A stretch of 32,000 nucleotides of DNA from Candidatus Velamenicoccus archaeovorus (GTDB taxonomy: Bacteria; Omnitrophota; Gorgyraeia; Velamenicoccales; Velamenicoccaceae), in assembly GCF_004102945.1 (NCBI RefSeq), contig NZ_CP019384.1:1290001-1322000 (forward strand), written 5' to 3'. The notes beneath the pieces are model-generated. The model was not told where the DNA came from, made no database searches, and saw only the letters and a list, made by a program, of their open reading frames with translations. Position 1 is the first letter of the stretch, and each line of letters starts with the position of its first letter. Positions 1-32,000 of this stretch are shown here, one piece after another. The translations under genes and the position numbers were made by a program.

Positions 1-1925
1 CCGAAATTCATGATGCGCTTGACCTTGCCCCTGTAGATCTTGCCGATCTCGGCGTCTTCGGTGAGGCCCTTGATCATGTCGACGGCCCTCTGGGATGCGG
101 CGCTGTCCGTCGATGCCACGAGGACCGAACCGTCATCCTCGACGTCGATGGCGACGCCCGTCAGCTCGATGATCTTGCGGATATTCTTGCCGCCCGGCCC
201 GATCAAATCGCCGATCCGCTCCTGATTGATCTTCAGGTGGATGATCCGCGGCGCGTATTCCGAAAGCTCCTTGCGCGGCGCCTCCAGGACGGCCGTCATC
301 TTATCAAGGATAAAATGACGTGCGGTTCTGGAACGCTCCAGCACTTCGCGGATGATATCAAAATCAATGCCGCTGATCTTCAGGTCCAGCTGGATCGCCG
401 TGATCCCCTTGCGGGTACCGGCGATCTTGAAATCCATGTCCCCGTGATGATCTTCCAGGCCGGCGATATCCGTCAAAAGGAGATGCTTGGAATCCTCTTG
501 CACCAGCCCCATAGCGATCCCTGCGACAGGTTCTTTGATCGGCACGCCCGCATCCATCAAAGACAAAGACGATGCACAGACCGTCGCCATGCTCGAAGAC
601 CCATTGGACTCCAGGATCTCGGAAACGACGCGCACGGTGTAAGGGAATTCTTCCGGCGTCGGCATGACCGCCTTCAAGGACTTTTCCGCCAGGGCGCCGT
701 GGCCGATTTCACGCCGGCCGGCCCCCCTGACAGGCTTGACTTCGCCGACAGAAAACGGAGGAAAATTATAATGGAGCATAAACTTCTTATAGCTCTTGCC
801 TTCCAGGGCTTCGATGAGTTGTTCATCCGCACGCGTGCCCAGAGTGGTCACCGCCAGGCTTTGTGTCTGTCCACGGGTAAACAATCCCGAACCGTGCGTC
901 CGCGGCAAATTACCGACCTCACAACTGATGGCACGGACCTCGTCGAATTTGCGGCCGTCTACGCGGCGATTCTCTTCCAGCGCAAGCTTACGGATCTCTT
1001 CGCTTTCTATCTCATCCAGGGCTGCCTTAATATCCTTCTCGCTGATCTGGTCTTCCCCCTCTTTCTCAACGCAAAAACGTTCCGTCACATCTTTATAAAG
1101 CATCTGGACCGCTTCCATACGCGCTTCTTTCTGAGCGATCTTGCAATTCTCTTTCACGCGATTCATATAAGCGGCTTTGATGCTCTTGACGAGCTCCGGG
1201 CTGACGGCGCGGTCTTCATAGCTCATCTTTTCCCGGCCGCACGCCTTAATCAAATCCTCCTGGATCTTAATGGAAACCTGAAGCTGCTCGTGGCCGAATT
1301 TCAAGGCTTCATACACCACCGCTTCTTCCAGCCCCTTGGCCTCTCCTTCGATCATGATGACTTTTTTACGGTTGCCCACAACGACCAAGTCCAAGTCGCT
1401 CGCTTCGCGCTGGGCATACGTCGGATTAACGACCAGCTTACCATCCACGCGTCCGATACGGACGGCGCCAATCGGCCCTTCAAAAGGAATCTGCGAGATC
1501 CCCAGGGCCGCGGAGGCGCCGATAACAGCCAGGACGTCGGGATCATTCTCTGCGTCGCTGGAAAGGACCAGAGCGATCACCTGGACGTCATTCCTGAAAC
1601 CGCATGGAAATAAGGGACGGACCGGCCTGTCGATGAGGCGCGAGATCAGGATCTCGCTCTCCGATGGACGGCCTTCGCGCTTGAAGAACCCTCCGGGGAT
1701 CCTGCCTGCGGCATAAGTCTTTTCCTGGTATTCGACGGTCAAAGGAAAAAAATCGATCCCTTCCCTGATGTCCTTGGACACACAGGCCGTCACGAGGACC
1801 ACCGAATCGCCCATCTGCACGGTCACGGCGCCGTCAGCCTGCTTGGCCAGTTTTCCCGTCGATAAAATCAAATTCTTGTCCCCAAATGGGGCTTCCACTT
1901 TTTCGATTTTTGGATTCATAGTCAT
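1..1925 (-). CDS. pnp: polynucleotide phosphorylase (PNPase); C-terminus runs off the left window edge
   Basis: Absent from the ORF track because it has no stop codon inside the window. Hand translation of the minus strand from ATG 1925-1923 gives MTMNPKIEKVEAPFGDKNLILSTGKLAKQADGAVTVQMGDSVVLVTACVS...FPLTVEYQEKTYAAGRIPGGFFKREGRPSESEILISRLIDRPVRPLF, the canonical PNPase N-terminus. At the window edge the frame reads ...GKIYRGKVKRIMNFG, the start of the S1 domain. It lies directly downstream of rpsO, the usual arrangement. Confidence 0.95.
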   Translation of the reverse strand, partial: MTMNPKIEKVEAPFGDKNLILSTGKLAKQADGAVTVQMGDSVVLVTACVSKDIREGIDFFPLTVEYQEKTYAAGRIPGGFFKREGRPSESEILISRLIDRPVRPLFPCGFRNDVQVIALVLSSDAENDPDVLAVIGASAALGISQIPFEGPIGAVRIGRVDGKLVVNPTYAQREASDLDLVVVGNRKKVIMIEGEAKGLEEAVVYEALKFGHEQLQVSIKIQEDLIKACGREKMSYEDRAVSPELVKSIKAAYMNRVKENCKIAQKEARMEAVQMLYKDVTERFCVEKEGEDQISEKDIKAALDEIESEEIRKLALEENRRVDGRKFDEVRAISCEVGNLPRTHGSGLFTRGQTQSLAVTTLGTRADEQLIEALEGKSYKKFMLHYNFPPFSVGEVKPVRGAGRREIGHGALAEKSLKAVMPTPEEFPYTVRVVSEILESNGSSSMATVCASSLSLMDAGVPIKEPVAGIAMGLVQEDSKHLLLTDIAGLEDHHGDMDFKIAGTRKGITAIQLDLKISGIDFDIIREVLERSRTARHFILDKMTAVLEAPRKELSEYAPRIIHLKINQERIGDLIGPGGKNIRKIIELTGVAIDVEDDGSVLVASTDSAASQRAVDMIKGLTEDAEIGKIYRGKVKRIMNF

Positions 1926-1927
1926 GA

Positions 1928-2194
1928 TTATTTACGCAGTCCCAGCTTTGAAAGGAGCTCTTCATACTTTTTGGTGTCGTGTTTTTTAAGGTATGAGAGC
2001 AGGCGGCGGCGCGTGCTGACCATCTTCAGCAGGCCCTGGCGGGAGTGATGATCTTTCTTGTGGATTTCAAAGTGCTTGGAAAGCTCATTGATCCGTTCAG
2101 TCAAAAGGGCGATCTGCACGAATGCAGAACCCGTATCCTTCTCATGAACCTTATAATTGCCGATGATTTCCTTCTTCTTCGTGCTCTCTAACAT
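1928..2194 (-). CDS. rpsO: 30S ribosomal protein S15
   Basis: 88-aa [74 protein letters not shown]..., a typical S15 sequence. AGGAGGAAAGG sits just upstream of the ATG. Confidence 0.97.
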
Positions 2195-2285
2195 CCGGTC
2201 CTTTCCTCCTGCGCTAGCCCGCTCCTTTGGCAGGCTGTTTTGCCTATTTTTCCATAGGCTTATTTATGTAGGTTGAATTTAACAG
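2195..2285 (-). promoter_or_regulatory. about 90-nt rpsO 5' leader with adjacent or overlapping small hairpins; candidate S15 autoregulatory leader
   Basis: It lies between the predicted promoter and the rpsO ATG. GCCTAT/ATAGGC (2242-2259) and GGCA/TGCC (2229-2244) stems share nucleotides, so a pseudoknot is possible. S15 is known to autoregulate through leader structures in several phyla. I did not match it to a specific known leader class. Confidence 0.3.
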
Positions 2286-2291
2286 GTTCCC

Positions 2292-2320
2292 AGTATACAT
2301 TCGAGTCCCCTGTAAGTCAA
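2292..2320 (-). promoter_or_regulatory. sigma70-type promoter for rpsO-pnp
   Basis: On the minus strand: TTGACT (2320-2315), a 17-nt spacer, then TATACT (2297-2292). Confidence 0.55.
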
Positions 2321-2343
2321 GGAGTTTTCCTGACTAAGCAATG

Positions 2344-3012
2344 CTATGCCTCTATCCCGATCTCCTGGTCAAGAAAACCGATCAGCTTCTCGATCTCTTT
2401 GGCCGTCTTGTCCGATACCAGGTGGCCGTAAACCGCCTCTTTCTGCAGCGTCCTGACAGTCGCCATCAGGCGCTTCAAGGTCCTGACCCGGCGTTCGGCC
2501 TGCGCCTTCTGGGGGTCCTCTTCCTCGCGGATGGAACGCAGCCTCAGACCCATCTGCTTCTTGACCTCCTTGCCTTCCTTTCCGTCCTCAAAAACGCTTT
2601 TTTTGAATTCCTGGTAGTCCTCTTCTGTCAGCTCCTTTTGCTTGGCGGCCAGGCGAAGAACATTGACCGCATCGAATGCCGGGATATTGCGGGGATCCGG
2701 GGTCTCCTGGGACTGGACGTCTTTGAGGAATTCAGGCTCGTTCTTCTCAAGGAAATAATAGGAATGGAGCAGCTTGGAAGCGGTTTGCTGATGGATACCG
2801 ATCTCACCCTTACAGTATGCCTCAAAACTCATGCACCCCCATTCCTTATACATCTTATCCTTGTAAACCGTATAAAGGATCTGACCGAGGCCTATCCACG
2901 AAGATTTGAAGTTCTTGGCGGCTTCCAGGACCTGGTAACGCAACGAACCAGGCTCCAGCCCCTTCATCTTCTGCTCTAAATTCATGATAGATTTGCTTTT
3001 TAAGTCCGACAT
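2344..3012 (-). CDS. hypothetical protein (222 aa from ATG 3012), charged C-terminal half
   Basis: The long ORF is 2344-3042. The internal ATG at 3012 is preceded by GAGAGG at 5-nt spacing, whereas the ORF-track start at 3042 is a TTG. I recognise no family motif. Confidence 0.65.
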   Translation of the reverse strand: MSDLKSKSIMNLEQKMKGLEPGSLRYQVLEAAKNFKSSWIGLGQILYTVYKDKMYKEWGCMSFEAYCKGEIGIHQQTASKLLHSYYFLEKNEPEFLKDVQSQETPDPRNIPAFDAVNVLRLAAKQKELTEEDYQEFKKSVFEDGKEGKEVKKQMGLRLRSIREEEDPQKAQAERRVRTLKRLMATVRTLQKEAVYGHLVSDKTAKEIEKLIGFLDQEIGIEA

Positions 3013-3051
3013 GGCAACCTCTCTATCTTGAGACAGGCGCAAACCGCCGAT

Positions 3052-4152
3052 CTATGGATTTAATCCTTTCAATTCCCCGGCGACAAACCTGCCGTCTTTC
3101 TGAATGAGCCTGCCGTCCAGATACACCTCGCCGTCGCCCCTGAGCATCTTCACGAGGTCCCAGTGCACGCTGGAACGGTTGCCATTGTCCGCATCTTTGT
3201 AGGCATGACCCGGTGTCAGGTGGATCGAGCCGCAGATTTTTTCGTCAAAAAGGATATTCTTCATGGGGGCCTTGATGTTCTTGTTGAGGCCGAAGGAAAA
3301 CTCCCCGATATAGCGGGCGCCGGCATCGGCATCCAGGATCTTCTCCAGTTCCTTTTGCGAGCCGAAACGGCACGAAGCATCCACGATCCTGCCTTTCTTA
3401 AACTCAAACCTGACGCCGTCAAACTCCTTGCCGTGATAGAGGCTGGGGACATTATAAGTGATATAGCCCTCGATCGAATCCTTGACAGGAGCGGTGAACA
3501 CTTCGCCGTCGGGCATATTCCTCAGGCCTTCGCTCTTGACGGCCGGGATACCCTTCTTGGAAAACCTCAGATCCGTGTCCGAAGAGATGATCCTGACCTC
3601 GCGGGCCCGCCGGACCATATGCCAGAGCCGTGTGATCTTTTTGGCAAAATCCGGCCAGTCGATATTACAGGCCATAAAATACAAATCCTCGAAAGCCGGC
3701 AAGCTCATGCGCGCATCCTGGGCCAGCCCCGCCGTCGGGTAGCGCGTCACGACCCAGCGCGTATGGTCTACGCGCCGGTCGGAAATAGGACGCATAACCT
3801 GCTGGCGGCGGACCATCTTGGCCATCTCCAGGGCCGCATAGCTCTGCGTGTTCTCCGTCGCGCTGATGCCGATATAGGCGTTTGCCTTCTTCATGGCGTC
3901 CAGGCGGTGTTTCGGAAAATAAGACAACTGCGCCTCGCCGGCCGTCTCGTAGAAAATACGCGTCAGTTCTTCCGTCGAAAAATGATACTCGACATAACGG
4001 GCCCCCCTGCGCAGGCATTTCTCATAGACGGCCTCGACCAAAGGCAGGGCCCTGACCCCCGAGAAATCGATGATGACGATGTCGCCTTTCTTGACCGCGG
4101 CGGAATAATCCACGAGGATATCCGCCAGTTTATCCACTCTAGGATCTTTCAT
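3052..4152 (-). CDS. aminopeptidase, M29 (AmpS/PepS/aminopeptidase T) family
   Basis: MKDPRVDKLADILVDYSAAVKKGDIVIIDFSG...YIGISATENTQ...IHLTPGHAY resembles thermophilic-type M29 aminopeptidases. The ATG at 4152 has a GGAGG upstream, and the ORF-track N-terminal extension to 4200 is unlikely. Confidence 0.88.
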   Translation of the reverse strand: MKDPRVDKLADILVDYSAAVKKGDIVIIDFSGVRALPLVEAVYEKCLRRGARYVEYHFSTEELTRIFYETAGEAQLSYFPKHRLDAMKKANAYIGISATENTQSYAALEMAKMVRRQQVMRPISDRRVDHTRWVVTRYPTAGLAQDARMSLPAFEDLYFMACNIDWPDFAKKITRLWHMVRRAREVRIISSDTDLRFSKKGIPAVKSEGLRNMPDGEVFTAPVKDSIEGYITYNVPSLYHGKEFDGVRFEFKKGRIVDASCRFGSQKELEKILDADAGARYIGEFSFGLNKNIKAPMKNILFDEKICGSIHLTPGHAYKDADNGNRSSVHWDLVKMLRGDGEVYLDGRLIQKDGRFVAGELKGLNP

Positions 4153-4238
4153 GATGCCTCCATAAGATGGAAACAAAACGTGAACATATGAACTCAACAA
4201 ACTCCATCAACTCAAGAAACTTTTTATGGTCAGCCGGT

Positions 4239-6410
4239 TCACTTTTTTAATTCGGGCTTGGTCTTCATGGACAAGCTGATGCGTTTAAGCTCGGGGTCCG
4301 TCTCCAGGACGGTCACGCGCACGACCTGGCCGACATGAACGATATCGGAAGGCTCGCGCACGTAACGGTCGCTAAGCTGCGAGATATGCACGAGGCCGTC
4401 CTGATGGACGCCGATATCGACAAAAGCGCCAAAACGGGTGACGTTCGTGACCACACCCTCCAGCTTCATACCTGTCTTCAAATCTTTGATCTCACGCACG
4501 GCGTCCTTAAATGTCGCGTAGACAAAAGTCGCGCGCGGATCGCGCGCGGGCTTTTTCAACTCGGCGATGATATCCTTGACCGTGATATCGCCGGCCATCC
4601 CGCCGGTATAATCCGAGACCCTCAGCCCGGAGAGACGTTCCGGGTGACGGATGCAATCATCCACCGTCATCTTCAGATCGGCGCACATCTTCTCGACGAT
4701 AAGATAACTCTCCGGATGGATCGCCGTCGTATCCAGAGGATTTTGCGCCCCGCGGATCCGCAAGAACCCAGCGGCCTGCTCAAAAGTCTTCTCTCCAAAG
4801 TTACTGACCTGCATCAGCTCCTGCCGGGACTTGAAGCTCCCACGGGCCTGCCGGTAAGCCACAATATCGCGCGCGGCGCGGGCATTGATGCCCGATACGC
4901 GCGACAAAAGCTCCTTGGACGCCAAATTCAGCTCCACGCCGACGTAATTGACGCAACTTTCAACAACATCCTCAAGCTTTTGTTTAAGCTTTTTCTGGTC
5001 CACGTCATGCTGGTACTGCCCGACGCCGATGGATTTTGGGTCGATCTTGACGAGTTCGGCCAACGGGTCTTGGAGGCGGCGGCCGATGCTGATGGCGCCG
5101 CGCACCGTCACATCCTGCTCGGGAAACTCCTCGGCAGCCACGGGGCTGGCGGAATAGACGGAAGCCCCGGATTCATTGACAACGACGCAGACAGGAACAG
5201 GTTTGAGATCCCCCTTGTGCGCCTCGAGGGCCTCGCGGACAAATGCCTCGGTCTCACGGCCCGCGGTGCCGTTGCCGACGGCAATAAGCTCAATGTCATG
5301 TTTCTGGCACATCTCAACGACTGTGCGGCCAGCTTTCTCTTTTTCGTGCTGCGGAGCATTGGGGAAGATCGTCTGATACTCCTTGAACTTACCCGTTTTG
5401 TCGAGCGCAGCCACCTTGCAACCTGTGACAAAACCGGGATCGACGGCCAAGACAGGCCTCATGCCCGCCGGAGGGCTTAAAAGTAATTCCCGCAGGTTCT
5501 TCTCAAAAATATGAATAGCCACGTCATCCGCCGCCTCTTTGCAGGCGACGCGCACATCGGCAGACAGTGACGCACGCATCAACCGCTCATAGGCGTCATC
5601 GCAGGCATTTTTGAGAAAATCGGCGACAGCCCCCGGCGGAAGCCGGACTTCTTTATTCCATAGCTCATTGAGAATGGGCGTCTTGTCAACAACCAGCTGC
5701 ATCGCCAAAACCTCCTCCGTCTCCCCGCGCATGATCGCAAGCAAGTTATGAGACGAGATGGATTTGACGGACGCCTCGAAATTATAATACATCTCGAACT
5801 TTGTCTTCTTGCCTTCGAAACCCACGCGCGGCCGTGAATGAAAGCGTCCGTTCTCAGAAAAGAACTTCCGGACAAAATCCCGGTGCTCAGGCCTCTCGCT
5901 GACTTCCTCGGCGATAATGTCCGAGGCGCCGGCAAGGGCCTCTTCGGCATTCAAAACGCCTTTTTCGGCGCAAATATATCTGACGGCCATCGCCGGGAGG
6001 TCGGCCTCCGGATCTGTGAGCATCCTGATCTCGTCCGCCAGCGCCTGCAGACCCTTTTCCCGCGCCACGGTCGCTCGCGTGCGCCTCTTGGGCTTGAACG
6101 GCAGATACAGGTCTTCGAGCTCGACCGAAGACAGGCACTGTTCGATCTTTTCCTTAAGCTCCGGCGTCAGCTTATTCAGTTCGGCGATCGTCTTTAAGAC
6201 GGTACCTTTGCGCTCCTCCAGGGCTACCAGATAGCTGAATCTCTCGGCGAATGCACGCAAGACCACCTCATCGCAATTTCCGGTCTGGTCTTTGCGGTAA
6301 CGGGCGATGAATGGGACTGTCGCCTTTTCATGAAACAGCTTCAGGATGTTCCGCGTGTGCTCCGTCGTGAGCTTAAACTCTTTCTCAAGGATGCGGGGGA
6401 TGTCCAACAT
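4239..6410 (-). CDS. tex: Tex-like transcription accessory protein (YqgF/HhH/S1 domains)
   Basis: MLDIPRILEKEFKLTTEHTRNILKLFHEKATVPFIARYRKDQTG... is the conserved Tex N-terminus. The C-terminal S1 domain reads GMKLEGVVTNVTRFGAFVDIGVHQDGLVHISQL. I place the start at ATG 6410; the track extension to 6530 crosses hairpin repeats. Confidence 0.93.
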   Translation of the reverse strand: MLDIPRILEKEFKLTTEHTRNILKLFHEKATVPFIARYRKDQTGNCDEVVLRAFAERFSYLVALEERKGTVLKTIAELNKLTPELKEKIEQCLSSVELEDLYLPFKPKRRTRATVAREKGLQALADEIRMLTDPEADLPAMAVRYICAEKGVLNAEEALAGASDIIAEEVSERPEHRDFVRKFFSENGRFHSRPRVGFEGKKTKFEMYYNFEASVKSISSHNLLAIMRGETEEVLAMQLVVDKTPILNELWNKEVRLPPGAVADFLKNACDDAYERLMRASLSADVRVACKEAADDVAIHIFEKNLRELLLSPPAGMRPVLAVDPGFVTGCKVAALDKTGKFKEYQTIFPNAPQHEKEKAGRTVVEMCQKHDIELIAVGNGTAGRETEAFVREALEAHKGDLKPVPVCVVVNESGASVYSASPVAAEEFPEQDVTVRGAISIGRRLQDPLAELVKIDPKSIGVGQYQHDVDQKKLKQKLEDVVESCVNYVGVELNLASKELLSRVSGINARAARDIVAYRQARGSFKSRQELMQVSNFGEKTFEQAAGFLRIRGAQNPLDTTAIHPESYLIVEKMCADLKMTVDDCIRHPERLSGLRVSDYTGGMAGDITVKDIIAELKKPARDPRATFVYATFKDAVREIKDLKTGMKLEGVVTNVTRFGAFVDIGVHQDGLVHISQLSDRYVREPSDIVHVGQVVRVTVLETDPELKRISLSMKTKPELKK

Positions 6411-6441
6411 ACAGATCTTCCATTCAGATAATGAACCTACT

Positions 6442-6550
6442 CCCCGGGCTGAAGCCCGGGGTTTCTTTCCTGCATGATCCCGCCAGTTTGCTTCGCAAAC
6501 TTCCGGCGGGATAATCTTCGCCGCATTCATCCCCGGCTTGAAAGCTGGGG
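6442..6550. repeat. three consecutive GC-rich hairpins between the small exported-protein gene and tex
   Basis: CCCCGGGC-TGAA-GCCCGGGG lies at 6442-6461. CCCGCC/AGTTTGC-TTC-GCAAACT/GGCGGG lies at 6479-6510. CCCCGGCTT...AAGCTGGGG lies at 6531-6550 and has one G.T pair on the plus strand. Confidence 0.55.
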
Positions 6551-6565
6551 ATTTCTGCGTCTCGA

Positions 6566-6844
6566 TTAAAAGCGCTTGATCACAGTGACGGTCGTATCCA
6601 ACTGCCCGTTGGTCTTCGGCCGAACGATGGTCACGGTCCCGTCCTCAGCGGCGAAGTACAGATTCATATCGGAAACAGCAACGAGTTTGCCGTATCTGGC
6701 CGGCAAGGACGGTTTCATGACACTCTCGGCATAATTGGAATCAGAGTCAAAACTATACTGGGCCCTCAATTCGCCGACACCGGCGACGGTAAATAAGACG
6801 CCCGCCATAAAACCTAAAACGACGTAAAGCAACTTCTTAACCAT
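6566..6844 (-). CDS. small exported or membrane-anchored hypothetical protein (92 aa)
   Basis: ATG 6844 is preceded by GGAGGG. The N-terminus MVKKLLYVVLGFMAGVLFTVAGVG looks like a signal peptide or anchor. Confidence 0.6.
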   Translation of the reverse strand: MVKKLLYVVLGFMAGVLFTVAGVGELRAQYSFDSDSNYAESVMKPSLPARYGKLVAVSDMNLYFAAEDGTVTIVRPKTNGQLDTTVTVIKRF

Positions 6845-6922
6845 AAGCCCTCCATTTTCGCCGTGCATCCCACGTTAAAAGCTTCCGATAGCATGACAAG
6901 TCTGCCAAAAGCAACACTTCCC

Positions 6923-7258
6923 TCATCCCTCTTCGTCATACTTCTGGCAACGCAATGATTTCTTCCGGGCGCGTCTTTTCTTCCACTCCAGCGTCCGTTC
7001 CTTGGCCGCCCGCGTCTTATGCGTCGCCACCCTCTCTTTGGCCGGCCGATGGAGGATATCCAATTTATGGACCAACTGTTCAAGCGCCAAGGCCTTATTG
7101 GCGGCCAGAGACCGCCGCTTCTGGGCCACAACGACGATGCCGCTTGGCATATGCGTCAGCCGCACGGCCGTAAAACGCTTGTTCTTATGCTGGCCGCCCG
7201 GTCCTGAGCTTTTAAAAACCTCAAAAGCGATATCTTGGCGCCTGATTTGTATCCGCAT
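6923..7258 (-). CDS. arfB: ArfB/YaeJ-type peptidyl-tRNA hydrolase (RF-1 domain, GGQ motif)
   Basis: 111 aa with SGPGGQHKNK (GGQ motif) and a basic C-terminal tail (KERTLEWKKRRARKK), as in alternative ribosome-rescue factor B. Confidence 0.85.
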   Translation of the reverse strand: MRIQIRRQDIAFEVFKSSGPGGQHKNKRFTAVRLTHMPSGIVVVAQKRRSLAANKALALEQLVHKLDILHRPAKERVATHKTRAAKERTLEWKKRRARKKSLRCQKYDEEG

Positions 7259-7264
7259 GGGGGT

Positions 7265-7292
7265 ATTTTAGCAGTCCACGGTCAATAGTCAA
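7265..7292 (-). promoter_or_regulatory. sigma70-type promoter placed 6 nt from the arfB ATG (leaderless candidate)
   Basis: On the minus strand: TTGACT (7292-7287), a 16-nt spacer, TAAAAT (7270-7265), then ACCCCC and the ATG (7258). Confidence 0.45.
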
Positions 7293-7450
7293 CCCCGTTA
7301 GAAAGGCTCCATCCTTAAATAACATTTCAAAATTTACTGTCTACCTCTACTATCTACTGTGCACTCCGATCTGGCGGAGGCAATGGAGGCGAAGGCCGTT
7401 CTATTTTCCTCGGCGCGAATACTCTCGTGCATCCTCGTGGTAAGTTTTTC

Positions 7451-7478
7451 TTGACAAGGGAGCGTCCATCAGTATAAT
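7451..7478 (+). promoter_or_regulatory. consensus sigma70 promoter for rpmB
   Basis: TTGACA (7451-7456), a 16-nt spacer, TATAAT (7473-7478). An AAGAGGAAG Shine-Dalgarno lies at 7509-7517 before ATG 7520. Confidence 0.6.
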
Positions 7479-7519
7479 TTGAGAGTCTTACGAACACGAA
7501 GGATCAACAAGAGGAAGCC

Positions 7520-7753
7520 ATGTCAAAAGTATGCGTAGTTTGCGAAAAACGCAGCGTCATCGGCGGGCACACGGCCAGGCGCGGTATGGCCAGGATCAAA
7601 GGCGGCGCAGGCCGCAAGATCACAGGCCGCTCCAAGAGGGCGTTTAAGACAAACGTCCACAAGATCAAGATCGTTGACGCCAAGGGCCGCGTCACCTCGG
7701 CTTATGTGTGCGCCAAATGCCTGAAAGCAGGAAAGGTAAAAAAGGCGCGATAG
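7520..7753 (+). CDS. rpmB: 50S ribosomal protein L28 (Cys-pair, zinc-ribbon type)
   Basis: MSKVCVVCEKRSVIGGH...RAFKTNVHKIKIV...YVCAKCLKAGKVKKA is L28-like with CxxC...CxxC. Confidence 0.88.
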   Translation: MSKVCVVCEKRSVIGGHTARRGMARIKGGAGRKITGRSKRAFKTNVHKIKIVDAKGRVTSAYVCAKCLKAGKVKKAR

Positions 7754-7781
7754 GTTCCATAACTCCGAAGAAAAAAGACTT

Positions 7782-7816
7782 AAAAAAATGACCACGAAAA
7801 TGTGGTCATTTTTTTA
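7782..7816. terminator. bidirectional rho-independent terminator (rpmB and recJ converge)
   Basis: An A-run (7782-7788), the stem ATGACCAC (7788-7795)/GTGGTCAT (7802-7809), then a T-run (7809-7815). Confidence 0.7.
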
Positions 7817-7897
7817 TTCATGGGATCTCAGGATTCCATTTTCCGGAGAAACCAACACCGCTGCAGAACAGAGTCCTCTGACGGCGTAAAGAATTTT

Positions 7898-9589
7898 CTA
7901 ACTCGAAGGCCTGAGGTCTTTAAGCTCCATCTGCAGCGGTGTATGGGGATTCCATTCGTCCCAACCCAGGCTATACGCCGCATCCACGCGGTTTGACGCG
8001 CTCACAAGGCCAAGAAAATCCCCCATGCCGAAACCAATGGCCTCATAAGTTACCTCTCCGTCGCTCACCCAAAACTTGATCGAGTTCTTGCCGACGAGAA
8101 TGGGTTTGCTCTTGACCAAAAGATTGAAGCTTGCAAAAATCGGCCTGTGATTGCCCTCGCCGTAAGGGCTCAAAAAATCGATCTGGCGCATCAGGTCTTT
8201 TGTGACCAAAGACAGAGGGATCTGGGCGTCGATCTCCAGGACCGGCGCCAGACGTCCCCGGCCAAGGGATTTCCTGGCAATATCGTTCAGGAGACCTTTG
8301 AATTTTCCGATATCCTGCCGTGCCAACGAAAGACCAGCGGCATACTTGTGTCCTCCGTATTCCTTGAGGCATGAGGCGCATTGAACGAGGGCCTCATAGA
8401 TATGGAAATTATGGACAGAGCGCGCCGAACCGCGGCCGATATCATCCTGAAGGGAAATAATCACGGCGGGACGATAAAATCGGTCGACGATCTTGGAGGC
8501 GACGATCCCCAAAACGCCCGGATGCCAGTCCTCGTGGCACAGAACGATGATAAAATCCTTGTCGAAATCCACGTCCCGTTCGATCAAATCCATCGCCTGT
8601 TGAAAAACCTTCTCCTCTGTTTTCTGGCGCATACGGTTGTGGTCGTTCAAGGTGCCTGCCAAACGCTGGGCCTCGCGGCTGTCCTGCGTCAACAGCAGGT
8701 CCAGGGACGCGTGCGCCGAATCCATGCGGCCGCTCGCATTGAGCCGCGGCGCCAGCACAAAACTGATGGAATGCGTCGAAAGCTTTTTGGCCTGCGCATC
8801 AAGGCCCGCCGCCTCCATGAGGGACGTCAGCCCATGGCGCTTAGTATTGTTGAGGGCATCCAAACCATGCTTAACAAGGATCCTGTTCTCTCCCTGCAGG
8901 GGGACAACGTCGGCGACCGTGCCCAGCGCCGCCAGGTCCAGATACTGACGCTCGCCTCCGGCCGACAAAGCCTGCACCAGCTTAAACGCAAGGCCCACGC
9001 TCGCCAAGTCCCTGAACGGATAAGGACATCCTGCCTGTTTGGGATTGACGATCGCCAAGGCGGCAGGCAGGCCTTCAGCAGGGGGCTCATGATGGTCGAC
9101 GATGATGACATCAATGCCTTTCTTATTCAAGGCATCTGTTTCCGCAAAAGCCGTAATACCGCAGTCAAGCGAAACAAAGACGGAGGCGCCGAAAGCCCCG
9201 GCTTCTTCGACGGCTTCCGGGTTCAGGCCGTATCCGTCCCGAACCCTGTGAGGCAAATAATGGCCGACGCTCACGCCCAGCCGCCGCAGCTCGCTCTCCA
9301 GGATCGTGCAGGAGGTGACGCCGTCGACGTCGAAATCCGTCGCAATAAAGACCTTTTCTTTTTTTTCGACGGCCCGGCGCAGACGCCCGGCCGCCTCCTT
9401 CATCCCCTTCATCAGGAAAGGATCGTGGAGATCGGCAAGGCTGGAACGCAAAAAGGCCTCCGCCTTGGCCTTGTCCGTCAATCCCCTGTTGATCAGGATC
9501 TGGGCAAAAAGCCCGCTCGTGGATAAATCGCGGCTTAAAGAGTTCTTAAGCGCAATATCGGGTTCTTTGATCTTCCATGTTTTTTGCAT
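7898..9589 (-). CDS. recJ: single-stranded-DNA-specific exonuclease RecJ
   Basis: 563 aa with DHH-family motifs (ATDFDVDGVTS, DCGI, IIVDHHEP) and a RecJ-like N-terminus. Confidence 0.93.
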   Translation of the reverse strand: MQKTWKIKEPDIALKNSLSRDLSTSGLFAQILINRGLTDKAKAEAFLRSSLADLHDPFLMKGMKEAAGRLRRAVEKKEKVFIATDFDVDGVTSCTILESELRRLGVSVGHYLPHRVRDGYGLNPEAVEEAGAFGASVFVSLDCGITAFAETDALNKKGIDVIIVDHHEPPAEGLPAALAIVNPKQAGCPYPFRDLASVGLAFKLVQALSAGGERQYLDLAALGTVADVVPLQGENRILVKHGLDALNNTKRHGLTSLMEAAGLDAQAKKLSTHSISFVLAPRLNASGRMDSAHASLDLLLTQDSREAQRLAGTLNDHNRMRQKTEEKVFQQAMDLIERDVDFDKDFIIVLCHEDWHPGVLGIVASKIVDRFYRPAVIISLQDDIGRGSARSVHNFHIYEALVQCASCLKEYGGHKYAAGLSLARQDIGKFKGLLNDIARKSLGRGRLAPVLEIDAQIPLSLVTKDLMRQIDFLSPYGEGNHRPIFASFNLLVKSKPILVGKNSIKFWVSDGEVTYEAIGFGMGDFLGLVSASNRVDAAYSLGWDEWNPHTPLQMELKDLRPSS

Positions 9590-9701
9590 GTTTGAAAGAG
9601 TTCCGGAACAAAATCAAGGAAGGCCTCAGGACAGATGCGCCGAGAACATGTTCATAAGAAAACCCTTCGGCAACCTCAAAATAGATCCAGGTAAGCCTCA
9701 G

Positions 9702-9830
9702 AGTCAACCCATATTCCCCGGCCTCGGCCTGCCCTTCGGGCAAGGCCAGGGCCGGAGCTTGTTTCGGGTTACTCTAAGCGGCCACAACATTCTTGCGCCC
9801 TAAAGGGCGGAGCTTTAGGCCGCGCAGAGT
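9702..9830. repeat. structured intergenic repeat, copy A (129 nt)
   Basis: It aligns by eye with 22460-22573 in the same orientation. There are about nine differences outside one replaced hairpin. Conserved stems are CTCT..GCGGCC/GGCCGC..AGAG and GCCC-TAAA-GGGC. Confidence 0.75.
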
Positions 9831-9855
9831 GAAAAACGGCTGTGCCGTTTTTCAC
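9829..9855 (-). terminator. argS terminator hairpin overlapping the stop codon
   Basis: GTGAAAAACGGC (9829-9840), loop TGT, GCCGTTTTTCAC (9844-9855). This is a perfect 12-bp inverted repeat with A/T tracts; the argS stop is at 9852-9854. Confidence 0.55.
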
Positions 9856-11546
9856 ATCCTCTCGGGGGCTGTCACGCCGAGCATCTTCAGGCCGCAGGCC
9901 AAGACGATCTTGACCGCCCGGATGAGATAAAGACGGGCGGCGGTCAGCGCCGCATCATCGGAAAGGACCTTGTGACGGTCGTAGAAACGATGGAAAGACG
10001 AAGCCAGGGACTGCAGATAAACAGTCAGACTGTAAGGGTCGAGCTGTTTGGCGCACACCAAAAGGCAGAACGGATATTCCAAAAGCGAGCGCATCAGGTC
10101 TTTTTCTTCGGGCTGGCCCAGGAGCGCCAGGTCGAGCCCTGCATCCTGTCTTTTGTCCGCGCTGTTCAAGATACCCGAGATGCGCGCATGGGCGTATTGG
10201 ACGTAATAAACGGGGTTCTCGGACGTCTGTTTCTTCGCCAGCTCCAGGTCGAAATCCAGATGGCTGTCGGTCTTGCGCATCAAAAAGAAGAAGCGGCCGG
10301 CATCCCGGCCCACCTCTTCCAGGAGCTCTGTCAACGTCACATATTGCCCTTTTCGCGTCGACATGGGCACGGGCACGCCGCCGCGGAAGAGCGTCGCCAG
10401 CTGGACGATGATGACATCCATGGCCTCTTCGTCGTGGCCCAGGGCCTGGATCGCCGCCTTCATGCGGGGGATGTAACCGTGGTGGTCCGGCCCCCAGATG
10501 TTGACCAGATGCGCGAACCCTCTTTGAAATTTATCCTTGTGATAAGCGATATCCGGCGTCAGGTACGTATAGGCGCCGTCCGATTTGCGTACGACCCTGT
10601 CCTTGTCGTCGCCGAAGGCCGTCGATTTAAACCAGACGGCCCCCTCGGACTCATAAATATATCCCTTGGCCTTCAGCTCCTCTAAGGCCTCCTCGACTTT
10701 TCCCGATGCGCCGAGCGCCTTCTGACTGTACCAGACGTCAAAAGAGACCCCGAAATCATCCAATTCCTTGCGGATAACAGCCATGATCTTCTGCGTGCCG
10801 TATTCCATAAAAAAGGAATCCCGGACTTCCTCGGACATCCCGTCTATCTTGCCGCGCATGGCGGGATCGTTGAAGAGTTCGGCGGCCAGGTCCCCGATAT
10901 AATCGCCCTGATAATGGTCCTCTGGAAAATCGACCGTCTCGCCCTTCTTCTCGCAATAACGCAGCCAGATGGAACGGCCGAGGATGCGGATCTGGTTGCC
11001 TTCGTCATTAAGATAGTATTCCCGCGTCACCTCGTAGCCCACGGCGCCGAGAACGTTGGCCAGAGCGTCGCCTACCGCGGCCTGACGCGCATGCGCGATC
11101 GAAAGAGCGCCCGTAGGATTGGCGCTGACGAATTCCAGAAGAAGCCGGCCCCTGCCGCCCGCATCCGTCCTGCCGAACCCCTCCTCCTCTTCATTGATCG
11201 AACGCAAAAGGTCCTGATAGACCCGGTCCGACAGGAAGATATTGATGAAGCCGGCGCCCTTGATTTCGGTGTGATGGATGAGCGTCGCGCCCTCCTTGCG
11301 GGCCAGGCGTTCGAGTTCCTCGATGATCGCAGCGGCGACCGCCTGGGGTTTTGTGCGCAGGAAAGACGAGAGCTTCATGGCGATGCTGCAAGAAAGATCC
11401 CCGAAGGATTTCTCCTTGGGGATCTCCAAAATTGCAGCATCGAGGATATGTTGGGGAACTTGATGTCCGGCGGAAGAAACGCTACAGACGGCTGCGACGC
11501 TTCTTTTAAGGAGTGACAGGAGTTGTTTTTCGACTTCCTCGAACAT
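9852..11546 (-). CDS. argS: arginine--tRNA ligase
   Basis: 564 aa with a class I signature region (SANPTGALSIAHARQAAVGD), a characteristic DALR-type C-terminal part, and a terminal ...APERM. Confidence 0.96.
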   Translation of the reverse strand: MFEEVEKQLLSLLKRSVAAVCSVSSAGHQVPQHILDAAILEIPKEKSFGDLSCSIAMKLSSFLRTKPQAVAAAIIEELERLARKEGATLIHHTEIKGAGFINIFLSDRVYQDLLRSINEEEEGFGRTDAGGRGRLLLEFVSANPTGALSIAHARQAAVGDALANVLGAVGYEVTREYYLNDEGNQIRILGRSIWLRYCEKKGETVDFPEDHYQGDYIGDLAAELFNDPAMRGKIDGMSEEVRDSFFMEYGTQKIMAVIRKELDDFGVSFDVWYSQKALGASGKVEEALEELKAKGYIYESEGAVWFKSTAFGDDKDRVVRKSDGAYTYLTPDIAYHKDKFQRGFAHLVNIWGPDHHGYIPRMKAAIQALGHDEEAMDVIIVQLATLFRGGVPVPMSTRKGQYVTLTELLEEVGRDAGRFFFLMRKTDSHLDFDLELAKKQTSENPVYYVQYAHARISGILNSADKRQDAGLDLALLGQPEEKDLMRSLLEYPFCLLVCAKQLDPYSLTVYLQSLASSFHRFYDRHKVLSDDAALTAARLYLIRAVKIVLACGLKMLGVTAPERM

Positions 11547-11853
11547 TTACTTTCTTCGCGTCCGCCCACAATCTGTCTAAGCTGTAGTAGTCACGGACGT
11601 CTTTAAAAAAAATGTGGATAACTATGTCGGAATAATCCAACAGTATCCACACGCCTTCGCGTTTTCCTTCGACCGATTTCAGCACCAGGCCGTGCTGGTC
11701 GAACGTCTCTTCGATGAGCTCCGCGATCGCCGCCGCCCGCCGTTGCGAAGCGGCGCTGCAGATGACAAAATAATCGCAGAAGTTTGCCACCTTCCTCATA
11801 TCAAGCACAACGACGTCTTCTGCTTTCCTCTCTTCTGCGAGCCTGGCCGCCAA
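11506..11853 (-). CDS. rsfS: ribosome silencing factor RsfS (iojap family)
   Basis: ...RKAEDVVVLDMRKVANFCDYFVICSAASQRRAAAIAELIEE...WILLDYSDIVIHIFFKDVRDYYSLDRLWADA is typical RsfS. The track start at 11853 is a TTG. An AGGAGG at 11884-11889 precedes an in-frame ATA at 11877, so the true start is uncertain. The 3' end overlaps argS by 41 nt. Confidence 0.85.
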   Translation of the reverse strand: MAARLAEERKAEDVVVLDMRKVANFCDYFVICSAASQRRAAAIAELIEETFDQHGLVLKSVEGKREGVWILLDYSDIVIHIFFKDVRDYYSLDRLWADAKKVNVRGSRKTTPVTP

Positions 11854-11919
11854 GAGAGCCTTTTTTCTGGCTTCTATGTGACACCCTCCTGTTGAAAAAT
11901 ACCCGGGGTCTAGAGGATA

Positions 11920-12060
11920 TTACTTACCAAGGATCTTAAACATGGACGTACCGCAATTGGCGCATTTTCCCTTCATGGCTTTGCGGCCGTTCTTCATGGT
12001 CTGCTCTTTGGTATCCTTCATTTCCCTCTTCGACTTGCATTTGACGCAATAACCTTCCAT
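11920..12060 (-). CDS. 46-aa zinc-ribbon protein (resembles the DUF5679 small-protein family)
   Basis: Not in the ORF track because it is under 60 aa. Hand translation gives MEGYCVKCKSKREMKDTKEQTMKNGRKAMKGKCANCGTSMFKILGK*. A GGAGG lies 6 nt upstream of ATG 12060. Two CxxC pairs are present. Confidence 0.8.
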   Translation of the reverse strand: MEGYCVKCKSKREMKDTKEQTMKNGRKAMKGKCANCGTSMFKILGK

Positions 12061-12195
12061 ATTCTGCCTCCTGTTGTCTGGAGCCCCATAGGCCCGTGTT
12101 CGCCTGGGGCGACGTCCCTATCCGCCATGATGATGCCGCGGCTTTCCCTGCGGAATTCTGGCAAAAGGGATAAACGGATAACTATGCCTTGTTTA

Positions 12196-12224
12196 TTTTT
12201 ACCATAACTCAAAAGTCATGTCAA
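12196..12224 (-). promoter_or_regulatory. sigma70-type promoter upstream of the zinc-ribbon gene (about 125-nt leader)
   Basis: On the minus strand: TTGACA (12224-12219), a 17-nt spacer, TAAAAA(T) (12201-12196). Confidence 0.45.
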
Positions 12225-12260
12225 ATTGTTTTAGCCTGCCGCAGGCCGGGCGGAGGTATT

Positions 12261-13532
12261 TTACCGTTCGGCCGCCATCTGGCGTATCTTCTCCTGGCAG
12301 GCGTCGACGCCCGGCCCGACCGCTGCCACGTGCAGGCGGCGCCAGGAGATCATCTCTTCGGCAACGCGGAGGATATCCGCCGCAGTGGTGCGCTCGATCT
12401 GCCGCCTGATCTCCTCCTTGGTCTGAAGGAAACCCAGGTTCATCAGGGAATCTCCGACCCAAAGCATATGCTCCATGGTGTCGTCCAGCGCCATTTCCGA
12501 CTGGGCGGTCAGGAAATCCTTGGCCCGGCGCAGTTCGGCCGCAGAAACCTTCTGTTGCCTGATACGGTCGAGCTCCTGGAAGATCACCCGGGAGGCCTCC
12601 AAGAGGTTGCGGCTGTCGATTCCGGCATGGACAAAGAAGACGCCGGTATCCCTCAACCTTTTGACGTGGCTGGCGATCTCGTAAGCCAGCCCCTTTTTCT
12701 CCCGGACCTCGTTAAACAGGCGGCTGGACATATTGCCGCCAAGGATGACGTGGATAAGCCCTTGGGCGAAGCGGTCGCGGTGAGCGCGCCATAAAGAAGG
12801 AAAACCGATATGGATATGCGTCTGCTCGATATCCTTGGCGACCAGCTTGATCTGCGGCCCCTGATGATGCGCCGCAAAAGGCTCGACGCGGCCGACGGCC
12901 GCAATCTTGAGACCGGCATACAGCCTCTCGACAGCATCCTCCAGGAGCTCCTCATCCAGGGCGCCGGCGCAGGCGATCACGATATTGGCCGGGCTGTACC
13001 ACTGTCCGTGATACGCCGAGAGGATGTTTGAGCTGATCGCCTTCACGGTCTCGATGGAACCGGCGATATTGCGTCCCAAGGGGTGATGCGGCCACAAAAG
13101 CTCGTCAAAGACCTCCGCGACCTGGAACTGCGGCAGGTCCTTATACATCTTGATCTCTTCGATGATAACGGTCCTCTCCTTCTCGATGTCGGACTCCTTC
13201 AATACAGGATGGAGAACCATATCCGAGAGGACGCCGAAGACTTTCTTGAGATGGCGGCCGAGGAATTTGGCGTAATAGCAGGTGTTTTCTTCGGAAGTGA
13301 AGGCATTGAGGGCCCCTCCCAGGCCCTCGATGGATTCCTTGATCTGGTCGCCGGTATATTTTTTGGACCCCTTGAACAGGAGGTGTTCCAGAAAATGGCT
13401 GACGCCGTTCGTGGCCGCAGGTTCGTTGCGCGACCCTGCATTGACCCAGAAACCGAGGGCGACGGAAGAAACCCCCTCCATCTTGCGATACACCAGCCGC
13501 ACACCGTTGCCGTACTCGCGGATCTTATACAT
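12261..13532 (-). CDS. M16 family (insulinase/pitrilysin-like) zinc peptidase
   Basis: HFLEHLLFKG carries the inverted zinc motif HxxEH. I place the start at ATG 13532 ([10 protein letters not shown]...). That start overlaps the trpA stop by 8 nt (ATGTATAA); the track start at 13577 is less likely. Confidence 0.9.
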   Translation of the reverse strand: MYKIREYGNGVRLVYRKMEGVSSVALGFWVNAGSRNEPAATNGVSHFLEHLLFKGSKKYTGDQIKESIEGLGGALNAFTSEENTCYYAKFLGRHLKKVFGVLSDMVLHPVLKESDIEKERTVIIEEIKMYKDLPQFQVAEVFDELLWPHHPLGRNIAGSIETVKAISSNILSAYHGQWYSPANIVIACAGALDEELLEDAVERLYAGLKIAAVGRVEPFAAHHQGPQIKLVAKDIEQTHIHIGFPSLWRAHRDRFAQGLIHVILGGNMSSRLFNEVREKKGLAYEIASHVKRLRDTGVFFVHAGIDSRNLLEASRVIFQELDRIRQQKVSAAELRRAKDFLTAQSEMALDDTMEHMLWVGDSLMNLGFLQTKEEIRRQIERTTAADILRVAEEMISWRRLHVAAVGPGVDACQEKIRQMAAER

Positions 13533-14322
13533 GGGTTCCCTTAAGACTCCTGACAAAAGCCGCGGTCCGCGCGGCATAATCCTTTAACCTCAGGCCTTCA
13601 CGGATTTTGTTCACCACGGCGCTGCCTACGATGACGCCGTCACAATAACGCCCAAGCTCCCTGACCTGTTTCGGCGAAGAAACTCCGAAACCCACGCACA
13701 CAGGCGTCTCCCCTGCGATCCTTTTTGCAGCCGCAAGGCGTGCCTTGAGGTCGGGCGGCAGTTTGCGCCGCGCCCCGGTAACGCCGACGAGAGAAACAAA
13801 ATAGATAAAACCCCTGGCTTGGGCGGCGATGGTCCGGGCGCGCGCCGGCGGCGTCGTAGGAGAAATAAAAAGCACCACGGCCAACCCCTTCCTGCGGGCT
13901 TCGGCCTGAAAATCCTTTTCTTCCTGCGGGGGCAAATCCGGGATGATAACACCGTCAAGCCCCGCCTTCAGCGCATCGGTGACAAAACGTCTGGGCCCGT
14001 ATTGCAGCACGGGGTTGAAATACGTCATGGCGACCAACGGGATCTGCGTGCGGCGGCGCAGCCGTCCGACAAGACCCAGGACATCTTTAAGGGTCACACC
14101 TTTTTTGAGCGCCTCAAAAGAAGACATCTGGATGACGGGCCCGTCGGCAATGGGGTCTGAAAACGGCACGCCCAGCTCGACCACGTCGGCGCCGGCAGAC
14201 TCCAACCCCAGGACGATCTTCTCCGTTGCGCCAAGACCGGGATAACCCGCCGTTACAAACGGGATCAGCGCCCGCCGGCCTCTTTTTTTCAGTTTTCTGA
14301 ACGTCGCATCAATGCGATTCAT
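13525..14322 (-). CDS. trpA: tryptophan synthase alpha chain
   Basis: 265 aa with [10 protein letters not shown] and [22 protein letters not shown], which are TrpA hallmarks. Confidence 0.95.
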
Positions 14323-15496
14323 GGCTCAATGTATTGGCGTCCTTATCGCCGCGACCCGAAAGACAGACAATCACGATATCGTTCTTCTTTAAATGCTTTG
14401 CCAGCTTCGGCAGATAGGCCAGCGCGTGCGAAGACTCAAGCGCCGGAATGATCCCTTCCGTCTTCGACAGGAGCCCAAAGGCCTCGATAGCTTCGCGGTC
14501 CGTAACGGCCGCATATTGCGCGCGGCCTGTCTGGCGGTAATAAGCATGTTCCGGCCCGACGCCCGGATAATCCAGGCCCGCGGCCACGGAATGCGCAATC
14601 TTGACCTGCCCGTCCTTGTCCTGGAGGAGAAAACTCTTGGCGCCATGCAGGACGCCGACGCGCCCCGCGACCAGGGTTGCGGAATGACGCCCCGTCTTGA
14701 GACCGAAACCCGCGGCCTCGACGCCCAGAAACCTGACGGACCTGTCGTTATAAAACGGATGAAAAAGCCCGATGGAATTACTGCCGCCGCCGACGCAGGC
14801 CACGAGATATTTCGGCAGGCGGCCTTCGATCTTCAGGACCTGCTGCCTGGCCTCCTTGCCGATGACGGTCTGGAAATCGCGGACCATTTCCGGATAGGGA
14901 TGCGGCCCGCCTACGGAACCCAAAAGATAATATGTCGTCTTGACGTTCGTCACCCAGTCGCGGATGGCCTCGGACATGGCGTCTTTAAGGGTCCTGGATC
15001 CGCTGGTCACGGGCACGACGCGGGCGCCCAGCAGTTTCATACGGTAAACGTTCAGCGCCTGGCGTTCCATGTCCTCGGTGCCCATATAGACGTGGCATTC
15101 CAGGCCGAAAAGCGCGCACACCGTCGCCGTCGCGACCCCGTGCTGGCCGGCGCCGGTCTCGGCAACGATCCTCTTCTTGCCCATGCGCCGGGCGAGCAAC
15201 CCTTGAGCCAGGGCATTATTGATCTTATGCGATCCCGTATGGAGGAGGTCTTCGCGCTTGAGATAAATCCTTCCACGGCCCAGGACCGAACTCAATTGTT
15301 TGCAAAAATACAACGGCGTCGGCCGGCCGGCATAATGACGCAAATAATATTCCACCTCGCGCTTAAAGGACGCGTCCCGGCGCAACCGCCGGTAAGCCGC
15401 CTCCAGGTCTCTTAGAGGCGTCATCAGCGTCTCCGGCATGTATTGTCCGCCGAAGACCCCGTAATGTCCGTTTTTGTCTGGTAATAATGGTTTCAT
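14309..15496 (-). CDS. trpB: tryptophan synthase beta chain
   Basis: 395 aa with HTGSHKINN (PLP lysine) and GGGSNSIG. It overlaps trpA by 14 nt. Confidence 0.96.
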
Positions 15497-15551
15497 TTTG
15501 CCTCTTCAATGAGCGCATTATTTACGTCATTATATTCCGTAAATCATGGCC

Positions 15552-16238
15552 TCATTTGACCTCTTTTTCCTCTTTAGATTCTGTCTTTGCTTCCTGGACG
15601 ACGGTCCCCGCACTCTTAGTCTCATGCCTTGCTTCCTGTTTTGCTGCAGGGACTACGGCGGCCTCTTCCTGGCTGCCGGCATACTTGAACTTAAATGCCG
15701 CCTTGGAAAGCTTGCCGAAAAGCTCCAGGTCCTGCTTGAGGAGCGGCGCCGGTTCGATGATACGCGAAAAACCCTCCCAGACGCCAAACCATCCCAAGGG
15801 CATCAGGATGATGGCGATCAGCTCCAGGGCCAGTTTATCGAGCATCTGAAAATATGTCAGCATGGTCAGGGATGACAAAGATGCAATACCCCCGACGACA
15901 AACAAAGACCCTTTGCGGATCGCCAGCGCGATCTCTTTCTGAAGCGACAGGTGACGGAACTTAAAATACTGCTTGAGACGCTTGTTCACCAGCTTCTCGG
16001 TCACCTCGTCCTTCAAAGAAGCCGGCGCGTAGATCGTGATGACAAACTCGCCCCTCTGCGTCTCGCGATATCTCTTTTTTAATTCCGAGAGAAAATCCTC
16101 GGAAAGGATGCGCTGGTCGATGGGGCTGGGGTCGAAGTCGGAGAATACGTCGTCCCAGGAATCAATCGCAATGGATATCTCCTGAATATCCTTGATATGC
16201 TCTTCAATCTCCGCAGTCTTTTCAGGTTTTTCGGGCAT
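15552..16238 (-). CDS. hypothetical membrane protein (acidic N-terminal domain, two predicted TM helices, Lys/Glu-rich tail)
   Basis: The ORF is 15552-16304, and ATG 16238 (MPEKPEKTAEIEEHIKD...) is the only ATG near the 5' end. Hydrophobic stretches are LFVVGGIASLSSLTMLTYF and LELIAIILMPLGWFGVW. No clear Shine-Dalgarno is present, so the start is uncertain. Confidence 0.6.
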   Translation of the reverse strand: MPEKPEKTAEIEEHIKDIQEISIAIDSWDDVFSDFDPSPIDQRILSEDFLSELKKRYRETQRGEFVITIYAPASLKDEVTEKLVNKRLKQYFKFRHLSLQKEIALAIRKGSLFVVGGIASLSSLTMLTYFQMLDKLALELIAIILMPLGWFGVWEGFSRIIEPAPLLKQDLELFGKLSKAAFKFKYAGSQEEAAVVPAAKQEARHETKSAGTVVQEAKTESKEEKEVK

Positions 16239-16278
16239 TGTCGTCAAGGAGGCAGGAAACCAAAAAAAGAAAAACGAA

Positions 16279-16351
16279 AATCGACAATCGAAAATAGACC
16301 GCAATCGAGAAAAACTTCCTAATATCTCATCTCGATTTTCGATTCTCGATT
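16279..16351. repeat. array of AATCGA / TCGATT hexamers in inverted arrangement (7-nt phasing)
   Basis: AATCGA occurs at 16279, 16286 and 16303. TCGATT occurs at 16332, 16339 and 16346. It lies between the tRNA terminator hairpin and the hypothetical membrane-protein gene. Confidence 0.55.
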
Positions 16352-16356
16352 GCTCT

Positions 16357-16389
16357 GCATTAAATTTTTGCAGAGCAAAAATTTAATGC
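16357..16389 (-). terminator. perfect 15-bp AT-rich hairpin abutting the duplicated tRNA-Phe 3' end (probable original tRNA terminator)
   Basis: GCATTAAATTTTTGC (16357-16371), loop AGA, GCAAAAATTTAATGC (16375-16389). The last 3 nt belong to the tRNA 3'-end copy. Confidence 0.55.
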
Positions 16390-16416
16390 CCAGAGAGGGA
16401 ATTGAACCCCCGACGC
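16387..16416 (-). repeat. 30-nt exact duplicate of the tRNA-Phe 3' end (att-like direct repeat / tRNA fragment)
   Basis: TGCCCAGAGAGGGAATTGAACCCCCGACGC at 16387-16416 is identical to 16601-16630. The segment covers the variable loop, T arm, 3' acceptor strand and discriminator. Confidence 0.9.
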
Positions 16417-16600
16417 GTCGCTTGCGCTCCCCATAGGAGACAACCTACGGTTTTCTCCTATGGCGTCCGCCTTAACACTGAAGGCGGACTGTCACCTCTT
16501 TCCCTCAAAAATATGGAATTGAGGGAAGGTTTCCCTCAAACTCCCTTCATGCGTCTATGATTCAAACTCGTCTTGAACCAATACGTCGAGAAAATAAAAG
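16417..16600 (-). mobile_element. 184-nt ORF-free, hairpin-dense insert between tRNA-Phe and its duplicated 3' end (possible remnant or non-autonomous integrative element)
   Basis: It is bounded by the 30-nt direct repeat. Perfect stems lie at 16431-16463 (10 bp) and 16465-16489 (9 bp), and there is a TTCCCTCAA/TTGAGGGAA/TTCCCTCAA triad at 16500-16539. The mobile-element interpretation is inference. Confidence 0.35.
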
Positions 16601-16673
16601 TGCCCAGAGAGGGAATTGAACCCCCGACGCATGGATTTTCAGTCCATCGCTCTACCGACTGAGCTATCTGGGC
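16601..16673 (-). tRNA. tRNA-Phe (anticodon GAA), CCA not encoded
   Basis: GCCCAGATAGCTCAGTCGGTAGAGCGATGGACTGAAAATCCATGCGTCGGGGGTTCAATTCCCTCTCTGGGCA folds as a standard cloverleaf. Stems are acceptor GCCCAGA/TCTGGGC, D GCTC/GAGC and anticodon ATGGA/TCCAT, with anticodon loop CTGAAAA. Confidence 0.95.
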
Positions 16674-16742
16674 GATGATCACAAAAAACAGACTTATATC
16701 AAAATCTATGTCGGTCGGGACCGACTTCCGCCTCGGCCTTGC

Positions 16743-16773
16743 CCTCGGCCTGCCCTTCGGGCAAGGCCAGGGC
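16743..16773. repeat. 31-nt GC hairpin module identical to 9722-9752
   Basis: CCTCGGCCTGCCCTTCGGGCAAGGCCAGGGC is present here and inside repeat copy A. Confidence 0.8.
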
Positions 16774-16791
16774 GGACCAGCCTACGGCTGG

Positions 16792-16804
16792 GAGCTATCT
16801 GGGC
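16792..16804 (-). repeat. 13-nt duplicate of the tRNA-Phe 5' end
   Basis: GAGCTATCTGGGC at 16792-16804 is identical to 16661-16673. That segment is the 5' acceptor strand, U8/A9 and the 5' D-stem strand. It lies 118 nt upstream of the tRNA in tRNA orientation. Confidence 0.6.
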
Positions 16805-16828
16805 AGGACATTGCCAAAATATGCGCTA

Positions 16829-16851
16829 AAATTTTTTCGAAGAAAAAATTT
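16829..16851 (-). terminator. 10-bp A/T-only hairpin abutting the duplicated tRNA-Leu 3' end
   Basis: AAATTTTTTC (16829-16838), loop GAA, GAAAAAATTT (16842-16851), immediately next to the copy at 16852. Confidence 0.5.
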
Positions 16852-16869
16852 ATGCCGGGAGAGGGAGTT
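16852..16869 (-). repeat. 18-nt exact duplicate of the tRNA-Leu 3' end plus 1 flanking nt (att-like direct repeat)
   Basis: ATGCCGGGAGAGGGAGTT at 16852-16869 is identical to 17011-17028. The segment runs from the T loop to the discriminator, plus one trailing nt. Confidence 0.85.
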
Positions 16870-17011
16870 TTCCTCCCCCGCCTCGCATTCGCTCGGCTCC
16901 ACCGGAACCGGGCGCCCCTCGCTCGAACCAGTGGCGCTCAGGGTCGCCTTCAACTCCCGTTCTGCTGTAATCTATCCTTTTCGTCGAACACAAATACTAT
17001 AGCTAAAAAAA
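16870..17011 (-). mobile_element. 142-nt ORF-free insert between tRNA-Leu and its duplicated 3' end
   Basis: It is bounded by the 18-nt direct repeat. The end next to the tRNA is AT-rich and the distal end is GC-rich. The mobile-element interpretation is inference. Confidence 0.35.
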
Positions 17012-17095
17012 TGCCGGGAGAGGGAGTTGAACCCTCAAGCCCTTACGAGCGTAGCGCCCTGAACGCTATGTGTTTGCCAATTTCACCATCCCGGC
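17012..17095 (-). tRNA. tRNA-Leu (anticodon CAG), type II with long variable arm, CCA not encoded
   Basis: GCCGGGATGGTGAAATTGGCAAACACATAGCGTTCAGGGCGCTACGCTCGTAAGGGCTTGAGGGTTCAACTCCCTCTCCCGGCA. Stems are acceptor GCCGGGA/TCCCGGC, anticodon TAGCG/CGCTA and T GAGGG/CCCTC, with anticodon loop TTCAGGG. Confidence 0.93.
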
Positions 17096-17109
17096 GTTAA
17101 GCAGCAAAA

Positions 17110-17138
17110 AGTATAACCCGTTGCGCCCCGACTGTCAA
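17110..17138 (-). promoter_or_regulatory. sigma70-type promoter for tRNA-Leu
   Basis: On the minus strand: TTGACA (17138-17133), a 17-nt spacer, TATACT (17115-17110). The tRNA 5' end is 14 nt downstream. Confidence 0.6.
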
Positions 17139-17199
17139 ATTGTTTATGGGGTCCCGCCCGTGCTGAAGCAAGGGGTTCCCGCTCCAGCGACATACTTGA

Positions 17200-17244
17200 G
17201 CGGCCAAAGCCATCCGTGGCCTAAGGGCCGCGGTCTTTGGCCGC
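17200..17244. repeat. long GC hairpin downstream of mgtA, resembling the 3' half of the 9702/22460 repeat
   Basis: The outer stem is GCGGCCAAAG (17200-17209)/CTTTGGCCGC (17235-17244), with inner CCGTGGCC-TAAG-GGCCGCGG. It shares AGCGGCCA...CTAA(A)GGG...CTTT(A)GGCCGC with copies A and B. Confidence 0.5.
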
Positions 17245-17283
17245 ACAAGTATAGAAGCGCGCTGCCCGGAAAAAAGCCAAGGC

Positions 17284-19842
17284 CTATTCATACCCGTATT
17301 TATCTATAAATTTGCTCTTCACCGTCTGGACGACCCATAAATACGCGGCCACAATGCAGACAAGGGCCGCAAAATACAACGGCGGCGGCTGGACGAAACC
17401 GAAATATTTGGACAAGGGCGTGAAGGGGATCAAGAGGCCGATCGTAACGATATAAATCGACGAAAACATCAAGAACGGACTGGGCCTGCTTTCGACAAAC
17501 GGGATCTTGCCCGTGCGGATGACGTAGATGACCAGGGTCTGGGTGATCAGCGATTCCAAAAACCACCCTGTATGAAAAAGCTTCGGCGATGCGTTAAAAA
17601 GGAACAAAAGGACGCCGAAGGTCACAAAATCGAATACGGAACTGATGGGTCCGAAAAAAAGCATGAACTTCTTGATATAACCCACATTCCAGGGCCGGGA
17701 CCGCAGCAGATACTCATCATCGACCTCGTCGGTGGGAACGGCGATCTGTGACAGGTCGTAAAGAAAATTGTTCAAGAGGATCTGGATCGGCAGCATCGGC
17801 AGGAAAGGCAAGCAAAGGCTGGCGCCCGTCATACTGATCATGTTGCCGAAATTGGAGCTCGACCCCATCTTGATGTATTTGAGGATGTTGCCGAACGTCC
17901 TGCGGCCTTCAGTCACCCCCTCGGCCAGGACAATGAGACTCTTTTTCAACAGAATGATATCCGCCGATTCCTTGGCGATATCCACCGCATTGTTGACGGA
18001 AATGCCGACATCGGCCGCCTTCAGCGCCGCCGCGTCATTGATACCGTCCCCCAGATAGCCGACGACGTGCTTGTTTCTGTGAAGCGCCCGGATGACCCTC
18101 TCTTTTTGCAAAGGCGATAGCCGCGCAAAGACAGAAGTCACCTCCACCAGCTCCGCCAATTCCTCGTCGCTGATCTTGTCGATCGCGTCGCCCGTAGCCA
18201 GGCCCATGACACTGATGCCGACGTCGATACAAATCTTGCGCGTCACCAGCTCATTGTCTCCTGTCAGCACCTTTAATTCTATCCCCAGACGCCGCAAGGC
18301 CTCGATGGTCTTCTTGGTGGTCGGCTTTGGCGGATCCAGGAAAGCGATGTACCCCTTGAGCACCAGCCCCTGCTCGTCGTCTTTCGTATAGCGTTCTTTG
18401 GAGATGTCCATACTCCTGTAAGCGACAGCCAGGACCCTGAACCCTTCGGCGCTAAGACGGTCGCATTCTTCCTTAAGGTCCGTCAGGATCATCTGGTTGA
18501 TCTCGAGGGTCTCGCCTTCCAACTCGTAGGTCGCGCACCGCTTGAATATCTCCTCGGGAGCACCCTTGGAGATCAACGTATGCCTGCCTTCGGAGCCCAC
18601 GACAACCGACATCATCTTCCTGGAAAAATCAAACGGGATCTCGTCGATCTTGGCATAATCCTCGATCTTCAACTTCTCATGCTTCAAGATAGCCCGGTCA
18701 AGGATGTTTTTAAGGCCCGTCTGGTAATAGCTGTTGATGAAGGCCAGCTTAAGGACCTCGTCGTCTTCCTGCCTGACCACATCGCAGTGTTTCTCCAGGA
18801 CGATCCTGTCGAGTGTGAGCGTGCCGGTCTTGTCCGTGCACAAGACATTCATGGCCCCGAAATTCTGGATGGAGTTCAGCCTCTTGACGATAACGTCTTT
18901 TTTGGACATCGCCAGGGCGCCTTTGGACAGATTGATGGCGACGAGCATCGGCAGCATCTCGGGCGTGAGACCTACGGCAACGGCCAGAGAAAAAAGCAGG
19001 GCCTGAACGATGTTGCCTCTTAGGAAAGCGTTGACGGCAAATATGACGACGACCAAGATGAGCATGAAACGGATCATCAGCCACGTAAAACTGCGAATAC
19101 CTTTGTCGAAACTGCTCTCGATCTGGATGGAAGCCAACCGCCGGGAGAGCTCGCCGAACTGGGTGGCGACCCCGGTCTTCACCGCGACCCCGAGGCCGGT
19201 GCCGCTGACGACGCTGGAACCCATGAAAGCGATGTTCGTCATGTCCACCGGAGATTGCGTTTTCGGATCAGCGGGGCCCGCCGTCTTCTCGACGGGAAAG
19301 GACTCTCCCGTCAAAGACGCCTGATTGATGAAAAGATCCTTGCAGAAGATGATCCGCAGGTCCGCCGGGATCATGTCGCCGGCAAAAAGATCCACGATAT
19401 CGCCGGGGACGATCTCCCTGATCGGGATCTCCCGCGCCCGGCCGTTACGATAGACCGTTGCCGTGGCGCGGACCATCTCGCTCAATTTTTCCGCCTCGCG
19501 GCCTGCGCGGTGCTCCTGCACAAAAGACAAAAGGACGCTGATCAACGCCATCAGGACGACAAGAAGAGCGCTGATCTTCTCTCCGAAAAACAGGGAAAAA
19601 CCGGCAATCACCAGAAGGACGATGACGAGAGGATTTAAAAACCTGGAAAGGATCTCGAAAAGAACGGCCCTCTTTTTCTTTTTGGCGGGTTCGTTGTAAC
19701 CGTAGACCGACAGACGCTCCCGGGCCTCATGATCCGTCAGCCCTTTTTGGGACGTGGCGAACTTCTCGAAAAGCGCTTCGTGGGCGCAACGGGCGTAATC
19801 GAAATCGGAAAGGCCGGAGATAAGAGATAGTTTGTTGTCCAT
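17284..19842 (-). CDS. mgtA: magnesium-translocating P-type ATPase
   Basis: 852 aa with CTDKTGTLT (phosphorylation site), TGDN and GDGINDAAAL. Overall architecture and termini are MgtA/MgtB-like. Confidence 0.92.
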   Translation of the reverse strand: MDNKLSLISGLSDFDYARCAHEALFEKFATSQKGLTDHEARERLSVYGYNEPAKKKKRAVLFEILSRFLNPLVIVLLVIAGFSLFFGEKISALLVVLMALISVLLSFVQEHRAGREAEKLSEMVRATATVYRNGRAREIPIREIVPGDIVDLFAGDMIPADLRIIFCKDLFINQASLTGESFPVEKTAGPADPKTQSPVDMTNIAFMGSSVVSGTGLGVAVKTGVATQFGELSRRLASIQIESSFDKGIRSFTWLMIRFMLILVVVIFAVNAFLRGNIVQALLFSLAVAVGLTPEMLPMLVAINLSKGALAMSKKDVIVKRLNSIQNFGAMNVLCTDKTGTLTLDRIVLEKHCDVVRQEDDEVLKLAFINSYYQTGLKNILDRAILKHEKLKIEDYAKIDEIPFDFSRKMMSVVVGSEGRHTLISKGAPEEIFKRCATYELEGETLEINQMILTDLKEECDRLSAEGFRVLAVAYRSMDISKERYTKDDEQGLVLKGYIAFLDPPKPTTKKTIEALRRLGIELKVLTGDNELVTRKICIDVGISVMGLATGDAIDKISDEELAELVEVTSVFARLSPLQKERVIRALHRNKHVVGYLGDGINDAAALKAADVGISVNNAVDIAKESADIILLKKSLIVLAEGVTEGRRTFGNILKYIKMGSSSNFGNMISMTGASLCLPFLPMLPIQILLNNFLYDLSQIAVPTDEVDDEYLLRSRPWNVGYIKKFMLFFGPISSVFDFVTFGVLLFLFNASPKLFHTGWFLESLITQTLVIYVIRTGKIPFVESRPSPFLMFSSIYIVTIGLLIPFTPLSKYFGFVQPPPLYFAALVCIVAAYLWVVQTVKSKFIDKYGYE

Positions 19843-19844
19843 GC

Positions 19845-21167
19845 TTAAAGGGTATCGATAAAATCGTCAAAATCGATATTCTCGCCGAGGGCTTCTTTGG
19901 TCGCCCGGATCCTGCGACCGTAGCCGGGATGGGTCTTAAAATAAGACAGGGCCTGCGGGGGCTCCTTCTTCTGCCTCTTGCGGAGTTTGTCCAGAAACTC
20001 AATCATCCCCTGGGGGTTATATCCCGCCCTCTTGGCGTAAATCGCGCCCATCCCGTCGGCCGTAAGCTCGTCTTCCTGGGAATAGCCGGAAAGCAAAAAA
20101 GCGTAGGCCATCTGCACGCCCTGCGCCGCTTCCGCATTTTTCGTCGCGCCGGCGAGGATCGTCAGGATATTATAGCCCCAGATCGCCTGGAGGCGCTTGA
20201 TGCTGTGGCGCGCCACGATATGCGCCACCTCGTGGGCGACGACAGCGGCCAGCTCATCGTCCGTATCCGCCACCGTCATCAGATTCTTGAAAATATAGAT
20301 GTAGCCGCCCGGCAGAGAAACCGCGTTCACGAGGTCTTTGTCCTTCGGGTCCTCGATGATGCGGAAGCGGTATGTCAGGTCGTGGCGGTCGCTGGCCTGG
20401 GCGACCTTGGCGCCGACGCGATCCAGGCGCTCGTTCATCTGGGGATCCTGGACGACCGTATAATTCTTCTCGACCTGCGCGGCCAGGGAATCGCCGATGG
20501 CCACCTCCCTTTCCGTCGAATACATCATCGTATCTTCTTTGTGCGTCGCCAGGTTGTATTCCGTCGAGCAGCCATTGACGGCAAAACCGCACAATACCAG
20601 CAAAAGAGAAACGCCGAATTTCTTGAGCATTACGCGCAGCCGGGCGATCGGCAGACCCACCACATTGAAATAGCATCCGCGGATACGACGGATGAACGAC
20701 CCTCCCAGGCCCTGGACATCGAAACCTCCCGCCTTGTCCAAAGGCGAGACCTTGCGGAAATACTGCGCGATCTCCCGGTCGCTCAAAGGCTCCATCTCGA
20801 TGCGCGTCTCTTCTACTTCCGTCATCTCCCGCCCGCTGGCGGCATCGATGACGGCGATGCCGGTATAAAGGACATGGGGCCTATGCGAGAGTCTCTTGAG
20901 CATCGCGCGCGCCTCTTTCAATGACGCGGGCTTGCCGAAAGCCCTGCCATCCTGCCAGACAAGGGTATCGCATCCGACGACAATCCCCTTCTTGACGCGC
21001 CGAGCCGCGTCGCGTGCTTTCAGCAAGGCATTGGCCGCCACCGTCCGCGCCGGATGCCGCACAGCGTCCGCATGCTCTTTGACGCGCGCAGGCATCACCC
21101 TGAATTTCACGCCGAGAGCCTCGAGCAATTTTTTCCTGGCCTTGGATTTCGAAGCAAGGATCAACAT
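19845..21167 (-). CDS. single ORF: Maf-like nucleoside-triphosphate pyrophosphatase fused in frame to an M48-family metallopeptidase lipoprotein
   Basis: The N-terminal ~185 aa are Maf-like (LILASKSKARKKLL...GGFDVQGLGGSFIRRIRGCYFNVVGLPIARL). An internal ATG at 20630 then opens MLKKFGVSLLLVLCGFAVNGC (lipoprotein-type signal), followed by an M48 domain with HEVAHIVARH. No stop codon separates the two parts. I chose the start at ATG 21167, 8 nt after a GGAGG. The M48 part may also be translated on its own from 20630. Confidence 0.8.
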   Translation of the reverse strand: MLILASKSKARKKLLEALGVKFRVMPARVKEHADAVRHPARTVAANALLKARDAARRVKKGIVVGCDTLVWQDGRAFGKPASLKEARAMLKRLSHRPHVLYTGIAVIDAASGREMTEVEETRIEMEPLSDREIAQYFRKVSPLDKAGGFDVQGLGGSFIRRIRGCYFNVVGLPIARLRVMLKKFGVSLLLVLCGFAVNGCSTEYNLATHKEDTMMYSTEREVAIGDSLAAQVEKNYTVVQDPQMNERLDRVGAKVAQASDRHDLTYRFRIIEDPKDKDLVNAVSLPGGYIYIFKNLMTVADTDDELAAVVAHEVAHIVARHSIKRLQAIWGYNILTILAGATKNAEAAQGVQMAYAFLLSGYSQEDELTADGMGAIYAKRAGYNPQGMIEFLDKLRKRQKKEPPQALSYFKTHPGYGRRIRATKEALGENIDFDDFIDTL

Positions 21168-21199
21168 AACCATCGCCTCCAAAACTCAGAATTATCGCG

Positions 21200-22450
21200 T
21201 CAGTATTTCGCGTTCAACGCCGCGGATTCGCCGGCCACAAAACCCGTTGAAAACGCCGCCTGAAGATTGTAGCCGCCGCTGGAAGCCGCCAGATCCAGCA
21301 CCTCTCCGCAAAAATACAACCCCGGCACGAGGCGCGACTCCATCGTCTTGGGATTGATCTCTTTCAAGGACACGCCGCCACAGGTCACCATCGCCTCGTC
21401 GATGGGCCTGGCCCGATGGACCGTAAAAGAAAAACCTTTCAGGGACGCGGCCAGGCGCCGGCGCTCCTGCACCGTCACCTGATGACACTTCTTGCCGGCA
21501 TCCACAGCGGCCTGTGCCGCGACAACGCCGACCATCCGTTGCGGCAGCAGATTCTTGAGATAATTTCCGACGCCGGTATTGGCGGCCGCGCGCAACTCCG
21601 CCTGCAATTTCTTATCCAACTCTCCGAGGGCCAGGCCCGGCTTGAGATCCAGTAAAACCCCGACGCCTCCTTTTTCCAGCCAGGCCACGACAGAAACGCT
21701 ATGATCCAGGACGAGGGGGCCCGAGACCCCGAAATGCGTAAAAAGGAGTTCGCCGACAGGTGTTTCGAGCTTGCAAGACCCTTGTGAGAATATAAGCCGG
21801 ATATTTTTGAGCGTCAATCCCTGAAGGTCTTTGACAAACCCTTCGCGCGTCTCCAAAGGGACAAGGCCGGCCCTCAACGGCACCACGGTATGCCCCAGGT
21901 CTCCGGCCCAGGTAAAACCGTCTCCGGTCGAACCCGTCTGAGGATAGGAGGCGCCGCCTGTGGCGATGATCAACAGGCGGCACTCCAAAGACGATCCATC
22001 GTCGAAAATAACGGTCTTTGTGCCGCCGTCAAGCCCGACCTTCCGGACATGACGCCCCAGGCGGACATCCACAGACAGCTTCTTCAATTCAGAGGACAGG
22101 ACGGCGATGATGCTGGAGGAAGAATCGGTGGTCGGGAAAACACGGCCCTGACGCTCCTTTTTGAGCTTGAGGCCGCGGTCCTCAAAAAACGCCGTCAGGT
22201 CCTCCGAGAAAAAACGGCCGAAGGCATTGCGCAAAAACAGGCCGTTGGCCCCGAAACGGCGGCAAAATTCATCGACGGGCGCCTCGTTCGTCAGATTGCA
22301 GCGGCCCTTGCCCGTCAGACCGAGCTTGCGGGCAAGGCTGGCGTTCCTTTCAAGCAAGACCACCGCAGGCACTTTCAAGTCTGCCGCGCGGCAGGCAGCC
22401 ATGATGCCGGCTGGACCACCTCCAATGATCACGATCGGATGATAATCCAT
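21200..22450 (-). CDS. FAD-dependent oxidoreductase, HI0933/YhiN (BaiN-like) family
   Basis: MDYHPIVIIGGGPAGIMAA (dinucleotide-binding motif) ...GKGRCNLTN... is typical of the HI0933 family. The start is ATG 22450; the track extension to 22531 runs into repeat copy B. Confidence 0.88.
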   Translation of the reverse strand: MDYHPIVIIGGGPAGIMAACRAADLKVPAVVLLERNASLARKLGLTGKGRCNLTNEAPVDEFCRRFGANGLFLRNAFGRFFSEDLTAFFEDRGLKLKKERQGRVFPTTDSSSSIIAVLSSELKKLSVDVRLGRHVRKVGLDGGTKTVIFDDGSSLECRLLIIATGGASYPQTGSTGDGFTWAGDLGHTVVPLRAGLVPLETREGFVKDLQGLTLKNIRLIFSQGSCKLETPVGELLFTHFGVSGPLVLDHSVSVVAWLEKGGVGVLLDLKPGLALGELDKKLQAELRAAANTGVGNYLKNLLPQRMVGVVAAQAAVDAGKKCHQVTVQERRRLAASLKGFSFTVHRARPIDEAMVTCGGVSLKEINPKTMESRLVPGLYFCGEVLDLAASSGGYNLQAAFSTGFVAGESAALNAKY

Positions 22451-22459
22451 GGCGTCTCT

Positions 22460-22573
22460 AGTCAACCCATATTCCCCGGCCCAAAGGCCCAAATGCCGGG
22501 GCTTGTTTCGGGTACCTCTAAGCGGCCACAAAATTCTCAGCCCTAAAGGGCGGAGCCTTAGGCCGCGCAGAGT
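22460..22573. repeat. structured intergenic repeat, copy B (114 nt)
   Basis: It aligns with 9702-9830 in the same orientation. The variable hairpin here is CCCCGGC (22474-22480)/GCCGGGG (22495-22501). The repeat ends 9 nt from the flavoprotein start codon. Confidence 0.75.
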
Positions 22574-22611
22574 AAATAAGTAACGGATTTGGTTTAGGCG
22601 GAGGGTTTTTT

Positions 22612-22640
22612 AGCGGCTGCCGGCGTAGCCGGCACCCGCT
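22612..22640. repeat. 13-bp GC hairpin (one mismatch)
   Basis: AGCGGCTGCCGGC-GTA-GCCGGCACCCGCT. The T-run lies on the wrong side for a canonical terminator in either direction. Confidence 0.4.
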
Positions 22641-22653
22641 GATTATAAAGATT

Positions 22654-22697
22654 AAAAAAGATTACACTGATAAAATTTTGTCACTATCGGTGTAATC
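22654..22697 (-). terminator. candidate pyrE terminator (AT-rich extended hairpin followed by a T-run on the minus strand)
   Basis: GATTACAC (22660-22667)/GTGTAATC (22690-22697) encloses a TGATAA-AATT-TTGTCA inner stem. It is followed on the minus strand by TTTTTT (22659-22654). Confidence 0.5.
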
Positions 22698-22717
22698 GCA
22701 TTTTAAAATCTGTGTCA

Positions 22718-23305
22718 TCAAGACCGTTTCTGGTCTTTGACCGGTCTGTATTTTTCAGAGAAGAATTCGCTGGCCTTGAAGACGGACACAAGCTCACAGC
22801 CGAGCTTGGCCAGGTTCTCTTGCGCCCCTTCTTCCCTGTCGACGATCACGATGGCCTTGCGGACCGGGATATCCATCTTTTTCAAGACCTCGATGGCGTC
22901 GATGAGGGAGCCGCCGGTCGTCGCCACGTCATCCAGAAGAACGACCTCATCGCCGGCCTTCAGGGTGGGCCCTTCGACCTGGAGCATCCGGCCGTGGCTC
23001 TTGGGATTTTTACGGATAAGGAAGGTGTTGATAGGAAGATCACTCTGAAAACTGACCAGCGCCAGCGCCCCGACAATAGGATCAGCCCCAAGCGTCGGGC
23101 CGCCGGCCGCATGCACCTCAAGCTCGCGGATCATGTCGAAGACAATATGGCCGACCAGGTAAGCCCCTTGAGCGCTTAAGGTTACGGCGCGCGCGTCGAT
23201 GTAATAATGACTCATCTTGCCGCTGGCGAGCTTGATCTCGCCCTCATGATAGGCCTTTTCTTTCATCAATGCGAACAACTGTTTTTTAAGAAGGGCGGGC
23301 TCCAT
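22718..23305 (-). CDS. pyrE: orotate phosphoribosyltransferase
   Basis: 195 aa with a PRPP-binding motif (VVLLDDVATTGGS) and a PyrE-like N-terminus (...GEIKLASGKMSHYYID). Confidence 0.95.
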   Translation of the reverse strand: MEPALLKKQLFALMKEKAYHEGEIKLASGKMSHYYIDARAVTLSAQGAYLVGHIVFDMIRELEVHAAGGPTLGADPIVGALALVSFQSDLPINTFLIRKNPKSHGRMLQVEGPTLKAGDEVVLLDDVATTGGSLIDAIEVLKKMDIPVRKAIVIVDREEGAQENLAKLGCELVSVFKASEFFSEKYRPVKDQKRS

Positions 23306-23313
23306 AGGCGCTT

Positions 23314-23342
23314 ATTGTACTGGCAAAGGGCATAGATGTCAA
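23314..23342 (-). promoter_or_regulatory. sigma70-type promoter 8 nt from the pyrE ATG (leaderless or near-leaderless candidate)
   Basis: On the minus strand: TTGACA (23342-23337), a 17-nt spacer, TACAAT (23319-23314), then AAGCGCCT and the ATG (23305). Confidence 0.55.
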
Positions 23343-23380
23343 CTGGCGTTATGCGCCCCCGACACAGAACAAAGGGTTCA

Positions 23381-23409
23381 TTGACTTTTACCTATTAGGA
23401 TGTTACGAT
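23381..23409 (+). promoter_or_regulatory. sigma70-type promoter 7 nt from the comF ATG at 23417 (leaderless candidate)
   Basis: TTGACT (23381-23386), a 17-nt spacer, TACGAT (23404-23409), then GTTTCCC and ATG 23417. The ORF-track start at 23408 lies inside the -10 box. Confidence 0.5.
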
Positions 23410-23416
23410 GTTTCCC

Positions 23417-24154
23417 ATGTTGAAAAGTTATGCACAGGCATGTTGCGACCTTCTCTTTCCGAGGAGCTGCCACATCTGCTCCCGGCTTCTCTGCGGGGCG
23501 ACAGCCAGGTTTGACGACCATCTCTGCGCGGACTGTTTTGCCTCCATGAAGCGCTGTAACGCCATCTCCTGCCGCTGGTGCGGGTCGCCCCTGACCGAAG
23601 AAAGGGAAAAAGAGGAATTTTTCTGTCGCAGGTGCCGCAACGACAAGCCGGCATACCACCGCCTCATGACTTGCTACGCCTATGAAGGGCCTGTCCGGCT
23701 GTTGATCCATAAGATGAAATATGAAGGCCGGGCCTATCTGGCTTCCACCATCGCCAGGTTGATCGCGGCAGCCCTGCCGGACAAGTGGCTGGATCTATTC
23801 GATGCCCTCGTGCCTGTGCCGCTTCATGCGGCGCGCGCCAGGGAACGGGAATTCAACCAGGCGGAGGCGATCGCGCGGCATCTGGCCGGCACTACATCCC
23901 TGCCTGTGATCCCGGCGCTCCAAAGGTCAAAAAACACGCCGGCGCTGGCGGATTTAAAAAAACAGGGGCGCATGCGCGTCCTCAACCATGCCTTCCGGCT
24001 GGACGAAAAGTGCAGTTCCCTCATGAGCCGGCGCCGCATCCTGCTTGTAGACGATATCGTCACCACAACGGCGACGGCGCGCCAAGCCAGCCGCCTGCTT
24101 ATGGACGAAGGCGGCTGCTGCCAGGTCACGGTGCTTGCGTTCGCCAAAAGTTAA
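23417..24154 (+). CDS. comF: ComF family protein (ComFC-like, zinc-finger plus phosphoribosyltransferase fold)
   Basis: N-terminal Cys pairs (CHICSR...CADC...CRWCG...CRRC) and a C-terminal PRT motif (ILLVDDIVTTTATA). The start could be 23408 or 23417. Confidence 0.85.
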   Translation: MLKSYAQACCDLLFPRSCHICSRLLCGATARFDDHLCADCFASMKRCNAISCRWCGSPLTEEREKEEFFCRRCRNDKPAYHRLMTCYAYEGPVRLLIHKMKYEGRAYLASTIARLIAAALPDKWLDLFDALVPVPLHAARAREREFNQAEAIARHLAGTTSLPVIPALQRSKNTPALADLKKQGRMRVLNHAFRLDEKCSSLMSRRRILLVDDIVTTTATARQASRLLMDEGGCCQVTVLAFAKS

Positions 24155-24156
24155 TC

Positions 24157-25251
24157 ATGCGTATCCTTAGGAATTACGTCTTAAAGGAATTCTTCGGCGC
24201 CTTCTTTCTGTCGCTGTTCATTTTGACCTTCGTCATGCTCTTGGGCAACATGATCAAGCTCGCCGACCTGATCATCTCCAAGGGGATCTCGATTTTGGTG
24301 GCCGGCAAGCTTTTTCTATACCTCATCCCCTTTCTCTTCAGCTTCATCCTGCCGGTCTCAACCCTGACCGCCGTTCTGCTGTCCATCGGCCGGCTTTCCG
24401 GCGACAATGAGCTGATCGCAATCCGCTCCAGCGGCATCGGCCTCTTCAAGATCCTCTCGCCGGTCATCATCGTCGGCGTGATCCTCAGCCTGTTTGCCGT
24501 CATCCTGAATAACGAGATCATCCCCGTCTCCCACCATAAATCGCGCGAGACGCTGATCGAGCTCGGTTCCCAGAACCCTACGGCGGCGCTGGAAGCCGGA
24601 ACCTTTATCACGGCCTTTGATAAGTACATCATCTTCATCTACCGTATCGACGGTAACAAATTTTCCAACATCCGTATCTATGAACCCCAAGGGGCAGACA
24701 AGCCTCCCCGCACCATCATCGCCAAAAAGGGGGAATTCATCGTCCTGCCGGACAAACAATTGCTCAAGCTCAAGCTGATCGACGGCACGTCCGACGAGAT
24801 CAATCCGAACGACCCCGAAAATTTTTACAAACTCAATTTCAAGACATATTTCATGAACATCGATTTCAAAAAGCAGGCCGCGGCCAAGGTCGACAAGAAA
24901 GCCAAGGACATGACGCTCCAGGAACTGCGCCGGCAGATCAACAAATTCAAATCCACCGGCATCGACACCGCCCCCCTCTTGACGGAGATCTATAAACGCA
25001 GCGCCCTGGCGTTCTCCTGCATTGTCTTCATCTTCGCCGGGGCGCCGTTCGCCATGATCACGAGGCGCAGGGAGAAATCCCTGAATTTCGGCTTCGCCTT
25101 CCTCATCATGGCCCTTTATTATCTCTTGCTGATCGGTTTCGAAACGATGAGCTCCGAAGGCATCATGACGCCTTGGTTGGCCATGAGCATGCCGAACATC
25201 ATTTTCGGCGTTCTCGGCGCAGGGATGTTCTACAAAACATGCTTATCCTAG
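24157..25251 (+). CDS. lptF: LptF/LptG family LPS export permease (LptF-like)
   Basis: MRILRNYVLKEFFGAFFLSLFILTFVMLLGN... shows YjgP/YjgQ family architecture: TM cluster, periplasmic beta-jellyroll region, then C-terminal TMs. ATG 24157 is 2 nt after the comF stop. The track ORF from 23785 is an out-of-context upstream extension. Confidence 0.85.
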   Translation: MRILRNYVLKEFFGAFFLSLFILTFVMLLGNMIKLADLIISKGISILVAGKLFLYLIPFLFSFILPVSTLTAVLLSIGRLSGDNELIAIRSSGIGLFKILSPVIIVGVILSLFAVILNNEIIPVSHHKSRETLIELGSQNPTAALEAGTFITAFDKYIIFIYRIDGNKFSNIRIYEPQGADKPPRTIIAKKGEFIVLPDKQLLKLKLIDGTSDEINPNDPENFYKLNFKTYFMNIDFKKQAAAKVDKKAKDMTLQELRRQINKFKSTGIDTAPLLTEIYKRSALAFSCIVFIFAGAPFAMITRRREKSLNFGFAFLIMALYYLLLIGFETMSSEGIMTPWLAMSMPNIIFGVLGAGMFYKTCLS

Positions 25252-26333
25252 ACCGCTATCTCTTTCGATCGTTCCTCAAAAGCTTTATTTTCTGTCTCAT
25301 TGTCTTTATTTTTCTATTCATCATCGTCGACATCTTCGGCAGTCTCCAGGAAATCCTGAACAACCACCCCTCGATCCTGAAGATCCTCGAGCTTTATCTC
25401 TATGCCGTCCCGGTCATCATCGGCCAGACGGCGCCCATCGCCGCCCTCCTGGCCACGCTCTTCACCCTGGGACAGATGAACCAGGCCAACGAGATCATCG
25501 CCATGAGGTCTTCGGGCCTGAGCATCTGGCATATCGTGCGCCCCTTCGTTCTCTTCGGTTTCATCCTGAGCCTGTCGATCTTCGTCATGAACGAAACCAT
25601 CACCCCCTATGCGCAAAAGATGAGCAAATTCATCAAGCGCTATTATGTCGACAAGGCCTACGGATCCACCCAGGATGTCCCGCTGGAAAATGTCGCCATC
25701 TACGGTTACGATAACCGCCTCTATTTCCTTAATAAATTCTATCCGAAAACAAACACCATCGAAGGACTGACGATCCTGGAGCACGATGCCCAGCAAAACG
25801 TCCGTTCCAAGGTCTATGCGGAAAAGGCCGTCTGGAGAAACAACAGGTGGGTCCTTTACCAGTGCTTCATTTACTATCTGGGAGAAGGCCAAAGGATACG
25901 CGGGGAGCCTTTGTATTTTTCAGACAAGGTTTACAGGATAGAGGAAACGCCGGAAGACTTTATGAGGCAAAACATCCCTGTAGAAAACATGAACACCAAG
26001 GACCTCGCCAACTACATCGCGAGGCTCCCGGAGAGCGGCGCGCAGAATACGATCATCCGCATGAAGGTCGATCTTTTTCAGAAGACGTCGTCGCCCTTCA
26101 CCAGCTTCATCATCATCCTTCTGGGCATCCCTTCGGCCATCATCGTGCGCCGACGGGCGGTTGCCTTTTCTTCCATCGGCATATGCATGGGCATCAGCTT
26201 CCTCTTCTATGTCCTCTTCGCCGTCCTGACGGCCCTGGGAAAAGCCGGGGTCCTGCCGCCCCTTCTGGCTGCCTGGGGCAGCCACATCATCTTCGGCGGC
26301 ACGGCCCTCTATCTGATCGCGCATACCCAATAA
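25239..26333 (+). CDS. lptG: LptF/LptG family LPS export permease (LptG-like)
   Basis: MLILDRYLFRSFLKSFIFCLIVFIFLFIIVD... is paired with and overlaps the preceding permease gene by 13 nt, the usual lptFG arrangement. Confidence 0.85.
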   Translation: MLILDRYLFRSFLKSFIFCLIVFIFLFIIVDIFGSLQEILNNHPSILKILELYLYAVPVIIGQTAPIAALLATLFTLGQMNQANEIIAMRSSGLSIWHIVRPFVLFGFILSLSIFVMNETITPYAQKMSKFIKRYYVDKAYGSTQDVPLENVAIYGYDNRLYFLNKFYPKTNTIEGLTILEHDAQQNVRSKVYAEKAVWRNNRWVLYQCFIYYLGEGQRIRGEPLYFSDKVYRIEETPEDFMRQNIPVENMNTKDLANYIARLPESGAQNTIIRMKVDLFQKTSSPFTSFIIILLGIPSAIIVRRRAVAFSSIGICMGISFLFYVLFAVLTALGKAGVLPPLLAAWGSHIIFGGTALYLIAHTQ

Positions 26334-26504
26334 TATCGCGGAATCCCCCCGGACTTTAAGTTCGAGACTCCTTTTTTCTTTGGAACAATTCTCTGGATAA
26401 TCCTATCGGCTATCCCCTGGGGATTCCCTCCCAGAGGCAACCGCCATTCATGGCCGTGGGATTAAACTTGAAGTCGCGAAATGACGCCTTATCGCAGAGG
26501 AGAA

Positions 26505-27638
26505 CTATTCTTTATCGATATAGACGCGCGGCACGCGAGGAGAGATCCAACAGACGACTTCGTAAGGAATGGTGTGACACAGATGGGCGAGCTCTTCGAT
26601 GCGGATGATCTTATCTTTTTGCGTTCCGGCCAGCACCACCTCGTCTTCCAGCCGGACGCTCTTGAGGTGGCCGACATCGATCATCGTCTGGTCCATGCAG
26701 ACCACGCCGACAACCGGACAAAATTCCCCGTTCACCAGGACCCGGCCCTTGTTCGATAGAAGGCGGTTATATCCGTCGCCGTATCCGACAGGCAGGGTCG
26801 CGATCACCGTATCGTTTTTGGTGATGTGCGTCCGTCCATAACTGATGGAACGGCCCTTGGCGACATTCTTGAGATAGACGATCCTGGTCTTGAAAGAAAG
26901 GACCGGCGCCAGGTCCACTTTTCCGATCAACGCCTCTGTCGGATGCAGGCCGTAGATGGCCAGGCCTGGACGGACGAGGTTAAAATGGGCGTCTTTATAG
27001 CCGACAAGAGCCATGGTATTGGCGGAATGCTTGAGGGGGATCTTGACACCCTTGATCTCGAGCTTTGTCACCAAAGCGCAGAACATCGTGATCTGCGAAC
27101 GCGTAAAAGCCTCGTCGGTATCGGCGCTGGGAAAATGGGTGTAGAGACCTTCGATGGAGAGATGCGGCAAGGCGCAGAGCTTCAGGATAAAATCGTCCGC
27201 CTCGGAATGCCACACACCCAGCCGGCCCATGCCCGTATCGATCTTCACATGGATCTTGGCTTTCTTCTTTAAGGCGCCGGCGACCTTATTCAGCTCCAGC
27301 GCCATCGGATAATCCGTGACCGTCGCCGTCACATCATTATCGATCAACGCCGCTGCGTCGCTTTTGAGAAAAGCGCCCAGATTCAGGATCGGCACGTGGA
27401 TAAGGTTCTTTCTTAGCGTCAGGGCCTCGTCCAGACAGGCGACACCCAGATAATCCGCCCCGCAGGCGACAAGCTTACGCGAAACCTCGACGATGCCGTG
27501 CCCGTAGGCGTTGGCCTTGACCGCCACCATCATCTTCGTGCCTTCCGGAAGGGCCTTTTTCAGGGTCCGGTAATTACGTCCTACGGCGGACAGGTCGATC
27601 TCAACCCAAGTTTGACGATAAAAAAGGGATTTTTCCAT
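26505..27638 (-). CDS. alr: alanine racemase
   Basis: MEKSLFYRQTWVEIDLSAVGRNYRTL...MVAVKANAYGHG contains the PLP-lysine motif. The start is ATG 27638; the track extension to 27740 runs through palindromic repeats. Confidence 0.93.
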   Translation of the reverse strand: MEKSLFYRQTWVEIDLSAVGRNYRTLKKALPEGTKMMVAVKANAYGHGIVEVSRKLVACGADYLGVACLDEALTLRKNLIHVPILNLGAFLKSDAAALIDNDVTATVTDYPMALELNKVAGALKKKAKIHVKIDTGMGRLGVWHSEADDFILKLCALPHLSIEGLYTHFPSADTDEAFTRSQITMFCALVTKLEIKGVKIPLKHSANTMALVGYKDAHFNLVRPGLAIYGLHPTEALIGKVDLAPVLSFKTRIVYLKNVAKGRSISYGRTHITKNDTVIATLPVGYGDGYNRLLSNKGRVLVNGEFCPVVGVVCMDQTMIDVGHLKSVRLEDEVVLAGTQKDKIIRIEELAHLCHTIPYEVVCWISPRVPRVYIDKE

Positions 27639-27654
27639 GCGACGGAAAACCTTA

Positions 27655-27850
27655 AGAAATAACCAATAACCCTGCCTGCCGGCAGGCAGGCAAGATACAA
27701 GATCCAAATAAATCCCAATAACCAACGGCCAAATGATCAAACACGGTTTTTATTTTTTACCTAGTTATTGAATTTTTGTTTTTTGGTCATTGTTTGCCTG
27801 CCCTGCGGGCGTAGCCCGCGAAGGCAGGTTTCTTGGGATTTGGTTATTCA
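27655..27850. repeat. about 195-bp composite imperfect palindrome (MITE-like): terminal inverted repeats, two GCCTGCC-stem hairpins, AT-rich centre
   Basis: The left end AGAAATAACCAATAACCCTGCCTGCC (27655-27680) matches the reverse complement of the right end, TGAATAACCAAATCCCAAGAAACCTGCCTT (27850-27821). A perfect 20-nt palindrome CCTGCCTGCCGGCAGGCAGG lies at 27671-27690 and a nested hairpin at 27796-27829. The inner pair is CAAATGATCAAA / TTTTGGTCATTG. Confidence 0.5.
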
Positions 27851-27862
27851 TTCCCGTTAAAT

Positions 27863-28549
27863 CTAACATGCCTTCCTGACCTGACAGTCCCTGGAATACA
27901 GATACACGGCTTCGAGCCCCTGCGCATCCGTTTTGCGTCTCTGACGGAAGGCCTTGCGCGTCAGGGCCGCAATGCCTTCTGGCGCTGGATACCACATGTC
28001 TTCCTCGAGACATCCGGCAACCCCCAGGCGCTCCTGGATCGCTGGTGCGTACATCTTGACGGCGTCTCCGGCCAGGACCGTATGCCCATCAAGCCGGCCA
28101 AGCCATCGCTCAACGTCAAGCAACGCGTCTTTGCGCAACGGCACAAATCCCTTTTTGCCGTCCTGTTTGAATTCCGCGGCGTAGACATGCGAACGCCTGG
28201 CATCCACAGCCACGGCCAGACGGCGCGCGGGGATATGGACGGCATTAAAAGCGATAGCGGCCAGGCTTGAAAATGGATAGACCGGCCGCGAAAAAGCGAA
28301 TGCAAACCCCTTGACCGCGCTCAAACCTACGCGCAAACCGGTGAAAGAACCTGGACCAACGCCCACGCCAAAGGCATCCATGTCCTTCAAGGCCAGGCCC
28401 GATTGCTGCAGACACGTCTCGATCAGTTCGAAGACCCCTTCGGCCCTTCCCTTTTCAAACTGGCGCCTCGCCCCTACCAGCACTTTTTTTTCATCGGAGA
28501 CAGCGACCACCGAATAAACCGTGGAAGTATCCAGGCAAAGGAAATTCAT
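27863..28549 (-). CDS. tsaB: tRNA t6A37 biosynthesis protein TsaB (YeaZ)
   Basis: MNFLCLDTSTVYSVVAVSD...DAFGVGVGPGSFTGLRVGLSAVKGFAFA is a typical TsaB. Confidence 0.9.
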   Translation of the reverse strand: MNFLCLDTSTVYSVVAVSDEKKVLVGARRQFEKGRAEGVFELIETCLQQSGLALKDMDAFGVGVGPGSFTGLRVGLSAVKGFAFAFSRPVYPFSSLAAIAFNAVHIPARRLAVAVDARRSHVYAAEFKQDGKKGFVPLRKDALLDVERWLGRLDGHTVLAGDAVKMYAPAIQERLGVAGCLEEDMWYPAPEGIAALTRKAFRQRRKTDAQGLEAVYLYSRDCQVRKAC

Positions 28550-29079
28550 GAAAAGACCTCTTTGAGCGGATGCCCCCGCTCCAGGTCTTCGGCGGTCGCA
28601 ATCATCTTCTCCAGCGCCATGATCAGATAATTCTTGCTGAACACCTTCTCGAAGCCCTTGTCGAAGACACCCAGGGCCAGGCTGACCTTGGGAAGGAACA
28701 CAAGGGTGTTATTCTCAATCGCGGCATACTGGGTCAGCCTGCCGGTATTGTACCCCGTCGTTTCTTTGAGGGTCATGCAAACACGCGGCAGCGGAAGAAA
28801 AATGTTTTTGATGCCGGAATAACTCACGCCGATGTAGATATCCCGTCCTTTATAGACGCCGCGGATCTCGCGGCTGGCCAAAAAATCCAACCAAGGCGGC
28901 CGGCGCGCATCTTCCACCCCCAGGACCTCCCGGCCCGCCTTTAAAAAATGCCCGATGACCAGCGTTGTCCGCGCCAGCCACCAGATGATGAAACCTCCGA
29001 GCGCGATGCCGAACGTCAGCCAGAGATATTGATCCGTCCCGCTGACCGCACCCTTAAAAAAAATGATCGGCTGTTTCAC
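28546..29079 (-). CDS. hypothetical membrane-anchored protein (177 aa) between tsaE and tsaB
   Basis: The GTG start at 29079 overlaps the tsaE stop (GTGA), and its own stop overlaps the tsaB ATG (ATGA). One N-terminal TM helix is present (LWLTFGIALGGFIIWWLARTTLVIG). I recognise no family. Confidence 0.7.
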   Translation of the reverse strand: MKQPIIFFKGAVSGTDQYLWLTFGIALGGFIIWWLARTTLVIGHFLKAGREVLGVEDARRPPWLDFLASREIRGVYKGRDIYIGVSYSGIKNIFLPLPRVCMTLKETTGYNTGRLTQYAAIENNTLVFLPKVSLALGVFDKGFEKVFSKNYLIMALEKMIATAEDLERGHPLKEVFS

Positions 29080-29540
29080 GGGCTTTTTCTCTTTCCCCGC
29101 CTCTTCGACAGATGATGCACGACGATCTTACGCAACCTATCCCCTGAGCCTGCCGTGGAAAATTCGACGCGCATATGATCCGGCGGCAGCAGACCCTCGA
29201 GCTTATCCGCCCACTCGATGACGCAGATCCCCTGCGACCCGATAAATTCTTCGAGGCCTATCCCCTGGAATTCATCCAGTGTCGAAAGCCGGTATACATC
29301 GAAATGGTAAATGGGAATTCTGGCCGGATAGGTTTTCAGTATAACAAACGTGGGACTCGACACATAGTCCTTTTTTTTGAAGCCGAGGCCATAAGCCAGC
29401 CCTTTGACGAATGTCGTCTTGCCGCTGCCGAGCTCTCCCATCAAGGCCAGGCAATCGCCGGCCTTCAGGCTGTGGGCCAGTTTTTCCGCCAGCCTCATGG
29501 TCTCTTCGGCGGACCGAGTCACATAAATCTTCTTTTTCAT
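29076..29540 (-). CDS. tsaE: tRNA t6A37 biosynthesis ATPase TsaE (YjeE)
   Basis: MKKKIYVTRSAEETMRLAEKLA...LMGELGSGKTTFVKG (P-loop) ...YHFDVYRL. The start is ATG 29540; the track extension to 29621 enters a repeat. Confidence 0.9.
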   Translation of the reverse strand: MKKKIYVTRSAEETMRLAEKLAHSLKAGDCLALMGELGSGKTTFVKGLAYGLGFKKKDYVSSPTFVILKTYPARIPIYHFDVYRLSTLDEFQGIGLEEFIGSQGICVIEWADKLEGLLPPDHMRVEFSTAGSGDRLRKIVVHHLSKRRGKRKSP

Positions 29541-29608
29541 CGGTGATCTTATTTTTCCATCCACCGCTACCGCGTCAGCGGATGCCTGCCGAAGCAGTGG
29601 CGGCGGAC

Positions 29609-29721
29609 ACTTCGTTGGCAAACGGGGTTAATCCTTCACACCTGCCTGCCCTGGTCAAAGGCAGGCGGCCGGATAACTTACGTCGTTCGTCCTGCGGACA
29701 GACTCCGTAAGTTATGGCCTC
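29609..29721. repeat. direct repeat copy 1 (113 nt = 81-nt unit interrupted by a 34-nt hairpin cassette)
   Basis: 29609-29632 plus 29667-29721 match 29788-29811 plus 29814-29868 with 3 substitutions. Confidence 0.85.
29633..29666. repeat. 34-nt GCCTGCC-stem hairpin cassette inserted in repeat copy 1
   Basis: CCTTCACACCTGCCTGCCCTGGTCAAAGGCAGGC replaces the dinucleotide TC of copy 2. The stem is GCCTGCC (29644-29650)/GGCAGGC (29660-29666). The same stem sequences occur at 27796-27829. Confidence 0.7.
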
Positions 29722-29787
29722 CCTGAAAAATCACCTCTTTCTACCCCGATTCGCCTAAGACGCGTCGTAAATTTCTTTCAGAAATTT

Positions 29788-29868
29788 ACTTCGCTGGCGA
29801 ACGGGGTTAATTCGGCCGGATAACTTACGTCGCTCGTCCTGCGGACAGACTCCGTAAGTTATGGCCTC
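29788..29868. repeat. direct repeat copy 2 (81 nt), ending 1 nt before the thiL stop codon
   Basis: ACTTCGCTGGCGAACGGGGTTAATTCGGCCGGATAACTTACGTCGCTCGTCCTGCGGACAGACTCCGTAAGTTATGGCCTC. The internal stem is ATAACTTACG (29820-29829)/CGTAAGTTAT (29853-29862), extended by GGCC/GGCC. Confidence 0.85.
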
Positions 29869-29869
29869 A

Positions 29870-30784
29870 TTAAAAATGTCTGAATTTCGGCGGCGGCAGT
29901 TTTTTCAAAAGGCCGCCGCGGGTACATATCCGCACCCCTTTAAAAGCAGTCGTCATACGGCCGATGGGATAGAAATGGAACCGGCCGGCTGAATACGCCG
30001 ACAGGCGGCGTGCCTGCGCAGGCGCAAGCGTAAAGAGCAATTCGTAATCCTCGCCATCACCCAGGGCTGCTGCCATCGTCTTGACGCCCGGATTCCTTGG
30101 GATATCATCCTCGAAGATCTCGGCCCCCAGGCGGCTGGCTTCGCACAAACGGGAAAGGTCCATGCCCAAGCCGTCCGAGAGATCCATCATGGCGTTGACC
30201 TTGAAATTTTTCACCAAAAAACGGGCCTCTTTGACCCGGGGAACAAAAAACAGATGGCGGCCGCTTCTCTGGGAACCGCCCAAGGGGCCGGAGACAAAAA
30301 TAGTGTCGCCGTCTTTGGCGCCGCTGCGTAAGACAAGGTTCTTCTTCTTGACCTCCCCCGTCATGAATACGTCGATCACGAGACGGTCGCTGCGGTTTAT
30401 GTCTCCGCCGATGACGCTGACGCCGTATCTGCGGGCGCATTGCCCGAGCCCGGCAAACAAGGCCTGGGCGCGGCGCGCCAGGTCTTTGCGGGGCAAACCC
30501 GCAGAAACGAGGGCGAATCTCGGCTCGCCGCCCATAGCGGCGATGTCGCTTACTGAGACGGCGACGGCCTTATAGCCGACCCTTCTCAGATCTTCCCCTT
30601 TCTTAAAATGCACAGATTCCACGAGCATGTCAACCGTCAGGAGACCGTAGAGCTCTTTCGGCCCCCGGATGACAGCCGCGTCATCGCCCGGCCCGACAAC
30701 GACTGAAGGGTCGGCTGTCCTGAACCGGCGGACGGCTTGAGCGACAAGGGCCCATTCTTTAATGTTTTTGAGATAGGCGTCCAT
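29870..30784 (-). CDS. thiL: thiamine-monophosphate kinase
   Basis: 304 aa from the AIR-synthase-related family, with GPGDDAAV and VSVSDIAAMGG motifs. Confidence 0.92.
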   Translation of the reverse strand: MDAYLKNIKEWALVAQAVRRFRTADPSVVVGPGDDAAVIRGPKELYGLLTVDMLVESVHFKKGEDLRRVGYKAVAVSVSDIAAMGGEPRFALVSAGLPRKDLARRAQALFAGLGQCARRYGVSVIGGDINRSDRLVIDVFMTGEVKKKNLVLRSGAKDGDTIFVSGPLGGSQRSGRHLFFVPRVKEARFLVKNFKVNAMMDLSDGLGMDLSRLCEASRLGAEIFEDDIPRNPGVKTMAAALGDGEDYELLFTLAPAQARRLSAYSAGRFHFYPIGRMTTAFKGVRICTRGGLLKKLPPPKFRHF

Positions 30785-31826
30785 GTAATCTTCTCAGGTT
30801 GCGGCCAAAGGGCTTACGGATCAGACCTTTCTCCGTGATGATGGCAGAAATGAAAGAAGCGGGCGTGATATCAAAAGCCGGATTGAACACATGCACCCCC
30901 GTCGGGGCAATAGGCTTCTTAAAATAGAACGAAGTCACTTCCAGGGGATCCCTCTGCTCGATAGGGATCTCTTTGCCGCTCCCCAAAGACAAGTCCAGCG
31001 TCGAAGACGGCGCCACGCAATAAAACGGAATCTTGTGATAATAAGCCAGGACGGCAAGGCTGTAGGTGCCGATCTTATTGGCGAAATCGCCGTTGGCCGC
31101 AATGCGGTCTGCTCCAACAAAGACGGCATCGATCCGGCCCAGGCGCATCAGGTCGGCCGCCATATTATCGCAGATCAATGTCACGTCGATCTTGTTATGC
31201 AAGAGTTCCCATGTCGTCAACCGCGCCCCCTGCAGGAGCGGCCGCGTCTCACAGGCATAGACCTTGATGGATTTGCCTTCTTCGTGGGCGCGGTAAAAAA
31301 CGCCCAGGGCCGTGCCGTAACCGCTCGTCGCCAGGCCGCCGGCGTTACAAACGGTCAAAAGACTGTCGCCGTTCTTGACGAGGCAAGCGGCATGACGGCT
31401 CATCTGGAAACACATCCGGATGTCCTCGCTTAAAATAGCATCTGCTTCCTTTTTAAGGAACAGAAGAAGCCTTTTTTTATCCTCCCCCTCATGCGCTTCG
31501 ACGACACGGACCATGCGGCCCAGGGCCCAAAAGAGATTGACGGCTGTCGGCCTGGCAGAAGCCAGATACCTGCTGATCTTCCGGGCTTCTTGCAGGAGAC
31601 CCGGCCACGTTTTGACTTTAGACCTTCTCAGGCCGAGGACAAAACCCATGGCTGCGGCAATGCCGATCAGAGGCGCACCTCTCACTTTAAGTTTTTTGAC
31701 CGCCCGCCAGACGCTCGAGATATCCCTGCAGCCTTCATAGACCAGTTCCACCGGCAACTTTGTCTGGTCGATAATACAGATATGATCGCCTTCCCAAAAA
31801 ATAGGATTCACGAAGATGTTTTTCAT
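30759..31826 (-). CDS. mtnA: MtnA / eIF-2B alpha-beta-delta-related family isomerase (S-methyl-5-thioribose-1-phosphate isomerase or ribose-1,5-bisphosphate isomerase)
   Basis: MKNIFVNPIFWEGDHICIIDQTKLPVELVYEGC...VRGAPLIGIAAAMG...CNAGGLATSGYGTALG...VGADRIAANGDFANKIGTY is typical of the family. The start is ATG 31826. It overlaps thiL by 26 nt. Confidence 0.85.
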   Translation of the reverse strand: MKNIFVNPIFWEGDHICIIDQTKLPVELVYEGCRDISSVWRAVKKLKVRGAPLIGIAAAMGFVLGLRRSKVKTWPGLLQEARKISRYLASARPTAVNLFWALGRMVRVVEAHEGEDKKRLLLFLKKEADAILSEDIRMCFQMSRHAACLVKNGDSLLTVCNAGGLATSGYGTALGVFYRAHEEGKSIKVYACETRPLLQGARLTTWELLHNKIDVTLICDNMAADLMRLGRIDAVFVGADRIAANGDFANKIGTYSLAVLAYYHKIPFYCVAPSSTLDLSLGSGKEIPIEQRDPLEVTSFYFKKPIAPTGVHVFNPAFDITPASFISAIITEKGLIRKPFGRNLRRLHGRLSQKH

Positions 31827-32000
31827 CGTCGGGCTCGCTTTCCGGCGTTCTTGCACCACTTGAGCAGTTTCAAAAAAGAATTCTTGCGCACGTCTATCGC
31901 CCCATGGGGACAGACTTCCTGACAACACAAACACAGGATGCACCGCGACCGGCGAAAACGGACGCGTCCGGCGTCAAGGCGGATTGCTTCCGCCGGACAA
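31823..32000 (-). CDS. C-terminal end of a 4Fe-4S ferredoxin-domain protein (5' part outside the window)
   Basis: Hand translation gives ...CPAEAIRLDAGRVRFRRSRCILCLCCQEVCPHGAIDVRKNSFLKLLKWCKNAGKRARR*. It contains CxxCxxCxxxCP and the tail of a preceding cluster motif. The stop overlaps the mtnA start (ATGA). Confidence 0.7.
   Translation of the reverse strand, partial: CPAEAIRLDAGRVRFRRSRCILCLCCQEVCPHGAIDVRKNSFLKLLKWCKNAGKRARR

Follow-up and report, generated by a model that had tools for sequence, protein, structure and literature searches.

Why should an intact tRNA gene be followed, 184 nucleotides downstream, by an exact copy of its own 3′ end? In the 32,000-nucleotide stretch of the Candidatus Velamenicoccus archaeovorus genome analysed here (NZ_CP019384.1, 1290001–1322000; hereafter the window), the tRNA-Phe(GAA) gene, read on the minus strand, leads into just such an arrangement (Table 1). 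Its last 30 nucleotides, GCGTCGGGGGTTCAATTCCCTCTCTGGGCA, occur a second time without a single mismatch (30/30), whereas 100 shuffles yielded 0 such matches, and the 184-nt insert between the two occurrences (16417–16600) opens with a T-rich run, contains only ORFs of 25–52 aa, none of them convincingly coding, and has a far better predicted fold than its shuffled versions, with z-scores of −4.4 on the sense strand and −5.3 on the antisense strand. Insert and distal repeat together make up a 214-nt module (16387–16600) whose distal end shares 3 nt with a perfect AT-rich hairpin, and the gene content of the window is that of a housekeeping region (Tex, RecJ, ArgRS, TrpA, TrpB, a P-type ATPase, LptF/G and others). 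A sequence-only reading of this DNA had drawn the same anatomy (intact tRNA-Phe, ORF-free 184-nt insert, 30/30 copy and 15-bp hairpin), and all of these elements were re-found here. It had also likened the repeats to the attachment sites of an integrase-mediated insertion, direct repeats of a tRNA 3′ end being the classic outcome of such events (bioRxiv 10.1101/2020.12.28.424599; PMC9897764), had taken the distal copy with its hairpin for the original gene end, and had viewed the insert as either an extremely decayed island or a non-autonomous element mobilised in trans.

Table 1. Sequence features of the tRNA-Phe and tRNA-Leu loci, with positions counted from the first letter of the window.
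Feature	Position	Strand	Sequence or remarks
tRNA-Phe locus
tRNA-Phe(GAA), intact	16601-16673	minus	ARAGORN; Rfam tRNA model 73.7 bits
Proximal repeat, last 30 nt of tRNA-Phe	16601-16630	minus	GCGTCGGGGGTTCAATTCCCTCTCTGGGCA
Module left end, C + T-rich trailer	16566-16600	minus	CTTTTATTTTCTCGACGTATTGG
Antisense segment	16548-16565	minus	TTGAATCATAGACGCATG; 14/18 vs tRNA-Phe nt 39-56 and distal copy
Hairpin P2	16519-16539	minus	TTGAGGGAA-ACC-TTCCCTCAA; compensatory changes at 4/9 positions across family members
Conserved motif	16489-16509	minus	TTTGAGGGAAAGAGGTGACAG; contains second TTTGAGGGAAA copy and superfamily signature RGG-TRAC-AG
Hairpin P4	16465-16489	minus	GTCCGCC..GGCGGAC; REP-like
Hairpin P5	16431-16463	minus	CCAT-AGGAGAAAACC-GTA-GGTTGTCTCCT-ATGG; compensatory 4/9; G·U on this strand only
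P6 region	16417-16430	minus	GGA-[GC-GCAA-GC]-GAC; short hairpin
Distal exact 30-nt copy (variable loop, T arm, acceptor 3′ strand, A73)	16387-16416	minus	GCGTCGGGGGTTCAATTCCCTCTCTGGGCA
AT-rich hairpin, perfect 15 bp, 3-nt loop	16357-16371 / 16375-16389	minus	100% complementary
Upstream partial copy of tRNA-Phe 5′ end	16710-16804	minus	GCCCAGATAGCTC at 16792-16804; AGTCGGT at 16720-16726
tRNA-Leu locus
tRNA-Leu(CAG)	17012-17095	minus	
Family A module behind tRNA-Leu	16853-17011	minus	T-run, module ~140 nt, tRNA copy
Family A antisense T-arm segment	16949-16958	minus	GGGAGTTGAA; 10/10 match
Family A hairpin with GAAT loop	16880-16897	minus	
Family A T-arm-like hairpin	16863-16877	minus	
16-nt copy of tRNA-Leu 3′ end	16853-16868	minus	
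AT hairpin after tRNA-Leu copy	16829-16851	minus	

The state of the locus in relatives bears directly on these proposals. Via the neighbouring 228-aa protein and ribosomal protein L28 we gathered ~30 distinct versions of the locus (L numbers below), the syntenic loci coming from metagenome-assembled genomes labelled Candidatus Omnitrophota. In L052/L053, whose flanks are 88–96% identical to the window, tRNA-Phe runs straight into the AT hairpin and the same downstream flank (the tRNA-Phe end ...TCTCTGGGCA being followed by TTAAATTTTTGCTCTGCAAAAATTTAATGCAGAGCAATCGAG), and BLAST aligns the two sides as separate pieces that both include the repeat, the pattern that a 214-nt insertion with a 30-nt duplication at its edges should leave. 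The segment is therefore polymorphic for insertion or deletion, with tRNA 3′ repeats at its borders, and the empty site identifies the distal copy and its AT hairpin as the native end of the tRNA-Phe gene, bearing out what had been surmised from the window alone. The outgroup L005 has the same flank and no module, and 11 lineages among the ~30 locus versions carry neither module nor repeat behind tRNA-Phe. At the same place L001/L002, with flanks 98–99.8% identical to the window, harbour a different module of 63 nt that ends in a 16-nt tRNA copy and has its junction in the T loop. The module copies of the window and L003 share 90.6% identity, which is approximately the genome-wide divergence, so that inheritance with loss, rather than fresh gain, may account for the module within this clade, L052 possibly representing the clean loss of an old module.

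The window module belongs to a wider family. Its ordered hairpins recur behind tRNA-Phe in L003/L016, L010 and L012 (family B), relatives whose neighbouring protein is only 67–69% identical to that of the window, and a truncated copy is present in L048; L016, which is the same species as L003, was the only match of the family-B core pattern in a metagenome scan. A second type of module behind tRNA-Phe, family 2 (L007, L008, L009 and the L020 group), has a core related to that of family B, with RGG-TRAC-AG, a variable hairpin, CGCCAK, a hairpin AGGRG..CYCCT and then WTGR as its shared elements. In L017 a related core lies behind tRNA-Leu and its tail is copied from tRNA-Leu. This Leu-linked copy shares with the window the block ACAGTCCGCC..GGCGGACGCCATAGG, and a covariance model built from the four Phe-linked family B copies finds it over its full length, with a marginal score (21.6 bits, E 0.011); the same model did not find family 2. 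Comparison of these copies shows retargeting between tRNA-Phe and tRNA-Leu. In every case the module tail matches the local tRNA variant (Phe, TTCAATTCCCTC vs TTCGATTCCGTC; Leu, CTCCCTC vs GTCCCTT), and of this tRNA tail only the last 14–16 nt are common to all units.

The boundaries of the repeats vary as well. They measure 14–34 nt in the relatives and up to about 100 nt with flank included, those of L010 and L012 reaching 60–70 nt past the tRNA into the trailer, and their 5′ start falls in the variable loop in family B and at nt 41, in the T loop or in the T-stem in family 2. Units also accumulate in tandem: L007 contains two, and in a population with an identical neighbouring protein the 159-nt unit is present once, twice or at least three times, numbers to which metagenome assembly may contribute. 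Several of the amplified units (L007, L020) are devoid of a T arm. Module units are 0.13–0.25 kb long and none exceeded a few hundred bases; in every locus the 3′ copies lay within 1.5 kb of their tRNA, no kb-scale island bounded by 3′ copies was seen in ~30 lineages, and the lack of distant copies indicates that the units are inherently small. Over the about 0.7 Mb examined, copies were found only behind tRNA-Phe and tRNA-Leu.

The window itself provides a second case of the same architecture, behind tRNA-Leu(CAG), where a distinct family A module ends in a copy of the tRNA-Leu 3′ end that is again followed by an AT hairpin (Table 1). Family A is also present in L004, L009, L020 and L043, with a mean column identity of 85%; seven other lineages lack it, among them L052, whose tRNA-Leu is inverted and has an ordinary terminator after it. 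Because the sequences are 85% identical, RNAalifold detects little covariation in this family, and its fold is uncertain.

On the tRNA-sense strand, the helices of eight hand-aligned family members comprise 266 Watson-Crick pairs, 11 G·U pairs, 0 A·C pairs and 8 other mismatches. Compensatory double changes affect 4/9 positions in P5, 4/9 in P2, 5/8 in family-2 P4 and 2/12 in the family-2 closing helix P1, a total of 15 positions in four helices; these are hand counts and not a statistical test, on 3–8 sequences, 3–5 of them independent per family, and family B P4 was left out as REP-like. A model-based alignment was contaminated by antisense matches of the palindromic P5 and was kept out of the pair counts. 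P5 is the best-supported helix of the module. The P4 stem TCCGCC..GGCGGA, on the other hand, recurs in unrelated inserts (an insert designated Y, the L004 insert and a nested insert in L003); part of the insert's hairpin density is a REP-like hairpin present elsewhere too, and P4, being REP-like, has no bearing on RNA function. The P6 stem is wholly different among relatives (GCTC/GAGC, GCCC/GGGC and CGTCCCGAC/GTCGGGACG), and a conserved GGGAGTT precedes P2.

Towards its 5′ side every module further contains a segment that is antisense to a portion of the T-arm region; in family A this segment varies together with the T loop of the local tRNA, and it could close the module by pairing with the tRNA-derived part. 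In the window this segment, TTGAATCATAGACGCATG, overlaps a GGTTCAA..TTGAATC palindrome (16559–16579) and is able to close the module as a long helix, P1. The occurrence of G·U without A·C pairs fits selection on an RNA with the sequence of that strand, or on the strand itself as single-stranded DNA, and is not expected of double-stranded protein-binding sites, so that compensatory changes and G·U bias together suggest a co-transcribed RNA. We found no promoter-like site inside the window module; in view of this, of its position behind a tRNA gene and of the G·U pairs that never become A·C, transcription from the tRNA promoter most likely continues into the module core, which would then act, or be selected, as RNA.

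We propose, with a probability of roughly 0.6, that 16387–16600 represents a single copy of a miniature integrative module that has no genes and is directed to the 3′ ends of tRNA genes. A unit would consist of a tRNA-trailer-like T-run, a 130–190-nt core of conserved hairpins and a tail identical to the last 14–34 nt of the target tRNA. Integration would take place by a single Campbell-type crossover between the module tail and the resident tRNA gene, which would rebuild an intact tRNA on one side, while the other side would keep the old 3′ end and the AT hairpin native to it. A further crossover, this time between the two repeats, would excise the module cleanly and restore the empty site, while repeated integration or unequal exchange would give rise to tandem arrays.

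The catalyst of these events could be either a tyrosine integrase supplied in trans, as for cis-mobilisable elements (CIMEs), or host homologous recombination acting on DNA acquired from relatives, with the conserved tRNA and the tail as its two arms. In favour of the homologous route, the repeats of L010 and L012 extend into the trailer, and the trailer part TTTTCTCRACGTATT of the window, which also lies directly 3′ of tRNA-Phe in L003 and L007 and after the last L007 copy, is identical to the chromosomal flank of L007. In favour of an integrase, tRNA-Phe is clearly used by such enzymes in L001, L006 and L031. The sublocation of an integrase crossover (anticodon loop, T loop or 3′ end) is fixed per element family, and the variable 5′ repeat boundary within the module family is odd for a single fixed integrase crossover site. 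A bolder variant, which we put forward tentatively and hold to be rather doubtful, would regard the modules as 'tRNA-riding' RNA cassettes, that is, genes for structured noncoding RNAs that have neither promoter nor recombinase of their own and spread by insertion behind tRNA genes, the tail serving both as recombination handle and as the signal by which a proper tRNA-type 3′ end is restored. Retargeting from Phe to Leu would then take place by a swap of the tail alone.

No recombinase or reverse transcriptase was found within the larger ORFs of the window. Integrase-bearing islands lie directly upstream of tRNA-Phe in L001, L006 and L031, and L008 carries a remnant, but the islands of L001, L006 and L031 duplicate the 5′ nt 1–41 of the gene and not its 3′ end. 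No helper element with a 3′-end att was found at the tRNA-Phe loci sampled. Of the att-like insertion postulated for this site, the 30/30 repeat and the empty site stand, whereas the part assigned to an integrase has found no helper and sits uneasily with islands that use the 5′ 41 nt. Neither an excised circle nor an attP junction was found in viral, phage and plasmid collections, and BLAST of the module against phage and plasmid collections returned no match. In viral contigs the family-B pattern, family A, the P4–P5 block and the window-type tRNA-Phe 25-mer each gave 0 matches, and a family-2 16-mer gave 10 chance matches with no module features. The tRNA-Leu tail and the other tRNA-Phe tail had no matches beyond tRNA arrays of phages and ordinary prophages in other bacteria; in those prophages, the att is 45 nt long and begins in the anticodon loop. 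An Rfam scan of the window at the gathering threshold returned only the two tRNAs, a search up to E = 10 with 4227 models (Rfam 15) over 16000–17400 and the L025 family-2 array returned only tRNAs and noise, and ARAGORN, run with and without introns, reported no tRNA, intron-containing tRNA or tmRNA in any module.

Part of these data would also be explained by a resident, vertically inherited RNA gene: a tandem tRNA paralogue whose anticodon arm was replaced by a large structured domain, which retains the T arm and acceptor 3′ strand, whose repeat is kept by gene conversion and which is often lost. The conserved structure with G·U on the sense strand only, the 85% identity of family A across lineages and a window–L003 module divergence equal to that of the flanks are all in line with such a gene. 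The L008 unit can moreover be drawn as an acceptor strand GCCTGCG, a D-arm-like hairpin, a long arm, a variable loop, a T arm and an acceptor 3′ strand, and its 5′ part is weakly similar to the 5′ part of tRNA-Phe (the score being reached by 2/500 and 9/500 shuffles). The window module, however, has no detectable 5′ tRNA part and is negative with ARAGORN and Rfam, and the amplified units that have no T arm are difficult to view as tRNA paralogues. Near-identical strains, furthermore, carry different modules or none, and the related core, Phe-tailed in some genomes, is Leu-tailed in L017. We consider a resident gene unlikely on these grounds.

We judge it quite improbable that the module is what extreme decay has left of a large island or prophage that carried an integrase and occupied the tRNA-Phe 3′ end, with only the arms at attL and attR surviving. 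Direct tRNA 3′-end repeats are classic for integrase insertion, tRNA-Phe is an active integration site (the islands of L001, L006 and L031 and the remnant in L008), and the module is about as long as a phage attP including the arms. Yet the small ordered core is intact in lineages whose neighbouring proteins are 67–95% identical, and also at tRNA-Leu, and independent deletions would not converge on one ordered core. Decay also leaves the tandem amplification of units unaccounted for, no kb-scale island with 3′ boundaries was seen in ~30 lineages, the known islands duplicating the 5′ 41 nt, and compensatory changes with a G·U bias are not expected of protein-binding arms. Of the two options left by the sequence-only reading, the decayed island is thus disfavoured, and a non-autonomous element appears to fit better, in keeping with the conserved small units, the arrays and the alternative modules.

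Spread through an RNA intermediate, the route taken by Neurospora retroplasmids with tRNA-like 3′ ends, seems to us very improbable. A trailer RNA extending from the base after A73 to the A73 of the copy would be reverse transcribed in trans, and the cDNA would enter via the shared tail. A unit can be read as running precisely from the base that follows A73 to the next A73, with a tRNA-like tail at its end, its structure appears to be selected on the transcribed strand, and fold-back synthesis could yield the antisense T-arm segment that each module contains. The repeats, however, make any phase fit equally, there is no reverse transcriptase in the window or in the loci examined, and no poly-A or CCA junction points to a cDNA origin; the CCA after the copy in L003 and L004 also fits the native flank. 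Lastly, a spurious duplication introduced during metagenome assembly, conceivable for a source that is evidently metagenome-assembled and given that some relatives' contigs end inside tandem units, can for practical purposes be set aside, because the 30-nt repeat is shorter than usual assembly k-mers and the module type appears, with divergence and compensatory changes, in the assemblies of independent projects (L003, L016, L010, L012), L003 and L016 being independent assemblies of one relative with the same module type.

If the miniature-module interpretation is retained, the closest known counterparts are partial ones. CIMEs, described for the ICESt1/ICESt3 family, arose by deletion from a known ICE, are kilobases in length and have the same att sites and helper as that ICE. 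The modules are similar to them in having attL/attR-like repeats without recombination or transfer genes of their own, in a presumed trans-acting recombinase and in their tandem placement; they differ in their units of 0.13–0.25 kb and their RNA-like covarying core, and no helper, parent or autonomous relative with the same att was found. The minimal mobile elements of Neisseria are cassettes swapped by transformation and homologous recombination between conserved flanks. They share with the modules the alternative or empty state of a single site in close strains and need no dedicated recombinase, but they carry genes between two conserved genes, whereas a module has the tRNA gene as one homology arm and a duplicate of that gene's 3′ end as the second. 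As in tmRNA and YrlA, a larger domain unrelated to tRNA is attached to a T arm and acceptor 3′ strand; in contrast to these RNAs, the modules match no model, the window copy has no convincing 5′ acceptor strand, and the tail is identical to that of the adjacent tRNA and subject to presence/absence polymorphism.

With respect to integrative elements at large, tRNA-derived repeats and an empty site are present and an integrase inside the insert is absent. When an element integrates into a tRNA gene, a complete tRNA and a partial one result, and successive integrations lead to tandem elements with partial tRNAs between them (bioRxiv 10.1101/2020.12.28.424599; PMC9897764). The modules resemble such islands and prophages, tycheposons included, in their use of tRNA genes, in their tandem arrangement and in the accumulation of degraded remnants, but those elements carry an integrase and cargo, whereas the modules are gene-less and a few hundred bases long at most.

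Several other element types were considered and rejected. A MITE is at odds with a repeat length that varies from 14 to about 100 nt, with the use of only two tRNA sites and with an inverted segment that is tRNA-derived. For a group I or II intron the module is too small, and introns leave no target repeat. A guide RNA of the IS200/IS605 or IS110 type would call for a corresponding gene, none of which lies nearby, and the long repeat would not be expected of it. A casposon-type target duplication would have a fixed length of 14–15 bp, an integron cassette would show an attC-like consensus, which is absent, and no T-box, tmRNA or Y RNA model gave a match. Because the modules lack the integrase of an island and the parent or helper of a CIME, and correspond neither to MITEs nor to curated RNAs, we regard them as a miniature noncoding integrative module bounded by tRNA tails, with a conserved RNA-like core. 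The literature, as far as covered by open-access text, offers general accounts of partial tRNAs at integrated elements and no description of these modules. New in the present results are the conserved structured module family, the Phe/Leu retargeting and the tandem amplification.

tRNA genes are classic landing sites of islands, and partial tRNA copies are usually read as the scars of large elements. Here such scars bound complete, conserved and gene-less units of 130–250 bases that differ among near-identical strains, form tandem arrays and have Phe or Leu tails, which points to a very small integrative unit, little more than an attachment site whose structured core is probably transcribed, in a phylum of ultra-small bacteria about which little is known. 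Should the core RNA prove functional, or the units move without a dedicated integrase, the notion of a mobile element would have to be widened; were the RNA-cassette interpretation true, there would be a class of mobile elements set by an RNA and a tRNA tail rather than by a protein. On a practical level, partial tRNA copies and hairpin arrays of this kind confuse both tRNA annotation and metagenome assembly.

REP and BIME repeats are small GC-rich hairpins in intergenic DNA. The recurrence of the P4 stem is reminiscent of them, but the module as a whole combines distinct helices in a set order with a tail taken from a tRNA, and over the about 0.7 Mb examined it is found only next to tRNAs. 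A second likeness to such repeats lies on the other side of tRNA-Phe, where the partial copy of the gene's 5′ end (Table 1) is interrupted by two hairpins, one of which contains a 31-nt block (16743–16773) with an exact second copy at 9722–9752.

The island found at tRNA-Phe in the near-identical strain L001 lies between a 41-nt 5′ copy of the tRNA and the complete gene. The tRNA’s 5′ part accordingly comes from the island, opposite to what is usual. The island’s integrase gene ends 6 nt before tRNA-Phe, and homologous integrases (66-77% amino acid identity) occupy the same position in the relatives L006 (8670-9868) and L031 (1-585); a 26-residue remnant persists in L008 (3174-3251), a relative carrying the second, family-2 type of module. 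Upstream of tRNA-Phe, the window holds a partial 5′ copy of the gene, which is split by hairpins inserted in its D-loop region; in one of these hairpins, the window and L004 differ by a compensatory change. A partial 5′ copy is present also in L001, L004, L005, L011 and L052, the last a sister genome with an empty tRNA-Phe site.

Features at and around the tRNA loci
Feature	Location	Strand	Remark
tRNA-Leu(CAG) and module	window 16853-17095	minus	same architecture as at tRNA-Phe
Partial tRNA-Phe 5′ copy (first ~20 nt)	window 16710-16804	minus	~120 nt upstream of the gene
445-aa ORF, Maf and peptidase M48 domains	window 19845-21182	minus	single ORF
9-kb island (integrase, TerL, HTH_17 proteins)	L001 441-9762		between first 41 nt of tRNA-Phe and complete tRNA-Phe

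Behind tRNA-Leu(CAG), a T-run is followed by a module of ~140 nt (family A, 85% identical among distant relatives), a 16-nt copy of the tRNA’s own 3′ end and an AT hairpin similar to that behind tRNA-Phe in the window. The tRNA-Leu gene and its promoter stand in opposite orientations in the window (17012-17148) and in L052 (19123-19260), with the flanking genes collinear. Family-2 units, 159 nt long, number one, two or at least three behind tRNA-Phe, depending on the sample, in L020-L029, a set of JGI samples that all encode an identical 197-aa protein (P0034); several of these contigs stop within the array.

In some relatives, hairpins lie in or against the distal copy of the tRNA-Phe 3′ end. 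In L003 (9895-9949; the insert is the same in L016), which carries the window’s module type, a 55-nt pair of GC-rich hairpins sits cleanly within the T loop of this copy, without target repeat (junction GGGGGTT / insert / CAATTCCC), and hairpins likewise adjoin the tRNA-Phe copy at the T loop in L001 and L004. A GC-rich hairpin block of 30-31 nt (GGCCTCGGCCTGCCCTTCGGGCAAGGCC...) recurs exactly at two intergenic sites in the window (9722-9752 and 16743-16773) and in L052 (6348-6377), and resembles a dispersed palindrome of the REP type. In the stretch from the AT hairpin to the 228-aa gene (window 16262-16356), many repeats of the GAAAATCGA / TCGATTTTC type occur in both orientations; as a related block lies behind tRNA-Leu in L003 (9385-9500), this block, too, moves or duplicates. 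Finally, a palindromic element with the stem GGTTCGACG..CGTCGAACC occurs in L001 (163-310 and 9763-9836) and L052 (about 19015-19057); it lies on each side of tRNA-Phe with opposite loop orientations, and its 5′-side copy is flanked by the 9-nt repeat CCCAGATAG. The Maf-peptidase M48 fusion is called in relatives too, at 440-446 aa.

Follow-up and report, generated by a model that had tools for sequence, protein, structure and literature searches.

Gene-less cassettes between tRNA genes and copies of their 3' ends at a tRNA-Leu/tRNA-Phe locus of an Omnitrophota-like bacterium

In a chromosomal segment of an Omnitrophota-like bacterium, a functional tRNA-Leu(CAG) gene is followed by 142 nt of non-coding DNA, here called cassette A, and then by a perfect duplicate of the 3' end of that tRNA. 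Inserts of the same kind recur at tRNA genes of relatives, where they fall into several unrelated families and leave the tRNA intact. Tentatively, we favor the reading that cassette A is an att-type insertion of a gene-less cassette into the segment of tRNA-Leu between T loop and 3' end, drawn from an exchangeable set, probably moved by an integrase in trans and now kept as a constrained trailer. We regard this account as possible rather than probable.

The window, meaning the whole stretch of 32,000 nt that was analyzed, has annotated Omnitrophota MAGs as its nearest public relatives. The features of the locus follow one another on the minus strand from a P-type ATPase gene to a gene of 228 aa without a Pfam match, which closes the series after an AATCGA element:

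19842->17284, minus strand: P-type ATPase gene, upstream end of the series
17110..17138, minus strand: strong sigma-70-type promoter of tRNA-Leu (TTGACA, 17-nt spacer, TATACT; 11/12 consensus matches)
17012..17095, minus strand: functional tRNA-Leu(CAG) (ARAGORN; Rfam tRNA, 50.9 bits)
16870..17011, minus strand: cassette A, 142 nt, non-coding, beginning TTTTTTT, between tRNA-Leu and the distal copy
16852..16869, minus strand: distal repeat copy, tRNA-Leu from the T loop (A57) to the discriminator plus one T (18/18 identity)
16829..16851, no strand: perfect 10-bp A/T-only hairpin (arms 16829-16838 and 16842-16851), abutting the distal Leu copy
16792..16804, minus strand: 13 nt copied from the 5' end of tRNA-Phe (positions 1-13); inserted hairpins and AGTCGGT come next
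16674..16791, minus strand: hairpin cluster upstream of tRNA-Phe, including a 31-nt REP-like unit (16743-16773) identical to 9722-9752
16600..16673, minus strand: functional tRNA-Phe(GAA), without a convincing promoter of its own
16420..16599, minus strand: cassette B1 at the tRNA-Phe 3' end, 180 nt, strongly hairpin-forming (fold z-score -7.5)
16390..16419, minus strand: 30-nt distal copy of the tRNA-Phe 3' end, with the flank of the insert-free L082 allele behind it
16262..16389, no strand: 15-bp AT hairpin and AATCGA inverted-repeat element (the latter also an insertion), together forming the tRNA-Phe host flank

The sequence-only reading of this DNA had described the tRNA-Leu(CAG), the 142-nt non-coding insert and the 18/18 copy, and ARAGORN, Rfam and a repeat search recover all of them at the same coordinates; the copy does abut the perfect 10-bp A/T-only hairpin at 16829-16851, as had also been noted. 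The tRNA-Leu promoter is kept in the loci of relatives L001, L002, L082, L112 and L125. Since tRNA-Phe lacks a convincing promoter, it is probably co-transcribed with tRNA-Leu, and cassette A probably sits within a Leu-Phe transcript. Between the two genes, the AGTCGGT at 16726->16720 corresponds to tRNA-Phe positions 14-20. This arrangement is kept in L002, L085/L105 and L087, and hairpin 1 shows a compensatory change.

The tRNA-Leu repeat and cassette A

The two occurrences of the repeat, AACTCCCTCTCCCGGCAT, at 17028->17011 and 16869->16852, match with 0 mismatches (18/18). Its first base is A57 of the T loop (GAGGG TTCAACT CCCTC), the proximal copy being formed by the final 17 nt of tRNA-Leu (17028->17012), and the copies lie 142 nt apart (17011->16870). 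When up to 3 mismatches are allowed, the window contains 3 matches against 0.03 expected from 100 shuffles, and the third is the 3' copy of tRNA-Phe. Across 58 tRNAs in 115 sequences, end-copies of at least 12 nt are found repeatedly in real flanks and in none of the reversed flanks.

A chance resemblance or an assembly artefact could appeal solely to the shortness of the repeat, which is 18 nt long. The shuffle expectation of 0.03 matches, even with 3 mismatches, and the empty reversed-flank controls stand against this. Assemblies made independently of one another share this repeat (L001/L083/L098, L002/L099, L104 and L112/L116-118), and the assemblies that share the structure were drawn from NCBI, ENA, JGI and Logan and belong to several lineages; it is therefore not an assembly artefact. 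This explanation is already refuted, and we give it practically no weight.

Syntenic loci of relatives were fetched via the ATPase, via the 228-aa protein in metagenomes, and via exact-protein look-ups of the homologues of that protein. MAGs containing such loci are GCA_041890195.1, DISM01, CAYYFL01, GCA_028711315.1 and GCA_041643315.1, along with the JGI bins of L112, and the species of the window is present in sample SRR29307520 and in those from which GCA_041890195.1 was derived. As a neutral yardstick we used identity to the window at 4-fold sites, which is 0.79 for L001, 0.81 for L082, 0.62 for L002 and 0.37-0.48 for remoter lineages. Cassette A occupies the same junction in four Omnitrophota lineages (window/L104, L002/L099, L001/L083/L098 and L112/L116-118), and in all four the junction reads ...GGGGGAG[G/C]AAA, then ACTCCCTCTCCCGGCA (ACTCCC). 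In the window the junction sequence is GAATGCGAGGCGGGGGAGGAAAACTCCCTCTCCCGGCA, and the left end of the cassette is TAGCTATAGTATTTGTGTTCGACG. The right half is GC-rich and hairpin-rich and ends in ...GAATGCGAGGCGGGGGAGGAAA. Only this right end is present in L001/L083/L098, where an AT hairpin and the AATCGA element take the place of the left part. In the L112 group, the 228-aa protein is merely 71% identical to that of the window, yet cassette A is there.

The aligned right part of cassette A is identical at 111/115 positions (96.5%) between the window and L002, against 62% at 4-fold sites. Between the window and L112 it is identical at 62/93 positions (67%) outside the copy (z=19 by shuffling), with 4-fold sites saturated. 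The distal Leu copy is itself identical in the four lineages, and the repeat starts at A57 in each. Because cassette A is far better conserved than neutral sites, it is not a freely decaying scar, and the earlier description of the insert as a scar, in the sense of a decaying remnant, is not supported. The AT-rich left half weakly resembles (z=3.6) the native tRNA-Leu trailer of L125, a locus in which tRNA-Leu has the orientation seen in the window and no distal copy.

What cassette A encodes, if anything, is not a protein. The only open frame is antisense, all 9 differences between the window and L002 are non-synonymous in it, and the protein is not conserved. Searches of the cassettes against Rfam gave no known RNA family at gathering or permissive thresholds. 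One sub-threshold match to sX4 was seen in L015, spanning the tRNA itself. With regard to folding, the window/L002 substitutions avoid the predicted stems, with 2/9 in paired columns and both of these pair-preserving. RNAalifold found one compensatory pair and an unfavorable covariation term among sequences that are too few and too similar. The predicted hairpins of cassette A are weakly supported.

Several candidate origins and signatures were tried and rejected. The cassettes are not decayed tandem tRNAs, as the window Leu and Phe cassettes do not resemble the rest of the tRNA (p=0.87 and p=0.81) in a test that the E. coli RtT unit passes. The 3' flank of tRNA-Leu in L082 has no homology to cassette A and is not its source. 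A tRNA 'minihelix' formed by the copy and the preceding G-rich stretch pairs no better than shuffled G-rich sequence, and inverted partial T-arm copies in the cassettes (GGGAGTTGAA in the Leu cassette, TTGAA..GACGCATG in the Phe cassette) are not above chance for a 1.4-kb region. A TCCGCC...GGCGGA hairpin is enriched, but as a generic stable hairpin of many lineages it does not mark a family. Cassette A has no terminal inverted repeats, and a scan of the 32-kb window and of 1.15 Mb from related loci shows no second copy of it or of B1 away from tRNA ends.

Cassette families, cassette-free alleles and their flanks

The 3' slot of tRNA-Phe holds at least three unrelated cassette families. B1 is found in the window and L001, B2 in L089 and L112 (z=49), and C in L104 and L125 (z=21.5), with a weaker match in L002. 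There is no significant similarity between B1 and B2 or between A and B, and at least four unrelated families occur in the Leu and Phe slots taken together. The slots are combined in various ways: A with B1 in the window, A with C in L104, A' with B1 in L001, A with a C-like cassette in L002, and A with B2 in L112. Even the sibling strain L104, which is 97.9% identical to the window over 8.9 kb, carries C instead of B1 at tRNA-Phe, and L116 has two tandem units where L112, encoding an identical protein, has one. In L108, an inverted tRNA-Leu is followed by a different insert, of 185 nt with a 29-nt repeat. B1 is similar to this insert (z=12.7), so one family is present at two tRNAs, and in both places the bounding repeat comes from the end of the resident tRNA.

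In total, at least eight independent inserts bounded by a tRNA-end repeat are found at tRNA-Leu or tRNA-Phe of relatives. Beyond these, a TA06 genome (L015) has a 78-nt insert at tRNA-Ser flanked by a 53-nt repeat, and in an Elusimicrobia genome 5' pseudo-copies stand in tandem at tRNA-Pro, on its 5' side. This recurrence at tRNA-Leu, tRNA-Phe, tRNA-Ser and tRNA-Pro, together with insert-free alleles, strongly supports the earlier argument that the mechanism is a recurrent one and the duplication not random. The cassettes measure 73-185 nt, or about 90-215 bp when one repeat is counted, and the repeats 16-53 nt, a length that varies even within one family. The start of the repeat is more regular, at T-loop position 57/58 for cassette A at tRNA-Leu in four lineages, for tRNA-Phe of L002, L104 and L112, for tRNA-Ser of L015 and for E. 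coli tyrV. The 5' fragments terminate in the D loop. The 3' inserts, about nine distinct ones, are all free of genes and pseudogenes. Among about 20 alleles, no inserts of intermediate size and no partly degraded island were seen, and the cassettes may always have been small.

The four-part layout that the sequence-only reading proposed, consisting of tRNA, insert, copy and AT hairpin, holds for its first three parts; the hairpin is not a fixed part. Behind the Leu copy it occurs in the window and L104 and is absent in L001, L002 and L112. In L001 a related hairpin instead follows the functional tRNA-Leu, and related AT palindromes lie directly after a tRNA 3' end, real or copied, at tRNA-Leu of L001, tRNA-Phe of L082 and tRNA-Ser of L015. 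The 10-bp hairpin of the window (16829-16851) is not scored as a terminator. It is a separate, lineage-specific insertion into the host flank, outside the cassette event. The AATCGA element is similarly variable, being found directly after tRNA-Phe in L082, without the hairpin in L085/L105, and after tRNA-Leu in L001. REP-like palindromes pile up in this region, inserted into loops of existing hairpins; for example, a 21-nt palindrome at 27671 (27671-27691) also occupies the loop of a cassette-A hairpin in L001.

Alleles without cassettes exist for both tRNAs. At tRNA-Phe, a 3' insert is absent in L087, L090, L105, L108, L110 and L123, and L081/L082/L084 lack the 180-nt cassette. At tRNA-Leu, the distal copy is missing and the gene is inverted in L082/L084, L105/L106 and L089. 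The tRNA-Leu of L110 is inverted as well, and only about 80 nt separate it from the neighboring Maf gene, which leaves no room for an insert. The distribution of cassette A is patchy: it is absent in L082, despite 92% protein identity to the window, and in L105 and L125, and is present in L112 at 71%.

The flanks show what became of the original tRNA ends. An unoccupied site and a displaced copy bearing the host flank can be compared clearly for tRNA-Phe, between L082 and the window. In L081/L082/L084 the AT hairpin and AATCGA element follow the tRNA directly, exactly as they follow the distal copy in the window. More generally, the distal Phe copy carries the local host flank, either the AT hairpin as in L082 or, in L001/L002, CCATTTTTTT. 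Directly after the functional tRNA-Phe of the window and L001 stands CTTTTATTTT, which is the native flank in the insert-free L087, L090, L110 and L123. The comparison of flanks therefore indicates that the cassette came with its own tRNA 3' end and trailer and that the host's original end was displaced. Such a topology would be the outcome of att-type (Campbell) integration, and a target duplication by staggered cuts would not give it. For tRNA-Leu, the copy-less orthologues (L125, L082, L105, L089) offer no flank-for-flank match to an unoccupied site; the distal Leu copy would be the displaced original 3' end, and the resemblance of the left half of cassette A to the L125 trailer agrees with the topology at tRNA-Phe.

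Some repeats run past the end of the tRNA, reaching 5-10 nt into the lineage-specific flank in L002, L112, L089 and L125 and 35 nt in L015. These count against an att-type reading, which requires in such cases either resident elements or concerted evolution. They do fit elements resident in a lineage, or homogenization by unequal crossing-over, a process that the tandem units of L116 show occurring.

Integrases at the locus and related systems

Integrase-bearing elements are found close by. In L104, a 9.2-kb element with 49% GC (host 55.5%) lies inside tRNA-Phe. Besides small ORFs it has genes for a large terminase (TerL), an HTH_17 protein and a tyrosine integrase of 378 aa (PF00589, E=1.9e-39). 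Its ends are marked by a 41-nt repeat of tRNA-Phe positions 1-41, and it uses the anticodon loop, with a 5' repeat. An integrase directly upstream of tRNA-Phe is also encoded in L086 and in one contig encoding P0013. On this sequence evidence, the tRNA-Phe/Leu locus is a live integration site in relatives. However, all three integrase-bearing elements (3/3) use the 5' side of tRNA-Phe, a sublocation other than the Leu T loop, and none was found at tRNA-Leu, or on the 3' side of either tRNA, in the loci compared. Exact-pattern scans of viral contigs for a parent element or attP form, with the Leu junction and the cassette cores, gave nothing, and BLAST against 50,697 phage records returned tRNA matches only.

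Among published attB sublocations are the segment between T loop and 3' end and, for integration on the 5' side, a D-loop class (preprint 10.1101/2020.11.02.365908; PMC1762012), and the repeats surveyed measure 15-221 bp (preprint 10.1101/2020.11.02.365908). Both kinds of boundary at the locus match these. The duplication at tRNA-Leu does start in the T loop, at A57, a position known for integrases, as the sequence-only reading had recognized. The integrase origin it suggested fares less evenly: the boundaries, the att-like flanks and the L104 element speak for it, and against it are the anticodon-loop site and 5' repeat of that element, the lack of any such element at tRNA-Leu and the gene-less inserts. 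Because the integrase elements all lie 5' of tRNA-Phe, with none at tRNA-Leu, and the 3' inserts are gene-less, the link to integrases is circumstantial, and an integrase may be no more than a likely catalyst of the 3'-side events. In addition, a circle of 90-215 bp is awkward for a tyrosine recombinase, which counts against integrase-type insertion.

The locus resembles tRNA-targeted islands and prophages with a T-loop attB, such as mycobacteriophage Ms6 and the Klebsiella islands of group I.a. In both there is an intact tRNA on the promoter side, a displaced original 3' end with host flank on the far side, competition of different inserts for one site, and unoccupied alleles in relatives. 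Cassette A thus has the direct repeat of the tRNA's 3' part, with an intact tRNA, and a known sublocation, but no internal integrase. It differs from these islands in being 142 bp long, in carrying neither integrase nor any other gene, and in being conserved well beyond neutral expectation. The islands surveyed are at least 3.5 kb long, and the survey filtered out smaller inserts (preprint 10.1101/2020.11.02.365908).

The closest likeness in architecture is E. coli tyrT-tyrV/RtT (rttR, RF00391), where a tRNA is likewise followed by a non-coding unit of about 160 nt that ends in a copy of the tRNA end. At tyrV of E. coli MG1655 the units are 178 bp long, each ends in a 19-nt T-loop-to-CCA copy, and they match Rfam RtT. 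The unit here is 160 nt, compared with 178 nt in E. coli, and tandem repetition is possible in both. The E. coli unit is part of the tRNA transcript, as cassette A probably is too, and a preprint that cites earlier work reports rtT RNA as released from the tyrT transcript (10.1101/2024.07.17.603846). The window cassettes are unrelated to the remainder of the tRNA, whereas in E. coli the unit is a copy of tRNA-Tyr that has decayed (p=0.002). At the locus studied here, one slot is shared by several unrelated families, and sibling strains differ in which of them they carry. The RF00391 model finds no match at E<=5 in the window region or at E<=1 in relatives, whereas the E. coli control gives four at 133-138 bits. 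The likeness is one of architecture, not of family membership.

Two other kinds of element are comparable in part. CIMEs are cis-mobilizable, att-flanked elements without an integrase that are mobilized by a related ICE, as with ICESt1/CIME of Streptococcus thermophilus; they are kilobases long and carry genes. Like them, cassette A is bounded by repeats, has no recombinase and lies beside a site used by integrase elements, its att identity being suggested by topology. Unlike the CIME case, no cognate autonomous element with the same att was found at the loci compared, and the three integrase elements use the 5' side of tRNA-Phe. With REP/BIME and MITE-like elements the cassettes share GC-rich hairpins, some modules that recur (9722-9752, 27671-27691), and insertion into hairpin loops. 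However, cassette A is not repeated as a whole (32-kb window, 1.15 Mb of loci), has no terminal inverted repeats and is tied to the duplication of a tRNA end. In place of the short target duplication of fixed length that such elements make, repeats of 16-53 nt are found.

Possible origins and meaning of the cassettes

In the account that we tentatively favor, a 142-bp gene-less cassette would have entered tRNA-Leu(CAG) by recombination of Campbell topology within the T-loop-to-3'-end segment, with the 18-nt repeat as its far end. The cassette would supply its own tRNA 3' end and trailer and so leave the tRNA intact, and the original 3' end with the host flank would be pushed 160 nt downstream. 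The likely catalyst would be a tRNA-targeting tyrosine integrase acting in trans. Short hairpin-rich families may then be swapped between lineages, and amplified or lost by recombination between the repeats. Now part of the transcribed trailer or spacer of the tRNA-Leu/tRNA-Phe unit, as its position suggests, the cassette would be under constraint.

The main rival is a conserved trailer of the RtT type that is not mobile at all, arising from an old local duplication of the 3' end and retained for a useful trailer RNA or for processing, with unequal crossing-over keeping the copy identical. The strong conservation of cassette A is explained by a functional trailer no less well than by a mobile element: identity is 111/115 to L002 against 62% at 4-fold sites and still 62/93 to L112 at 4-fold saturation, the junction is identical in four lineages, and the window/L002 substitutions avoid predicted stems (2/9 paired, both pair-preserving). 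Co-transcription points the same way, as tRNA-Phe has no good promoter and the cassette probably lies in a Leu-Phe transcript, and so do the layout of E. coli tyrV, with its 19-nt copy per 178 bp, and the tandem amplification in L116. The comparison with RtT fails in its details, however, because RF00391 has no match here, a decayed tRNA-Tyr can be recognized in the E. coli unit (p=0.002) but no such remnant in the window cassettes (p=0.87, 0.81), and RNAalifold finds almost no covariation. Nor does a purely local history account for a patchy distribution that does not track relatedness, for unrelated families in the Phe slot even between sibling strains, or for a flank topology showing that foreign trailers were brought in. 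We consider this explanation rather unlikely, if still a serious contender.

The remaining two explanations fit less well. A full-size prophage or island might have integrated at the tRNA-Leu T loop and later lost its interior, leaving the arm ends between attL and attR. The repeat geometry and flank topology fit this, integrase-bearing elements are at the locus in relatives, and tRNA gene fragments left by integrated elements are well documented (PMC9897764). Yet the same near-total internal deletion would be needed in at least eight independent events, no partly degraded island is seen among about 20 alleles, and a neutral scar would be expected to show about 62% identity between the window and L002 instead of the 96.5% of cassette A; the tandem doubling in L116 and the sharing of cassettes between Leu and Phe also fit poorly. 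This makes a shrunken island improbable in our view. Very improbable is a small transposon-like element (MITE- or REP-like) or a templated repair insertion, with a long staggered cut at the tRNA end duplicating the target. It would explain why repeats include lineage-specific flank (27 nt at L112 Leu, 27 nt at L112 Phe, 26 nt at L002 Phe, 53 nt at L015 Ser), and REP-like palindromes do move in this genome (the 31-nt unit at 9722 and 16743; the 21-nt unit at 27671, also in L001). It is contradicted by repeat lengths of 16-53 nt that vary within one family, by the lack of terminal inverted repeats, by the restriction of cassette A/B1 copies to tRNA ends (32-kb window, 1.15 Mb of related loci), and by a proximal flank that comes from a native tRNA trailer of foreign origin, not an expected product of staggered cutting.

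A more far-reaching idea, which we think unlikely, is that the cassettes represent a new class: miniature, gene-less, hairpin-rich and attP-sized, they would carry a replacement tRNA 3' end, ride tRNA-targeting integrases in trans, be exchanged among Omnitrophota and other uncultivated phyla, and be retained as trailer RNAs. If this were true, they would be to integrases what MITEs are to transposases, and the E. coli RtT repeats, a puzzle of long standing, would be explained as an old and decayed product of this process.

tRNA genes are classic landing sites of phages and genomic islands, and surveys usually discard inserts under a few kilobases. In the present case the att-like layout surrounds inserts of no more than 73-185 bp, gene-less and of several unrelated families. 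They differ between sibling strains and may double in tandem, and one is conserved across lineages with saturated synonymous sites. For annotation, this means that tRNA-end repeats near tRNA genes are not automatically the boundaries of lost islands. Mobilization by integrases in trans would make the cassettes hitchhiking elements of a new kind; if they are trailer RNAs under selection, the E. coli RtT case would no longer stand isolated but would have counterparts in distant phyla, and with them comparative material.

Insertions in tRNA genes and at their 3' ends

The sibling strain L104, which is 97.9% identical to the window, carries a phage-like insertion, and other loci have short inserts and inverted repeats:

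L104 482-9688 (GCA_041890195.1, JBEEQD010000910.1): phage-like element of 9.2 kb inside tRNA-Phe, corresponding to window position 16633
Window 16262-16356; L001 8776-8850; L082 3876-3965: AATCGA/TCGATT inverted-repeat element of about 95 nt
L015 4257-4650: 78-nt insert with a 53-nt repeat, 3' of a TA06 tRNA-Ser

The phage-like element encodes TerL, an HTH_17 protein and a tyrosine integrase, and lies between the copies of a 41-nt repeat that spans tRNA positions 1-41. The integrase gene adjoins the intact tRNA-Phe, which is separated from the host promoter.

The AATCGA/TCGATT element, usually found with an AT hairpin just ahead of it, follows tRNA-Phe in the window and in the related loci L082 and L085, but tRNA-Leu in L001; the element therefore appears to be mobile between tRNA 3' ends. 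Cassette B2, a gene-less insert at the 3' end of tRNA-Phe, is present as two tandem units in L116 (1584-1900) versus one in L112 (3313-3475), a copy-number polymorphism between metagenome samples in which the neighbouring protein is identical. At the L015 tRNA-Ser, an AT hairpin and three tandem repeats of 32 nt break up the second copy where the tRNA ends.

Palindromes and hairpins, intergenic and within loops

Intergenic REP-like repeats recur across the window, and hairpin insertions are found there and in comparison loci:

Window 9722-9752 and 16743-16773: 31-nt REP-like hairpin unit, two copies with 100% identity
Window 9751-9836 and 22495-22579: REP-like repeat of about 85 nt, two copies
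Window 29666-29729 and 29813-29876: 64-nt REP-like repeat, two copies
Window 27671-27691: 21-nt REP-like palindrome, CCTGCCTGCCGGCAGGCAGG
Window 17179-17259: GC-rich hairpin insertion, about 110 nt, after the ATPase stop codon and ahead of the tRNA-Leu promoter
L001 9260-9318: 55-nt two-hairpin insert, T loop of the distal tRNA-Phe copy
Window 16706-16804: tRNA-Phe 5' fragment, also in L002, L085/L105 and L087
L052 5900-6265: two tandem 148-nt units upstream of an Elusimicrobia tRNA-Pro

Palindromes have invaded hairpin or tRNA loops at three places across these loci. The 21-nt palindrome, of which L097 holds two copies, also lies within the loop of a cassette-A hairpin in L001. In that same locus, the 55-nt insert breaks the T loop between GCGTCGGGGGTT and CAATTCCC, with no target duplication around it. 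The GC-rich hairpin, with 18-nt arms of 94% complementarity, is specific to the window and missing from L001 and L002.

The tRNA-Phe 5' fragment runs from positions 1-13 through two inserted hairpins to positions 14-20. Across the 35 nt compared, the window and L087 do not differ in it, despite saturated synonymous sites, and a compensatory change is seen in hairpin 1 (CCAGCC/GGCTGG versus CCCGCC/GGCGGG). Each L052 unit is likewise a tRNA 5' fragment, its D loop carrying inserted hairpins.

Neighbouring genes and orientation of tRNA-Leu

Window 17284-19842: P-type ATPase gene, near tRNA-Leu
Window 19845-21182: Maf-like and M48 peptidase domains in a single ORF
Window 17012-17138: promoter and tRNA-Leu segment, about 140 nt, compared with L082, L089, L090, L105, L108 and L110

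The Maf-like/M48 fusion is kept in the relatives L105, L108 and L112. The ATPase gene is absent here from L105, L108, L110, L112 and L125, where Maf-M48 directly adjoins tRNA-Leu, and its homologues (63-78% identity) occur in MAGs whose labels cover many phyla, archaea among them. This distribution suggests that the gene was acquired horizontally beside the tRNA locus.

The promoter and tRNA-Leu segment, both boundaries of which have A/T-rich runs, is flipped relative to tRNA-Phe in several relatives. Its orientation is unlinked to relatedness, as it is inverted in L082 (92% protein identity) but not in L112 (71%), which suggests that the segment has been inverted repeatedly.

Follow-up and report, generated by a model that had tools for sequence, protein, structure and literature searches.

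Small GC-rich hairpins are discrete modules that are present or absent within intergenic repeats of an Omnitrophota genome and have a 20-nt palindrome in common with distant phyla

Does the spacer between tsaE and thiL record the coming and going of a very small piece of DNA? Two copies of an 81-nt repeat lie in this spacer. Copy 1 reads GGGGTTAAT[CCTTCACACCTGCCTGCCCTGGTCAAAGGCAGGC]GGCCGGATAAC, where the bracketed block occupies positions 29633-29666, and copy 2 reads GGGGTTAAT-TC-GGCCGGATAAC, with TC in place of the block. A preliminary description of the window (the whole stretch of 32,000 nucleotides analysed here, genome positions 1290001-1322000) had proposed, from this case and a second one, that small GCCTGCC-stem hairpins are present or absent as modules inside larger repeats. 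The 34-nt block against TC was confirmed in the sequence, and the main idea of the proposal held up as well. Small GC-rich hairpins are discrete modules of 16-70 bases that come and go precisely inside intergenic repeats, as seen in precise indels of 16-68 nt relative to a same-genus genome (G002) and in paralogous hosts free of the hairpin. The features of the window are collected in Table 1.

Table 1. Hairpin modules and their host repeats in the window (positions counted from its first letter; a dot marks features given without a strand)
Feature	Position	Strand	Details
Repeat A, ~130-nt family (AGTCAACCCATATTCCCCGGCC-apex-GGCCGGGGCTTGTTTCGGG...TAGGCCGCGCAGAGT)	9702..9830	+	apex 9724-9750 = 27-nt family-2 hairpin
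Decayed tRNA-Phe cassette	16674..16804	-	partial tRNA copy, two hairpins including family-2; nuclease gene gone
Family-2 hairpin	16743..16773	.	31 nt identical to 9722-9752
Repeat B, ~130-nt family	22460..22573	+	apex = 13 nt CAAAGGCCCAAAT (22482-22494), unrelated to repeat A apex
AT-rich host element	27639..27862	.	degenerate CAA-type heptamers; long imperfect inverted repeat; one family-1 hairpin per arm
Perfect 20-nt palindrome CCTGCCTGCCGGCAGGCAGG	27671..27690	.	fold z = -3.4; identical in independent strain assembly
32-nt family-1 hairpin CCTGCC-CTGCGGGC-GTA-GCCCGCGAA-GGCAGG	27797..27828	.	-14.6 kcal/mol, z = -4.3
Host repeat copy 1	29609..29729	+	head ending ...AACGGGGTTAAT, block, then hairpin GGCC-GGATAACTTACG...CGTAAGTTAT-GGCC
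34-nt block	29633..29666	.	leader CCTTCACA (29633-29640) + family-1 hairpin GCCTGCC-CTGGTCAAA-GGCAGGC (29644-29666)
Host repeat copy 2, block-free (GGGGTTAAT-TC-GGCC)	29788..29876	+	direct sequence comparison

The 34-nt block, which folds as DNA with -8.0 kcal/mol, is a two-part module in which an ATCCTTC(G/A)CA leader precedes a CCTGCC hairpin. This combination occurs four times, the other occurrences being at genome positions 333147, 893788 and 1212629, and a near-identical strain retains the block itself, apart from a single SNP in the stem. The family of 81-nt repeats that hosts it has the consensus TTAATTCGGCCnnATAACTTACG-loop-CGTAAGTTATGGCCTCATTAAAAA. Its stem carries compensatory changes, while its loop is variable and extends from 12 nt to a three-level nest at genome position 478860, where a family-2 hairpin lies within a family-1 hairpin within the host loop (both families are defined below). 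The convergent thiL takes its stop codon from the terminal TTA of copy 2 (29870-29872).

We define family 1 by the stem CCTGCC...GGCAGG, which is often doubled to CCTGCCTGCC...GGCAGGCAGG. The ends are constant, the middle is variable and the arms are often composed of CCTG units; the core and minimal member is the perfect 20-nt palindrome CCTGCCTGCCGGCAGGCAGG. The genome-wide search suggested in the preliminary description was run by pattern on the closed 1.97-Mb genome and returned 75 family 1 hairpins. When the six letters of CCTGCC were placed in other orders, 28 of the 29 orderings gave 1-29 hairpins; the sole ordering outside that range, TCCGCC, is a separate repeat family. Reversing the polarity of the CCTGCC hairpin gave 14 matches, against 75. 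Fifty-two of the 75 hairpins were intergenic, in a genome of which 11.5% is intergenic (the remainder after our own gene model), and the genic matches were mostly long-looped and chance-like in appearance. The motif is thereby enriched about six-fold outside coding DNA, and the compositional artefact that an equal frequency in genes would have indicated was not borne out. Within the window, CCTGCC-N(0-30)-GGCAGG yielded six matches at four sites where shuffled sequences predict 0.10, and the window sites do lie between called genes, as had been described. The 20-mer palindrome (allowing up to 2 mismatches) has 21 copies in this genome, 20 of them intergenic. Across 29 relatives its count ranged from 0 to 32, the range within the genus being 0-21, and a reversed-sequence control had 0 copies.

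Two members of family 1 named in the preliminary description, the window palindrome and the 32-nt hairpin downstream of it, were likewise found in the sequence, one in each arm of the AT-rich host element. Hairpin-free paralogous hosts of the palindrome lie at genome positions 984996, 1470360 and 1133047, and further copies of the 32-nt hairpin at 275224, 344004, 1744954 and 1795370. In G002 the spacer orthologous to this host is 43 nt long and in G001 it is 56 nt, and the paralogues of the host at genome positions 1088950 and 1795243 are found in G002 without hairpins. Two other sites that had been listed as shorter versions of the motif did not survive. Since the sequences at 12234-12246 and 29583-29597 (both without strand) showed no folding advantage over their shuffled versions (z = -0.18 and -0.21, respectively), we dropped them as members and attribute them to chance; the second has a TCCGCC-type stem and belongs to a repeat of the type CCGCCACT...TTCGGC...AGTGGCGG.

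The second case on which the modular proposal rested concerns the apices of repeats A and B, 9724-9750 against 22482-22494. The difference was confirmed, as was the identity of the 31-mer at 9722-9752 with a sequence in the tRNA locus of the window, but the two cases are not one family. The hairpin of repeat A, GGCCTGCCC-TTCG-GGGCAAGGCC, does not belong to the CCTGCC(TGCC) family. It represents family 2, which has the core GGCCTGCCCTTCGGGCAAGGCC, is built of GGCCT(T)GCCC units, has 13 genome copies of which 12 are intergenic, and has nothing in common with family 1 beyond a chance GCCTGCCC. A family-2 hairpin occupies the tip of the ~130-nt repeat in either orientation and is inverted relative to the host in two copies. 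The ~130-nt repeat has about 18 copies, with apices of 4 to ~60 nt that differ in steps of roughly 12-nt GGCCT(T)GCCC units; at the syntenic G002 site, repeat A is missing as a whole element. No Rfam family matched the host repeats. Both the 81-nt and the ~130-nt repeat thus contain nested hairpins, as do heptamer hosts and other hairpins, with three levels reached at 478860, and this nested mosaic arrangement resembles BIMEs.

Whether the modules differ between genomes was addressed by comparing the same-genus genome G002 as a whole, which paired 803 syntenic spacers and gave a list of 126 indels, each of at least 12 nt and with well-conserved flanks. The 20-mer is exactly absent from G002 at five sites where it is present here (1089033, 1719165, 1722153, 1744527 and 1795261). 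The larger hairpins, with lengths of 32, 36 and 68 nt, are likewise present here and precisely absent there; the 32-nt hairpin copies at 344004 and 1795370 are precisely missing from the syntenic G002 spacers. Two hairpins, of 16 and 31 nt, occur only in G002, so that both lineages hold private copies. Site 1719165 is the same host junction as that of the 34-nt block, and the G002 sequence there, GGGTTAATT^CGGCC, matches the empty copy 2 of the window. Paralogues within this genome tell the same story: 12 of the 21 palindromes have a hairpin-free counterpart with 84-100% identity over the joined flanks, among them a tandem duplicate 83 nt away and an intact tRNA-Arg. The indels are precise and the empty alleles carry no half-site. 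An independent assembly of a near-identical strain has the same hairpins in the same places and retains every window hairpin, which argues that they are not assembly artefacts. The expectation that insertion sites would be polymorphic among relatives therefore held against G002 and failed at closer range, where ~18 kb of the window, compared with a strain that is 99-99.9% identical, showed no presence/absence difference. We conclude that the modules differ between species and that recent activity is not supported. As the host elements are missing from the outgroups G001 and G003, each event may be either a gain or a loss.

How might such modules come to be at their sites? We favour, with a probability of roughly 0.55, the reading that they are gained and lost whole, spreading as single-stranded DNA through the action of a trans-acting enzyme for which a small GIY-YIG nuclease is the candidate. 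Under this reading the modules would travel as folded single-stranded DNA hairpins, and a hairpin-specific enzyme would cut and re-join them in trans. The best candidate would be a GIY-YIG nuclease that is small, has a single domain and is of the Ssn/UPF0213 type. We know of no transposition chemistry for GIY-YIG enzymes. The candidacy draws on other genomes, where the palindrome adjoins such genes on their 5' side, within a crippled tRNA copy, and on this genome, which has six or seven such genes (small PF01541 ORFs) together with the decayed tRNA-Phe cassette of the window. Six of these genes lie at genome positions 445858, 447747, 557478, 580922, 1724591 and 1799764.

In that cassette, nucleotides 1-13 of the tRNA have been copied (16792-16804), two hairpins follow, and then come the next 7 nt (16720-16726); the intact tRNA-Phe stands after the cassette at 16600-16673. 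The nuclease gene is absent, while the tRNA duplicate and the hairpins are present. This layout is the one found in intact GIY-YIG cassettes of this genome and of other phyla. The complete cassettes of this genome, at 445858, 1724591 and 1799764, carry TCCCGCC...GGCGGGA rather than CCTGCC hairpins. A second tRNA bears directly on the palindrome: a partial copy of tRNA-Arg carries it in the T-loop, and the intact gene is palindrome-free. In two different tRNA-derived sequences the insertion point within the T-loop is the same, GAATC^GAAC.

In other genomes the palindrome was found 0-20 nt 5' of small GIY-YIG ORFs at the loci that we term L215, L284, L296, L255, L136/L138 and G012:C2:29966, where we estimate that about 0.4 such adjacencies would be expected by chance. 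At these loci the palindrome lies within a duplicated 5' part of a tRNA, in the D-arm or the anticodon loop, with the intact tRNA located after the gene. In G012, in G023 and at five loci of other phyla among the matches listed below, a CCTGCC palindrome stands beside a GIY-YIG gene, on its 5' side only; the palindrome-adjacent nuclease genes of G012 and G023 are at G012:C2:29997 and G023:C4:182228. For each of the two palindrome-adjacent nucleases of this class the other is the best match, with 54% identity, and the best PDB relatives of a palindrome-adjacent nuclease are UPF0213 proteins. Abundance did not follow the same line. None of 32 sampled small GIY-YIG ORFs from this genome and the 29 relatives had a CCTGCC hairpin within 250 nt, and the number of GIY-YIG genes did not correlate with the number of palindromes (G019 has 11 genes and 0 palindromes, G008 has 3 and 22). 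The closest homologue of the palindrome-adjacent nuclease showed no correlation with palindrome number either. Most 20-mer copies of this genome are solitary, sit in non-tRNA repeats and are distant from nuclease genes.

The distribution of the palindrome was followed beyond the phylum by scanning for the exact 20-mer in one genome per prokaryote species, 596 Gb in total. It was found in at least 120 species genomes from many phyla, against an expectation of ~0.5 (596 Gb / 4^20, our own arithmetic). The matches listed come from Patescibacteria, Bacteroidota (including cultured isolates), Planctomycetota, Omnitrophota, Delta- and Gammaproteobacteria, Thermodesulfovibrionales and Chloroflexi, and among them the copies per genome go up to 83, in a deltaproteobacterial MAG; the cultured Longitalea luteola has 49 and Flagellimonas 8. 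The 20-mer is thus common to distant phyla in many copies, and this identity across phyla is the surprising part of the finding. Also among the matches listed, the flanks of the 20-mer are mutually unrelated, 48.5% of sites fall within a frame of at least 100 aa compared with 87.5% of random positions in the same loci, and 17 of 103 sites have an empty copy of the joined flanks within the same 8 kb. At 120 loci among these matches, no neighbouring gene was common to more than six, and the sole meaningful cluster was a small GIY-YIG family. We found the 20-mer in no paper, and the Omnitrophota genome papers make no mention of such repeats. A broader and more tentative version of our reading, to which we give odds well below even, is that the palindrome and its longer relatives are a pan-bacterial, minimal, non-autonomous mobile DNA that would be mobilised in trans by Ssn-like GIY-YIG nucleases and would cross phyla with tRNA-linked cassettes. 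The pair would then be the GIY-YIG counterpart of the REP/RAYT pair, and insertion might proceed without target duplication into exposed single-stranded DNA, including the arms of tRNA genes and other repeats.

The alternative that fares best, which we still consider unlikely, holds that the hairpins are immobile and that filled and empty hosts are exchanged by gene conversion or recombination while the host repeats move. Most palindromes do lie in multi-copy hosts that also exist empty, and the AT-rich host of the window, with both hairpins inside it, is missing whole from congeners, so hosts can spread pre-filled. A comparison of near-identical strains, in which three SNPs cluster in the repeat at 29600-29700 and none falls in the flanking DNA, also fits conversion. 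However, the same 20-mer occurs in hosts that are unrelated to one another (heptamer arrays, the head of the 81-nt repeat, a CCGCCACT-type hairpin, tRNA-Arg and tRNA-like T-loops) and its contexts are unrelated in many phyla, and at least the first copy in each type of host needs an insertion.

If the modules insert, as we favour, their junctions can be inspected. The preliminary description had raised a target motif or target-site duplication, and this genome showed neither. No duplication was present at 5 orthologous (G002) and 12 paralogous empty sites of this genome. Cross-phylum sites among the matches listed had exact 7-bp flanking direct repeats in 4 cases, where 0.03 would be expected, and with one mismatch in 8 cases, where 0.23 would be expected; several of these cases lie within heptamer tandem arrays. 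No consensus target emerged in this genome or in 123 cross-phylum sites, and a conserved GTAG-like 5' tag was not seen, no base exceeding 41% at eight flanking positions of the 123 sites. Palindrome flanks are also diverse within this genome. We considered hairpin-loop targeting as a general rule and rejected it, as 24% of hairpin-type indels compared with 25.6% of random positions in the same spacers fell in such loops. Complementarity between flanks was rejected too, being not above that of permuted flanks (p = 0.62, with hairpin ends imperfectly delimited). As a separate observation, GAAC stands immediately 3' of the hairpin 7 times in this genome, chiefly in one host family.

A transposase of known type was also sought, since the preliminary description had suggested looking for a RAYT gene. 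That the hairpins are classical REP elements mobilised in trans by a RAYT (a Y1 HUH transposase) is in our view improbable. Their size, palindromic form and intergenic bias are REP-like, and this genome encodes one IS200 and two RAYT-like genes, the latter matching NF047646 with 66.8 and 38.3 bits where the cut-off is 80. Each of these genes is accompanied by other hairpins, however, and the RAYT-like genes are flanked by distinct repeats of their own, of TAATGAGAC type and GATTGAAGCTCGGCTTCGATC. In this genome (G000) and five hairpin-rich relatives (G004, G008, G009, G014 and G023), 0 of 18 Y1 loci had a CCTGCC hairpin within 1.5 kb, so RAYT and IS200 were set aside as mobilisers. The palindrome moreover lacks a GTAG-like 5' tag and, being perfect, has no orientation. 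The modules are discrete and strongly intergenic, with no target duplication at the orthologous and paralogous sites compared for this genome and no Y1/RAYT link in the six genomes checked.

About equally improbable is an account by selection, in which the hairpins are functional signals such as an RNA 3'-end or terminator hairpin, the site of a dimeric protein, or a breaker of homology between tRNA duplicates. For many copies a stop codon is no more than 50 nt away, changes in the stem are compensatory (for example CCTGTCTGCCGGCAGACAGG), and copies in G023 occupy very short spacers on either side of housekeeping genes such as tgt and dnaK. Against this, positions relative to genes are mixed, most copies have no 3' U-tract, copy number varies widely within the genus as given above, and selection leaves unexplained how an identical 20-mer arrived at new sites. 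Still less probable is local turnover, in which the tips of repeats mutate, slip and expand in place and no element is shared. The ~12-nt steps of the apex in the ~130-nt repeat and the differing number of CCTG units in the arms of family 1 copies are what slippage would produce. The occurrence of the same sequences at unrelated sites and in several phyla, a hairpin inverted at a fixed host site and precise indels without half-sites contradict turnover as the principal mechanism; in addition to insertion, it probably contributes differences in length. An artefact of sequencing or assembly, for instance an adapter-like palindrome, would account for the recurrence of one unchanged 20-mer in assemblies from many phyla, with some sites inside open frames, but is very improbable given 20 of 21 copies being intergenic in a closed genome, the same site in an independent assembly, up to 49 copies in cultured isolates and, to our knowledge, no adapter that the 20-mer matches.

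Returning to modules spread in trans, the closest published parallels to the hairpins are REP/BIME and Ssn repeats, with which they are best filed. Ssn proteins are single-domain GIY-YIG nucleases of ~94 aa that cut single-stranded DNA beside their own hairpin repeat (NTS/SRM; NTS/dRS3 in Neisseria), a repeat that occurs hundreds of times and is also found on the flanks of the nuclease gene; its resemblance to IS200/IS605 and REP/BIME is pointed out by the authors (Chenal et al., Nat Commun 2025, PMC11893778). Like Ssn repeats, the CCTGCC modules center on a GC-rich palindrome of ~20-30 nt with tens to hundreds of intergenic copies (PMC11893778), and the TCCCGCC...GGCGGGA hairpins at the tRNA-linked GIY-YIG genes of this genome resemble the NTS core TTCCCGCG...CGCGGGAA. 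Unlike the SRM, the CCTGCC palindrome has no oriented flanks CGTCA and ATCYRG, and by inspection the palindrome with its variable flanks misfits the pattern HGTCWY...RNCYNB (PMC11893778). The sampled GIY-YIG ORFs of this clade, 0 of 32 of which lie near a CCTGCC hairpin, also depart from the Ssn arrangement. The palindrome-linked nucleases found elsewhere differ from Ssn as published in lying inside tRNA-gene duplications, the word 'tRNA' being absent from the text of PMC11893778.

As short intergenic palindromes in many copies (52 of 75 intergenic; 21 copies of the 20-mer), the modules are also like REP. REP/BIME of E. coli and Pseudomonas are mosaics in which short intergenic palindromes combine with other motifs, without target-site duplication, as here, and a single-strand hairpin mechanism is proposed for them (PMC3116915; Nunvar 2010 and Ton-Hoang 2012, as cited in PMC11893778). 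Our modules differ from REP/RAYT in having no cognate RAYT near the hairpins, no GTAG-type tag and a perfect palindrome, and from REP/BIME in being nested in other repeats rather than side by side and in having a sequence common to distant phyla. Small dispersed repeats (SDRs) are linked to short tandem heptamer repeats and to nesting in other repeats. A third comparison is with the SDRs of Nostocaceae (Elhai et al. 2008, Genome Res 18:1484) as the papers citing them describe them, namely ~20 nt long, proposed to be mobile and without a known transposase (PMC5861425, PMC2884548, PMC3116915). By that description our palindrome is alike in all three respects; it differs in that the same papers report SDR only in Nostocaceae, and the sequences are unrelated. 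Finally, the exact 20-mer occurs within the architecture of tRNA-linked mini GIY-YIG cassettes at L215, L284, L296, L255 and L136/L138, from which most copies here differ in being solitary, in non-tRNA hosts and far from nuclease genes.

If the modules truly move, their 16-36 nt would place them with the smallest mobile DNAs on record, and the nuclease responsible would represent a new kind of DNA-rearranging enzyme, one of practical interest because Ssn enzymes are already under development as single-strand DNA tools. A 20-mer that is the same in Omnitrophota, Patescibacteria, Bacteroidota, Planctomycetota and Proteobacteria would also serve as a simple marker of exchange between phyla. Should the modules be only REP-like passengers, they would constitute a well-documented new family of a familiar kind. 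For annotation, the modules and their hosts account for the swelling of spacers in this lineage and for the assembly breaks that occur there: the tsaE-thiL spacer (29541-29869) measures 329 nt here and 2-3 nt in three same-genus genomes.

The spacer between tsaE and thiL (window 29541-29869) is 329 nt long in the Candidatus Velamenicoccus archaeovorus genome (G000), whereas in three genomes of the same genus the two genes abut, with only 2-3 nt between them. In G000, the stop codon of thiL (TAA) falls inside the conserved end of the repeat, CTCATTAAAAA. When compared with a near-identical strain, window 29600-29700 contained three SNPs, which were grouped within approximately 110 nt of the repeat; no SNPs were seen in 341 nt of another spacer or in the genes that flank this repeat. 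The cluster could be the product of gene conversion between repeat copies.

Other sites also differed among strains and congeners. Window 23328-23380 comprises 53 nt in G000, as opposed to 945 nt containing a DUF2335 gene in two other strains (L018 and L019). Repeat A, a copy of the approximately 130-nt structured repeat (window 9699-9824), is missing in full at the syntenic site of a same-genus genome (G002), and at the junction the first bases of the repeat overlap the flank by 6 nt (CAGAGT). A similar overlap, GTCAA, was found at another copy of this repeat at genome position 1656174. These overlaps may represent target duplication or microhomology.

At the tRNA-Phe locus, a 37-nt copy of the tRNA 3' end (window 16387-16423, 92% identity) lies 214 nt away from the gene. 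In a 99% identical strain, the window DNA past tRNA-Phe is replaced by a small-gene island (HTH_17, MerR; L018:14574-17899). The arrangement resembles that of an integrative element carried by one strain and lost from the other, where an att-like scar remains. The same strain carries an additional 151 nt (L018:13823-13973) relative to window 16795-16803; the direct repeat that borders this stretch, CTATCTGGG, belongs to the duplicated tRNA-Phe 5' end.

Fragments of tRNA genes surround the tRNA-Arg(CCG) locus (G000:C1:1744496-1744940; G002:C1:218300-218390). The G000 locus has a 3' fragment whose T-loop holds the 20-nt palindrome, and the G002 locus has a 5' fragment whose D-loop holds a 31-nt CCTGCC hairpin. 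Elsewhere in G000, the 5' end of a tRNA gene carries an inserted 330-nt GIY-YIG cassette (G000:C1:445787-446116). This cassette is bordered by a duplicated CGGGGAGTAGC and does not occur at the syntenic G002 site; the best protein match at this locus runs through a TAG. In the palindrome-rich relative G023, a multi-gene segment exists in two copies, L136 (G023:C4:180500-184500) and L138 (G023:C13:12600-16600), each with a response regulator, a TIM-barrel gene and a tRNA-Leu cassette in which a GIY-YIG gene of 87 aa accompanies a pair of adjacent palindromes.

At four cross-phylum loci (L223, L258, L260 and L279), exact 7-bp direct repeats lie on both sides of the palindrome, several of them within tandem heptamer arrays, a setting like that of the CAA-type heptamer host in the window.

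Y1 transposase and RAYT-like genes in G000
Feature	Locus	Coordinates	Description
IS200-type element	L001	G000:C1:792570-792932	142-aa Y1 transposase; end hairpins CCCCGCCTGTTAAGGCGGGG
RAYT-like gene	L002	G000:C1:1776674-1777600	308 aa
RAYT-like gene	L003	G000:C1:195011-195652	213 aa

The IS200-type element splits an RND efflux pump gene. Each RAYT-like gene has its own flanking repeat: that of L002 is TAATGAGACTTTAAGG...CTTAAAGTCTCATTA, with approximately 22-27 copies across the genome, and that of L003 is GATTGAAGCTCGGCTTCGATC.
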